This document shows positions 1 through 64,000 of a DNA stretch of 64,000 nucleotides, one piece after another. The position numbers and the translations under genes were made by a program. The first letter of the stretch is position 1. Each line of letters opens with the position of its first letter. Source of the DNA: Iphione sp. A-MEVVRFRX5 (Eukaryota). The stretch spans positions 56,048,001 to 56,112,000 of the forward strand of contig OZ320316.1 of the NCBI GenBank assembly GCA_976226885.1, read 5' to 3'. Under the pieces are notes generated by a model. It searched no databases. It saw only the letters and a program-made list of their open reading frames with translations, and was not told the origin of the DNA.

Positions 1-1072
1 CAGACGGTATAAACTTGCCATCATTCTTGAACAACGTTGGGGCTAGTGGAGTGGATGGTTTTAGCAGCTATGGGCGGTGGCTGGACATCACTATATAGTG
101 TTTGCCGGCGTACCACGACTAGGGAAATCCAAACTAACATGGGCGGGACTAGCCTCCGATAGCTTATCACAAGGCACTCCCCCATGAAACCTCCTCGCCA
201 AGAATCTACAGTTGCCTCTCTCTCAAAGTAAGTACTTCGGACCCTAATGGTGGTTGATGGACTATGTTGAGCTAATCAAATTGATTTGGTACCTTTCTTG
301 CAGCCTAAGGAAGTCTAAAGATTATGGAAAAGATGTGAATAGTAATTCTGCAAACATTGCATCATTCAGACATAGGCAGTTCATGTTCTTCAAATATCAT
401 GTTCAGCGACGTGAAAGGTTCCTATGCCACACTGTATGACTGGATATGTCACACGAATATATAAGACCTAACAAAACGTACACATATGAATTAGTGTGTT
501 GGAGATAATCAAGACAAAGTAGATCTTGAGCTGCCTTTGTGCTCTTTCCCATTGCTAAAGCATTTGGTGGTTGGATCATTAGTTTGTGGCAAGATTATGT
601 TGTGTCATTACACGAGGAAGGTTTTAGTCTTTAGGGTAAGAATTAAACTTTGGCGTAGACAGTGGACTCTCGCTTAGGCGACCACCTGACGACTCGGGGC
701 ATATAGTCGTCTCTGCGATCAGGTTGCCTCCAAGAACAATTACCTCTCTCCCTCTATGTTTCCATGTATATCTCCCTCTCTGTCGTCCCCCCTGTCTTCC
801 TCTCTGTTGTCCCCTCTCTGAGAGCCACAGCCACAGCCAAGGGATGAGAAAACTGGCCATTTGTTTTTCTCTGTGGTCTTCCAAGTGGTCTCCTGGGTGT
901 CCTTTTGGTTGGTGTTTAGGTCGTCTAGTCTGTACTGTGATCCGGTCTCCCTTGTGGTATCCCATCATGTACAAAATGCACTAAAAACTCTTTTATTCTA
1001 TTAATTGTGCTCTTCCCTAGTCCGGTGTCCCCCGCGATCTGCTTTCTACACAGGATTCCATTGTTTTATGTA

Positions 1073-1426
1073 TTATATGGTAAACCGTAACGTACAGAGG
1101 GATCTCTCAACTACCAAGATGAATGGATGGCTATTTGCTTTCAGGGTGCATAAGTGTCTACTGGTAGATTCTTGAAGTTCCCTGACTACAGTGTAGATGG
1201 TATTTCCCTCAGGGGTTACTGTACAATTCACGTGTGTTACAGAGTAAGAATAAATGGTGCTAATAATGTCTCTCTACAGCCATTTTATTATCCGACTGTC
1301 TACGTAGTAATTTGATTCCCTAAAACCTTAATAATTGAATTCCTCCCGACACGCACCATTAGGAGACAAAAGCAGGCTGAAGAGGAGGTAAAATATTAGT
1401 GATTTCTCTAGATGTTCTCTAGCCAT
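1073..1426 (-). pseudogene. Decayed secreted/envelope-like glycoprotein reading frame (possible retroelement env remnant)
   Basis: One minus frame of ~118 codons has only two internal stops: MAREHLEKSLIFYLLFSLLLSPNGAC (signal-peptide-like) ... YSYSVTHVNCTVTPEGNTIYTVVREL (NCT sequon, Cys). It lies downstream of the pol fragment at 2040-2360 on the same strand. No family assignment is possible by eye. Confidence 0.3.
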
Positions 1427-1471
1427 TGGTCTTTCATGACTCCTTAAGTAACATTTCTTCTATCTAAGCAA

Positions 1472-1960
1472 ATGATACAACTACATTTTCACATGCCTTA
1501 TCTCGTACTTTCCCTGCTACTTTTAATACTCCTTGTCTTTCCCATTCTCTTTCTTTCATACTTCTTGATTGTTAGACTTGCATTACCGTTTCTTATTTTT
1601 AATATCACTCTACACTATTCCACACCTCCTATATCCTTCCTACGACAAAATGCATCCCTTTTCTCTAACATGCTCTTTGGCTTCTCCTTTTTCCTTATTA
1701 CGACCTCACCATGTTCTGTTCTTGACGTCCCTGTTCCCATGTGCCTCTTGCTACTTTTGTTCCATTCACTTTCTTTGAGATTCATTTGTCTTTTTGTCCT
1801 CTCTTTCTGTGTTCCTCTCTTCACATTGGGATCCTCCCCCTCTCTCTCCCTTTCTTTCGCGTTCTTAATATTTCTCTTTTTCATTAAATTCATTCTCGTC
1901 CTATGTCAATATCTTCTTGCATCACTCTCATTTCCATGAATTCTTCTTTATCACACGGTA
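1472..1960. repeat. Pyrimidine-rich low-complexity tract (purine-rich, Lys/Glu/Arg-coding on minus)
   Basis: Strong C/T bias on plus. It explains the hydrophobic ORF 1472..1939 and the K/E/R-rich ORF 1615..1893. Confidence 0.6.
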
Positions 1961-2039
1961 ATCATTATATCTACCTTTTGTTTCGTCATAGAAATTCTCA
2001 GGATGCATTCCTCTGGAGTTAAAGTGCTTCTAGGATAGG

Positions 2040-2360
2040 TCGGTGCAGTAAGACTGTGGTCCTGGGATGCCAATGGGTGAGGATACATCAGCCTGGTAAT
2101 GACTAGCACCATCTACATATAGCTCAGTCCTTGAAAACCACCCCAGGTCCACCACTCACTACAATGATTGAGAGACAAATTCCCACAGAATCAATTTAGC
2201 TGGGGCTTAGTTTTACATACATCAAAAGGCCGATGATTTATATAATCAAGAACTGTAGCCAGTTTATCCGAGGTTCATGGGCTCTCCAGGTCAACTGTTG
2301 GTGTTCATGGAATGTATTAATCACAGTCAAATGCATAACAGCCGGTATGTCACCCCAAGT
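2040..2360 (-). mobile_element. LTR-retroelement pol fragment: end of Gypsy RNase H/tether followed by start of a second RNase H
   Basis: Minus translation gives PRINWLQFL..(frameshift)..PFDV/YVK at ~2273-2211, resembling the Gypsy R..W...L...FD..Y.KG motif. About 30 codons later is TELYVDGAS (2128-2102), resembling the RNase H catalytic-Asp strand Y.DG.S. Confidence 0.4.
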
Positions 2361-3820
2361 AAGGTTGTCTTGGTAAAGGGCTTCGATTCCTTGCAACATG
2401 CTGTACTATTTAAGAAGCTGAATAGTATCTGCCTTCGTAACCTGTTTGACTGGTTCAAAAATTATCTAAGTAATAGAAAAATCTATACACGGATTGGTAA
2501 GACATAATCAGATAAGACACCTCTTAAGCTCGGAGTACCACAAGGTAGTATTATCGGAGCCATGTCATTCACACTCTTCATTGATGACTGCCTAGCGAAT
2601 ATCACTGATTGCTGCACCGTAATGTATGCAGACGACACTATAATCCTATATGGGAGTAAATCTATCATCAGTGTTTGGGATAAGCTAAATGCGGAAATCA
2701 GAAAACTAGAAAAATGGTGCCTATCAAATGGTAATAGAATAAATTATGACAAAACAGATACTATGTTATTCACAAGTAAGAGAAGCAAACACAAGGGTGA
2801 ACAACTTAGAATCATGCTTGGTCAGCATGAACTCAAACAGGTAAGTCTTTATAAATACCTTGGCTTCACTCTGGACGAACACCTTGATATGTCATTAGAA
2901 TTAGAAAACAAGCTTAAGAAATCGTACAGTCTACTCAATTTACAATGCCATGTTGCCAGGCTGAGTAATCAAAAATCCTCCCTTGTAATTCTTAAATTCT
3001 TTATTCCAAACCTAGAATATGGCATAGGTTCAATAAGATGTCATGATAAACCACTGTGCCCAAAATTAGGAAGCCAATTGATACATGCAGTAGGAATTGT
3101 CTGGGATATCAAAACTTGTGATCTAGAAACAATTCTCACCCAAAATAATATCCTACCATTCCGATATCGTAGCAACTACCATACGTTAACTCTAGTGCTG
3201 TCTAAAGAATATTAATTATCCTGTCAACGAAATAGATTAAAAAATGCAAGTCTATCCATGCAAAAACCTAACACTGATCTTTTTAAGACTAGTCCTAATT
3301 GACACATTGCTGCTTGACAGGACATGTTTTATGGTCATGATATCTATCAATCAAAGTGTTCCATAGCCAATGATGTAATGCTGTTTTGTCATGTGACTGC
3401 ACTGTTGCTCACATGTGACTGTAGTATAATTATGACTGTCACATGTCATTATGTGGTTATGTTAATGTATAGACATTATTTCCATTGAAAACATGTTGAG
3501 GCATCTATAGTTATTTTCAAAGTATATGAAAAAGTGAAGTACACTGATACTATGACTGGAAACCTTTTTTTTGAATATTGTACGTGACTGTAGTGAAAGT
3601 ATGACTGCATGCTGTGATGGGTGGGCATGGCTACATGACAGTACAGGGATATGTCAATTACAATTCCAGATATCTCTGGAATAAGCTTCCATCAAATATA
3701 AAAAAATTAGCCAAACAAGTATTCAAAAACCATGTAAGGAAGAGTCTTCTAAATAAGGTCTCGAAGAAGAACTGGAAGGTACCTTGAATCCATGAGGAGT
3801 AGCAATAAAGGTTCTTCCCA
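2360..3820 (+). mobile_element. 5'-truncated CR1-group LINE (RT domains 3-7, C-terminus, 3' UTR), pseudogenised
   Basis: KGFDSLQH, WFKNYLSNR, in-frame stop, GVPQGSIIG, MYADDT, YKYLGFTLD (ORFs 2277..2507 and 2562..3215). The C-terminal LWNKLP..FK motif is at ~3675-3730 and AATAAA at ~3804. Confidence 0.9.
3301..3655. mobile_element. 355-bp MITE with AATT target-site duplication (Sola1-like by TSD) inserted in the LINE
   Basis: Termini GACACATTGCTG / CAGGGATATGTC form an imperfect 12-bp TIR, flanked by AATT at 3297-3300 and 3656-3659. Removing it restores the LINE frame FKTSPNYNSRYLWNKLP. Confidence 0.75.
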
Positions 3821-6800
3821 ATAGACACTACCTTACATGATCGGAATCATACAATGATAGTCCATAGTTCATACTCCTCATCAATATATATAGCTGTATA
3901 TATATATATGTCCATAGAACTATTACCTGTAAATAACTGTAAATAGTATGTAAGAAATCTGTACCTTTTCGATGTAGTAAAATCTTGGTGCTAATGGATT
4001 GCCAGGTAAAATATGTGAATAAAAAAGGGCTCATTTTGTCATGGAATGGTTTATTCACAAAGCAAGCTACTCTAAGCATATTGCTCAATGCGGGAGAGAT
4101 CTTGTATAATCTCCATGTAAAATGAAGCAAAGAAAATTCGAAAGAAACGTAGTCTCGAGGTGAAAACAAGTACGGATATGAGGGCGGTCTGCCCACTCAC
4201 TTGGTATGAGCTCACTGGTTTTCATATTTCATGTCTTTTGTATGTAAAACGAGATGTACCATTCTCCCTGTGTCCGAAACGTTTTCTTCTTATTACTTTT
4301 CGGGGGTATAAATGGCGTTCAGACAAGCCTTCCTCCCCGAGGCGACATGGCATAGCATTAGCCGAAAGGAGACTCAAACAAGTTTACATCTGCAGAAATA
4401 GTTATACAAAAACTCCAGACTTGGACACAAATGAGCTTACCTTTAGATCCGCAAAATACAGAGACAGCGACCCATTCGGACATTTTATCAAACAGATTTA
4501 TTTAAATAGAAAGTATATACAAATACTCAAAGTCATAATTATGCAGCCACATCGAAAAAAAACCCACAAGTACAGTCATAGAGAGAAATGCCTATCTGAA
4601 AATGTATGTATACATGTATGTATATTTAATATATTTTCAAAGCGTACAAAATAAACTCATACCGTCCAGAGACCGTCCTAATAACTGACACAAGTGTATA
4701 AAATGATACATGGTACGTGTAATACGTGTATTAGAGAGAAACAAGAGATGTAACAAGAAATTCAACTCCATACCGGAATAAAAACACAGTAGAAAACATA
4801 CGCGACCCCAAATTAGCAACTTGTAAATAAGTTGGCAAAATGAAAAGAGAACCAGGAAGTCGTCTAATGAACCGACGATACGTACTTCCATTTATTTCCG
4901 GTTTGTATTAAGCCTTCCTTCCCCAGCGGCCCCGACCCTTCCCTCAAGCTCTCTGGTAAAATAGCTGTCGACTTCTCTTATAATTGGCTACATTTCCCTT
5001 CCCTCACGTCTGCTGCACTCACACACACATATATAGACGCACGCACATACATACACGTACCCATGGAGACATATAATGCCGAATACACATGCACCGCAAC
5101 ATAAACACATACTACGTACGTGGGCATTATAATATGTGTACAAACAAAGAGAAAAGAATTCAGAATGCCAAGTCTAAGAGAATAGATATTCAGTCATATT
5201 TCATTTCATTGTATATTTAACCAGGAACTGGATGTTCAGCTATCATTTAAGCTGTTCTCCCATACCAGCCTAGGATAGCAAACTACTATCTCTTACTGAG
5301 AACTGTGAGCCCAGAATATCCAGGGTTGCCCCACACTTATATATTTAGCAATACCCAAAAAACAAACATGCTCTTCTTAATACATGTGTAGGCTATATAT
5401 ATATGTACAAATATATATTTATATATACAAGCAAAGAGTATTTTGCACACAAAACATTTAATATTATGTCTAGCTAAGAAAATAAGAAATATATAGTGCA
5501 GCAAAGAACACCAGAAAAGTTCTTTAAGGTTAGTTCCTCGCCCACTCGACAGCATTTTGCCTAAGGTTGTTCGGACGTCTTACTGTTTTCCATTGGAAGA
5601 AGGTCGGTATTGTTACCGGAAACACATGTTGTTTTTTAAAAGATTTGATAGTGAGTGCCAAAAGTTAAAAAGGTTAGTTATGTCCAGCTGCTCAAGCTTT
5701 CATAATAATAATGGCATTCATTGGTTAGTAGGCCTAAATTATCAAAGAATTGCGCGAGAGGCTCACATCTCCAACGAATCTTTAGCATTCTCAATAACTG
5801 TTGACATAGCGCCGACCAGATACTGCGACGCCTCAGCTTGGAAGTAAATTTATATAAACTGTACTGCAAAACGTTTGAAGCTAACATACTTATTTCTAAA
5901 TTTAAGATCAAACCTTGGAATGCATCCATGTAAGATACATTTTTCTAGTTTTTCTGTTAGCTATAACTGTTAGTTAAATATTAGTACTAATAAAGAAATT
6001 AATTTTTTCATCATAACCAAATTACTACTTATGTATTTAAGGAAGCACTGTTTTAGAAGAAAACTACATAAATCCATATGCCAGTTTTGAGTTATATACG
6101 CTGTCAGGGCTCAGGCACGTACGTGTGATCAGATTGATACGAGACCTATTAGGCCACAGCACGATAGCTCGATATATTAAGTGTCGCCGTTTCATGTCTA
6201 CCTGCGTCATAGAAAAAGATAAAATGGACATAAAGTCTGCAATTCGGCAGAGACAACAAACGTCAATAGCACATACCTGATTACGCGAAGAAGATGAATG
6301 ACAAACGCTTGAAAAAGCAAAGCCATTCCATACAAACACATGCATATTTTGGCCAGACCGTTTCCATGCGAATTCCCCTTTTTTTATTTCAGAACGAGAA
6401 CCACGCTTTATTTTTGTAGTTGGCTGAATTACCGCATGGATGCCCAAAGTCTGTTTGTGAAGCAGGACCAAGAGGGTTGAAGGGTCGCCTCTTGTTTACG
6501 CGCGTATTTGGTTCCGACATACCAGGAGTACATGTGGTGCACCCTAGGGTAACAAGAAGAACAGAAGAGGGGCAGTGAGTACGGCATAATGCACCTCTGT
6601 ATAGCCGACACTGCAAACCAAACAGGAACAATAAACATCTGCGGTTTAGAATTCACACTTCGTATCAAGGATATTCCATGGATTCCTCAACTGTAAATTA
6701 GAGGGACATTATCCAATGGGAATTTCAATCAATTAACTTTGATGATGATTATTAAATGAATTCTAAATGTATGTGTGCAAGATTGTGCGTGTTAGACGAA

Positions 6801-7699
6801 GGGCGCAAAATTCACGAAGATCTAACATGGCCTCGCCGGCACGTCTCCACTGGACATCGAGAACTGAAGGCGTTTGTGCTTTGCAGGCTTACCATGCAGG
6901 GTTTTTTCCTTTAGCTTTTCATCTTGCCATTTCAAGTGGAAAGGATGAATCCTGTTTGGTGCTTATCCTGAGTCTGAGATGGATCTATGCTCTGATTGAC
7001 CAAGTCCTTTTGCTATAAATAAGTTCCGTGATTCATTTTGCCAATAATCCAGAATAGTGCGTCTTTGCAATTCCCCGAGGTTGCGCAAGGTGACATCGTC
7101 ATGGAACAGGAAATTAAGGAATGACAACATTCATGACGGAAAATAGGACCCATTTTTAGACATTTCTTATCAGATTGATAACAACGTGTATTAATCAAGC
7201 AGTCACTTTATTCTTCAATTCACCTATTAGATAACTCTATGGGTATAATGGCGTTGACGTTCAAATATTTTGTGAAATAGGCGCCAAGACAAGGGCGGCG
7301 AGATTACACATCTTTTTCTATCTTTCAGTTTGTTTCCATGATGATTTCTAAGTATGCCTTCATCATCAATTTTCAAGAAAACACAAGTTTGTCTGTTCCA
7401 TATGTACCTCACGGTTTCCTAGACCAGGGTGCCAATGTCATCCATTATATACAGGATGTTCCATACGTGTGGATAAGTAAGGGAAATTCTTCTAGGTAAA
7501 CACGTATATATATTCGGGTAGCGTGCTTACGTAAAAGAAACTTGGTAGGTGTTGACTGAAGACGTGTAGACGTGTATTATGTTTAGATGATTTTTAATAT
7601 TGAAATTCTTCATCAAAAGATCCTTTCTGTTTTGTTGTTTTGACTGTATCATGTGGTCGCCAAGAACACATCGCTGTGCTTGGTAAGAAGAAATATCTA

Positions 7700-10430
7700 T
7701 GCAGCAAATTGTATTTGCTATCGACGATGTTGCTTACAGTGCAGGGATGTCTTATTCCCATCAGTTCGGTTCAACACAGTTTCTGGGTGATCTGCCAGCA
7801 AAGGCATCAGATGTGTTAATGGAAGCTCGGTAATTAGTTGGGCCATTTCTATCACCAAGGCGAGTGACTATGGTTGATTTGCACGCGTTTGATTGGATAA
7901 TTAAGGTGACCTGATTTGACCATACTTTTATGTTGGTCCAATGTCAGTAGAATGTATAACTGTTTCAGGAGAAAATTGAAAAGCATTCAATCAGACTTCG
8001 TTAGTAATTGGTGCAAATTAAGGCAACTGCAATTCGTAGTGTGTTCTGTTATATCACGACCGTCGTCACCTACAGGGCACCACTTACTTTGAAGGCCCTG
8101 ACATTGCCCCATCCATAAGAAATCTACCTGTGGCGTACTTGTGCATGGTGTGAGAGCCTTTTTGTCGTAATGGAATATGCACTTAAATTTGATAGAATGA
8201 TGAGTTCCTTTGGCCATAGTTTGGCCAGGTTTACATTTGTCACGTATGACAGGCACGTATAACTGCAGTGTTAATATCTCATGACTGAAGAAGGATTAGA
8301 GGCACCCACAGGCTTCTGGTTAATAGTCCATAATTAAATGGAGATGACAGCATGAACTGTTTTTGTGATATCATTTGTTTGCCAGTACCGTGTGGACCTA
8401 TCGGAGTAAACGCTGAATGTGACTTGTCACCTATCGGAGTAAACGCTGAGTGTGACTTGTCAGGTCATTCTTTGTTTTAATTGTGATGAATAAAAGTATG
8501 ACGCTATGTCGTCCGTGTTTGCCCAGGAACAAGAATAGAGTACAAAAAGGGTCTTATTCCTCATTTTACCTTATTGCTGAGAGGATTATTTCCATGTTGA
8601 GTTTAATCAGTCTAATGGATGATAAGAGTTTCTTCTCTTAATGATAACGGTTTTGATGACGTTTATCCCTTGACCCAAGAACAATATTGAATTTTCAACC
8701 CTTGAATTTTACAATTAATAGTGCTACCAAGCGGTCGCTTCTTAGCAGCATTGTTCTGGAATATAGTGGAGAGACATAGTCCATAGTGACCCTGATAGTT
8801 TCCGTAAAATAAAATTTTCATGGGCAATTTCTGTCTGAAAGTATGTGCTGTAGGTAATCCACTGCCATCAGTTCTGCCTTTCGACCCGCTTCGTGTTTGA
8901 TGATTCTGTGTTCAGTGGGTTATAGTCTTACAGGTGACCGTCATGGGATCGTTTAAAGCCCGCTCTACCTTACTAGAGGTCACCCAAGAAGACCTGGCAT
9001 ACTTTAAATTGTGATTTCAGTGATCTTTCTAGAAGTCCGATCTAGTAGAGATTCAGGATGTATTGTTACCCTCATAGATATTGCTGCTGTTACATTATTC
9101 TACCTAGGTAGAAAGTTTAATTTTTATACAATCTTTCTCATCGAAAGATACGCAATAAGACATAGACTGTGCTCTCACATTTTCCGATAAGTCCTTCATA
9201 CATTTCTACCAGTGGGTGCCTAAACGGTACTAGAATCGACGATGCAGAATTGTGATGATAGACTAGGAATGTTGTCTCAATCTTCATATAAAATGTGCTA
9301 GTTCCCTGGGCAAGGGGTTAGTTTTCCGTCACCGATTAATGGAGAATGAGACGTAAAGTTGAATGTAAAATCGCAGGGAGGTTTTTAACTCATAGTCCAT
9401 AGGGGTCTAACTTGAGCCAAGCGTTTTATTTGTGCATTTCAGCACCATAGGAGTGTCATATAATACCGATGAGTTTCCCTTGTCAACTCAAACTCTGTAG
9501 GAGATAATGAGATTGTCACCTTTTCTAGGTTTTACCCTTCAATGACTGTGTATATAGTGCGGTCCAAAAAAATGTGCAAAAATGCCTTCTCCTCGGGTAA
9601 CTAATATTTTAAGATAGTAATGTCCAACATAACATTTCCACCAAAATAACCAAAGATTTGAAAATTTGAATACCAATTCTGTGGAGAGACTGCAACAAAT
9701 ATTGGCTTACAGATGTGGCGTCTATTGAGGAAATGTGCAATCGTTTGATATCGTACTCGTTATCATGTATACAGGCTATCAATTTCTATAGTAATTAACG
9801 GTTCGGTACCAACAGAAGCTCGTTATCATGAATACAGCGTTATCAGCTTTTGAGATATCACTGCAGTAATAAGAATTGTACTTAGTCAACAATTTGTGGT
9901 CTTTATAGGTTGACCCGTAGTGTTTTTTGCAATGGCATATTGTATGTAGATTCATGGGAGCCTTGTATGTTGGGCAATGTCTCCTGTCAATGTATTTTAA
10001 AGCACGTATCACCAATCCCTTTAATGGCGGGTCTCAGTATTCCCTCTGAATTCTAAATGATTCATGATAATACTTAGATGTACGTTTTGTAACATTCTAA
10101 AAATATGAGGAGTACCTTCTATCATTTCTAGGCCCACTCTGCATGGCTGCATCTTATTCATGCCCAGTCAGAACAGTAGAAATGAAGAACAATTAAATGT
10201 CCAATTGTCTATCATAAAACACCCATTGCGTATCAGAATTTCTCTCATTTATTCCTCTCTGATGACATATTCAAACAACATCGTTCTTATTGGTCAAATT
10301 ATCTCAGAGGTGAGTGATACTGAGAATCCGCTACATACTTTGACGTCATAGTGAACGTTTTCATTCAGCAATCTACCCTCATGTTTGAATCAGACCGCTA
10401 TTTCAAAGGTTCAACTGATTTGCCCTTGTC
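7700..10430 (-). mobile_element. Fossil Ty3/Gypsy-like pol: PR-RT-RH/tether-second RNase H (RNase H1 type)-integrase
   Basis: Ordered motifs across frameshifts. PR: (D>N)SG ~10400. RT: EGILRP 10046, IDRR 9991, DISKA 9859, I(N)DL.ISS ~9745, YVGH 9631. RH/tether: YDTPMVL 9460, RELA 9307. Second RH: Y..SSWV..GRAG ~9000, KAELMAV 8877, KILF/T(E) 8815, AAKKRPL 8743, SWVKG 8677. Integrase: DINTAVIRACHT*Q 8278-8237, PETV..TDIGP 7969-7934, HPET..LNRT 7789-7763. Confidence 0.75.
8396..8462. repeat. 33-bp tandem duplication (2 copies)
   Basis: ACCTATCGGAGTAAACGCTGA(A/G)TGTGACTTGTC twice with 1 mismatch, inside the Gypsy pre-integrase region. Confidence 0.95.
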
Positions 10431-10623
10431 CCTTTGCAGATGTAGTTGTATTCATCCACGATATGCCACATGTATTACAGGAAAAATGGAATTATGAATC
10501 CAGCTCCCCACTGACCAATTCAGAGCGATTATTGTAATGATTATGTCATTTGACCTGAAGCTATAATACATCTGGCTTTGCTGGACACAGTAAATCTCTA
10601 TCTGAGGACGTGTTAACATTCAA

Positions 10624-10665
10624 TAAGGCCTACTGAAAATGACATGTGTTACCTGCAGCCCGACC
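10624..10665 (+). mobile_element. Orphan terminal repeat of the TAAGGCC...TGTGTT...CCGACC (Academ-like) MITE family
   Basis: TAAGGCCTACTGAAAATGACATGTGTTACC...CCGACC resembles the termini at 16478, 22990 and 53919. It truncates the Gypsy element upstream of the protease. Confidence 0.4.
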
Positions 10666-11265
10666 AACTCTTCATTTGGCTGCTGAAACGTTGAAACAAT
10701 TATTTTGTAATTAAATACATTGGGGTTAAATACAGATACAGATTCACTATACAGCATTGTGTTTCTTCGATCATTAGCTTTCACATGGTATAAGACTAAT
10801 AACGATCAAAACAGTAGAAGTGGTTATCCAAGATTGTAAAGTACTGTCTAGCCTTTTCACTGGAACGTTTGTAGGTAAAACACAAAAGAAAAACCACCAC
10901 CCTACGGACCCATGCATAAATGTTCAACATATTACCGGAAGCAAAGAGTTTTTTCTTGTCTAGGGCTAATCGCATATGTCAAATTTCTTTTTCACATTTG
11001 AAACTTCATTCAATATACACAGACAGTTCAGTCCCATCTGAAAAGACCTGTTCCACACTCAAACCTCCTCAATCACGCATACACACACCAACCCACTCAA
11101 TTACACACCACCGCACAAATAATTTAAGACGGCGACAGGTCGATTAATCCTGGAACAAGCTTGAATCCAAAGAAAGACAGAAGAACCTATGCCTAATATG
11201 TTGTTGCAATTGATGTTAAACATAACAGAAAAAAACAAATATTTATCGGTAAGCAACAGGATCAT

Positions 11266-11612
11266 TGTTATATCAAGCATGATTTCGAAATGAGTGGGAC
11301 ATAAGAGCCTCAGTCCGTATTATAAGCGATTAGTAGGACTAGTATTTGGCTAGCTAACGCTCGTTTGCCTTGTCCCATATACAGACAGATAGTGACAGGT
11401 GCTACATAACCCTTCACCCTACACAACTGCTGCCTCCACCGACCATTACGCCTAGATCAGCATTACAGACGACCTTCACAATGATCAATTTCCGTATTCT
11501 CTGGAAGGGTGCTGCATCAACGACACTATCGTGTGAGTGTAAACATTAATTTTGCTACTCTCTCTCTCTATCTTCCTGTCTCATTTTTCTCTACCTTCGT
11601 TCTCTCTCTCTC

Positions 11613-11666
<54 letters not shown>

Positions 11667-12103
11667 TGCTGTCGTCGGTCGTCGTTCTAATACTTACCTC
11701 GCTGCAATAGAAACCCTCTAATGCGACTACTAGCCCGAGGGACCAGCTTAATTATTCCGCCCTTACTGGAGAGCTATAGGCCTATATCTTCCGTATACAA
11801 TTGCATTATAGTAAAGTATTCCGTCCGGCTGGACCAATTGCCCTTAATTCTGAGTATCCGTCCTAGTCGAGGTGCCCATAAGGTGAGTCGCTTTTATGTT
11901 TTCGTCTCTGTACCCCTTCCGCATCGCTTCCTCTCCCTCTCCTTTGCTTCTCCTCGTCATTTATATTTAATCTCACCCTGCTCAACTACCTACTCTTAAA
12001 GTGGGTAATTTTTCATTCATCGAACTTCCTCCTTTTTCAGGTCGTTTTCTATGTTTTCGCTTCATATCCAATAAATCTAATATCAGGTCCAGTGGCTGGA
12101 ACA
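11266..12103 (+). mobile_element. LTR-like or terminal-repeat-like segment
   Basis: Starts TGTTA, has AATAAA at 12070 and ends ...GGAACA. No TSD, PBS or PPT was found and the left boundary is uncertain. Confidence 0.3.
11601..11656. repeat. (CT)n microsatellite
   Basis: Near-perfect CT run, visible directly. Confidence 0.95.
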
Positions 12104-12149
12104 AATGTACACTGAAGCCGCTCTTACGTTCGGAACAACTGCCATAAAC

Positions 12150-13980
12150 CCATACTTATCGTCCCCTCAATATTAACCCATGATCCCTTGCCCTCCTCAC
12201 TGCCACTCTCTTTCTCTGTCTCGCTGATTGGTTGCAGTCCTGGTTCCTTGAGTAGCATCCCAGTCCTGGTCTCTGATTGGTACACACATGGCTTCCTCAG
12301 CCTCACCCTGCAGGCGGTGTGCTGAGGTATCGCAGCGCGCCCCCAAGTGTGGCCGCCCGGTACTGCAGTGACTGTTTGGAGGGTTTGATTGAATCCTGCT
12401 TATGAAGCTGCTGCCCTCAACCGGCTGCTAAGTCCCTGTTGTATGTTGGTTAAACGTGCCCGAGGGAGAGGAAGCTCAGGGTAGTTCGGTGTGGTGTGAC
12501 GGGACGAGCTGTGGTTAGATGTGGTAGTACTAGAGGTGGAGAGTGATGAGAGGTGCTGTGCAAGAGCGGATGAGTGGTGCGGAGCAGTGATGATGGCGGA
12601 TGACGCTTATTGGAGACGATGACGATGGAAGAGCAGTTGAAGCGTGGAAAATGGTGAAATTAATGGTGTTAAGTGGTGGATAGTAAATCATTATAGGTAG
12701 TAGTGTCTCGCCTTTGTGTTTTGCACTGCTGGTTAGTTATGAGAGTGGCTATAGTTTGTCGTAGGTAATATTTAGCTAGAGGTCTATTGTATATACTGAT
12801 GGTAGTTTGTTACCAACAAGCTGGCGGGGTAGGTGGTTGATAATGATGAAATATATAAAGTGGTGGGTGTTGATACGAATAGCATGTGGGCGGTAATGAG
12901 ATTAAATCGTATTTGACAAATAATGCTGCTGACACTGACGGATGACTGTGGTTATAAGTGATGGTTGGAGGTATAAGTGGTGTATTGTGTGTGGTATCAG
13001 CGGTCGTGGTGTGTGGTGGTGGTCTGTGGTGACGACTGTGGTAGTGGCACTAGCAATCGTTGTAGTGGTGGACAGTTGCTACCAGTATTTGATGGTTGTT
13101 GGTGTTGGTAGGTGGAAATTGGTTTCGGTTGGTGGTGGGTGCTTGTCTGTTGTATATGATTACGGGTGATTGAATTGCTAGACAGTATTGTTGTGGTGGG
13201 TTGTGAGTATTAGTTAAGTAGTGGGTAGTACATGTATATGTAGTCGGGTAGAGACGGCAGTGGCATGTTGCGGGTAGCGTCAGGTAGTAATTAGTTTCAG
13301 TAGTAGCGTGTTGGGTAGTAGACGTCTTAGGCGATGCTGAGCTAAGGCGGGTGAAAAGCCTAGGATGGAGAAGGCTTGTAGTTACAGGCGCTGGGTGGCG
13401 GACCGACAAACACCCGTGTTAAAGGCACGGGAGGCGGCGCCGTTCTCACACTAGGACTAGTAACACTTGGTAAGGAGGGACGTTACCACTGGTGGACGCG
13501 TCTCTCTGACGGCAGCGCGAGCAGCAGGCAGGACAAAACACTGACTAGCCCCGGGGACTGTAGGAGTAGCATTGCCACCAGCACCACTGGACAAACGGCT
13601 GACGGTAAAACGTAGGTAGGTTTAAAGTTTATACGTATGATCGATAAGTAGGGGGTGTTTGGTTATTTAGGCAACGCTTGTTAAAATGGTCTGGAGTTGG
13701 TAGGCCGCGCCTGTATTTGAAGGGGGCAGTAGAATTAAGAATGTTCGGGAGGGGGTTGAGTCAGAGAGGCATGGCTTGGTTTCGGTAGGTAGGCGTTAAA
13801 AGGTTGTGTGGTAGTTCGTTGTCAGACAAATTGGCTAAGGAGGGTTTGGACAGGGGAACTGTTTGGTCGTAGGTATAGGTAGAATATCCTCAGGGGAGGC
13901 GGGGCTCGTTAAGGATAGGTATTTTGGACCAAACCTGACTGCTCGATTGAAGGGATCGCTTAACATTGAAGTAACGGGTA
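12150..13980 (-). mobile_element. Decayed Ser/Thr/Pro-rich gag/ORF1-like region, possibly DIRS/Ngaro type
   Basis: Extreme G+T skew on plus. Minus translations include SLSTSSTTTSNHSSS..ELPLPRARLTNIQQG (similar to P.P......I..G of DIRS/Ngaro gag) and SHCSTGRPHLGARC (a knuckle-like remnant). No RT or tyrosine recombinase was found adjacent. Confidence 0.3.
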
Positions 13981-14108
13981 GTGCCGACATAACTTTTGCT
14001 AATTATGACGTTATTATGAGAATCAACCAATCAAATCACTGAAAATTCAGACAATGTCACAATTTGGTAAAAGTCGACACTAACCGTTACTTCAACGTCC
14101 AGCGATCC
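13953..14108. repeat. Imperfect inverted repeat (~55-bp arms, ~46-bp spacer containing CCAAT)
   Basis: GGATCGCTTAACATTGAAGTAACGG-GTAGTGCCGA...AATTATGAC versus GTCACAATT...TCGACACTA-ACCGTTACTTCAACGTCCAGCGATCC. Confidence 0.8.
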
Positions 14109-16357
14109 GCTAATTGTTTCATCCTAGACAGCCTAGCTATCAGTATTTCTGGTTGGAAAAAGTACCATGACACACTTGATTCCTTTTGATGTGTATCTAA
14201 ACGACCGAACTTTTCACGTCCAAATGGGGCTAATGTCTCGGCAGACATGGCCGCTCAGACAACAGCTCAACTTTAGGTTGACCATTTAATGGTTGTCAGT
14301 AAAACGACAGGTTCTCCCTTCCTGATAATTCAGCTATAAGGGTTACAAATGGCGCTTGCGTGCGGGTAAACGAGCGGGAGTTGATCCCATATGTTACTAT
14401 GGGTGACCATTGCGATACTGAGTTTCCCTACGTTAGCTCTGCCTTTGAATGAAAGCTGACAGTGCTATAGAAGACTTCGTCCGGTATCCTATGAAGAGAA
14501 TATTTCCACTTTATCGCTTTCCGTGACGCCAAGCTAGTATTTCCTGTGTTCAGCTGGGAACTGACAGAAGGCAAACATAGCCACAAGGTCATGTTGTAAA
14601 AGCTGCTTTCTTCATCGAGATAACTTTTTCTTTAGTTTCTGGTCAGTCACATGGCCTTACCCTATCCGTTTCCATTTTATGGAATGCAGACCATGGACAT
14701 TGCTCTAGAAGATATATCGGGAAAGCCATAACAAACGTTGTTTTTGTTTCCATGTTTACCAGAGCGTTTTCGAGACAGTGCCCATGTCATCCACTGCATA
14801 CAGGATTTTTCATGAGTGTGGAAAAGGGGCCGAACTCGGGGATTTGTCTAGAAAAAAATGTACTTATGTATAGATAGCTATCGCTTAAAAGAAAACGGTA
14901 GATTATGACTTACTACACTATATAATTAGTATGCTAACGCATAAACGTGAATTACCAGAATGTTTGATTCACATAGCTTCAGGTAGTAACCTTTATTTGC
15001 AGTGAATTTGCTACATTCTACCGGCGCTTGATGAACTACAGAGAATCCATTTAATGCACAGTGAAAAGTTTTAAACGCAACATCGCCAGAGTAGTATTTT
15101 CAATCAACAGTCCTTGTAATAGCACACTTAAGCCTGTCCATAGCCGCCGATGAAATACAAACTGATCTACCGGCATCACAGAAACAGTCTAGGTGCCTGC
15201 TCATAAATGTTTCAGATATTTTCTAAAACGCCCTTTCAGAGTCACAACGAAGCCTTTCACCTGTCCCTATACGAAAGCCTCGTCTGACTGAACCGCTGAA
15301 CTACATAGAGTTTGACGTCTCATCTGTTCCCATGAGATATCCAAATTATAATCCGGGGCACCCTAAACTGATATTCTCTAGAATCTCATAATGCCACATA
15401 ACATAGACAAAAATTGTTTGTACATATTTTTAAACAGTCCATTACATCATTTCATTTCAAGCCATGTATCCAACTAAACCCACTCATAATAGACACTCTA
15501 TATCCTTTTGGCTTCCCGTAGGCCGTTCTCCTAAATACCACTCATGTACTTTGGTTGTCAATATGTGTCGAGGTGACTAATGATCTCCTCTTGTACATGC
15601 TGTTTTTGTTGCCAATAAATCACTTTCCTCCTCAGTAATACTTTTGTAGCTTAGGGATTCATTCCTACAGATACATCTTTCATATATCTGCGCTATGTAA
15701 ACCACCATGCGCGAATAGCCGGTTTAAGAGGGAACTGTACCTTAAAGCACACTGAAGTCAAATTATAGAACCAGCATGGATCCATAATTGATAAAACAGG
15801 AGACAGACTAAAAAATCTTTGATAACCTGGAGTGATTTTTACAAGGAGAATTCTCACATTTTTAAAACAACTGGGACAAATATATTCTAAATATTCACTT
15901 CAGAGCGTGTTGAAAACATGGACGTGCATATGCATATGTACAAAGCAGCGGACGTTGTCGCTCTTCTGTCTTCTGTCGAGTACTTCACTAGAGTACTGCA
16001 CTGGCAGTTTTAATTATTCAACCTCTGGAATCCAAATTTTGATCTATACTTGATCAAGAACCCCAAGCAGAATCCCTAGAAAATTGGAGAATTAGAGACG
16101 GAAGCAGAACTGTGCACAGTATGCTCGTCTGCTCAACAAGAGAGAGTGATTGCGTATGCAGTGCAGTTCAGTGTTTTGGCTATAAGGTGTTCAGGGCATA
16201 ATTTGTCTTCGCTCTTGGCTCCGTGACAAGTGGTTAAATGCACGATAGGCACCAAGACGAACAGCCCAGCTTTCAACTTACCTGTTAGTCTGACTGCCTG
16301 TAACATCAGCAAATGCCTCATAACTGTCATGCATGGGTGATCAATGTTGTATGTATT

Positions 16358-16460
16358 GCCCCCTGAGGCAAGCGGTTAAGCTCTTGGGTTGAAAGCAAGA
16401 CATTATCGTCCGAGAGGTTCCTAGATCAAATCTGGGTGTAAGTCAAGGACATTCGTGAAT
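16358..16460 (+). mobile_element. tRNA-derived SINE head (degenerate)
   Basis: A-box-like GAGGCAAGCGGTTAAG and B-box-like GGTTCC..GATCAAATCTGG at tRNA-like spacing. No complete cloverleaf. Confidence 0.45.
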
Positions 16461-16477
16461 GTGGACGCATCTACCAG

Positions 16478-16802
16478 TAAGGCCTAATAAAAAAAATCTG
16501 TTTCCGGTAACCGGACTGACCCAACATTAGAGGCAATTGTTGTAAGCTTTTATTTTTTTCTTGGTTTTTGAATAACTTTAGAATCAATAATGATAGAGCC
16601 ATGATCTATACACCAAATTGTCCCTTAGGTTACTAGCTTTCATTAAAATCTAACCAGTAAAAGTGACACTGCCATACCTATCTGTTGCTTTCAGGATCCT
16701 TTAACATTGAGAAAAAAAAGAAAAATAAAAAACTGTGACCTACACACTGACCCTATATTTTTTCAGCCAGTTAGTAGAACCACAGTACTTTTTTAGGCCT
16801 AA
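16478..16802 (+). mobile_element. Non-autonomous DNA transposon, Academ-like termini
   Basis: Left TAAGGCCTAATAAAAAAAATCTGTTTCCGGTAACC..GACTGACCC and right ...TTTTTTAGGCCTAA. The internal CCTTAGGTTAC.AG.TTTCATT is shared with the ~23130 and ~54800 copies. Confidence 0.6.
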
Positions 16803-17160
16803 TACGATACTATTTATCGACCACCTCTGCTGTATTTTTTTCTATACATCTCTACTTTCCACCTTCTATTATTGAGGATGGCTCTGCTTTATCTGTCAAG
16901 ATTAGCAGGACTGATGGAGATATTTCTGCCCTTATAACATGTGATAACTGAATCAGCTGTCCAATAGGAGAGAAACTTAAGTGTAATGAAGGGTCAGGTT
17001 GCTCAATGCTGTATCGTCTTTCATAGTGGCATCTTCCAGAGTGACTCACAGGCGTTATTGTTCCACAGCAAGTAATTTATTAATAAACACATGTCCGATC
17101 GAGAGTTGTGACACTTGGTGTTACACATCACTGGTTACTCTCAGGGGCTATCATGCAGAG

Positions 17161-17320
17161 CAGGCCCGTAGCCAGGAAGTTTACCCGGGGTTATCGGATG
17201 ATACCCCCGATACCTAACAGGTGGAAGTAATTTCTATTTGTCTCTATGAAAGCCTGTTAAAATTAATGTTTTGGGGGTTATCTGACGATACCCCCGATAC
17301 CCCCATTGGCTACGGGCCTG
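17161..17320. mobile_element. MITE with CAGGCCCGTAGCCA TIRs and 5-bp TSD (hAT5-like), copy 1
   Basis: CAGGCCCGTAGCCA ... TGGCTACGGGCCTG, flanked by CAGAG on both sides. Confidence 0.9.
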
Positions 17321-17439
17321 CAGAGGTGTAGTCATTTATGGCCAATCATGCCCAAACTATTCCCCGTCACAAGGTAAGGGGTGGTTCAACAATGTTTAAC
17401 AATGTTCGCCTCAATCTAAATATTGCCGGTTGCTATCAC

Positions 17440-17580
17440 TGTTAGGAAGGTATGTCCGCCACATCTGGCAACATTTTGTTTGTCACTGCATTGAGATTAT
17501 GGAACCGCTCCCTACCGCTATCAATTGTAATTATGCCCTTCCTGAAAATCAGACATTTGGAAGCTTGCCTTCTAGATGAA
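17440..17580 (+). mobile_element. LINE ORF2 C-terminal remnant
   Basis: ALRLWNRSLP resembles the conserved RLWN.LP end motif of CR1/L2-group ORF2. Confidence 0.35.
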
Positions 17581-18438
17581 GAGTTGATAACGTTCGGAAC
17601 ATCTGATTGGTGGCGCAATCACACTGTAAATACCTCATGTTTACCCTTTTCTCTTAGCCTGAATTTTCATCCAGGCATGTTTTTACCTGTGTGTTTTAGG
17701 GTCTGTTTTCCTGGCTATTTGGGCATGTTCACGGTGGAAGGATATCATCTGCACCATATTTTCACAGTCATGAAAATATGAAAGTTGGCAAAAAATGGCA
17801 AAACTGATGCAAATTGGCCAAAAGACCACACAACTGTTACAAATTCACCCAGAAAACCACACAACTTATGTAATTTTGGAGAAAAAAAACAACAAAAAAT
17901 GTGTATTCATTTTTGCATGAAGCACAGCTAATATGGCTATTTCAATCTCAATTTGTATATACTGCTAGGGAAAACATAGCCCTATGGAAATTGCTTTCCC
18001 AGTTCAAAAGTACAGTAACACAGCTATGGGAATATGCTATACAGCACGTGTGTGTAAGGAAACAGTTCTGGTAAGAAGCATTTAGACCATCCCTGTAACT
18101 GGTTTCTCTCTATGTTTCTATCGTCACATTGAGTCCATTATATCAAGTAATCATCCTGTGGTCTCACTGTTGGGGCTCTGTTGACAATGTTTACATGAGT
18201 GAGACAAAATCTGGTCCAGGTAGGGAGTTCCTGAGGGGACTCGTACCCACACAGGTCTCTGTTCTGGCACTAGAATGCTCTTATCTATACAGCCCCTGAG
18301 TCCACACAACATACGAAGATCGAAAGAGAAGTTGTAGAAAGGTTTAACTACTGTTAGAGGTATGTTTTAACATTGAAATATACTCTCACTTTAATTAATG
18401 TGAGGGGAGATCACCCATAGCCCCCCTTTTGCCCAATA

Positions 18439-18657
18439 TTTTCATGAATTAAATTCATCTTTAGCATGACTTGAAGAAATTTTTGCTGCCTTTTCATAAA
18501 TTCAATGCATCTTTAGCCAAACCTCCAGTAATATTTGCCACTTTTCATGAATTAATCACACCTTTAGCACTACCTCCGGGAAATATTTGCTGCTTTTTTC
18601 ATGAATTGAATGCATCTTTAGCATAGCCTCCAGAAGTATATTTTTCCTTTCATAAAT
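18439..18657. repeat. ~52-bp minisatellite, ~4.3 diverged copies
   Basis: Units begin TTTTCAT(G/A)AATT at 18439, 18491, 18542, 18596 and ~18648, and share CATCTTTAGC and CCTCC..AA.AT motifs. Confidence 0.85.
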
Positions 18658-18787
18658 GTGGGGGGAGACCCCCCACACCCTTCCTTTATCCTCCCTTTCG
18701 AATTTTGTTCATTTTTTTCAAATTACGACAGTCTTTCTTCCATCATAATACCCACTTAACCCTTTCCTGATGACCTATGTTAAATCA

Positions 18788-18790
18788 TGT

Positions 18791-18871
<81 letters not shown>
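18788..18871. repeat. Compound (TG)n(AG)n microsatellite
   Basis: Visible directly. It explains the CVCV/RERE ORF 18777..18965. Confidence 0.97.
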
Positions 18872-18877
<6 letters not shown>

Positions 18878-19866
18878 CATAACAGCCACCTCGTCTATCG
18901 ACTCGGTGGACCTCATCCTCTTGACTGGATCAGTAACTTGTACAGTTGAGGGTGGGGTGGTTTAAATCAGATAAAGTCTTTGTACCTTAGATTACTGTTT
19001 ATAAACACCTATTGTCTCGGTCTTTATAACCAGTAATCTTTGGTACTTGTACTTTATCTACCACATAGTTTCTAAAATAGCACAATGGCATGACCATGAA
19101 AACACGCACCTAATGGGAGATTGAGCCTTAAGTCTCAATCATAGCTTGAGGTACAATATGTACTTCTTAAACACAAAATGCATAATAATATGAAAATAAG
19201 TAACTCAATCTTATTTTGCAAGAGACCATAATTATATGCTCTTCCAATATTTCTATCATGGATGCATGAATAATTTTTTAAAATCCGTTATAGCAAAACA
19301 TTTACGTAAAAGTCATGGAAATAGTGCATTTTCATTGACACAGTAGTCTGTCACGGATAAACAAAAAGCATAAATATTGGGCTGTAATGAGATGACTGAC
19401 AATTCAGCAAAGAGTTGATTCTCTTTAAATCCGACGAGAGAATCGTACAGTCATTTGACACAAACTGCTGCGACGGGGCCTGCATGAGCGATTTTATTAT
19501 TGCTTGTCAAATCTATCCTGGTCAAAGAGGATTATTTTCCCTCGATAGCTTTATCTGAGAAACCGTCACTTCTGTAAAAGGTAAAGATGGCATAGCAAAT
19601 CTGCTTTATTCTCTTTATTTTTTTCTCTCACTCCTTTGAGTTTCTTGATAATACGTTTGTTGTATCAACTGCCCGATCTCCAGCGGTCCTGCAGAATTCG
19701 TTTACTTTCCTGCGAATGCTGACAGAATCTGCCGCGCTACCTCAGTGGTTCTCTGAATATTGCTCATTGTGAGGCTGGGTATAAATCAATGTATGGGCCG
19801 CATGTGGCCGATTATCAGTTAGGCGTACCAGATCATTATGTGTAAGGGTTTACTACTGCATCAAGT

Positions 19867-19876
19867 CACTTCCGGT
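19867..19876 (-). promoter_or_regulatory. Consensus ETS site (ACCGGAAGTG) near a TATA-like GTATAAAT at ~19780
   Basis: Exact 10-bp ETS consensus. Function not demonstrated. Confidence 0.3.
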
Positions 19877-20288
19877 TAGTGTGTGTGTGTGGGGGGGGGG
19901 GGGGTGGCAGGAACAAGAATTTCCGTCCACCTTAACCTACCGGCTTTAATATACCGCTATTGAGCCTGCAGGAGCTGTCTGCTTTGATTCTTTGTGAAGC
20001 TCCTTTTTGTTCGTATGGTAAATGCCTGGCTTCTTGAACTTTTGCTTATCAGAGGAAATTGCCTTAAGGAGATGGCTATAGCACGTAGAACATATGGTAC
20101 GTTTGTATAGATAAGACAGTTTGAAGGACTTACAGCTGGATGAGCCTTGTCCTTACCATATCATGTAATAATGTGTATGTAACACTTTCATATATCATTT
20201 TTCATTAATCCTGCTGAAAAACCTGGTGAACCAAAGGTATTTTTTAGTTATCTTTAAAAAACGACCATAATTTGGGGAAAAGGTCTCC

Positions 20289-20446
20289 CTTCCGGCAAAC
20301 GGCCAGGACACCACCTATGCATATTACACACAAACACACATACACACACGCTGACCTGTTGACTCCCGAATCATTCATCATCTTGTCCGCAGAATATTGT
20401 AGCAGACAATCTTAACCGGAACAGCCATATAAGAATCCATATTTGG
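20289..20446. promoter_or_regulatory. SRE-like cluster: ETS cores plus CArG boxes
   Basis: CTTCCGGC at 20289, ACCGGAA at 20415, near-CArG CCATATAAGA at 20425-20434 and perfect CArG CCATATTTGG at 20437-20446. Confidence 0.4.
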
Positions 20447-22989
20447 ACCGTCACCCCTGTTCTCCCCTTATCATATTCTGTCTTGATCATTCCGGAACAG
20501 ATACGGGAGGTTGGATGGAGATCCATCACTTAGGAAATGAGACATGAGTTCCAGAATATGTTACGCTAATCGAGTGTGTCTGTATGGCATAAAAAGCGCC
20601 GAGAGACTGGTCAAGGTAGAAAGTGTAATAAAACAATCAATAGCAAGACATATATTCGTTAATGGCATTCTTTCCTCGCTGTCTTCATTAGTCTGTATGG
20701 CTTTGTACCCATGTAGGTTGGTACTTCGGAAATGAATAATCTTTTACAGATGAAATGGGAGAAAATGATAGAGAAAGAAATTACAGCTATGTCGGTTGGA
20801 TATCTGACCACGGTCTGTAATCAACTGCAGATGTATCACATCTTCAAATCTAGAATACAGAGCGACGTCCCTTCCGATGATCAATCACGGCGGTAGATAT
20901 AGGTAGACACAACACAATGCTTCATATGATCATTGCCAAATCTGAAGACTGTATTGCAAGCTCATTGTGATGTCCATGCAGCTGAACCATCAGATTAATA
21001 CCGTCGAGATAAACGGACATTTTATCACCTACTATAAAAGACTAATACGTTATAATATCATGATCAAGGCAGCAAACAAAACGGTGAACACACGACGTTA
21101 TATCAAGATGATTCTTCTTCCGTTCAGCGGAGATAAAACTGAAGAATCAGAGTGCTGGGTCTGGAAAATCTCCAAGTAATGTACCAAAATAGGTATGGGA
21201 TCCATCCTCTGACAGTGTACACCTAATATATCGCAACGATATAAACATTGACTAAAACCATCAAATCACAGTGGTGAGAAAGGTGACTATAGAAAACGCA
21301 TCACATTGATATGTGCCCCATGCCAACACTTGACAGTGAAATAAATGAGGTCTAAACCTCCTGTCAACTTTGTTGTGCTCTGTAAGTGTACTAATATGTC
21401 TCGAGAAAACAAATAAGCTCCCTTCATCTGTGAGCTGACATATCCACAGCTCCCTTATGTCGACATGGTCTTAGTATGCAGGGGAACGTATTTACAGCGC
21501 TAAAGCAGAAACAAACACCGGTTTCGTTCTTCTGTCGCGCAGCTACATCAACTGTTCATGCCGATGATAGGATTCAAAATGCAGCAGCACGGGGCCAAAC
21601 GCGCTCCGGCAGCGTGGTTCGCCTGTACCCCATAATTATGTGCAAAAATACATTATATAGGATTCTGGAACAGTACGAGCAAACCATAATCATAGTGATA
21701 AATAAGAAGTGCACATGACTCAACCCCCTGACTTAGAGCTCGACAATGAGCACAGAACCAAATAAGTGATCAGACCTTTAACGGGATGGGACTGATGAAA
21801 GTTATTATCCATACATACATGCTGGTACCACATTCACAGAACCTTATATTATGCTTTGTTTGCAATACGGCTTTATTATTTAGTTTTGCGCGTGCTTTTC
21901 AGATTGAGAAGATTTAATATATCACTAGGGCCAGTTCATATATGTACTTTAATATGCATAACTCCTTACAAAAGCAATCCAAAAAAAATGAGATTATGTA
22001 GTTTATACACTGGTTCGCACATCCTACCCTTCCCCTCTTTCATCCATCTTCACTAACCTGGGCTACTTATACCCATTTACATCCAGTCTGCCGAGAAGGT
22101 ACTTAAATTGCGAGCGTGGTAATAATTAATCAGTCACTGCACTTACAGTAGATATAGTTAGGAAGCTTCTCTTCAACTATTATTCTATTTTCCATCTTTA
22201 TCTGCTGCCTTGGCCTCCTCTCTCTATCCCTTGCACTTTCTTATCCCTTTTTTGCCACCCTTGTTGTTTGGCATCCTTGTAGTATCGCAGTCCCTTTTTC
22301 TCCTCACCTTCCACCTCCTAAATCCTATGCCCTATCCATCATAATGCTACACCGACAATGGTGGACGCCATGCTTGCCATCTTTTTCCGAAAGAGTGCCT
22401 ATCCGAATTTTTTTATCTTTACATATCTAAGGGCTAGTTACCCTTGAAGCACCGCAATTCGTAATGGAGAGGATGGCAATTAGGCGTATTTTACCCTAAC
22501 CTTTTACCTGGGAGTAACGAAAACCCGTAACGAGGAATAAAAAGGATTAATGTAAAGGAATATTTCAAAATAACATTCACAAAGTAAACTTCCAGTAACA
22601 CTACCATCGAAGTTGAACATCTTTTGAATCAAGGCGGTCACTAAACGTAAATGCAGAGTCATCTCTTAGTCACGCACTTATAATATTAAGAAAGACCTCC
22701 ATGGGACGATAGGATTCTTGGAATTGAGTAGATATACACCTGGCCAGTACTTCTGGTCGCTTTGGTGACTTATTTAATGTCCATGACTTTAATGGTTCCT
22801 TGGGAACGTAATTGTGTCCTTACAGTCTGCTAATTGAGATTCATATCCTGTCCTCAAGAAACACTTAATCATTTCAAGCAGAGAGTAATGAATCCAGAGG
22901 ACTTCCCATCAGAAGCAACCAATCAGTGTAGAAAATAAATCAAAAGTTGAATAATGGAAGAGTGGAAGTTATTCTAAATGATGCGATGA

Positions 22990-23290
22990 TTAGGCCCAAA
23001 CAAATACATGTGTTTTCGGTAACCCAACTGACCCTGACGTTTCTCCTTATGGATCCTTTTTCACAAATGTTTTGCCGGTATCTTAAGCATGAGTGCAGCT
23101 AGAGACTAATACTTTTACATCATTTTCTTCCTTAGGTCCTAAGCTGTCATGTGATATTAGTTTCATCAGCACCTACGCAGTAGACGTGGTAGTTTCAGGC
23201 TTGGAAGATACTGTCTAGCTTTTTCAGGCTACATTAAGAATTCAGAAAAAACACAACACCTAATTTTTTCAGCATGTTACCAGATATAGG
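22990..23290 (+). mobile_element. Academ-like non-autonomous element (diverged copy)
   Basis: TTAGGCCCAAACAAATACATGTGTTTTCGGTAACCCAACTGACCC terminus and internal CCTTAGGT motif as in 16478-16802. Right end uncertain. Confidence 0.5.
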
Positions 23291-23852
23291 CCTACACATA
23301 CATTTTAGGCATTGTTATATCTATCGGTGGGTAAATGCACCATCCAGCATTCTGTAGCGTGTATGCAAGGGACAAAACATCAAAGTATACTGAGCACTAT
23401 GATGAAGATAATGGAAGGAATTTTTGTTCATACTATATATTGTCAAATCTCAAATCTTTGGTCATCATTAACAATTTGTCTTGTTTATTCGTACTCAGCA
23501 ATTTGGGTGCAATGGTAAACAAAATAGAGGATGTTATAAATTATGCTTTCAGGGAACGTACATGTTACGTTTACATATGTAAGTAAGACGTACTTAATTG
23601 AGGGATCGCCATACACCACTACAAATGAAAGGTTTTTTTTTCCATTTTGTGACGTCATAATAGAAGATCCAACAGTCAGATTGCTGTATTTGTGCAACAG
23701 TTTGGGAAGAAATGGTAAACATATATACATGTACATTTGTGCTTCCCTATTTCCTCTCCTCTCAGTTTGTCCTTATCCTCTCTCGCATTATTTGTTGATT
23801 ATCTCATTTCTTCCTCGCACCTTTTGTTTGTTCCAGCATTCCACGTTCTCTC

Positions 23853-24004
23853 NNNNNNNNNNNNNNNNNNNNNNNNNNNNNNNNNNNNNNNNNNNNNNNN
23901 NNNNNNNNNNNNNNNNNNNNNNNNNNNNNNNNNNNNNNNNNNNNNNNNNNNNNNNNNNNNNNNNNNNNNNNNNNNNNNNNNNNNNNNNNNNNNNNNNNNN
24001 NNNN
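23853..24004. other. Assembly gap (152 N)
   Basis: Run of N following a CT-rich tract. Confidence 1.
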
Positions 24005-26140
24005 CCATGAGCACATCCTACTCACAAAATGTCTCTAATGTAAGGAGTATGGATACTGTTAGGTACAGGTTATAACCATATTTCTAACCACAAAAATCCC
24101 GGAGGTAGCTACGGATAGCCCCTAAGGTCATTCAAAGAACACTGGAGGTCATTGTCCTTGACTCTGCAGAGCATCACTCAGAATTCTGGGGAGATTACTC
24201 AAAACGCTGGAGCATATTGCCTGACTCCCCAGAGAACAAGAATCAGTGAGCATCATGCACAGGGACCCTACATCAAGGTTACCGTGGTGACTGGATGGCT
24301 TCCACGTCGCCATCTTCATTTTGTTTAGCCCGTCGTGCACTCGTCATTGTGCCCCCATGTGATGCGCATTATTGATCAGGGCCGTTTTGGAATTCTGTCC
24401 TTTCATGTTGGATTATCGATCTTGATAGAAAATAAAAATAGTTGAAGACGGGTCTACATATGAGTGTCTGGATCTCTTCTCTATATTCTCACCGGACGAA
24501 ATTGTTTGTATTCAGTTGTCAGAATTACATTTACGAAAGCCATCTCGATTTCCATCCACCTGCACCTATCTAAAGTAAAAAAAAAACCATTGGATGCTTA
24601 AGGGGATTTGGCCAGAGAAACTTTATCAAAAATGTATTACCTTTAAGAGACTTCAATGGAAGTAAAGTAACATTTATAATATGATAGAAACTGAGGAGCT
24701 GATTATTCATGCTCCAAGATATCCCTATACTACTCATAAAAACAGACTAGTGAGACACAGCTGCTCTATCGTCCAAGATATCGCTTTTTAAAAATTCTAT
24801 CCCCGTTTAAGCAATTAAGTAACAATCCAGACACACTGACAGTACAGCCGACTACCAGCCTCGTAATCTGAATGTGCTGAAGCTATCCTGGGCTGTGGGT
24901 GTCTACTACTAGAAGCAAAATGTTTACGTTCTAGAGACTTTCAACTGCAAACACCGAGTGTCTAATTTAGAGAGTTTCAGATCCGGTATGTTATGGTATT
25001 TTTTCCCGTTGATAATCTAAAGTAATGACTGATTCTATGAAGACTGTATTTTCAGCTTTTCATGTAAAATATAATTTCTCCGTTGTATGAGTCTTCCTCT
25101 TCTACCCTTATTTTCAACCTTCCTTCCATATCTCTTCGCCATCTCAAAGTACGTAATCTAGTCCAATATTATTATAAAAGTAATCTCATAATACATCCCT
25201 ATCCTGCGGTTTTGTCACCGTCCTGCCTCAGGATATTATTAGAAGTGAAGGCTAATTTCCTTGTTACGGATGACTGCAACTAAGCTGACATCTGCTCGTG
25301 TCGACGCTGATATCTGTACGGTGCGGACGAGATGTGATGGTGAGCAAAGTTCATACTGGTCCTATCAGCTGCGATTTACAGGAGTCAAATGATTTCTTTT
25401 TCTTTTTGCGTTGCTATCTTCTAAGGAAGTGCCGATTATTGATATCAGCAGTTAAAAGCAGACCAATTTTTCTTTTTTTTTTTGGAGTCGACCGAAAGCA
25501 GATTTATGAAGTGAGTTCATTAAGCACACTTCACTTTATGAAACCGCACTTCTATAGATTGATATCCCAAATTAGAACCAATAAACTTCTTGCTAAGCAC
25601 TGACTTTTCTGTACTGTTAATAAAGGTACAAAAGTGACAGAGTGTTCATAAATGTTTGGCCCCGAAATTGCATGTCTATAATACAAATGATAGAAGAGGA
25701 ACATTTATCTAGCTTAAGGATGTAGATGTCTTGCCTGAAAGGTTTATTTTCCACTCTAATCTCAGACTTGCTCATATAGTGGTGCGAGGGAAGGGTCGAT
25801 TGCATTTAGATTAATTCTAGTTTGGAAGCGTATTTATAATAGGATCACACGCTCTCAATTACTTCACTCTACGCAGAACAACCTCGCCTCAGACCATTCA
25901 CTCAAAGATAAGACCATTGCACACTGTACACAGTTTAAGAGGATATGTGCTAGCATCGACCAAGCTACATACATTTGGCTATGGAAGTCGTTGATTCTTT
26001 CAACCACTTCTAATAGACAAACAGAATTCTACATGCCATCATCTTCAGGCATGTACGCTAAAGTCATTGATATTATTAAGTGCAGACTACTTTAAAACCC
26101 TTCATAAAATTAATAAACACCCTTTTGGGGCTTGAATATA

Positions 26141-26640
26141 CAGTCGAAACTCGATTTTCAACCACTCCATTCTCTTTTTGCAAACACCTGAGGTGGGAAC
26201 CAAAATCTTGATATCTATACTGGTAAACTCCTATTTCCAACCAAAACTGCCATTACGACCAGTTGAGCTCGGTCTGGATGGGTGGTCGTAAATAGGGGTT
26301 CCAGTGTATAAAACCTTTTACATATCCATCAGGAAATCTTCGTCCAAAAAAGGCTTTCAAAAAGGCCTACAGGTGATCCTATATTGGATGGGGTTTCACT
26401 CTTCACATATGAAGCGTACCATACCCTTCAAATATAAAATGCCCCGTTTCAACCAAATAAGCCACCTTTTTCTAATCTTCTTTCGAATAAGTAACACCCA
26501 AGCTCGTAGGCTCTAGCGTAATTAGTACATCTATAAGGGTGTCATTATGCATATCTGAACCCTATTCTAGTGGGCGAACCGTCCCAACCCGGCCTCCCAA
26601 CTCCACACACGTTTGCACTAGATATCAAGATTTAGGACAC
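26141..26640. mobile_element. Possible Tc1/pogo-type MITE remnant
   Basis: TA|CAGTCGAAACTCG terminus. Internal inverted match AAATCTTGATATCTA (~26203) / TAGATATCAAGATTT (~26620). Right terminus not found. Confidence 0.3.
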
Positions 26641-27599
26641 GTTTCCCTCTTGTCCATTAGTGGATCAGCAATGCCGTTCTCATATATCAAAAAGGCTTTT
26701 GTATAGGGTAGTTGAGATTAGGAATTGTTCATTCTACTGATAAAATCATTCGTTCTTAAAGAAAGGACTGCATTGGAGATTCTATATGTTTAGGAGATAA
26801 TTCTGAGCAGGTTGAGAGTAGATAGCCTTTTTCTTACTCCTCTACGTTGTTTGTTTGTATATGTATTTTTAATTCATAGTATCACTTTATGGACAAAACG
26901 GTCCTTTACTTTTGATGAATATACGACTCCCTATAGAAATCTGGAAGTGAATCCTTTATAGGCAGAATTAGTTCCGAAGAAATTCAATCGCCCGAAGGCA
27001 AACTAAGCTAGAAGTGCTGAGTGAACCGCTTAAGCTACAAGGCTTTCTTGCATTGTTGATGGCAATATGTCAACGTTAAAAATAAAATAACAGTGGCTAG
27101 GACTCACTATGACGAAGGTTGAAAAGGAACAATTTTCTTAAATATCTATTCTACATTCTTAACATTAATACGGTGTGTCTCATGGTCCTGAAACTGTCAG
27201 TATAACATTGTGCAACAGAGGCGAACCGTGTGGTGATATCTGCTCGGGAAATATTTCTTGAAACCTATACTCGATATCTACAAATGCATTGGAACAGTTA
27301 AACTAAAGGTCCTCTACAGATCCGGAGCTAACAAATTGAAGTCATTTGCAAAATTCTTTTGGGTAAGGTGTGCCTGTTATTGTAACGAAATTCCGACAAT
27401 GCTATTTGAATAACATTATACTGTGTGCTGCCAGTGTGCCCTTTGGGGGTCGGGGTAGGCTCAATAATGGTGTCAGCTGGTTGGCCATCATCCCAAATTT
27501 TTGACACTCAATCGTAAATAGTTCAGTGGATTAATAATCTGCTCAAGAGCTGCTCTGATTGTATTATATGTGCTACGTGGATGTTATCTCGCTATGGGC

Positions 27600-29050
27600 G
27601 GTGTTAAAATAGTCAATTTAAACGTTAGGAAGTTAGAAAAAGCATACATTGTTGCAACACTGCCTGGAGTCCCATGGAGTCTCCATCTGTTGCCTGACGG
27701 AGACGTGGCTTAATAGTAGCCACAGCAACAAGGCATTGGAGATACCGGGCTACTCGCTAATTCTGCAGGACAGGTGGACGTCGGGTAAAAAGCGGGGCAG
27801 CGGAGTTGCAATATATTACCAGAATGATTTCCACCTGGTCAGACATGCCAATGTCTCAAAGGGGGATACTCGGACTGAGATAATGGCATGCACCCTTAAA
27901 CCAAGTATGCGTAGACCGATTACGCAGGTGGTATTTTACCGGCCATCAAATCAAAGCAACTCCGCCTCCTACACTGCTATTGAGCACACGGTGTCGTCCG
28001 TAAACTTCAAGGCCAGAGAAGATCTCCTATTCCTTAGTGATTTCTTCAATTATGACTTCAGCGCATCTGGGAAACATGGCAGTGATGTCGCATCACTATT
28101 TACCCAACCAGACCTTACTCAAGTTGTGTCAGGGAGCACGATGTCGGAGCATGATTCATGGATCACATCTGAGTACAGTCGCTGTACGATCCGGAGGCCA
28201 CGATCCAAGATTGGTTAATCAGTGATCACTGGCCTGTTGTCTTCACCGTAAAGAAAGGTGTGCGCAGATCCAGACAGTCAGCTGTGATGGTGAGAAGATA
28301 GGACATGCTAGATTTGGAGCTATTACATATTTCAAATTGCTGCTTGCTGCTTGTCTGCTTTTCGACAGTATGTCCAGTGTGGTGCAGGATTCTCAGACCT
28401 GAGGGAACTGCCTTTTGGGATCCTAAAAGGATCAGTCATCGGACCACTTGCCTTTAGCATTGCGGTGGATCCCATAGTGAGTTGCCTACCTGTGGAGGCA
28501 ACTGGAACCCTCCACACTGATGATTTCACAGTGTACTGCTCAGCACCTGCGCGCCCTGTCACAAGCAGCCTCATGTGCGGTGAGCCAATGGTGCAAGAGC
28601 CATAGTTTCATTCTCAGTGAGCAAAGTGTCAGTATATGCCGCTTAGGATAGCCAGCAGGTTTGACCTTGACCTATCCATAAATAACACTGTTATTAAGGA
28701 TTCCAATGGCCTAACACCGCTTGGATATTTGGTTGATCCAAAACTAACTTTTAAAAGCAGTGCAAAGCGCTTGAAGTCACTCATGTGGGGAATCGTTGTC
28801 AAGTTGGCTAGAGCCAAAAGGTTATTGCCTGTTCACACCAGGTCTACCCTTGTCAAAGTCCTGGTGTTCGGTCACCTAAATTATCATGCCGCAACACTCT
28901 ATGGGGCAAAGAGTGGTATAGTTAGCTCATGGTATGCCAGAAGCCTAGGCTCAGCAGGAGCACGTGCGTGTAATGAACTACCTGTGTGCCTCAAAGGCAT
29001 GGAAAAGATCTCCTCGATGGCCTTAAAACAATGGTCAAAACAGCACTAGA
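27600..29050 (+). mobile_element. CR1/L2-group LINE ORF2, internally deleted: APE endonuclease joined to RT domains 3-7 and C-terminus
   Basis: VNLNVRKL, CLTETWL, GYSLILQDR, GSGVAIY (ORF 27649..28218). Then GILKGSVIGPL (GVPQGS..GP equivalent), HTDD (YADD equivalent), LGYLVDPKLTF and ARACNELP. Confidence 0.85.
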
Positions 29051-29099
29051 CTTCTAAGGAATGCCCTCTGTGTTGACCTGTTGGCACAAATGGCATCGA

Positions 29100-29640
29100 T
29101 TTGAGTGGGCATTGTTAGATTTGCATACCACAGTCTGCTTTGACAAGACACTGGCAGAACCTTGTGTTTGAGTGTGCCTGCACTAGTAAATCAAAGGTAT
29201 GTCTTTGGTCTTGGATGGCTATCTTCAGGTGTTTACTGGGAATGTGGTGTTGCCATAACGTATCAGCTTGACCTATCACCTTTGCCCTGATGATTGGACT
29301 TTCTGAGGTGAAGACTCCTCCCAGCACAAACCTACATGACACTGCCCCCTGGTAAAAGTCGTATCACCACCCTGATTAGCATTTGTAAATGGTGTCATGT
29401 AATTATTGTGTCTGTGACAACTCCAGAACCTCCTTGGGTAATCCAGGTGAATGTATGTTATGTCCGCACTTGTCTCATTAACTTGACTGCAACTGTCAAG
29501 AAAGGCATCAAGTACTCTAAGAGCAATGAGCTGCGTAAAGCCCATATTTTGCCACTTGTGAAAAAAAGCCTGGTTTTGAATTGTATGCCAATTGAAATTG
29601 TGAACCACACTGCCATGCTACTGTCATGCTGAACTATAAA
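29100..29640 (+). mobile_element. LINE linker plus RT domains 0-2 block, out of normal order
   Basis: F(S)EV..L.PGKS, LINL...KKG, KAHILPLVKK and NY motifs correspond to the segment missing from 27600-29050. Confidence 0.55.
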
Positions 29641-29844
29641 GATACGTCATAAGCTCGCTGATAGCTATCGGTCGTGATAGCCCATGTATTCCTGCTAGAT
29701 AACAAAACTGGTTGTGAACTGTATTATGCCGACTGATCACATAACCAGTCTCTTGTAACCAGAGCTCTGTCTAATTGTGGAATTATGTGTTAATTGTGAC
29801 TTCTGTGTGTATTTAATCTCCTTTTTCTTCAATATTGTGCAATG

Positions 29845-29885
29845 GTAATAAAGGATTCAGATTCAAATTCAAATTCAAATTTATT
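29845..29885. repeat. Abutting retroposon 3' tails: AATAAA + (ATTCA[G/A])n on plus, AATAAA + (TTTGAA)n on minus
   Basis: GTAATAAAGGATTCAGATTCAAATTCAAATTCAAATTTATT has a poly(A) signal on each strand facing the shared repeat. Confidence 0.55.
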
Positions 29886-31249
29886 CGTCCCTGCTTTATG
29901 CAATGCAAGTTTTTGTTAATTCACATTTTGAGCATAATTCCAAAGAAATTCTTATGAGTTCTGTCCAATGCATGATAATATGAAATTGTAATTTTCCTTA
30001 TGTATGGACTTACCTGCACCTCCCGTGATATTTATGATTATACATAATGTAACGTTTAATGGACTTCGAATAGAATCCATATACAAACTGTACTACCTTT
30101 TGGGATCTGGTATGACCTAAAATATGAATGACGTTTGTATTATCAGTGGAGAAGGGTTTATACATAAATTACACCCGCATGACCCCGGGTCATAAAGTCT
30201 TAGAAGTTAGGACTATGGTATAACGTTGAAACGCGAAAGTGAGTTCGGTCATATGCATACCCATGGAATGATTTCTGACTGATAGTATTGTAATTTACAT
30301 CGTATTTGAGAAGCAGCAGTACTTCATTGCCTTTATTGGCATATGTACACTTATTTATCACCAATGCCCACTGAATCGTTGTCTTTAATGTCGTTATACG
30401 AAATCATTAATAATATTATTCTACGACATGTTTACTTCTACTTTGCCTGTATGGATTATGTACTATTTATGATTCAGGCGCACAATGTCCAAGTTATCCA
30501 CCCACATGACTAATTTTTCTCTGTTATCAGTCCTTCCTAGACATAAAATAGGAATACATTAATAACAACCCAACAAGGGGTATGCGCTTTATCACAGACA
30601 AAATCTTACATGCAAATAAGATACTTTTTCAACAGGATGACGGTTGCATGGCAGCATATAGACGTCACAAAGGGGTAACCATGGAGGCTAATAGTACCTA
30701 GGAAACTAACTTGTTGATCTGTGTATATACGTTCATATACTATTTATGCTCCATGTATCTGCTTTCATGCAATGAAATTTTGATGTACAGTAGGTCTATA
30801 TTTTGTAAAATGCCCACTGCATGGACGCAGGACACAGAGGCCATCTGATCCCACTTTCAGGCCGAAACTCGGATGTAATATTGATGCGCCTACAAAACCT
30901 TGGGGGAATTTAGAAGAAAATTCTACAAACGTTCTAGTCAATAGGCTAATTTCTATTCACGCTACCTAAAGGACAGACGAAAGCCAACGCAAGAACCTCG
31001 GCGGATGTGTGTCTCTAGTCACCTTACAGACTAACCTCGCCTGGTAATTTACCGATATTTCTAGGGTATCACCATAAATCCGAAAGGCCAACCAAGTCCT
31101 TCAGGCATAGTAGTATTGTAAGTGTCATGCGCAATGCGTTGCCATGTGACGCCGCCAAGGGATAGGAAAGCACGTTTCCGTTCTATGGGCCATTTTGCGC
31201 TGCCAGCTTTTCAAAACAAAGTTACGCCATCTCTTAACAAGACAATTTC

Positions 31250-31870
31250 CAACAACGTAAGCTTCTATATACAGATTAAGCTTCAAAGAGCATTCTAATT
31301 GTTGTATGGAGAGGCAGAATGTTTTAGGAATACGATTGAATACGAGAGAGCCTTTTCTAAAAGCAGATTTTTCACCTTTCCACGAATACCTTCCTGCACT
31401 CAAGACTTCCTTAAGGACCAATGAGGACATGTCTCCTTTCGGGACTGTATCTAAGATCCTACGAGAATTGAGTATCCAAAGTCAGATTTACCTCTTCCAC
31501 TTGCTGGCAAAGTAGATCCTGAAGACACCTGCACTTCCAGGAGTGAAAATCATCAGATGGAACTTACAATTTTCCAAGAGAAAGATTATCCCACAGACAA
31601 TCAAGACCTTAGTCACCATACTCAGAACAAGTGGCAGAACGTACCAGGGGATCACAGGGAACCACATGGCCCAGATGTGAACACCCAGAAAACATGATCA
31701 TGTCCCAGTACCAAGCAAAGTGTCCAGTCCTACGGAAGGAAAGACAGAAGCTCCTGGAACCCCTAAAAGAGGACCTGCATATAACCAAGACAGACCAGCT
31801 CACACTCTTTATCCTGCAAACCCAAGCAGCAAGAACTCACTCCTATCTTCTAGAAACATCCTCTGTGAAT
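31250..31870 (+). mobile_element. I-group (I/Nimb/Ingi-like) LINE 3' remnant with decayed C-terminal zinc-knuckle region
   Basis: TILRTSG...WPRCEHPENMI....KCPVLRKERQKL resembles RLRTGH...CP.C..PETV.H....CP.....R. Confidence 0.45.
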
Positions 31871-34800
31871 AAATGACCCCGCAGCAGAACCTCAGGGGTA
31901 CAAAATTCCAGAGAATAGGACACTTGTAGGCTGCCCTTCGGATGACCTGCAAACCACAAGCCACCAACCAACCAAAAATGTACTGGAATGATGTCCAGGC
32001 TGTTCTAGGATCCTGTCAAGGAATTCTGTTCTGTTTACATTTCGAGCCAGACAGTAAAGCATAGGCTGTCCTTTGTTGTTCAGATCAAATAGAGTTGTAA
32101 ATCCCCAAACCGGACACCCTGCATTCTTAGCTAAATTGTTTCCATTCAGTAACACTCTCTTTGTAGATTTACTAGTAGCATCTGAAATGGGTGTCTAAGG
32201 ATCAACTGGATGGTTTCAACTCAACTTTTACTCATTAAATCATCACAACTCAGGATTTTATTCTTCAAATTCACTGCAACTCAGGATTTACGAAGGAAGT
32301 CCGGTAGGTAAGGCAGTTACATATCTTGTTTTTATTTTGCAGCTATAGTGTCATTGAGGGCAGTTCAGTGGGACCACCGTTTTAGGTAACACTGTATCAG
32401 AGTTCGGGTCAGCTAATGCATGTCAGTGGGTCTGCTTAAGCTGTTTGTGATAAGAGGTTACCACATTCAGACGTATACTACCATACCAGGAGATGTTTGA
32501 GTATTCAGGGACACCACATAACATCCCCTGATGTGTAAAAGATACTGTGTATCAGTCTGGCTCATCCTGATTGGCTCTGGAGTGGCAATTTTATCTAAAG
32601 GATTCCATTCCTTTTTCTGATTCATTGCACCTGTAGCTGATCATGTGACCATGATCTCCTACATGGAGAAGGACTGTGTATGAATTATAGAGATTTGAAC
32701 TGGGACTTGGAGTTCATCCTTTTTTAACCCAGGCAACTAGTACAATTGGTCCAAAGGAGGTCTTTGTCATTTATTAGCAATTCACTTTTCACATTTATGA
32801 TATTTATTATCTTATTTTATGTTTTGTGTTGTGTTGTTATATATGTGAATGATAAATAGTATATTTATGAGAATATATATTTCTATAGACACCACACCTT
32901 GGTAACTAAAGTATCCAGGTGACGTTTGTGACATCACATTCTTCGTATCTACAGTTATGCATACAGCATTCCAAATGTTTCTTTTTGCTGTTGTAATAAA
33001 GGAGATCTGTGATACCTGTTGCTCAATCCAGCCTTGTGTCTTTGTGTAATATATATGCGAAATATGTAATATATCAAATGTGTTTATTTGTGAATTTTTA
33101 AATGTCAAACATGTTTTTCACATCTAGGGATAACAGGAGATAAGCAGAGACAAGCTGATAACTGGGTCGAACGGCTCTTAACACTTTGTTCGAATTAGTA
33201 AATAAAAAAACTCCTCAAATGTATGACAACTGAAGATTTTACTCTTTCAAATTCCCCACAACTCAAGAGCCAGCTTGACAGTTTGAACCTATCTATTGTG
33301 CTAGATTTTTCAAAGCGATGATATGCATATTTCTATGTGACTATGCCCTCTAACACCTCAGCCACCTTGAAGGTTCGTTTGACAACAGGGTGTCCGCGAA
33401 GGGACATGGAGCAAAAATTGCTGTCCTGACGAAAGATTGCCATGTATGTTTGAGATTAGAGATAGTTATGTGCATTTAATGTAGAATTTGGACCGTTCTG
33501 CACTGAATTATGTGCATTTGGCGCGTCGTCGCATTGTAGATGCGTCCAAGAGAGGATGTCTGGCTGTATCATGTATGCACGTCATCATAATGTCTCCTAC
33601 AGAGTGTTTTACATATTAGCCAGGTTAGAGCGGCCAGTGATCGACAGATGTTACATTTGTCATTATCTATTCAAGTTTAGTACAAGAACCGCGCTATCCC
33701 AACATCAAGCGCGGACCACTCTAGCTTATCAAAAACGAATGATTTCACAGTGGGAGGTCCTGTCACGATTCGTTATCTGTGCAGCCATTGTTGACAACAA
33801 GGCCTCCTCACTAATTGATTTGTAATGATGACCTTTCATTGTCAAGGTATTCAATCGAAGGTTCTGAAAATGAGGATGATTCTCTGAGATACAAAAACAT
33901 ATTTACAGGTCTATAAGCGCTTTATCCTTTCTGGTAGTAGACCCGGTTGTCACAGACATTAATTTCATGTCCTTTCATCATCAATCCTATTGATTGTGGT
34001 GAAAGGCTTGCTACCTCGTCGTCAACAAAAATTGAATCAAGATCTGACGCTCTGTCGCTATCTCTGTCCCCCGATCTCTCTCAATACGTCAGCCGCTTTC
34101 TATTGTTCTGTTGTCGTTTCCCCTTTGTCCCTGTTTTGATATAGTTTAAGTCATGAAGACCGCAGATGCGAAGCAAACCGAAGGAAGCCCATCATTTCTT
34201 TTGAGTTTCGACTTCAGACCTTGTCGGGGTTGGAACTACCAGGCAGGAAGCCTGTAGTTTATGTATAAGGAATGAGAGAAGTAATCTTCTAGATCAATTC
34301 TTTTAAAAGTGTAGTTTTGTGGGTGCATGAATAAACCTGTTCCACAACCAGTCCTGGTTTCAAGTCTGTTTAATTCCTACATAGTTCTTGTGTAAATAGG
34401 GAATCATTGTCATATGACCAAATACAGAAATAGACATAGAACCTTTTAGATGCAAAGTTATCACTTAAAAGTCAGATAGAATGTTGTTAAACAGTCAGCA
34501 TGAACCAGCATGATAAAAAATATCTCCCACACATCAAGGGATTTTGTGTGGTGCCACTGAATTCTTCAAAATCTTCCAATGAGGTAGTATACCTCCGAAC
34601 ACGATAATCTTGGTGATGCAGGTGGTCTCAGTGGTGCCACAGGCCTGCACTCTATGACCCCAGCTGGATACACATATACTGGTGTGCCACTCAGTGATAG
34701 TAAGTGATGTACTCAGTGAACTCTCTACCAGTGGTGGTGGCACAAGAGTGTACCCAACGAACTCTCATTTCCTCTACAGTAGTGTCAATGTTCATTTTCT

Positions 34801-35212
34801 GTTCTTTATCCCTCCTGGTTTATTTTGTGAATCAATCTAGATGAAGGGAAGGCAGGCTAGAATAAATCGGAATGTGCCAGGAAATAATAACGTGTATCTT
34901 GTCATTTCCTTCAGTCGACAGTGTCGAGGGGCCTGCATGAGATTACAGCTGACACGCTCTGAAGGCACTTCTGTTGGAATATAATGGCCGTCTCGTATGA
35001 TATAATGCCAAAAGACACCCAGGTTTGTATAAGAATGGATTTAGAGATTATTCATCATCAAGACAGGGTTAAGTAGAGAGCAGGATGTTTTTCTGTCGCA
35101 AGGGTCATGATTTGATTTCAGACTGGCATCACCTTGGTCAATCTGACAGGTTTTCCTGCTCTTTTCATCTATCATATGCCTTCCCTCTGACCCATCCTCT
35201 CACAGCCGTCTT

Positions 35213-35310
35213 ACCCGAGACGTGAATATGGGCACTCAGAGGTCACGTCATCTCTGTGGCACCGGAAGTCAATTACTATACTGGCGGTATATTTGCGCAT
35301 GTCCGCCAGC
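35213..35310 (-). promoter_or_regulatory. Housekeeping-type promoter motif cluster with a possible first-exon donor
   Basis: TCACGTCA (CRE/ATF-like) at 35243, ACCGGAAGT (ETS) at 35261, TGCGCATGT (NRF1-like) at 35294, and minus-strand GG|GTAAG donor at ~35213. Confidence 0.35.
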
Positions 35311-38300
35311 CACTGTTTGTGGCCCCACCTGGAGAATGGAAAAGGCAGTAATGTGGAGCACACCTCCAATATGCTTGCCACATGGTAGTGACGCCGACGC
35401 TGCCATTACACACAATCTTCCATCCCTGCTACCACCAGACACCATCGTCAGCCTTTTTGCCTTTCTGTAAAACCTCTATATTGTAGAGCCCATCTCTGGT
35501 AGGAGTCGCACTACATTCAGCTGCTCATTCCGCCCCATTTTTAAAGAAAAATCATACATGTATTTGTGATCGCCATTCTATACACACCCAAAACATTTCA
35601 TAGGCTCATTTGTGTGAGGTTTCTCCATATTTTCTAACGCGGCGATGGCCTTTTTGGTAACCCTTCCCTCATATCGGAGTATACGCCTACCGACAATGAT
35701 GCTTCCTGGTGGAAAGGGAGTTTTTCTCATACTCAGTTGCCACTAGAAATATATATGTCAGGCCCCTGGGTTTATGGCCCACGCTTCACTGATAAATTGG
35801 TTTCACGTCCCTTTAGCTCTACAGCCAAGGACCAGGCAGATATCAGGCACCCTGTTACACGGGTCATTACCAAATAGTCAGGTAGATCTCTTCAAGAAGG
35901 AGGTTGTAATACCTGTTGGTCAGGTTTGAGTGAGGTATTTACTGTTGTAGTTCCGTAGCAAGTTAGTCCCGACCTCTGATGTCATGGCTAAGTGGTTATA
36001 GGCCATATAAATATCAGTATCTATGGCTACCACATAATCCCTCCGTCCTTTGCTCAGTACGTCTGAAACCTGTGGTTTCCAAAATGGGCAACAGATACGA
36101 AAGGGTAACACAGACTACATTCACTGGTCTGCACTGGTTATGTTCCATTTTTTTTGAGTTGACCCGAAAAAGATCAATACTTTAATCTTACATGCAAGGC
36201 GGCTTGTCAGGCTGGCTGGTGCCGCTAGAATATTAAGACCTTGCAACGAAGATGCTACATAAATATATCATACCTCTTCCTCCACAAGTGATACTGGACT
36301 GGAAAACCATAAATCTAATTGCTTATATTACAAGAAATATTCTCTAGCTACCTATATTATTTTTTCTTTTTTTTTAATATGCCTAATTATGCAGCATATG
36401 CACATTTTTTTACGGCAGTGAACTCTACTATTTACACATCTGCCTTATAATGCTGTTGGCCTCTCAGCCGCTGTTTTCGTCTGTTATTCGTCATGTGAAC
36501 TAGGCCCGTCTCTCGTATTCTCACATCAATCCACCCAATCCCTACATTTCTGGATCCATGTGGGATTATTTAACGGGCGCTTTCGGTCGGGTTGTTTTTT
36601 TATGATTTGACCACACGCTTCAGGTGGAGAAGGTAGGAAACAATCTTTGTAATCACGTAAAATGATACGTTGAAGCAGCCCTCAATTTGGTGCTGTCTGT
36701 TTTTTGAGTGCAATAGAAACGGGAAACGGGAAGAGGTATTTATCAGCAAATCAGCATATTAAAATAGCAAATGTCAACAAAGGGACTGATATCGAAAGAA
36801 ACGCTGGACACCGAACTAGAGCAAGGAAGCAAGGGCTGAAAATGAAGCCTAAATTGTTCAGGCACGTGCCAAACAGGGTTGCTGGATAAGGGCTCTTCCT
36901 TCCTGCACATGTCCAGCGGAAGCAATTTATAGAAAATGGAATTAAAGAAAGATCGAGAATAATCAGAACCTGTTCTTGACACATCATTGTTAACTTAGTT
37001 TACTCTCCTTTTGATCAGAAAATCGTAATGACTTTGAGGAAGTCGAAGACAGTTGTTTCTACGGACGGACCAGAAATAAGGGCTTGGTCGGCGAAAATTG
37101 ACCTGATACCCAATCATCACGAGAGGGTTTGGAGGCGATTCAGGCTTAACAAACCGTAAGCCTTGTACATACCAGTCGCTTTATAGGAGCTTCGCCCAGT
37201 TAAGATGTGTTTACACTTGAAGAGGATTCATGTATACCTATTCCTCTGCGTACCTGAGGAATGTCACCTATTTTTTCAACCCAAGTTCTAGGTTGACCCC
37301 TCTGCGATATCCCCTGTCAAAATACTTGGTAATTGTGAGAATGTTCGGAAAGGCTTTATCCTTCTCATTTATCGGTAGGTTGAGTGTAAAATTGCTTTGT
37401 CACTTTACGCTTACATTATCCGCTATAGTAGGAATTGTTATCGGATGACTTCAAGTTATGACGATGTTTTATCTGGGTTCGTAAAATCGTCATACCTCAT
37501 GAAGTCCTCGGATAATATCATTGGGGATTTATCATGTACAGCTACAGTGACATCTCGGTAAATTACTATCTGATGTGGGAGGTGCTCCCCTATAGGAGGG
37601 TGGGAATTGGCATGACTGTGACTAATAGCGCTGGACCTCGAATTTCAACACAGACCTCATGACCTTTGCAGGGCTGAGTAACTTCATCCTTCTTCGTAAT
37701 TGCTGTTTAAAGAGTTACATTACATGGAAAGCAACCTTCCCAAAGGCCTGGATGTAGGATGCAGGTATGGATGTAATGCGTAATGTCTAGTTTTCTTAAA
37801 TGAACTGAGCATACAACTGTTACGCACAAAACTGATCACTTCCCATGAGAGAAGAGTATGAGAGACAGGGAGATGCAGCCAGTTGAAATGGGAGTTACGT
37901 CACTATGGATGAAGACGGGAAGAAAAGGAAGAATTTTTTCTCGGGAAAATAAGGACTAGGGTCACGATAGAAATACAGCATGTATGATACGTTGCTCTGT
38001 AAGATTGAAAGTGAAACTAGTCCAGTGTTAACAAACATGTATTAAAAGGTCAGATTCCTTCCAGTCACCAAATAACAAGCCTTCACAGCTAATTTCTTCC
38101 CTTCGCGGATGAAGTACCTCTGTTACAATAACTAGTTGCAGATTGTCTTTCGTACCCTGAGGGATGAGCACTAAATTCATGATAATATAACGATGTTATC
38201 AGCCTTAAATGAAGTTAATCATCAAATGAAATTATCAATATAGTTTAAAATATACATACAACTAATTAACAACTGAAGACATTATTATAGGTATAAACAT

Positions 38301-39000
38301 TATATAGTTAAGGAGTATAGACACTTATTTCAGAGAGAGACATATTAGGCCTATATCTGAGTAGGAGGGTGTTCTTAGTCCACGTTACAGTCTCAAATTC
38401 ATATTTAGAATTGATCATCTAAAACGGTTATGTTGGAAAACCTCAATTATCAATTTCGTATGACTTCTTGCTGGGATCGTTGGTATAGTATGAAACATGA
38501 AATCACATTTTATATGAGGGGGGGGGCTAAGATAAGGTGGGTGGTTTTGCACCAACCACCTATAGTTATAGGCCTGTACATAGGCACATAACTAACTGTA
38601 CATGTGCATTTAAGACATGATGTAACACTCGCAATAGATCGTGCTTGTTACATCTATCATTGTGAAAATACAATAGGCTATATATGCTCAAAGCTAGCTC
38701 TATTTATAAAGAGGAAGGAAATCTCAGAAAATAACCAGCACCTTATACGAGATGCAACATGGCTTCCCTGTCCGGATCGCAGCAGCAGCTCCCCAGCCAT
38801 CGGACAGTCACCAGAGAGACTAGGCCCCTAGCTTCAGCACCATCAGTTTACTTCTGCCAACAGATACGTGCATGTGGCAGGAATGATATCATCCCCAGAT
38901 CCCAATATAAGCAGCAGGGATCTGCTTAAAAAATTCAGTCAGAGACGAGACACCGACAGGACTAGGCAGACAGAGAAACACAGAAGAACCTAGCAGCGCT

Positions 39001-39026
39001 AGAGCCAGAGCCAGAGCCAGAGCCAG
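39001..39026. repeat. (AGAGCC)4 hexamer repeat
   Basis: Visible directly. Confidence 0.9.
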
Positions 39027-39299
39027 CGCAAGGCAGTCCAGGAGCCACTTATACTCTATCTGCAGCAATGGTTTTGAGGAATTGACAGGATTCAAGCTCT
39101 CGCGACAGACATTGGCTTAATGAAGTTAGTAGGTAGATCTGCACCGTGAACTGAATTGCTCGCTTTGAGAAATGTAATCCCTATTGACTCTAGGTTTGCC
39201 TTGAGACTGCAAACCATATTGTATTTTTACTTGCCTTGGCAACTGCGAACTGACAGACATTTTCCTTCATACCATCACTGACAGAGAAGAAGCATAGGC

Positions 39300-39680
39300 C
39301 CCATTGTGGCATGTCTCAGTAAAACAGTGTGTCTCCTCTGGTGAATGCAATTCTTTGACTCTTCATTCCAACTGACTATACAATAGAAGGGTAGAGTAAC
39401 AATACTCCTTACAGGAGGATGACACTTGATGTAGATACTGGCCAATCACCTTCAAGACGAAAGTGTCCACCAGCACAACCAACAGAGCTGAATACATGGA
39501 CACGTCAGTCTACCACAGACATCCACACACCTACTTATCACCAGTAGACACTCACACAACGTCGAGACTTCTACAACAGACACTTTCAAAGTGATGCTGT
39601 GGACACGCTTAGAGACCTCTCTGGCAGAGTCCTTTCCTTTTATAACTACATTAAATTTCCTCAAATGGATAGCGCATGTA
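39300..39680 (+). mobile_element. Highly degenerate LINE RT C-terminal remnant
   Basis: VSPLVNA (cf. VRP.LEYA), TYLSPVDTHTTSR and ESFPFITTLN (cf. SFFP.T...WN). Weak matches only. Confidence 0.25.
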
Positions 39681-41174
39681 GATTTTATTTTGCAACAAGT
39701 AGTAATATTCACAGTTGCATTCGTTGATGATTACTCGTTACATAATTACTGACTACCTGATAGCAGGAACATTATAGAATTATACATAGCTATCATCGCT
39801 TGCATTTGATAAAGGAGCTCGGAAGCAAATACTTGAATACAAGTCCACACATATATGTATGTCTACATGTGTTGTATATATTAAAAACATAACATTGATT
39901 TAAATTATTCTTTTTCATTATTTCCCCGACATACTATCCTAATTCTAATGAGGTCCATTTTAAGGGACTTTAAACCAAATTAATGTACTTTAGATCACGA
40001 ATTTTCACATGGGTGGCATCACTGTAAATTCACATCGTGCAATGCTGGAGTCGTCGTGCAAGAATCCTATTATGCATACAAGCCGACAGGGAAGAATATA
40101 AAAACACGGATGGTACATTTAGGCAGAGTCTTTCTAGGTCTCCACATATGCTGGTATTGTATTTTACATCCCTATTAAACACCTTAATGTCGTCTAATTT
40201 TAATTTAGACAGTTTCGCCCCAGTCCTTTCATGAACAGAGATGCTGTACACGGAGATTCTATATATATTAATAATGAACTCTGAGGGTGTTGGGAACGCT
40301 ATCCTAAAACTTATGTTAAGGTTTATCTGTCATTTACTCGTAGCACCTTAGAGATTGGTGAGGTCGATAGGCTACACACCCAGGCTTTTAGTGGACCACG
40401 ATCGATCTGTAATCGTTTATACATGTCATGTCATGGCTCCTGTAGTCCCTTGCCGGCTGCAAGCTCAGCTCAAGGCCTACTACGTATGCTTGAAAAATGA
40501 AAGAATAAAAGCTCATGTTGTCAGCATGAGTACAATGGAAAGAGAGAGGCGTATCAGGTGTGTGATAGAGAAGAGAGAAACAAGGGAAAGAGATGATATA
40601 AAGTCAGAGGAGAATTGCACAGACCGAGGAGAAAAAAACAGAGGGCTAGTAGGCATCATCAGAAAGGCAGAGTGCATGGCGAGAGAGGAAAATGTGAGGA
40701 ACCAGTTGCTACCAGAACAGCCCAAGAGCCTGACATGGGAAATGTACGACTTATCTCTGTTTCATATTCGGTGCAGGAATTTTGGCAATCCCTGGACGTA
40801 GACAACAATAGCGAAGATGATATTATTTACAATGTTAAATATCTGGTCTGGTGATGTACCTCATACTGCCAGAAATATGGTCCGTCTCTACCGCCTGCTG
40901 TCGGCAAGCGATCCATCATCCTTCCTCCTCTGTCCGGCATCATTCAAAGTGTCCCCGCCAAATTACACTGCCAAAACCTTCCGACTGTGTCTCATCCAAT
41001 TCGTCCCTAATTTCCGCGCATATTTAGGGTGTCCTCGCCAGAACGGGCTCCATTTTAAATGTTATTTCTCGGTTAATCAAACCCCGTTTAGCGGTGCCCG
41101 TGCACTGTGCGCTCCATACGGAAAACGTGGGTTAGTGACAACAATATGTACACACTTTATGAATATATCTACAC

Positions 41175-41322
41175 CAGGCCCGTAGCCAGGACCATTTTGG
41201 GGGGGTACCCCCAATACAACAGAGGCGGAACTAATTTTTTTCCTCTCTATAGAGGCAAATAGGCATTAATGGCTTTGGGGATATCGGACGATACTCCTGA
41301 TATCCCCTTGGCTACGGGGGTG
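41175..41322. mobile_element. hAT5-like MITE, copy 2
   Basis: CAGGCCCGTAGCCA ... TGGCTACGGGGGTG, flanked by TACAC on both sides. Confidence 0.85.
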
Positions 41323-42599
41323 TACACGCAAACCACAGGACTTCCAGTTGCGAATGGACGATTTGAATTGACCAATTGTGGCCTCATTAGGACAGGGGAA
41401 CAGAAAATGATCATGGCAAGGCCACGGGTCAGGTCCCGAACGAGAAAGCAGAGGCGGGTCTTGGAATGGAGGTCCTTGTATGAGTACATCCTTCGATCAG
41501 TTAGTCTCCATGGGGTACACCAGGAGGAAAATAAATGATAAACTGTCAGATACGGTTAATTTGATGGTCATTGGATGTAAGTCAACTGAAGCCTTGAGAC
41601 TGACTAATAAATGCATGCTATTCGGACGGAGGGCAGAGCGATTCTCAAATCTTAAAGGGCAGGGCATGACGGACACAAGACCAGGTACTGTTTCACATCT
41701 AGACGGGAAACCGTTATGTACCAGTTTCATTTATATAATTACCAGGGCTGAAATCAGTGAGATGAGATGAAGGCGCTGTTCACTTAATCAGTGTGGCGAC
41801 TATTTGTTTTAAATTTTATCATTGTAATCTCAAACAGAGGTCCGTTGACACACTGCAAAGATAGCAATGACAGATGCAGAAGCGATGGGCCACAAACCCT
41901 GACCCTTCACAGTCAGTTCAATTATATGCACCTATGTAGTCCACGAATTTTCATAGGATACAGTCGACTATTGAATATATTAAACAAGAATACACTGATC
42001 GATGAAGTGTACACCTACATTAAAAGCGTCACAAAACTCGAGACGAATGAGTGTGTTTGAAACATTAAGCATGTAATTCAATATAGGATAAAATTTATCT
42101 TCATGGTCTCTAACACTGCCATACAAAGGGCATTGTAAGACGAGTAGTTTCATGAGATGTCACATTCACTAATATATATACGTATCAATATCTTATCAAA
42201 GTGGGCTTAAAGTTTCGTATGTGAATTAACTCATAAGGATCCTTGGACAGGCATCAATACAAAGTATAGAACAGAACAAATTCATTAGAATATGGCAATC
42301 GTATAGATTGTTCCAAACAGGAAACATACATAAAAATAAGAACCTGGAATTGTAAGGTAATGAGGCTGTTTGTGTAGAGCAACAGTAATCTATAGACAGA
42401 ATGAAGGAAAGAGGGGCGTTGGGGGTAATGAGATTATGAAGGTTATAATACTGAGACAATAAGAGAGTCTTCTTGCATACATTTCACATAAATTTGATAC
42501 AAATACATGTGAAATGAATTTGATAGCTACTGATCTTAATGCAATGACTGATGATGACCTTGATAAAATGATGATGAGTTGATAAAATGGATATATAGT

Positions 42600-45100
42600 A
42601 ATCAGGAGGGGGGGGGGGACGTCAACACAAACTGGACAAGGGGAGATGAAAGGAAAACAGATCTAGAGAACTGCAGCAAAATGTTCAATCTTCATCAATA
42701 TATATGGTATGTTCAACATTATCTATCATACAACAAAGCCTGTCTGGATTTAATATTAAGCAACATGTCCCATATATATAATTATTCCTGCTTGTATCAG
42801 TGATCATCGCCGTATCCCTGAGAAAGAAACAAAATCAGAGAATTAAAACTCCAATTTACATATGAAGGAAAAGACTGGCAAAACTATAGCTACATAACTC
42901 TGAGTGCTGAACTACAGGATGTATTCAACCACTTGCCATCACGTACTGACATGAGTGTAGTTGGTAAATGAAAGTTCATCAATGAGACAGTAAAACAAGC
43001 TTTTAGCAAAATCTGTCCTATTAAGATGAACACTACAAATGTGGCAATAGGGAAGCTATTAAAAATCAGGACTCTTTTTTATGGGATTTCAGAGTGACAG
43101 GCAATATGTGGATGATCTTAGGATGTCTAAATTGTAAAAGTGTAACAAAGTGCCTGTGTTGTTGGTGAAATAACATTATCTTAAATGTAACAATTATGCA
43201 TAATACTATGCCAGAGTCAGAAAATGCTGGGAGATAATGCTTTATGTTATGCTAATTGTCTTAAAGTGACTGTGTTTTGTAAAGTGTACAGTTAAAAGCA
43301 TTAGGAAGTAAAGCCTTATACAAGACTTAACAGGAGCAAAATAACATTTTTGCTAGTACTTGTAATTCTGGTAAGGTGCCGTTGTGATTTCCATTGTTGT
43401 TTACAGCTTGTGTGAACACAATCATGACACTTTAGAAAAACCATCCGTACATAATGTCTCTATCTCATGTAAGTCCCTAATCCATGTCACTATGATATAT
43501 ACAAATATAAGTAAGATGATTGAGTATTGTGAATAATGGTTTAACATACTACATGTTATTTCTGTGCATTGTTTACCACAGTTTCAACGTATATAAGGAG
43601 GCTGCTCATGCACCCTACTCACACTCCATTACCACTGATCATCAGTTATTGTTCTGTTGCTACCAGAATAAAGGCTGAGAATCAAACCTGACTGGTGTGG
43701 TGTACATACAGTTGCTACATAGGTATCAAGTTTTGAAGCTAATGAAGGTAGCAAAAAAATTACACAACAAGCTGGCTTCAAGCGTGTGGTAGTATAAAGG
43801 TTTATTGGATTTGCGAAAATACCCTGGTGCCATCAATATAGAGGAAATCAACTGAAATAAAACTGAAAGAGGGAGAGACATGGCTGGACCGGGATTGAGT
43901 TCCAGTAGTCCTTAATGACAACTTCAGAAACCAGGTTGAGGCAATCTTGCAATCATACACTCCCCATGTCAAAAACAGTAATTACACGTGGTAGACATTG
44001 GGATGTTTAGGAAGACAGTTTATGATATGAAGACTTCAAAGCCCGGTGATGTAGACAGCTTACCCCCTATATTAAAGGATGCCATCCTATTCATGCTTAA
44101 GCCAGTATGTCGGTTTATTAAATCACACGTTCAATAAGGGAGTATTTCTTGAGGCCTGGAAGGAGTCCAGAGTGACACCAGTCAACAAGAAAGGTTATAA
44201 TTAATACAAGCTAGATGCTATCCTTCCCATTATCGGGAAGACAATTAAGAAAATTCTACACCATCAGATGGTAGAGTATCTGGAGGGCATGATCTATTAC
44301 TATAGGGAACAGCATGGGTTCCGAATGCTGCAAGGGACAAACACAGCTGTGTCCATTCGCCTTAACGATGTCTATGAGGCCTTAAATGAGAATATGCTTA
44401 CCAGTGCCATCTTTTTTTACATAAGCGAAGCCTTTGATATTGGGAATCATAACCTGAATATATATGCTGAGATGGGTAGTAGCATACCTTGGCCGTAGAA
44501 CTCAGATGGTATAGTGTAATGGCTCAAGCTCAAACAAAAGGAGTGTGCTTCAGGATGTGCTGCAAGGAAGTACCCTATGGGGCCACTCTTGTTTGCTGTG
44601 ATAATAAGTAGCCTAATGTGAAGACATCACGGGCAGAAAACAATGGTCTTAAGATATCAGCAAAACCTTCTTTATGGTGTTTGACAAAACCTCTCAATTT
44701 GACTTGGACCTGTACCTTAATGGCTTGTCAATTGAAAGAAAGCATGAGTGTGATTTCCTAGGTTACAGACTAGACGATACCGTTTCATGGCACCCACTAG
44801 TAAAGGAAATTTAAAAAACAGGCTAACAATAGTATTTTACAATTACAATATTTTGTTCCTGTTTGCCCACTTCTTCTCTCTGGTCTGATTAGACTAATTG
44901 GTCTTAGACCAATGTGAAGTCTTCTTGTAAGCACTAGTATATACCAGTTACTATGTGTGTTTCTTATTTGATTCCTGTTCATTTGTATTAAATTTCTCTT
45001 TATTTGTATTTAAATCTTTTTGTTACCATCTTGTGTTCACTGGAACCTCTTTTACATGTTACTTGAGAAGTGATTAAATGCATTCAATCTTCAAACTTCA
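42600..45100 (+). mobile_element. CR1-group LINE (endonuclease C-half, linker, RT, 3' tail), interrupted by a solo LTR
   Basis: GGDVNTNW, CLDLILSN and (C)ISDH (APE). EAWKESRVTPVNKKG, EQHGFR, ISEAFD, GPLLF and LGYRLDD (RT). Tail ATTCAATCTTCAAACTTCA at ~45080. Confidence 0.85.
43141..43719 (+). mobile_element. Solo LTR (~580 bp) nested in LINE
   Basis: TGTAAC ... AATAAA(43667) ... GTTGCTACA. LINE coding sequence stops just before (DDLRMSKL*K) and resumes just after (YQVLKLMKVAKK), collinear with the 47961..48338 copy. TSD degenerate. Confidence 0.6.
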
Positions 45101-46059
45101 GACTAAGGAAGAGAGCAAGAAGTGAATTATATAACAGAGAGACGCCAGGAAATGGAGGTCAATGCATGTGTATATTGTCGAATAAGTGGAGTGGCACAAT
45201 TGAATTGTTTTCTTACTGTACTAGTGCAAGATGATCTTCTGATCTCTCTACGCACACAGGTCTATGTTCTCTGACTTTCTTAAGTCATTTTTCATTCAAT
45301 ACAATCCAATCATACAGTTTTTCTTCACACAGTACCTGTTGTTGATGAAGTTACAATATTAAAGTAGTCTTCCATCCAACATCCAACATATGCTTCTCTA
45401 TAGTATTTCTTTTACTACTCTTAATATTTTGGCTTAAGTACATTTCCATTATCATCACATGTAATAATAATATTGTACATGAATATATAATAATGATATT
45501 TTGAAAGAAAATGCAATGCTCTCAATCCATGTTGTTATCGGATAATGATTCTAGATATATAGTAATAATAGGGCAGAGTTCCTGACATACAAAAAGAATG
45601 GAATCAAAATGTTATATATGCTCGTTCGGTGCTAAAACGTCGGCCAACATGTTTTGAGGAACATATTAAGCAGGGGAGTGCACAGATAATACATGCACCT
45701 ATGCACACACGTTTACACACATTTATACAGATATCTTCACTCTTGCATATCATTTACATCTCGCGTAATTATTAAGATTAGGTATTCATGTACACATATT
45801 TCTACCGAAATGTGCAAGCACATGCCGACATGCAGACACCTGTACAGTAGGAACTCTGGATTACAATCACTGAAGGCACAAACCATTGCTGCCGTTGACA
45901 GATGGTAACCCCGTAATATTGCCCTCCCCGTTCAATTGCCTGCAAGATGGGTTTCTACTATGTAAAGACAGATACATACGTTTATTCACATTCTTCTCAT
46001 TAAAATACAGTAGCTCTTCCAGTGAACACTGGGTGAACATGATGTTATTGTCCACTAGT

Positions 46060-48420
46060 TGAATTAGATGACATTTTCAACACAAAAAGGAAAACAAGTT
46101 TCGTAGTTACAGAAGATTAAATAGGAAATAAAGGTTGAATTCATAAATCATGTCACAATACATCTTCACTAGGAGCTTTGCAACTTACGTATAGGTGGGA
46201 ACATTGGAACTTAGTAGTTCTAGGCTTCTTGAGCTTTAGTTTCAGACCAAGGCTATTTCTGGTGTCTCTCTTATACTGTATGGCTGTTAACAGGCCCAAA
46301 TGATGCAACTGATGAATTAGTACAATAACATGACGTTGTCCTCTCAGCTCGAGTGACTCTAGTTTCAACAGTCTTCTCAATGAGATGGCTGACTCTCTAG
46401 CTACACCATCATTACACAACACTGATTTGAAGCAACGACTATATTCGATCTGCAGTTCATCTAACACCTTTTTACTTTGATGAGACCATGAATGGAAGGC
46501 AGTAATCAAATATTGGGCTTACAAAAGACTTAAAGATAGTTGCTCTGTCTAAAAAAGGAATCAGGTGTGTCACCTTGGACAGACAGCGATTGTGTTGTCT
46601 GACCTTTCTCCTTACACATTTCAACATTGGCAGCAAATTCAGGCCAGTATCAATTGTGTAACCAAGAAACACAGTGTACTCTTTCTTTACTATTTTTTCC
46701 CCCATTACATCAAGATCAAGCTCTAAATCCTTTGACTTTCCAAACAACATGTACTGAGTCTTTGTAAGACTTAGGACTAAGCCCATCGGTTTACACCACT
46801 GGACCACGTCTCATATACATGGCATTAATTTTAGCCTTAATGCTATAACATTGCCCACTGAATAAAAGATGCTGATATCATCTGCATATCATCTGCACTA
46901 TTAGTGATGACTAGATTATCTGGCAAAGTGTTTGTGATGACTGAGAATAACAACAGCCCGAAGTGACTACCTTGGGGCACTCCAACATGTACTGAAAGAC
47001 TAGCTGATTTTGCATCATTCCAGAAAATATACTGCCTTCTACCACTTAAATATGACCTCAGCCAATGTAACACATTTTTGTCAATTTCTGCTTTTTGTCT
47101 AGAATATTTAATACAACATTATGGGGTGTTAAATCAAAAACCTTGGATAAATCGCACATGATCAATCCAAAGCGTTTCCCTTCATCTAAGGCCATATATA
47201 TGGACTGAAGTAATGTGGCTAGAGCTATACTTGTCCTCCCCTCCTTAGTCTGAAGCCATGCTGTTCTAAGGCAAAGAAAGATATTTCATCCAGATAGTTT
47301 GACAATTGCTTATGCACAATATTTTTCAATTAATTTCCGAACATTATTATTATTTGAATTATCGAAATTGGTCTATAATTTTTTGCTGATGTAGCAGGCT
47401 TTTTTCAATAATAAATAGACACGAGATAACTTCCATTCATCTAAGAAAATGCCTTCAGCCAAGGACTTAGTAACAATAGTTGTCAGTGGCTCTATCATCA
47501 GTAACAATGCATCACGTAGTACCAGCCCAGGTACACCATCCATACCTGTTGGCTGACTCAAATTCATTCGTAACAACTCTTTCACTAGTACATATACTAT
47601 CATGGGATGACAGTTCCATCCATTGTCCTTGGTATCAAGATAAACTGTATAGTGGGTGGATTTGAAGCCACATCTGCTACCACAGCATGTTCAATGGAAA
47701 CACCACTTTCTAGTAACAAGTTTACAGGTTTTTCTCTGATACATCTCAACAGTGGGTGGATTTGCAGCCACAAGTTCAGCCACAGAGTCTAAAAAGAAAT
47801 AATTTAATACATCTGCAACCACAGCATGTTCAATGGAAACGTCACTTTCTAGTAACAGGTTTACAGGTTTTTCTCTGGTACATCTCAACAGTAACGTTTT
47901 TAACTCTCTCCAATAATCCCGGGATGAGTGGGATGACATTACTCGCGATGTTACATATTTTCATTTTGCCTTCTTTACCAAGGTATGTACCAACTGCTTG
48001 TAAAAGCGACTGATCCTATAATCATCAATACACCCAGATACTTTATATTCAGCAAGAAAGAAATCCCGATTTGCCATTGCCTCCGGAATTGAATCTGTCA
48101 TCCACTTATTGTCTAGCTGGACACAAAGTTCACGATATGGACACAACTTTTGATCCAAGGCACTAGTTATTTTCTTTGACATACATTTCCATAGGTTACT
48201 GACATCTGTTGTTACATCATCTTTTAATTGCTTTACAATAGCATCTAATTTATCATTCAGTGCAAGCCTGTCATATTTGGACATAGATCGACTCTTCATA
48301 GTCATCGACTGGCGACTGTTACATTCTTTCTTATCCACTATAATAACATCTCTGTGATCACTGACATTTATTTCAATTGTACCACTGAAGTTCAGTCTTC
48401 AGATTTGTAAAAATTAGATC
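46060..48420 (-). mobile_element. CR1-group LINE ORF2 (EN end, linker, RT, C-terminus), same family as 42600-45100
   Basis: SDH at ~48360, WMTDSI..AMANRD, GMDG, EGIFLDEWKLSRV, WLRSYLSGR, GVPQGS..GLLLF, SADD and FLGYTID (ORFs 46153-48338). Confidence 0.9.
47651..47889. repeat. Tandem duplication inside LINE (100-bp deleted copy plus 139-bp full copy)
   Basis: AGTGGGTGGATTTG.AGCCACA...CACAGCATGTTCAATGGAAAC..CACTTTCTAGTAACA.GTTTACAGGTTTTTCTCTG.TACATCTCAAC repeated; the first copy lacks 39 bp. Confidence 0.95.
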
Positions 48421-51400
48421 TAAGCATGCATTACCATTTTGATGTATAATCGTTGCTCATCGATATACTAATAAAGATTATATTTCTGAAAACAAAAGCA
48501 GAAATCATCAACATTTACATAGAATGAAATGCATGTATGTGTACATAGACACCGGTTTAGACATACACAGCCACACGCCTGCCAGTGTACTCTGGTCCTT
48601 CAACATGAATAGCTACTCGAAATCACATTATATATACACTCACATGGATACACGTACAGATGCACACGCAAATCACCGCAAGCCTGCAGCCCGGTGAAAC
48701 TATGAGATATGATCACCCCTCCCCCCTTACTTTTATGAGGGCTGCCCAATAACAATATATATCGGAATTTGCGCAAAGCCAGGAATTGTAATATTGCTGT
48801 CTTTACATTCACTAATCATTTTTAAGATATGTATATTAAAATGCCCATTTCTGATCAACCATCAATTAGGACATCTCACATTATGGACGGGCGAGTGAAA
48901 CTTGTATCCATGTTCAAGTGCTTCTGCAAACTGGGACAGCCCCCTTGGAGAACTGTTCTGGGGCAGAACCTATGCTGTTCGGCTTAGAGGGATTCTACTA
49001 TGTACACCTTGTATATATACCTGACCTGTATTCCTGATGTATGTGTGAAAATAGGAATTCGTGTCTACTGAAACACACAATACCTAAAATACGCGTGATC
49101 AAACACGTAATTATAAACATGCACGCATATACATATACCTATAACTAAGAACATGTACAGAAATATGCATGTATACATACATGTGTATAAGTATATTGCA
49201 CCAGCTCCTTTATGTATAGAGGCAATGGAGTAGTATACACTCAACCACATCCTTGATATACATATTTCACTGAAGCCTACTTCTCGCTTATCTGAAGCAT
49301 TCTCTGTCGCCCGACATCATCAGATCAAAACGGCCTTGGAGCACTAAACGTCAGATAAGTATCAGCCGTAGGAAAGAACATAGCTGGTTTCCTCCTCCTG
49401 ACGCCTATCAAATCCCGACTCCTCTCCTCCCTGCACACGCAAAGTCCCATCGCACCCTATCTCGAACACTTCACTCAAAGCCGTTCCCCCGAGGCCTCCT
49501 TCCTACCCATTACCCATTCATCTTCCATTCATTCCCTTATAACCATACCCTTTTCCGATGACTTCCTACTGCTCACTTTGCATCCCGTCGGAAATACTCA
49601 TGTCTCATCAGTTCTCTTCCACGGCCTCCAATCCGCCCACTCCACCCCCCAATCCCATCCTTACCTTTCGTGCACCCCAACAGACTTTAAGAGCTGAGTT
49701 TTCATATCAAAAGTTATTTCTAGGAGGTCAGGGAAATGTCCCCTCTCTGTACCACATGTGCAAAATCCGTGTACGTTAGCAATCTAACAAGGAGGTCGTG
49801 AATTACTGAGTATTCCTCTGCATAATGCACAAATTAGTGGTGCGAGAACGTACTTGGGAGTTAATTTCACCATATTATATAATACATTCATACTTCTCTG
49901 TACGTTACCCTAGTTTTTTGGACTGAAAACGCTTCTCAAAGTTACATGTATATATCTAAATATGTCTATTAAAGACACAACATTCCATGTTTTTTGTATG
50001 CATCTAAGTTCCTATGTGGACGATTTTGGACACCGTGATGGTAAGAATTACATCTGCAGTATAGTATCTGTGAATGAACTTTACAGTGAACAATCTAGTC
50101 AAGTAGACAAGACAAGAGCTATTTTCTAGATACTACTAGTATGTAATACCATTAAAGTGAATGCAGAATTATATTTGTTAATAGTTGTTAATAGTCAATT
50201 CGGTAAATGAAGGTTCTAAATCAAAAACTTTCGTGTAGAAAATGAAAGCGGATGCCTTTACACTTTAACAACAAGAAACACAGGGAGGTGTTTCCATGTA
50301 CTGGGTGTTTTAGGCCATGGAAACAAGAAATAAGCCATGTTATCTATGTTTTGTGTTTAAAGAAACACATTACCGCACATGACTACACATTTCCGCACAT
50401 TATCGCACATGTTCTTTTTTAGCTGTTTTTCGGCTGAGTTTCCATGAAATATACCATTTAGTTTTTCAGACCAGTTTGCCTGATATGTGCCTTGTTTCAC
50501 TCGAGTTTGGCCGGTTTTTGGTTATTTCAACCCCACCTTATACTGTCATGTTTCCGTGGAAAATGAGACATGTTCCATTTTGAAAACATGGCCCAGGCCC
50601 ACGTGGTCCACAGCCCATGGCCCACGCCCACATGGAATCAGCTCTCCTGTTAACATTATTCCAAAACATTAAACACATTGAAAACATGCCTACATACATC
50701 ATGGCGACACGCTAACATGGAAACCATGCCTTAGATCATTAAAAAGGTTAAACTGTTCATATCACCAATGCGTTTATATGTATATTAATGGCTTCCAAAT
50801 GTTGCAGTCCATCCGTTTACTGCACAATCTAGCTTTGAGATTCACTTTGATCTTGTGGTTAGTAGATCCTATTCCATTTGTCTTCATGACTCCTAAAGCA
50901 GTGACTATATAGCTCGCTTATTCCATGTTTCTTCTTCTATGCACAACAGCAGATACATCTAAAATGCTTGTTATGACTAAATGGTACACTGTAAAAAGCT
51001 ATCTGGAAACGGGATACAAAGAGAAAAAAACATCATATTTATCATAAATCGGAAAAATACTAGGTTACACATTTTATGACTGGCTTCTCTCTGTTAACAG
51101 GGCTATCGTTTCGTTAAAGTTGTTTTACATGATGTTGAGTCTTCCCAACCATAATAGTATCATTGTCATATCCTACTTATGTTGCATAAATATATGTTTT
51201 TGGGTCGGTGGCCTTCAGTCGTTGACTTGCTGTCAAGAACAGTCTATGCTGTTCTATATGTTGATGATCTGACTGTTTTGGTGGGTATCAAAGATTTCAT
51301 TTCTTAATGTGTAAGGTACCGGATGCGATAATAGATGCACTGTCCCAACCCGATTGAAGGCACTCATTACTACATGGTACCCGTGGTGTTTTCAGTCGAT

Positions 51401-51581
51401 GCCATGCCAAGTATTTACAACTTCTATCACGACTTATAGGCATAGAGATGCAAAAAGACAGCATTTGTCAATGTCCGATAAACATTGCCAACATGCTTGA
51501 CAATAAGATGAAGTTTAGGTACCACTCTACGAAAAGGTCAAAATGTCACGGGAACTGTGTGTTTGGTCAGTAGTCTGTGGC

Positions 51582-51800
51582 ACTGGTAGATGGAAAGCTA
51601 GGCTAAAAGTTCAGCACAGAAATGTATACTTGAAAGAGGTACTGTGCAACTGGTAGCTGGAAAGCTAGGCTAAAAGTTCACTCAGTGCACTAGCAGTAGT
51701 AGGAGTGGCTATGTGTGTTCACTCGGTGCAACCATGTGATCACTTAAGTTGCACTACCGGATTGCCTGCAACGTTTTTCTAGGGGTCACTTGGTGCAGAG
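51582..51800. repeat. Degenerate tandem repeats (32-bp block twice at 67-bp period, then TCACT.GGTGCA-type units)
   Basis: ACTGGTAG(A/C)TGGAAAGCTAGGCTAAAAGTTCA at 51582 and 51649. TCACT(C/T)(A/G)GTGCA at ~51678, ~51719 and ~51787. Confidence 0.8.
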
Positions 51801-53502
51801 CAGGGGTACTACTAACTAAAGTTTCTGCACGATTTCCCAATAAGGTAACAGTGGTGACATGCAAAATCACCTGATCCTGTATTGCAATACTGTATCAGAG
51901 TACTGGATGTTGATTGGTTAATCCTTAGCTAGCAGGGGGATCACTGATGAGTTGGGCTACTTTGTATCCTATATGACTGTTTTCAATTAGCTAAATGCCT
52001 TGATGTACACTGTTTGATTGCTGCACTGTATCTAAAACATTCCATGATGAGATTTGATTAGTGACACCTGCATGGTGTCACATGGCCATGACTCCCTATA
52101 TAGACGTACAAGCATGGTATGAAGATTAAAGGACTTAAAACTGGAACGCAGAGTGCTGAAGTTCTTTACTGAACACAAGCTAATACCACAATACTGTGGA
52201 GATGGTATTTGCCCCTTGACCATTTGTACATGCAGGTTGTACTCTGTGAACCCCAGCTATATTAGTGGCCATAGTGCCATGACCAGACCTAAGCATAGAG
52301 TGAACTTATTTAATCCAGTTTTGTGCTATACGTGACCTTGGACTCTGGATACCCCTGGTAATCCAGGCACTTGATACTTGGTAGCTAATCCCTGGAGCTG
52401 ATTGGTGAATAATATGTACGAAGGCAACACTGTATCAGTTTTATTCCACAAGTAGATACAATTGGATATATTCATTGGTCGTATAACATTCCCTCCTGCT
52501 ATAAATATGGACCCTGTGTGGCCAATACATCAGTCTTTACTTGGGGCTACTTTGTGGAACTTGTCTTTCTGGGGATGATAACCAAACTACCCCACTTGGA
52601 ACTACATTGAGGGATGACTATTAGATTAAATCACTTAGGAATAATAGTGAGAATAGCCACTCACTAAGTATTACTGAGAGGAATAGCTGAATTAGGCCGA
52701 GTATGAAATTTCAACAAACTATAATACATTCTAGACAGTGGGTTCAGCGGCTGGCATTGACTTGGACGCTATCTCTGTCGTTAATGCCATCGGAATCTAT
52801 ACCACTTAATCCCACCAAAATCTTGACAATACGTCTGGTATGTGTACCGACCATATTCTGTATCGTAATTCGCACTCTGTTTTCTCTTTGAAAAAAGACT
52901 CCATATCGGGATGACTCAGTCTGCTCCAGTGTGGGGTGTAGTAAAATGGAGCTGTCCTGTGATCGTAGAAGATAGGTTGATTACTGTGTGTATGTCCCAC
53001 ATCTCCAAGTCGGTAAACACCAGTCGCAAAATATAAAAGCACATGTAGGTCATGAAGTCAGGAGGACGAGAGGAGAAATACACGGCCACAACCACCCCTT
53101 CCCCACCTCCGTCCGATGGTTTTGAAAGTGAAATTATATGGTTAAATATATTCATACTCATACATACACTTCAAACCAATTACATGGAAAAGAATGTACA
53201 AGAGCCTATATAGATATAATTGCCTCATAGGTTCTTTCCATAGGTAGTGGAAAGTGTTTGTACTTAAACCAATGCAAGAATCAAGCATTGGTCTCGGCAA
53301 ATACCCTATAAAAGGGAAAATGACGTTTTTGTCATTCTTTAGTTTCAATAGATCTGATCTATATTTTGTGGAGTACGTGTACGTAACAAACAGAACATGT
53401 GTTAACCCTATAAACATATATTCTGAATGAGAGGGAAGACGTGTGCCTTTCTGGATGAGTTTTTTCCCCGCTGTTCACTTCAAGGACAATGCATGCTACG
53501 AA

Positions 53503-53570
53503 GGAATTTTGAACCACGGACGCTTTGTCGCGTATTTAGAATGCTGAAGCTTACCACCAAGTTGCGCCAG
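53503..53570 (-). mobile_element. tRNA-derived SINE head (degenerate)
   Basis: Minus TGGCGCAACTTGGTGGTAAGC (A-box-like) ... GGTTCAAAATTCC (B-box-like). Confidence 0.4.
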
Positions 53571-53918
53571 AACATCTAACTGAGAGAAAGTGTTCCTAGT
53601 GTTGAAGCCCCCACAATAGTTAAGTTCAGGATACATCGGCACCCCCGACAGGAGAAAACACCCTGTTCCCACCCTTCGCCCCGTACGTAGCCTTTATACC
53701 CACTGCGGGCAGAGGTTGTGTTTACTTTACAAGTCACGTCTGCTGACCTTTTCACATCACGGGGTGGGCGACGAGGGAGATTGAATACACGATTCCAAAA
53801 GAGGGCCACAGTCTTACAACTCCCATCACCCTGAGGATCAGGGTTTCTGTAGTAACTGAGTATACACGTACAGACAGACATTAGGTATAACATGGCTTTC
53901 ACTGAAACGACATATTCA

Positions 53919-54279
53919 TTAGGCCCCCCAAAAAAATAGGTGTGTTTCTGGTAACCCATCCCTACCTAGTAAAACCTTACCCTACCTAAATATTTTTTGG
54001 CCCCAAAGAGTTTCCGTGGCTGAATTTCCTTACATATATGTATTCATGGCACATGTTTTTGGTAAATCAGTAGAAAAACAACAAAATCCATGGAAATTCA
54101 CCAAAAACTGTAAAACTCATACAGATTGGTCAAAACTCTTGATATTGTCTTTATTATTATTATTATCGAAAACCAGAGGGAGAAACTGGGAAAAAATATA
54201 TAAAAAAAAGAAAAAAGATCCCCCCCCTCCCTATCTAGGTTTTTGGCTGAAAAAACACACGTATTTTGGGGGAGCCTTA
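53919..54279. mobile_element. Academ-like MITE with both TIRs
   Basis: Left TTAGGCCCCCCAAAAAAATAGGTGTGTTT versus right (rc) TAAGGCTCCCCCAAAATACGTGTGTTT, with subterminal CCCTACCTA motifs. Confidence 0.65.
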
Positions 54280-54689
54280 TAATGTAAGACATGGATAAAT
54301 AAAGTTGTGAACACACCAAAGTCTAGTTCCAAACTGTTTATTACTTGTTCATTTGTTCATTGCCTAGCCCAGGGTATAGCCTTCACTTTTCAGGCTAATT
54401 CTGAAGTTCTGGCCTACTGTACTGGGTAGATAATTCATGGGTTGGAGGTGTGCCTGCTCTGTCACAGGAACTGATTTTACTATAGTCAGGTAGCATGGAT
54501 GGGGATGTGTACAGGGGATAGCTGTGCGCAGCAAGTGAACTTGTGCCACTCAAGGTAGGGGCTGCACACCACACTTATGAGCACCAGGAACCATGCGTGA
54601 TGTGTATCATGCCCCAAATTTGAAGGGTTCATGTGGCTGAGCAGGTGTTGCCAATCGTATGGTCCATGGGTGGTTGTGGGACACTGTTT

Positions 54690-54947
54690 TCTCCTGTTAT
54701 TTGTAGAAAAATGAGAAAAATTCGAGTTTAAAATGTGTATTACAATAGCACTCTTAGTGGATAGATTTTGATGAAACTCATGTCAAATGAAATCTTGTAA
54801 CCTAAGGAACACAATGATGTATTGTAAGACGCTCTAACTTAATTCATTCTAGAGATATTTACAAAACAATAATAAAATAAAAAGTTCCATTTGTACTAAA
54901 ATACGGGTCAGTCAGGTTACAGGAAGCATTTTTTTGTTTAGGCATAA
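54690..54947 (-). mobile_element. Academ-like element, reverse-oriented relative of 16478-16802
   Basis: rc terminus TATGCCTAAACAAAAAAATGCTTCCTGTAACCTGACTGACCC and rc internal TTCCTTAGGTTACAAGATTTCATT. Left end approximate. Confidence 0.55.
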
Positions 54948-55089
54948 CACCAGGCTTGGACTGGGAGCTCCAGGAGGCCAGGCACTCAGTAGGCCTATGT
55001 CACTACCTGGCTAGCATTATGATCTAACTTTCAGAACCCATTTCAAGGTGGCGCTGACGCCATGACTGCTGCTACTACTGGAGGTGTGA

Positions 55090-58000
55090 TTCATACCACA
55101 TTCATACCCAGGGGACAAAAAGGTGGAGAAGGGATAGGAGAGTAGGGATGAGGGAAAGAGATAGTGGAGAAGAGGTTTTGGGGGGCCTCAGCACATCAAG
55201 GAGCAGTACAGACCATCACACACCCAAAGAAGTACAGTTGAGTCAGGCATACCTCAGGGGGTAGGTCCCGTAGGAAGGCCGCATCTCTTGTGGGGAGAGG
55301 CAATGGGTGAGCCTGCAGTTAGGGACAGGTTCTTCTGTTATTGACACTGGTATGAGTGACAGTGGCATGGCCCCATGGCAGCATTGGAGATCATTCATTC
55401 ATTAATGAGGTCTTTTGTAGAACTATTCAAAGCCATCATCCTGGGCACACTTGATCATGTGTGCTGCAAGGTGGGGATCTGAGAAGAGAACTAGGCTCTC
55501 ACCACTACACCACTACCATATCTGTAAATGGGAGCAATGATCATCTCCTGACAGTTGGTCAAGATGTGGTGGATCAAGAAGATCTCCCCAAATATGCAAG
55601 GTTGTTAGTCTGGTAAGTCTACCAGACTGCAGTATCCTAGCCTTAGTCTCTTGGCTGTGGTCTGGATGCTTCTCCAAGCGTTCAACCTTGGAGGAGGCAG
55701 GTCTGCATTATAGAAGCTGGTACCACTTCAATCTGTGAGATGGTCAAGCAGTGTCTAGGCTGGATCTCTATTTTTCCATGGCCATTCTCTTCATGGATGA
55801 TAGAGTTCACTGCAGGGAGGGATCAGTGGGCATGGTAACAGCAGCTGATAATAAAGGTATCTTGACTACCTTTTCTGCTGCCCCTTTCAGTGATACCTAC
55901 ATGTGAAGGGATCTAGTGGAAGACGTTTCTGAGCCCATCAATTGCTTACACGAGCTACATAACAAAATGTCCTACACACAGTGATGCATCCATTGTTACT
56001 GATTCATTGCAAGTACATGTCCAGTGCTATACAGATTGCGGTAAGCTCAGTGGTAAAGCTGGATGCCCCGTCACTAACCCCTTTGGCAGCCCAGTCTGGT
56101 AAGGCTACAAAGGCAGTGCTTGCTGTCCCTGTCTCTGAGTTTATGCTTCCGTTGATATAAATATGTAGAGATTCAAGATTGTCTCCTGAATCTCCTCTGC
56201 CTTTAGAAGCACAATTGTTTTCAGGATGGCAGCTTTGATGTCCACTTTCTTGGTTGATGGTAACTTTGCCACTATGATGACTGGAAGTGGTTTCCAGAGT
56301 GGCAAGTTAAGCGGACCTAATCTGGTGATGAAGTGACCACCTAGGCTTAGAGCCTGCTTGATGGTCCCCCTCAGAGCCTTAGTCATGCCCTTGCATCTGA
56401 TTTCAGGATTCTCAAGTCCTTTCTTGAGGATGCCCATCAGGCTTGCGCCCAGTGTGGTGGCTGTCCTTACCAGGAAGGAGGCTGCATCTTGTTGGATGCA
56501 ATCCTTGATCAGGGGAAGATCTTTTTCTTATTGCATCATCTTGATCCTGGTGAACATTGGAGCTGTGACCATCTTCCTTATGGCAACATTCTGTTGATGG
56601 TCTAATGCCCCCAGTAGCAGATTTGTCTTGCTGTGTAGCTTCTTCTTCAGAGTTCAGGCATGCTCCAGCAAGAAGCTGAGTGCCAGAACAGTATAGTCTA
56701 TGATGGATAGGACCGCCTGGATATAGTATTGGTACAGGATCCATGTTTGCAACCCAGGCGAATCCTGAGAATACAGCCATGAGTCTAAGCCTGTCACTTA
56801 GTTTCTTGGTGATGTACCTCACTATGAGTTGTATGGAGTGATCCTCAAGGATAACACTACCTAGGTATTTGTAGCTGGTTAACCTCTCAATTTGGCCCCT
56901 TCCAAATTCTAGTTCCTGGCCTGGCCTGCCCCCTTTGATGAAAATGGCCTTGGTTTTTGAAAGTGAAACTTTTAAACCAAGGCATTGACATTTCTTCCAG
57001 ATGATATTGAGTGTATGGTTAGCTGTGGAGCATACATTAATTCTGTTCACGCAGATCAGGGTAATGTCATCTGCCTAGGAGAACATGGTTATCTCTGGTA
57101 TTTGGGTGGCAACCAGCTGCTCCATGGTAGAGTTGAAGAGCAGTGAGCTGAGCACACCTCCCTCAGGTACGCTATTGTGTAGATCATTTTACCCTAAGGA
57201 TTGTCCCTAGAAAGATACCCTTACTTCCCTTTCCTGTAGTTGTCTGCAACATAGGCAAGTAATTTTCCTTTTACTCCAGACTTTGCTAGGCAGCTTAGGA
57301 CCATGGTGTGGTCCATAAACTCAAAGGCCTTTTCTAGATCAAGATAAATGACAATGGATTCCAGTCTCCCTTGTACAGCACCTAAATTTTGTCCAGCACA
57401 GTGTTAAACCAGAGTGCTATGGAACAACTTGGCATGAAGCCATAGATGTGTTTTGGAAGTTTCTGTCCCAACAGGTCAGTGGTATGCTTGACTCTTTGGA
57501 CCAGAGCCTTCTCCAGCACTATATCAATTGTTTGTAGCAATGTTATGGGTCTTTGCCTGCCTTCTGGTTTGGGTATGAGTATGATGTTGCCCAGTTTCCA
57601 AGCTATGGGAATTTTGCCTTCCTGTCAGGAAGGTTGGTTTGACTTGTTTTTCTGGTGAATAGGCAGGCAGGTTCCTCTGCTTTTTCCTCTGGGTTGGGTA
57701 GGTGGGCAGATTTGGAAGTCTTGCCTTTGATTTTGTCCTAAAGCTCTTTGGTTGTGGTGTGAGCATTAAATGTGCCACACTAATCTTCCCAAGCTCTGCT
57801 TTCTCTTCTGAGTAGACCTTTTGGCCCATTTCTGGGCTTGCCGCAGAGCTTCCAGTGTGGCAGGGGTAGAGATCTTTTGGCAAAGTCTTTCGAGCTGGTT
57901 GACAGCTGCCATGGCTCTCTAGGACCAGGGTGAGTTGTACCACCAGCAATAACTTCTAGCTTTCCCAGACCTTGGTGTGTTTTTATCCACCACAGCACAG

Positions 58001-58150
58001 GGTATTTTGGCAAGCGTCTCATAGTCTTAAGGTCTATCTTTTCCTTCCTGCCTGGTGAGTGTCTCAAAGTCTTCGTTGATCTTGTTCCAGTCCACTTCCT
58101 TAATATCTAACCTGCCTGGTCTTGGCAGAGGGTTGACATTTATTCATTAG
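55090..58150 (-). mobile_element. 5'-truncated I-group LINE (I/Nimb/Ingi-like) with RT and RNase H, pseudogenised
   Basis: WKLGNIILIPKP, YLDLEKAFE, VPEGGVLSSLLFN, *ADD (~57075) and YKYLG. RNase H at ~56160-55860: YINGS...SSFTTELTAI..AL...IPSHVGI. Purine-rich (plus) 3' UTR. Confidence 0.85.
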
Positions 58151-61100
58151 CTCGATCCTTCTTTTATATTCTCATTAACAAAGTAACAACCAATCAAAAT
58201 GTCCTTATCATTAACATAGCGAACCACATCACAGCTTCTTATAAAGATACATTATATACAATTATGGAATGATTTTTGCTAATTTGCTCAAAGTTACATG
58301 TTTTGCAATAAAGTGACATATCATGGAACAGTAAGCCAGCCAATCAGCAGAGCCAGTGCCAAATATAGAGTAATGGCTAGTAGACCATAAGCTAAAAGGA
58401 ATATGTGTAAAATAAGGGGAGAGGGGTAGAGTGGCCATAGCCTGATCAATTAGGGGGTAGAAGTTTCCATTAGGTTGAAGACATGACCGAAAATTTCAAG
58501 CTATGGGCTTATACACTGTCAAGATTTTCAGGCTGTGGAAGTAGTCACTCTCACACTAATGACACACTTAAAATCCAGTTATACTCTTACGATAAACATG
58601 AGGTTACATACAATAATCGTTCTGTGAAATGACAAATTTCCTGTGATACTTCTCATTGTAACTGGTTGCCACTGTAATTGCACCTCTCATTCTACGTTAC
58701 CATAAACAGTCGAGGGAGAGTAATCCTATTTACAGTTTCTGTTTTGTGACAATAAATGTGTCAGCGTTGCCGCGCTCTATCACTCTTAACTATTCTCTCC
58801 AAACTACAGTTACAGGTCGCACGAGCCGGAAATGCGATGATATACCCTAATTCGAAAATGGAAAATGGAAAACCACAATTTTTTGTTCTCGTGTCATTTT
58901 GTCGGAACAAATGCAACTGTCAGCCTCCTATATCAATACATATAGTGGGAAGAATTCGTTTTTTTTTAAGAATTAGTTTTTTTTAAGAATTGGTCGAGAA
59001 TACTGTTTTTTTCATTGCAAACCACCAAGGCATTCAATTGTTAGTTGGGAGCGACAAAAAGTGTATGATATTCCAGCAAAGACCGTTGCTTCCTCAGCAA
59101 TATGTTATACGATTTGTCTACTAAATACTATCAGTCAAGATGCGTTGGACCTTTTACATAGCAGCAGAAAACCTTTTATATTGTCGGATACCTGTTACTG
59201 CCTGAATCACGAATGTTCTATCATCTTATTTGCCACTACAAGAAACCATCCGGTAGTGCTGCGATAACAAACAAACCTAAATGAAGTCAGGTCTAACTCT
59301 GCCAGACTGTTGAGGCCAATACCAAACAGCCATCTTTCTCTAGTACATTGCACGATAGCGGCGCCGCCGGCACCCATCCCAAACTGCCAATACACATGGG
59401 ACCTCGGCGAAATGGATTGAGCACCAAACGGGGCAAAACACATACGTGGAGCAACAACTATTTTGGTCGTCGTAGTCTCTGCAATTTAAATTTTGTTTCT
59501 CTAAAATGGTGGTAATCCATTAACATTAACGGTGGTCTGTTATTTCCTGGTGGAATTCTTGGTAACACATTTTCTGACTTCCAGACTTCTTGGAAGCCCT
59601 TTATGAAGAAGGTCGCGGATGATTCCCCCCTGGAGGCACAAGCGTGGGAGATAAACGCGATTTGTTTTCACAAACAAGCGCCAGGCTGCTGCCTCGTTTT
59701 CAGTGGTTTCTTGGAATCAAACCAATCAAGTGACGATCCACAGGGAGACCCCCCACCCTCGTGAGCGACGAGCGGGAGTGGACTGCTGGGAACCGGCAGG
59801 AGGTGCATGTGTTGATGGTGCCTTAATTCAAAAACAGACATTGTTGCACCGAAAATTCATGTGTTGGCGTTAAGTAGGCAAATCTGTCTTCTTCATCATG
59901 AAAAAGGGATGATGGTCCTGTCATATCAGGAATAGTAGGTAGAGAAACGGCATCTGATCTATGGGAAATGATAAAGTCTGCTTTGCTTTCAGCTAATTAG
60001 GAGTAATATTTCCAAATGCTACCTCACTTATTCGGGTGGACAAGTGGTTATCTGTCATATTAAGAAGGCAAAGAAATACGAATACCTTTATGTCTGGAAC
60101 TGTTTTGTGGTGGCTGTAATTCGTTTCGTCGAAACTACAGACCACCCACTGTCTGAGCCGTTGGCCTAGTATTTACCTGACGACAACTTCTGAGACCTCA
60201 AATGGGCCTCCCACAGAATGCAGAGATGTGGTACAGACGCTGTAAGCGTGTTCTGTTTCAGGTTATCATCAAAGTCCGCAAGAAGTATTTAATGTGAATC
60301 AAGGCCCGTTTTCCAAAAGTTCTGCTACAACATTTCTTGGAGTACCGATCTGTTACGTCACGCCTGCCGAAAGTGTGGAAAGACAGACTGTCATGACTGG
60401 CAAATGCTGGGCATATCCCACTATCGCTAGTAGACTATAAATTGAACTGCTTGTATAACGCCCTGATATTCATATATTATGGACATGAAAAATGAGAAGT
60501 CAAGCAGCCTTTTCTCTAGTTCTTTACTTTCATTGCTACTTAATTTTATTCTACACAAGGCTGATTTGAGCCAAGGAAACGTCACGGAACGCAGAGAGGC
60601 TAATGGCTCTGTCAAGGCCCTGTGTTATGCATATGGCCGGTCTACTTAACATCTGCACATACCTGCCGAGACATTATAAAGTACATGCGTTCGGAGGGGA
60701 TGAGAACAAGCATCCTTAGTTATTTGAAAATCGATTCGTCTTCAGAGTGCCTTTTTCTCCAGCCAATCAGGATAGATAATGGCCATTACCGGGTAATAAG
60801 AGAAACATCTGCTTCCGCAGCGCCCAATTTGCCCTTGGATCCTCATGGATAGGGGGTGACTTGAAGGATGTGGTAGAGGTCCTGAGATCAGGAAGTAGGT
60901 TGAAAGTTGCAGATAGAGAAGCTGATTGAGGTTGGAAGGATGGATTGCTCCACGTTTTACGGTGTTCTGGTATATCGTGTGGAGGGTTAGGGATGGATGA
61001 ATTCGATTTGAGGTGTAAGGTGGAAAGAGGGGAAGGGCGAATCAGGAGTAGTCAGTGGGGCGGTGTGATTATTTGTGCAGTGGGAGAGTGCCGAGGTGTT

Positions 61101-62682
61101 TGATTGGAAGGGTAAATCAAATAAAGAGGATATCAGAAAGATAAAGATGTCTTGCAGATATCTTAGAAATTAGTTTACCGAAAAAATCTGCCATTCCAAA
61201 CCATTGTTTTACATCAATTTACACGAACACAGTGTCTACTGATGACAACTGACATTGGATATATTTAAAGCACTTTTATATTATTCACTAAACCCGGTGT
61301 GTTTGAGCATATCCAATGTGTAAGAAGTGAGGCCTGTTGTGTTTAGTCAAGGAAACATATGTGTCTAGAGGGTGGGTGACAGGAAAGACAGACAGGAAAA
61401 TGTATTCCTCTAACAAATTTTGCAGCGCTGAATCTTAGTAGCTATATTCAAACATAATCTAAACACTTGACATGTTCCTGCTAGTTTCCTTTATGTCTAT
61501 ATGGATTTCATAGTTCGGCAAACACCATCTTAAAAGTTATTTTAACTTACACAGGTTGGTTATTATAAACAAGGGGGTGTGATACTGACAATGAAACCAA
61601 CATATCAGGCAGTGCATACGTGTTAGAACCGCTTTAGATTATTGGTCCTACCTTAGACATCCATTAAATGACACATCACATATTTAGTAGACGAGACAAC
61701 AGTTGATTCATGTGCGATCTACTCTAAAAATTTACAAGCCTTTATTAATTTATCACTTTCCGCTATCTGAGTGCCTAAATTCCTGCTTGCTGCCATCCGG
61801 TTAAATGTAATCTGACTCATTAAATTCAGAATGATTACTTTGCATGCGGCAAGCGTAATAGACAGACACATAAAGAAAGAATAACAAAGGCAAACAAGAG
61901 CTGTCCTTTAGAAAGGATCGGTTCAAACACATTTGCTATATTCTAAAAAGGCTGTGGATCTGTCTATATGTACCTACTGTGTCCATCAATCAGTCACCAT
62001 GCACTTCATTTGCACTATTCAGGTGTGGCTTTTAAATATCCATTCTTCATGAAAGTGAGGTTGAATTTTTTATAGATATTTTCCAGATATGTTACGTTAC
62101 AAAATCCCGGGTTTGAGGCATTTTTTGTTCAGATATATAAGGGGAAAAATGAGTCTGAAACACTTTTTTCCACGTGCACATTCACGCCACACACGCGCGC
62201 ACACATAGGCAGTGTCCTTCATGCCCATCTCTTCCGCCTTCTCCAACCTGTGGCCACTCTATGTATGGTAAAATGTGGGGTCTTCTCTTTGTTCCAACTA
62301 TGTAGAACACTTAGCAGGAGGGACTTTGAAAGAGGGGAGGCTCGGTTCAAGTCGATGGTCAGGAAACCCATGGGGACCCAATCAGAACCGAAGAAAATGC
62401 ATTTTCTATGTCACTGAAGGTAGTAGTCAAAGTGATGGCGTCCTGGACCAGATAGTGAAAACAAATGCTCCTCGAGCGGAAAAAGAAGCCCATCCAAAGG
62501 CTCCTGTATGGGAATCAGCTGAATAAGAACGCACGTTTTCTATGCGTCCAAGTAATATGCATTACGGCCGACAACCGCGTCATTGAAAACAGCAGTACTT
62601 CCGTATACGTGGCAGACAGAAAAACAGTCGTAGCAATTACTGCTGCAACGACATCGCTATTGGTGAACACAGACTGCAGTTA

Positions 62683-63025
62683 CAGGCCTGTAGCCAGGAA
62701 GTCATATGGGGGGTATCTCAGATTAAAGAGGTGGAACTCTTAGCTACAGAAGTGGAACTCCTGGNNNNNNNNNNNNNNNNNNNNNNNNNNNNNNNNNNNN
62801 NNNNNNNNNNNNNNNNNNNNNNNNNNNNNNNNNNNNNNNNNNNNNNNNNNNNNNNNNNNNNNNNNNNNNNNNNNNNNNNNNNNNNNNNNNNNNNNNNNNN
62901 NNNNNNNNNNNNNNNNNNNNNNNNNNNNNNNNNNNNNNACATGTTTAGGCCTATAAAGGTGGAACTCCTTGCTTTTCTGGCGGGTATCGGACGATACCCC
63001 CCATACCCCTTTGGCTACGAGCCTG
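62683..63025. mobile_element. hAT5-like MITE, copy 3, containing an internal tandem repeat and an assembly gap
   Basis: CAGGCCTGTAGCCA ... TGGCTACGAGCCTG, flanked by AGTTA on both sides. (A/G)GTGGAACTC units occur on both sides of the gap. Confidence 0.85.
62765..62938. other. Assembly gap (174 N)
   Basis: Run of N. Confidence 1.
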
Positions 63026-63699
63026 AGTTATACTGTTGAAATCTTAGACATAGGACGGTTTACCGCTCTTCATTGGAAGGTCTTTTAATTTGTGTTCAAA
63101 CAACATAACATTCTAATTTCAACGTGGTCCCTGGTCGCCTGGCTTTGATATACTGTTATCCTCTCTCTTAAGAGGGTCTTTTTATTTCAACTTTTCCAAG
63201 ACAGCAAGCAAGTGCATTTGCTATTGCTGATAACGTGTACCATATTCTACGTTTTTTTTAGTGTCAGCATTATGGACCTATTCTACAACTCGTTTAATTG
63301 ACTGCTTCTCAAAAAATCCATACTTTATTGGCAGGTCGAGCGATAGACTCAAACCGTTAGATCGGTAAATTCATTATTTTTTTGTCATGCCTTCACAGGC
63401 AGCAATGCAGATCTTGCTGATTACGGCATTCTGTTTTGTTGTTAAATTATTCCGAGTTCAAATATTCTGTGTTTCCGCTTCCCGGACTGAAGGACAAGAA
63501 TGTCATGTCTTATTTCTTAGGCCCGGTTTCCTTGTGTATGGATTTTTTCCCTACTCCATGCTACTGTGGAAAATTGGCCTCTTTTCTGGACAAGCACGGA
63601 AGCCAAGTTTCCTTGTGTACGGATTTTTATCCATCCTCCGTGTTTCTGAGGTATATGAACATTTTAAATATGACATAATATATGTACATGTATACACAT

Positions 63700-63781
63700 T
63701 TTTCATGGAGGTTGAGGCATATCAATAGAAATTGTGCAGTTTTTCATGGAAGCTGAGGCATATCGGTAGAAATTGTGCAGT
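63700..63781. repeat. 41-bp tandem duplication
   Basis: TTTTCATGGA(GGT/AGC)TGAGGCATATC(AA/GG)TAGAAATTGTGCAGT twice. Confidence 0.95.
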
Positions 63782-64000
63782 TATTATACAAACAAGCGCC
63801 TCCGGCGCCTGGACTCACACATACACGCACACACACACTTGCAATCCCCCTCCCACCCTGATTGGTCAAAGTACAAACTGCTATCAGGCCATCAGTGGCT
63901 GGGACCCCCATTCCCTTTTACAACCCTCGGTTCTGCATGACTGATCACAGGCCCAATGATACAAAGAAGACTACATGAAACTGCAAAAAGTAGTTCTACA

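Follow-up and report, generated by a model that had tools for sequence, protein, structure and literature searches.

The Locus and Its Host

Does a decayed piece of an invertebrate genome preserve the pol gene of an LTR element with two RNase H domains, the first serving as a tether and the second as an RNase HI-like nuclease in the manner of retroviruses? An earlier note had proposed this for positions 7700-10430, minus strand, of the window, by which we mean the whole 64-kb stretch of DNA analyzed here (G000:C10:56048001-56112000 in a 1.18-Gb genome). We conclude that the locus is probably the pol of a decayed LTR element. Since the disputed block at 8600-9001 scores only slightly above the genome background, we regard the retrovirus-style double nuclease as a possibility and not as a finding.

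The host is an annelid according to the gene order of its mitochondrial contig (C89, 15,544 bases), which confirms the invertebrate host that the earlier note had supposed. All 21 detected tRNAs and the protein genes of this contig lie on one strand, in the order cox1, cox2, cox3, nad6, cob, atp6, nad5, nad4L, nad4, nad1, nad3, nad2. The name cox1 was assigned via Pfam; the other names are putative, and the order appears to agree with the conserved annelid one. In the same contig, tRNA-Cys and tRNA-Met flank tRNA-Gly, and cob and tRNA-Trp flank tRNA-Leu(UAA), positions that we take to be small departures from the common annelid order. The telomere-like repeat TTAGGG was found at four of the six chromosome ends read.

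The references comprised the locus L078, Loki proteins, the Odin-like Pol P0124, 10 gamma-type, 8 foamy, and 2 fish retrovirus records and, from the host genome, 20 Gypsy loci (L132-L151 included), 29 LINE RNase H loci, and the host RNase H1. L078 is a near-complete lokiretrovirus-like locus (gag, pol, env-like frame) in a metagenome record, likely of fish host DNA. P0124, from an ENA contig of 17,175 bases, is an Odin-like Pol complete at 1,658 residues, both RNase H domains included, and its RT and RNase H motifs agree with the Odin rows in the PMC9040795 supplements. The host RNase H1 (L005, G000:C17:78650918-78651853, minus strand) is the best RNase_H match of the genome. It is an intronless single frame of 312 codons with a Gly/Ser/Tyr-rich linker, possibly a retrogene, and had no exact match in the collection looked up. 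The host Gypsy Pol frames of L064, L143, and L147 continue past the integrase into C2H2-zinc-finger-like sequence.

Order and Spacing of the Pol Motifs

The features of the fossil and its immediate flanks are the following.

10615..10961, strand unassigned: dispersed repeat just upstream of the fossil, 67-82% identical to copies elsewhere
10312..10338, minus: string VCSGFSVSL, similar by eye to the protease active-site motif DxG-xx-S in the fetched Pols (no Pfam match)
9420..9960, minus: putative reverse transcriptase (RT) remnant with SPQNW at 9687-9673 and a YxDD-like string split over two frames at 9631-9610 (by eye)
9010..9290, minus: putative first RNase H, Gypsy-type or tether, with CIVDSST at 9246-9226, LIAYLS at 9159-9142, and VTIHP at 9069-9055
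8600..9001, minus: bridge between RNase H and integrase, or decayed second RNase HI (z 3.2-3.4 against shuffles; no Pfam or PDB match), with YARSSWV at 9001-8981, GRAGF at 8969-8955, KAELMAV at 8880-8860, MKILF at 8821-8807, AAKKRPL at 8749-8729, and SWVKG at 8680-8666, then a stop
8396..8461, strand unassigned: 33 bases duplicated in tandem within the bridge (97% identity)
7700..8400, minus: putative Gypsy/retrovirus-type integrase remnant with ACHT*QM at 8254, QVDFL at 8130, IHSTDIGP at 7957, HSPW at 7866, LMGIR at 7764, and YNLL at 7713
7380..7557, minus: part of another old repeat, which terminates the fossil; a further copy lies at 14730-14910 (66% over 187 columns, E 4e-11; no Pfam match)

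By eye, protease-, RT-, Gypsy-type RNase H-, and integrase-like strings flank the disputed block in Gypsy order from 10338 to 7702. The collinear series described in the earlier note therefore stands as an order of motifs, but profiles support it for the integrase only, and weakly. The fossil carries many stops and frameshifts, and no frame within 7700-10430 is open for 110 codons; we infer that it no longer has any coding function. With stops read as X, Pfam matched none of 3 whole frames and none of 17 pieces, and both lokiretrovirus controls gave RNase_H, RVT_1, RT_RNaseH, and rve. A search of 1.84 billion protein representatives, with stops again read as X, gave no match, the PDB nothing relevant (one tag-driven match, E 0.69), and the Rfam and tRNA scans nothing. 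Such library negatives are expected and prove little because the fossil has so many frameshifts.

Frameshift-aware profiles, the check that the earlier note had proposed, gave weak signals, and these for the block and the integrase only; loose indel settings broke such alignments. Single-protein frameshift alignments to seven host proteins, seven frames of L078, and 55 Pols were noise, and none of six of these Pols, when re-tested against 40 shuffles, aligned collinearly. RT profiles gave no signal in restricted tests (z -1.1 to 0.7 and 0.0-0.4). In two 4-kb scans an RT profile scored above shuffles but was outscored by 7-9 of 28-29 tiles, with misplaced alignments; the Loki RT profile reached z -0.8 to 0.7, and no RT profile of any kind scored. 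The AYxS block of the first RNase H gave about 10 bits, and the whole domain showed no signal with the Gypsy RNase H profile (z 0.3; 583/1,620 tiles as high). No recognizable tether was detected (z 0-1). The strings SMPG (9003) and LGDL (8987) sit where the Gypsy RNase H tail is expected (9010-8960). The tail motif (I.Y.PG..N..AD.LSR) scores at the background median, with 1,330 of 2,620 tiles as high, and is outscored a little by the RNase HI head (361/2,620).

The integrase strings are Gypsy-type by eye, and the Gypsy profile sets the integrase chain at 8399-7554. In the core, the two Asp residues are 60 codons apart, as in the references (60), followed by 28 codons versus 29. Taken in order, the chain gave z 2.4 (1/40 shuffles and 2/54 tiles as high) and, in a second set-up, z 1.9; 55 of 720 genome tiles, real integrases among them, scored as high. 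A GPY/F-like motif at 7435 is not counted because it falls inside the other repeat (7380-7557). The chain for the whole Pol reached z 2.2 when it included a second RNase H (1/30 shuffles, 0/54 tiles) versus z 0.9 without. Its score was reached by 29 of 480 genome tiles with the second RNase H, real elements included, and by 136 of 480 without; the gain from the second domain was equaled by 19 of 480.

Among the claims of the earlier note, that of a fossil LTR retroelement is thus upheld by the integrase core, with spacing that agrees with the references at z 1.9-2.4, but receives no profile signal from RT or first RNase H. Because these two domains are silent and the whole-chain score is also reached by background tiles, even the LTR-element reading is likely, not proven.

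From the T.H of the first RNase H to the CxxC of the integrase we counted 271 codons, 11 of them from the tandem duplication. This distance is 184-409 codons in the host Gypsy elements (16 of 20 measurable), 299-329 in gamma-type Pols, 319-330 in foamy Pols, and 398-409 in Loki/Odin (15 of 17). The block is therefore not "extra" in length, as the earlier note had called it, since 271 codons falls within the range of 16 single-RNase-H Gypsy Pols of the same genome. From YxDD to CxxC the fossil measures 460 codons versus 399-624 (median 440, n = 16) in these Gypsy elements, 533-544 in foamy (n = 8), 513-543 in gamma-type (n = 10), and 612-624 in Loki/Odin Pols (n = 15). The fossil is shorter than the references elsewhere too (160 versus 172 and 29 versus 42 codons), so that before this shortening it may have been as long as gamma-type or foamy Pols.

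Single RNase H Element or Mosaic

The reading that we tentatively prefer, as the most probable of those considered, is an ancient Ty3/Gypsy-type pol with a single RNase H, in which 8600-9000 is a variable bridge that has come to resemble RNase HI through chance decay. A Ty3/Gypsy-type element with the usual single RNase H would have inserted long ago and decayed neutrally through many small deletions, with loss of recognizable LTRs and gag. Another retroelement piece would then have cut off its 3′ end, and the decayed bridge letters would look like RNase HI by chance. The host Gypsy elements (Metaviridae) resemble the fossil in domain order, in overall spacing, and in an integrase placed by the Gypsy profile. 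They differ from it in that no significant DNA or protein similarity connects them and in that RT and RNase H of the fossil are undetectable by profile. Even the preferred reading has no statistical support of its own, given its RNase H profile at z 0.3 and a tail at the background median.

Alternatively, there may have been no single element, and the 2.7 kb may combine unrelated ancient repeats with unique DNA in a mosaic that includes, perhaps, one integrase remnant and otherwise chance motifs. This reading gains from RT and first RNase H being at background in the restricted-region tests, from 0/6 re-tested Pols being collinear, and from the number of tiles, real elements included, that reach the whole-chain score. 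By eye, 9246-8930 can also be read as what we take, from its motifs, to be a Copia-type protease; decayed DNA therefore yields motifs easily, which is a further point for a mosaic. However, about a dozen motif strings follow, across 2.6 kb, the order and approximate spacing of a single pol gene, and the integrase core spacing is nearly exact. We consider the mosaic unlikely, although it stands first among the alternatives.

The Disputed Block

All six block motifs quoted in the earlier note are present on the minus strand, spread over three frames. With a mixed retroviral profile applied to the block only, we obtained z 3.3 (0/100 shuffles and 11/484 window tiles as high), z 3.4 (0/200 shuffles, 25/1,260 genome tiles), and z 3.2 (0/200 shuffles, 17/1,260 genome tiles), all values for the same DNA under about eight set-ups and hence not independent. 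Of two motif-chain versions, one gave z 0.0 and the other z 3.0 (4/200 shuffles, 56/2,280 tiles). The best block scores are thus equaled by 1.3-2.5% of genome background tiles, which places the block at about the 98th-99th percentile; 6 of 532 tiles from the window also reach it, and the highest-scoring of these is a real LINE RNase H. Local-mode frameshift-aware profiles gave no signal at the right place. In whole-domain mode, foamy and mixed profiles put an RNase H at 9001-8623 and 9001-8629 unaided within a 4-kb region, with scores that are not significant. Pfam gave no RNase_H match over 8600-9000, an outcome that the earlier note itself had set against its reading. The proposal that a second RNase H rises above chance therefore holds against shuffles but not against the genome itself.

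To gauge the power of the test we used four held-out bacterial and phage RNase H genes, which score a median of 66 bits intact, 8.6 bits at 30% substitutions and 3% indels, and 1.2 bits at 35% substitution and 4% indels; the block scores 7.6 bits. Power at 30% decay was 35/60. At about 30% decay a genuine RNase HI would thus look like the block. We estimate that the likelihood ratio for a real second domain is near ten, which would not outweigh the low prior.

The full catalytic set implied by the earlier note was not borne out, since only the Glu of AEL is read directly, and the first Asp, the Asp of TDS, and the His appear in no frame at those motifs. The earlier note had also taken WVKG to argue against an Arg-type enzyme. 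The position of the catalytic His after SWVKG is a stop codon, so His versus Arg is not callable. The spacing from Y to AEL is 41 codons versus 39-41 in KoRV-type and Loki references (hand count). A class I profile gave z 2.0 on the block, and the best of nine single references were a foamy Pol (L172, z 2.2) and an epsilon-type Pol (L262, z 2.0).

These observations bear on the reading in which a Gypsy-type RNase H turned tether is followed by a captured His-type RNase HI as the nuclease, gained either separately from Odin/Loki or on a deep branch close to retroviruses. The unaided placement within 4 kb, scores above 200/200 shuffles in two tests and 100/100 in another, the Y-AEL spacing, the in silico decay control (8.6 bits versus 7.6 observed), and a position directly 5′ of the integrase-like chain all speak for it. 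Against it, equally high scores occur by background several times per 64-kb window, one of the roughly eight set-ups gave z 0.0, Glu alone is legible, none of the nine single references exceeds z 2.2, and no relative was found among the matches listed (120 of 136). In addition, only 21 codons separate T.H from the supposed second domain versus 69-94 in all dual-RNase-H references, so that at least 45 codons would have to be lost between tether and second domain. Two RNase H domains thus seem improbable to us, and we rank this reading after the mosaic.

We give still less credence to a Gypsy fossil that later received an RNase H piece, be it an I-group LINE domain or a retrocopy of host RNase H1. 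The genome does contain many I-group LINE RNase H domains and the intronless RNase H1, and a native junction would need a longer gap than the one from T.H to the block. However, the LINE profile reached z 1.1-1.5 (70-84 of 484 tiles as high) and the cellular profile z 0.4-1.2, and the block has no DNA similarity to any fetched LINE or to the host RNase H1 gene. A real LINE RNase H at window position 55751, our natural control, scored 72.7 bits in the same test, and against this value an I-group LINE origin of the block is not supported. This control region (55400-57650, minus strand) is an I-group LINE interrupted by frameshifts; it includes RT and RNase H and shares 35-53% identity with intact LINE frames found at other places of the genome.

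Finally, membership of the Odin or lokiretrovirus family, which the earlier note had considered and which the by-eye resemblance of the strings to the published RNase H alignment (PMC9040795, supplement 4) would favor, is very improbable in view of an Odin/Loki RNase H profile (12 sequences) at z 1.1 with 239/1,260 tiles as high, P0124 at z 0.4 for the domain and 47 for the whole Pol versus a shuffle mean of 52.5, a T.H-CxxC distance of 271 versus 398-409 codons, and a block that has no YWKKVKGH-type motif.

Copies, LTRs, and Flanks

We looked for younger copies in the genome, as the earlier note had advised, and found none by DNA, protein, or pattern. DNA searches with 8550-9500 and 6400-10580 returned the locus itself only. 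Searches with protein pieces returned the locus and one weak match (E 0.008) at a host-gene locus that shows no retroelement features; pattern searches gave 2, 0, and 1 matches, each of which proved to be chance when read. A sensitive screen of 1,097,188 fetched bases detected no relative of the fossil. Since the genome DNA search missed a known piece of 66-72% identity only 7 kb away, older copies may exist unseen. Apart from the host RNase H1, we found no Loki- or retrovirus-like RNase H in the genome, and none of the Gypsy elements in a 600-kb sample has a second RNase H. Among the protein matches listed (120 of 136), those named or inspected were Loki-type, foamy, or Odin-like.

No direct repeats that could be an LTR pair surround the fossil in the first 30 kb of the window and a 10-kb flank, where loss by decay would look the same as absence. 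Downstream there is no env-like ORF or Pfam match. The upstream repeat at 10615-10961 is not assignable as an LTR of the fossil because no partner copy flanks the fossil. From its motifs we take the repeat at 7380-7557 to be Copia-type RT. It has 180 bases in common with a decayed element at 14200-15200 of the window (minus strand, SAETLA at 14245, no Pfam match), presumably a Copia-like RT and RNase H, again by motifs. Elsewhere in the window, 53 bases at 5394-5446 are 83% identical to the mitochondrial contig, possibly a tiny nuclear copy or a low-complexity match, and 18439-18657 holds four diverged tandem copies of a 51-54-base unit. An inverted repeat at 13953-14108 (36 bases, 86% complementary, 84 bases apart) resembles a stretch in L072 and is perhaps the end of a small DNA transposon.

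Comparison with Known Elements

In animal Gypsy elements long bridges are normal, and some contain RNase-H-like "pseudo" or "mini" folds (PMC13524379). Errantiviruses, polychaete examples included, have a domain-sized block between RNase H and integrase, as does the fossil; they differ in that no env was found in the fossil and in that the pseudo-domain is described as a fold, with no reference to His-type catalytic motifs in the same article. Annelid bridges that depart from the usual pattern may be listed in its supplements. If the block is real, the fossil has the combination of tether and RNase HI in common with Odin elements of sea anemones and with lokiretroviruses. It differs from them in its negative profile and single-protein tests, in a spacing about 130 codons shorter, and in its protostome host. 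Foamy, gamma-, and epsilon-type Pols gave the best, still weak, block matches and have AELxA and xAYLS strings in common with the fossil. Unlike Retroviridae, the fossil has an invertebrate host and an RT z below 1, and neither env nor an LTR pair was found.

Plant Tat and oomycete Chronos/Archon are Gypsy elements with an additional archaeal-type RNase H that has Arg at the His position (PMC4408406, PMC5348765). Their independent gains of a second RNase H are a precedent for the dual-RNase-H reading, whereas the His position of the fossil is a stop. Kuafu/Troyka elements were rejected as candidates, as they have a single RNase H and an xADD motif (PMC11673190, PMC12440569).

According to PMC9040795, 1,710 protostome genomes were screened by RT, and no Odin, Loki, or retrovirus-type element was reported. 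This screen used E 1e-5, and a fossil of such decay would therefore have been missed. In the literature covered, we saw no protostome LTR element described as having a second, catalytic RNase HI.

Implications

Motif chains as strong as the one described here recur several times per 64 kb in the host genome. We think it unlikely that an annelid LTR element carried a tether and a His-type RNase HI with motifs nearer to foamy and class I retroviruses than to Odin/Loki; protostomes would then have their first dual-RNase-H element, one that RT screens missed because only decayed copies survive. If the second RNase H is real, protostomes would have had a retrovirus-like Pol layout, of which PMC9040795 reports none among 1,710 screened genomes. 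Such an element would be relevant to whether animals saw a single origin of the tether-RNase HI layout or repeated ones.
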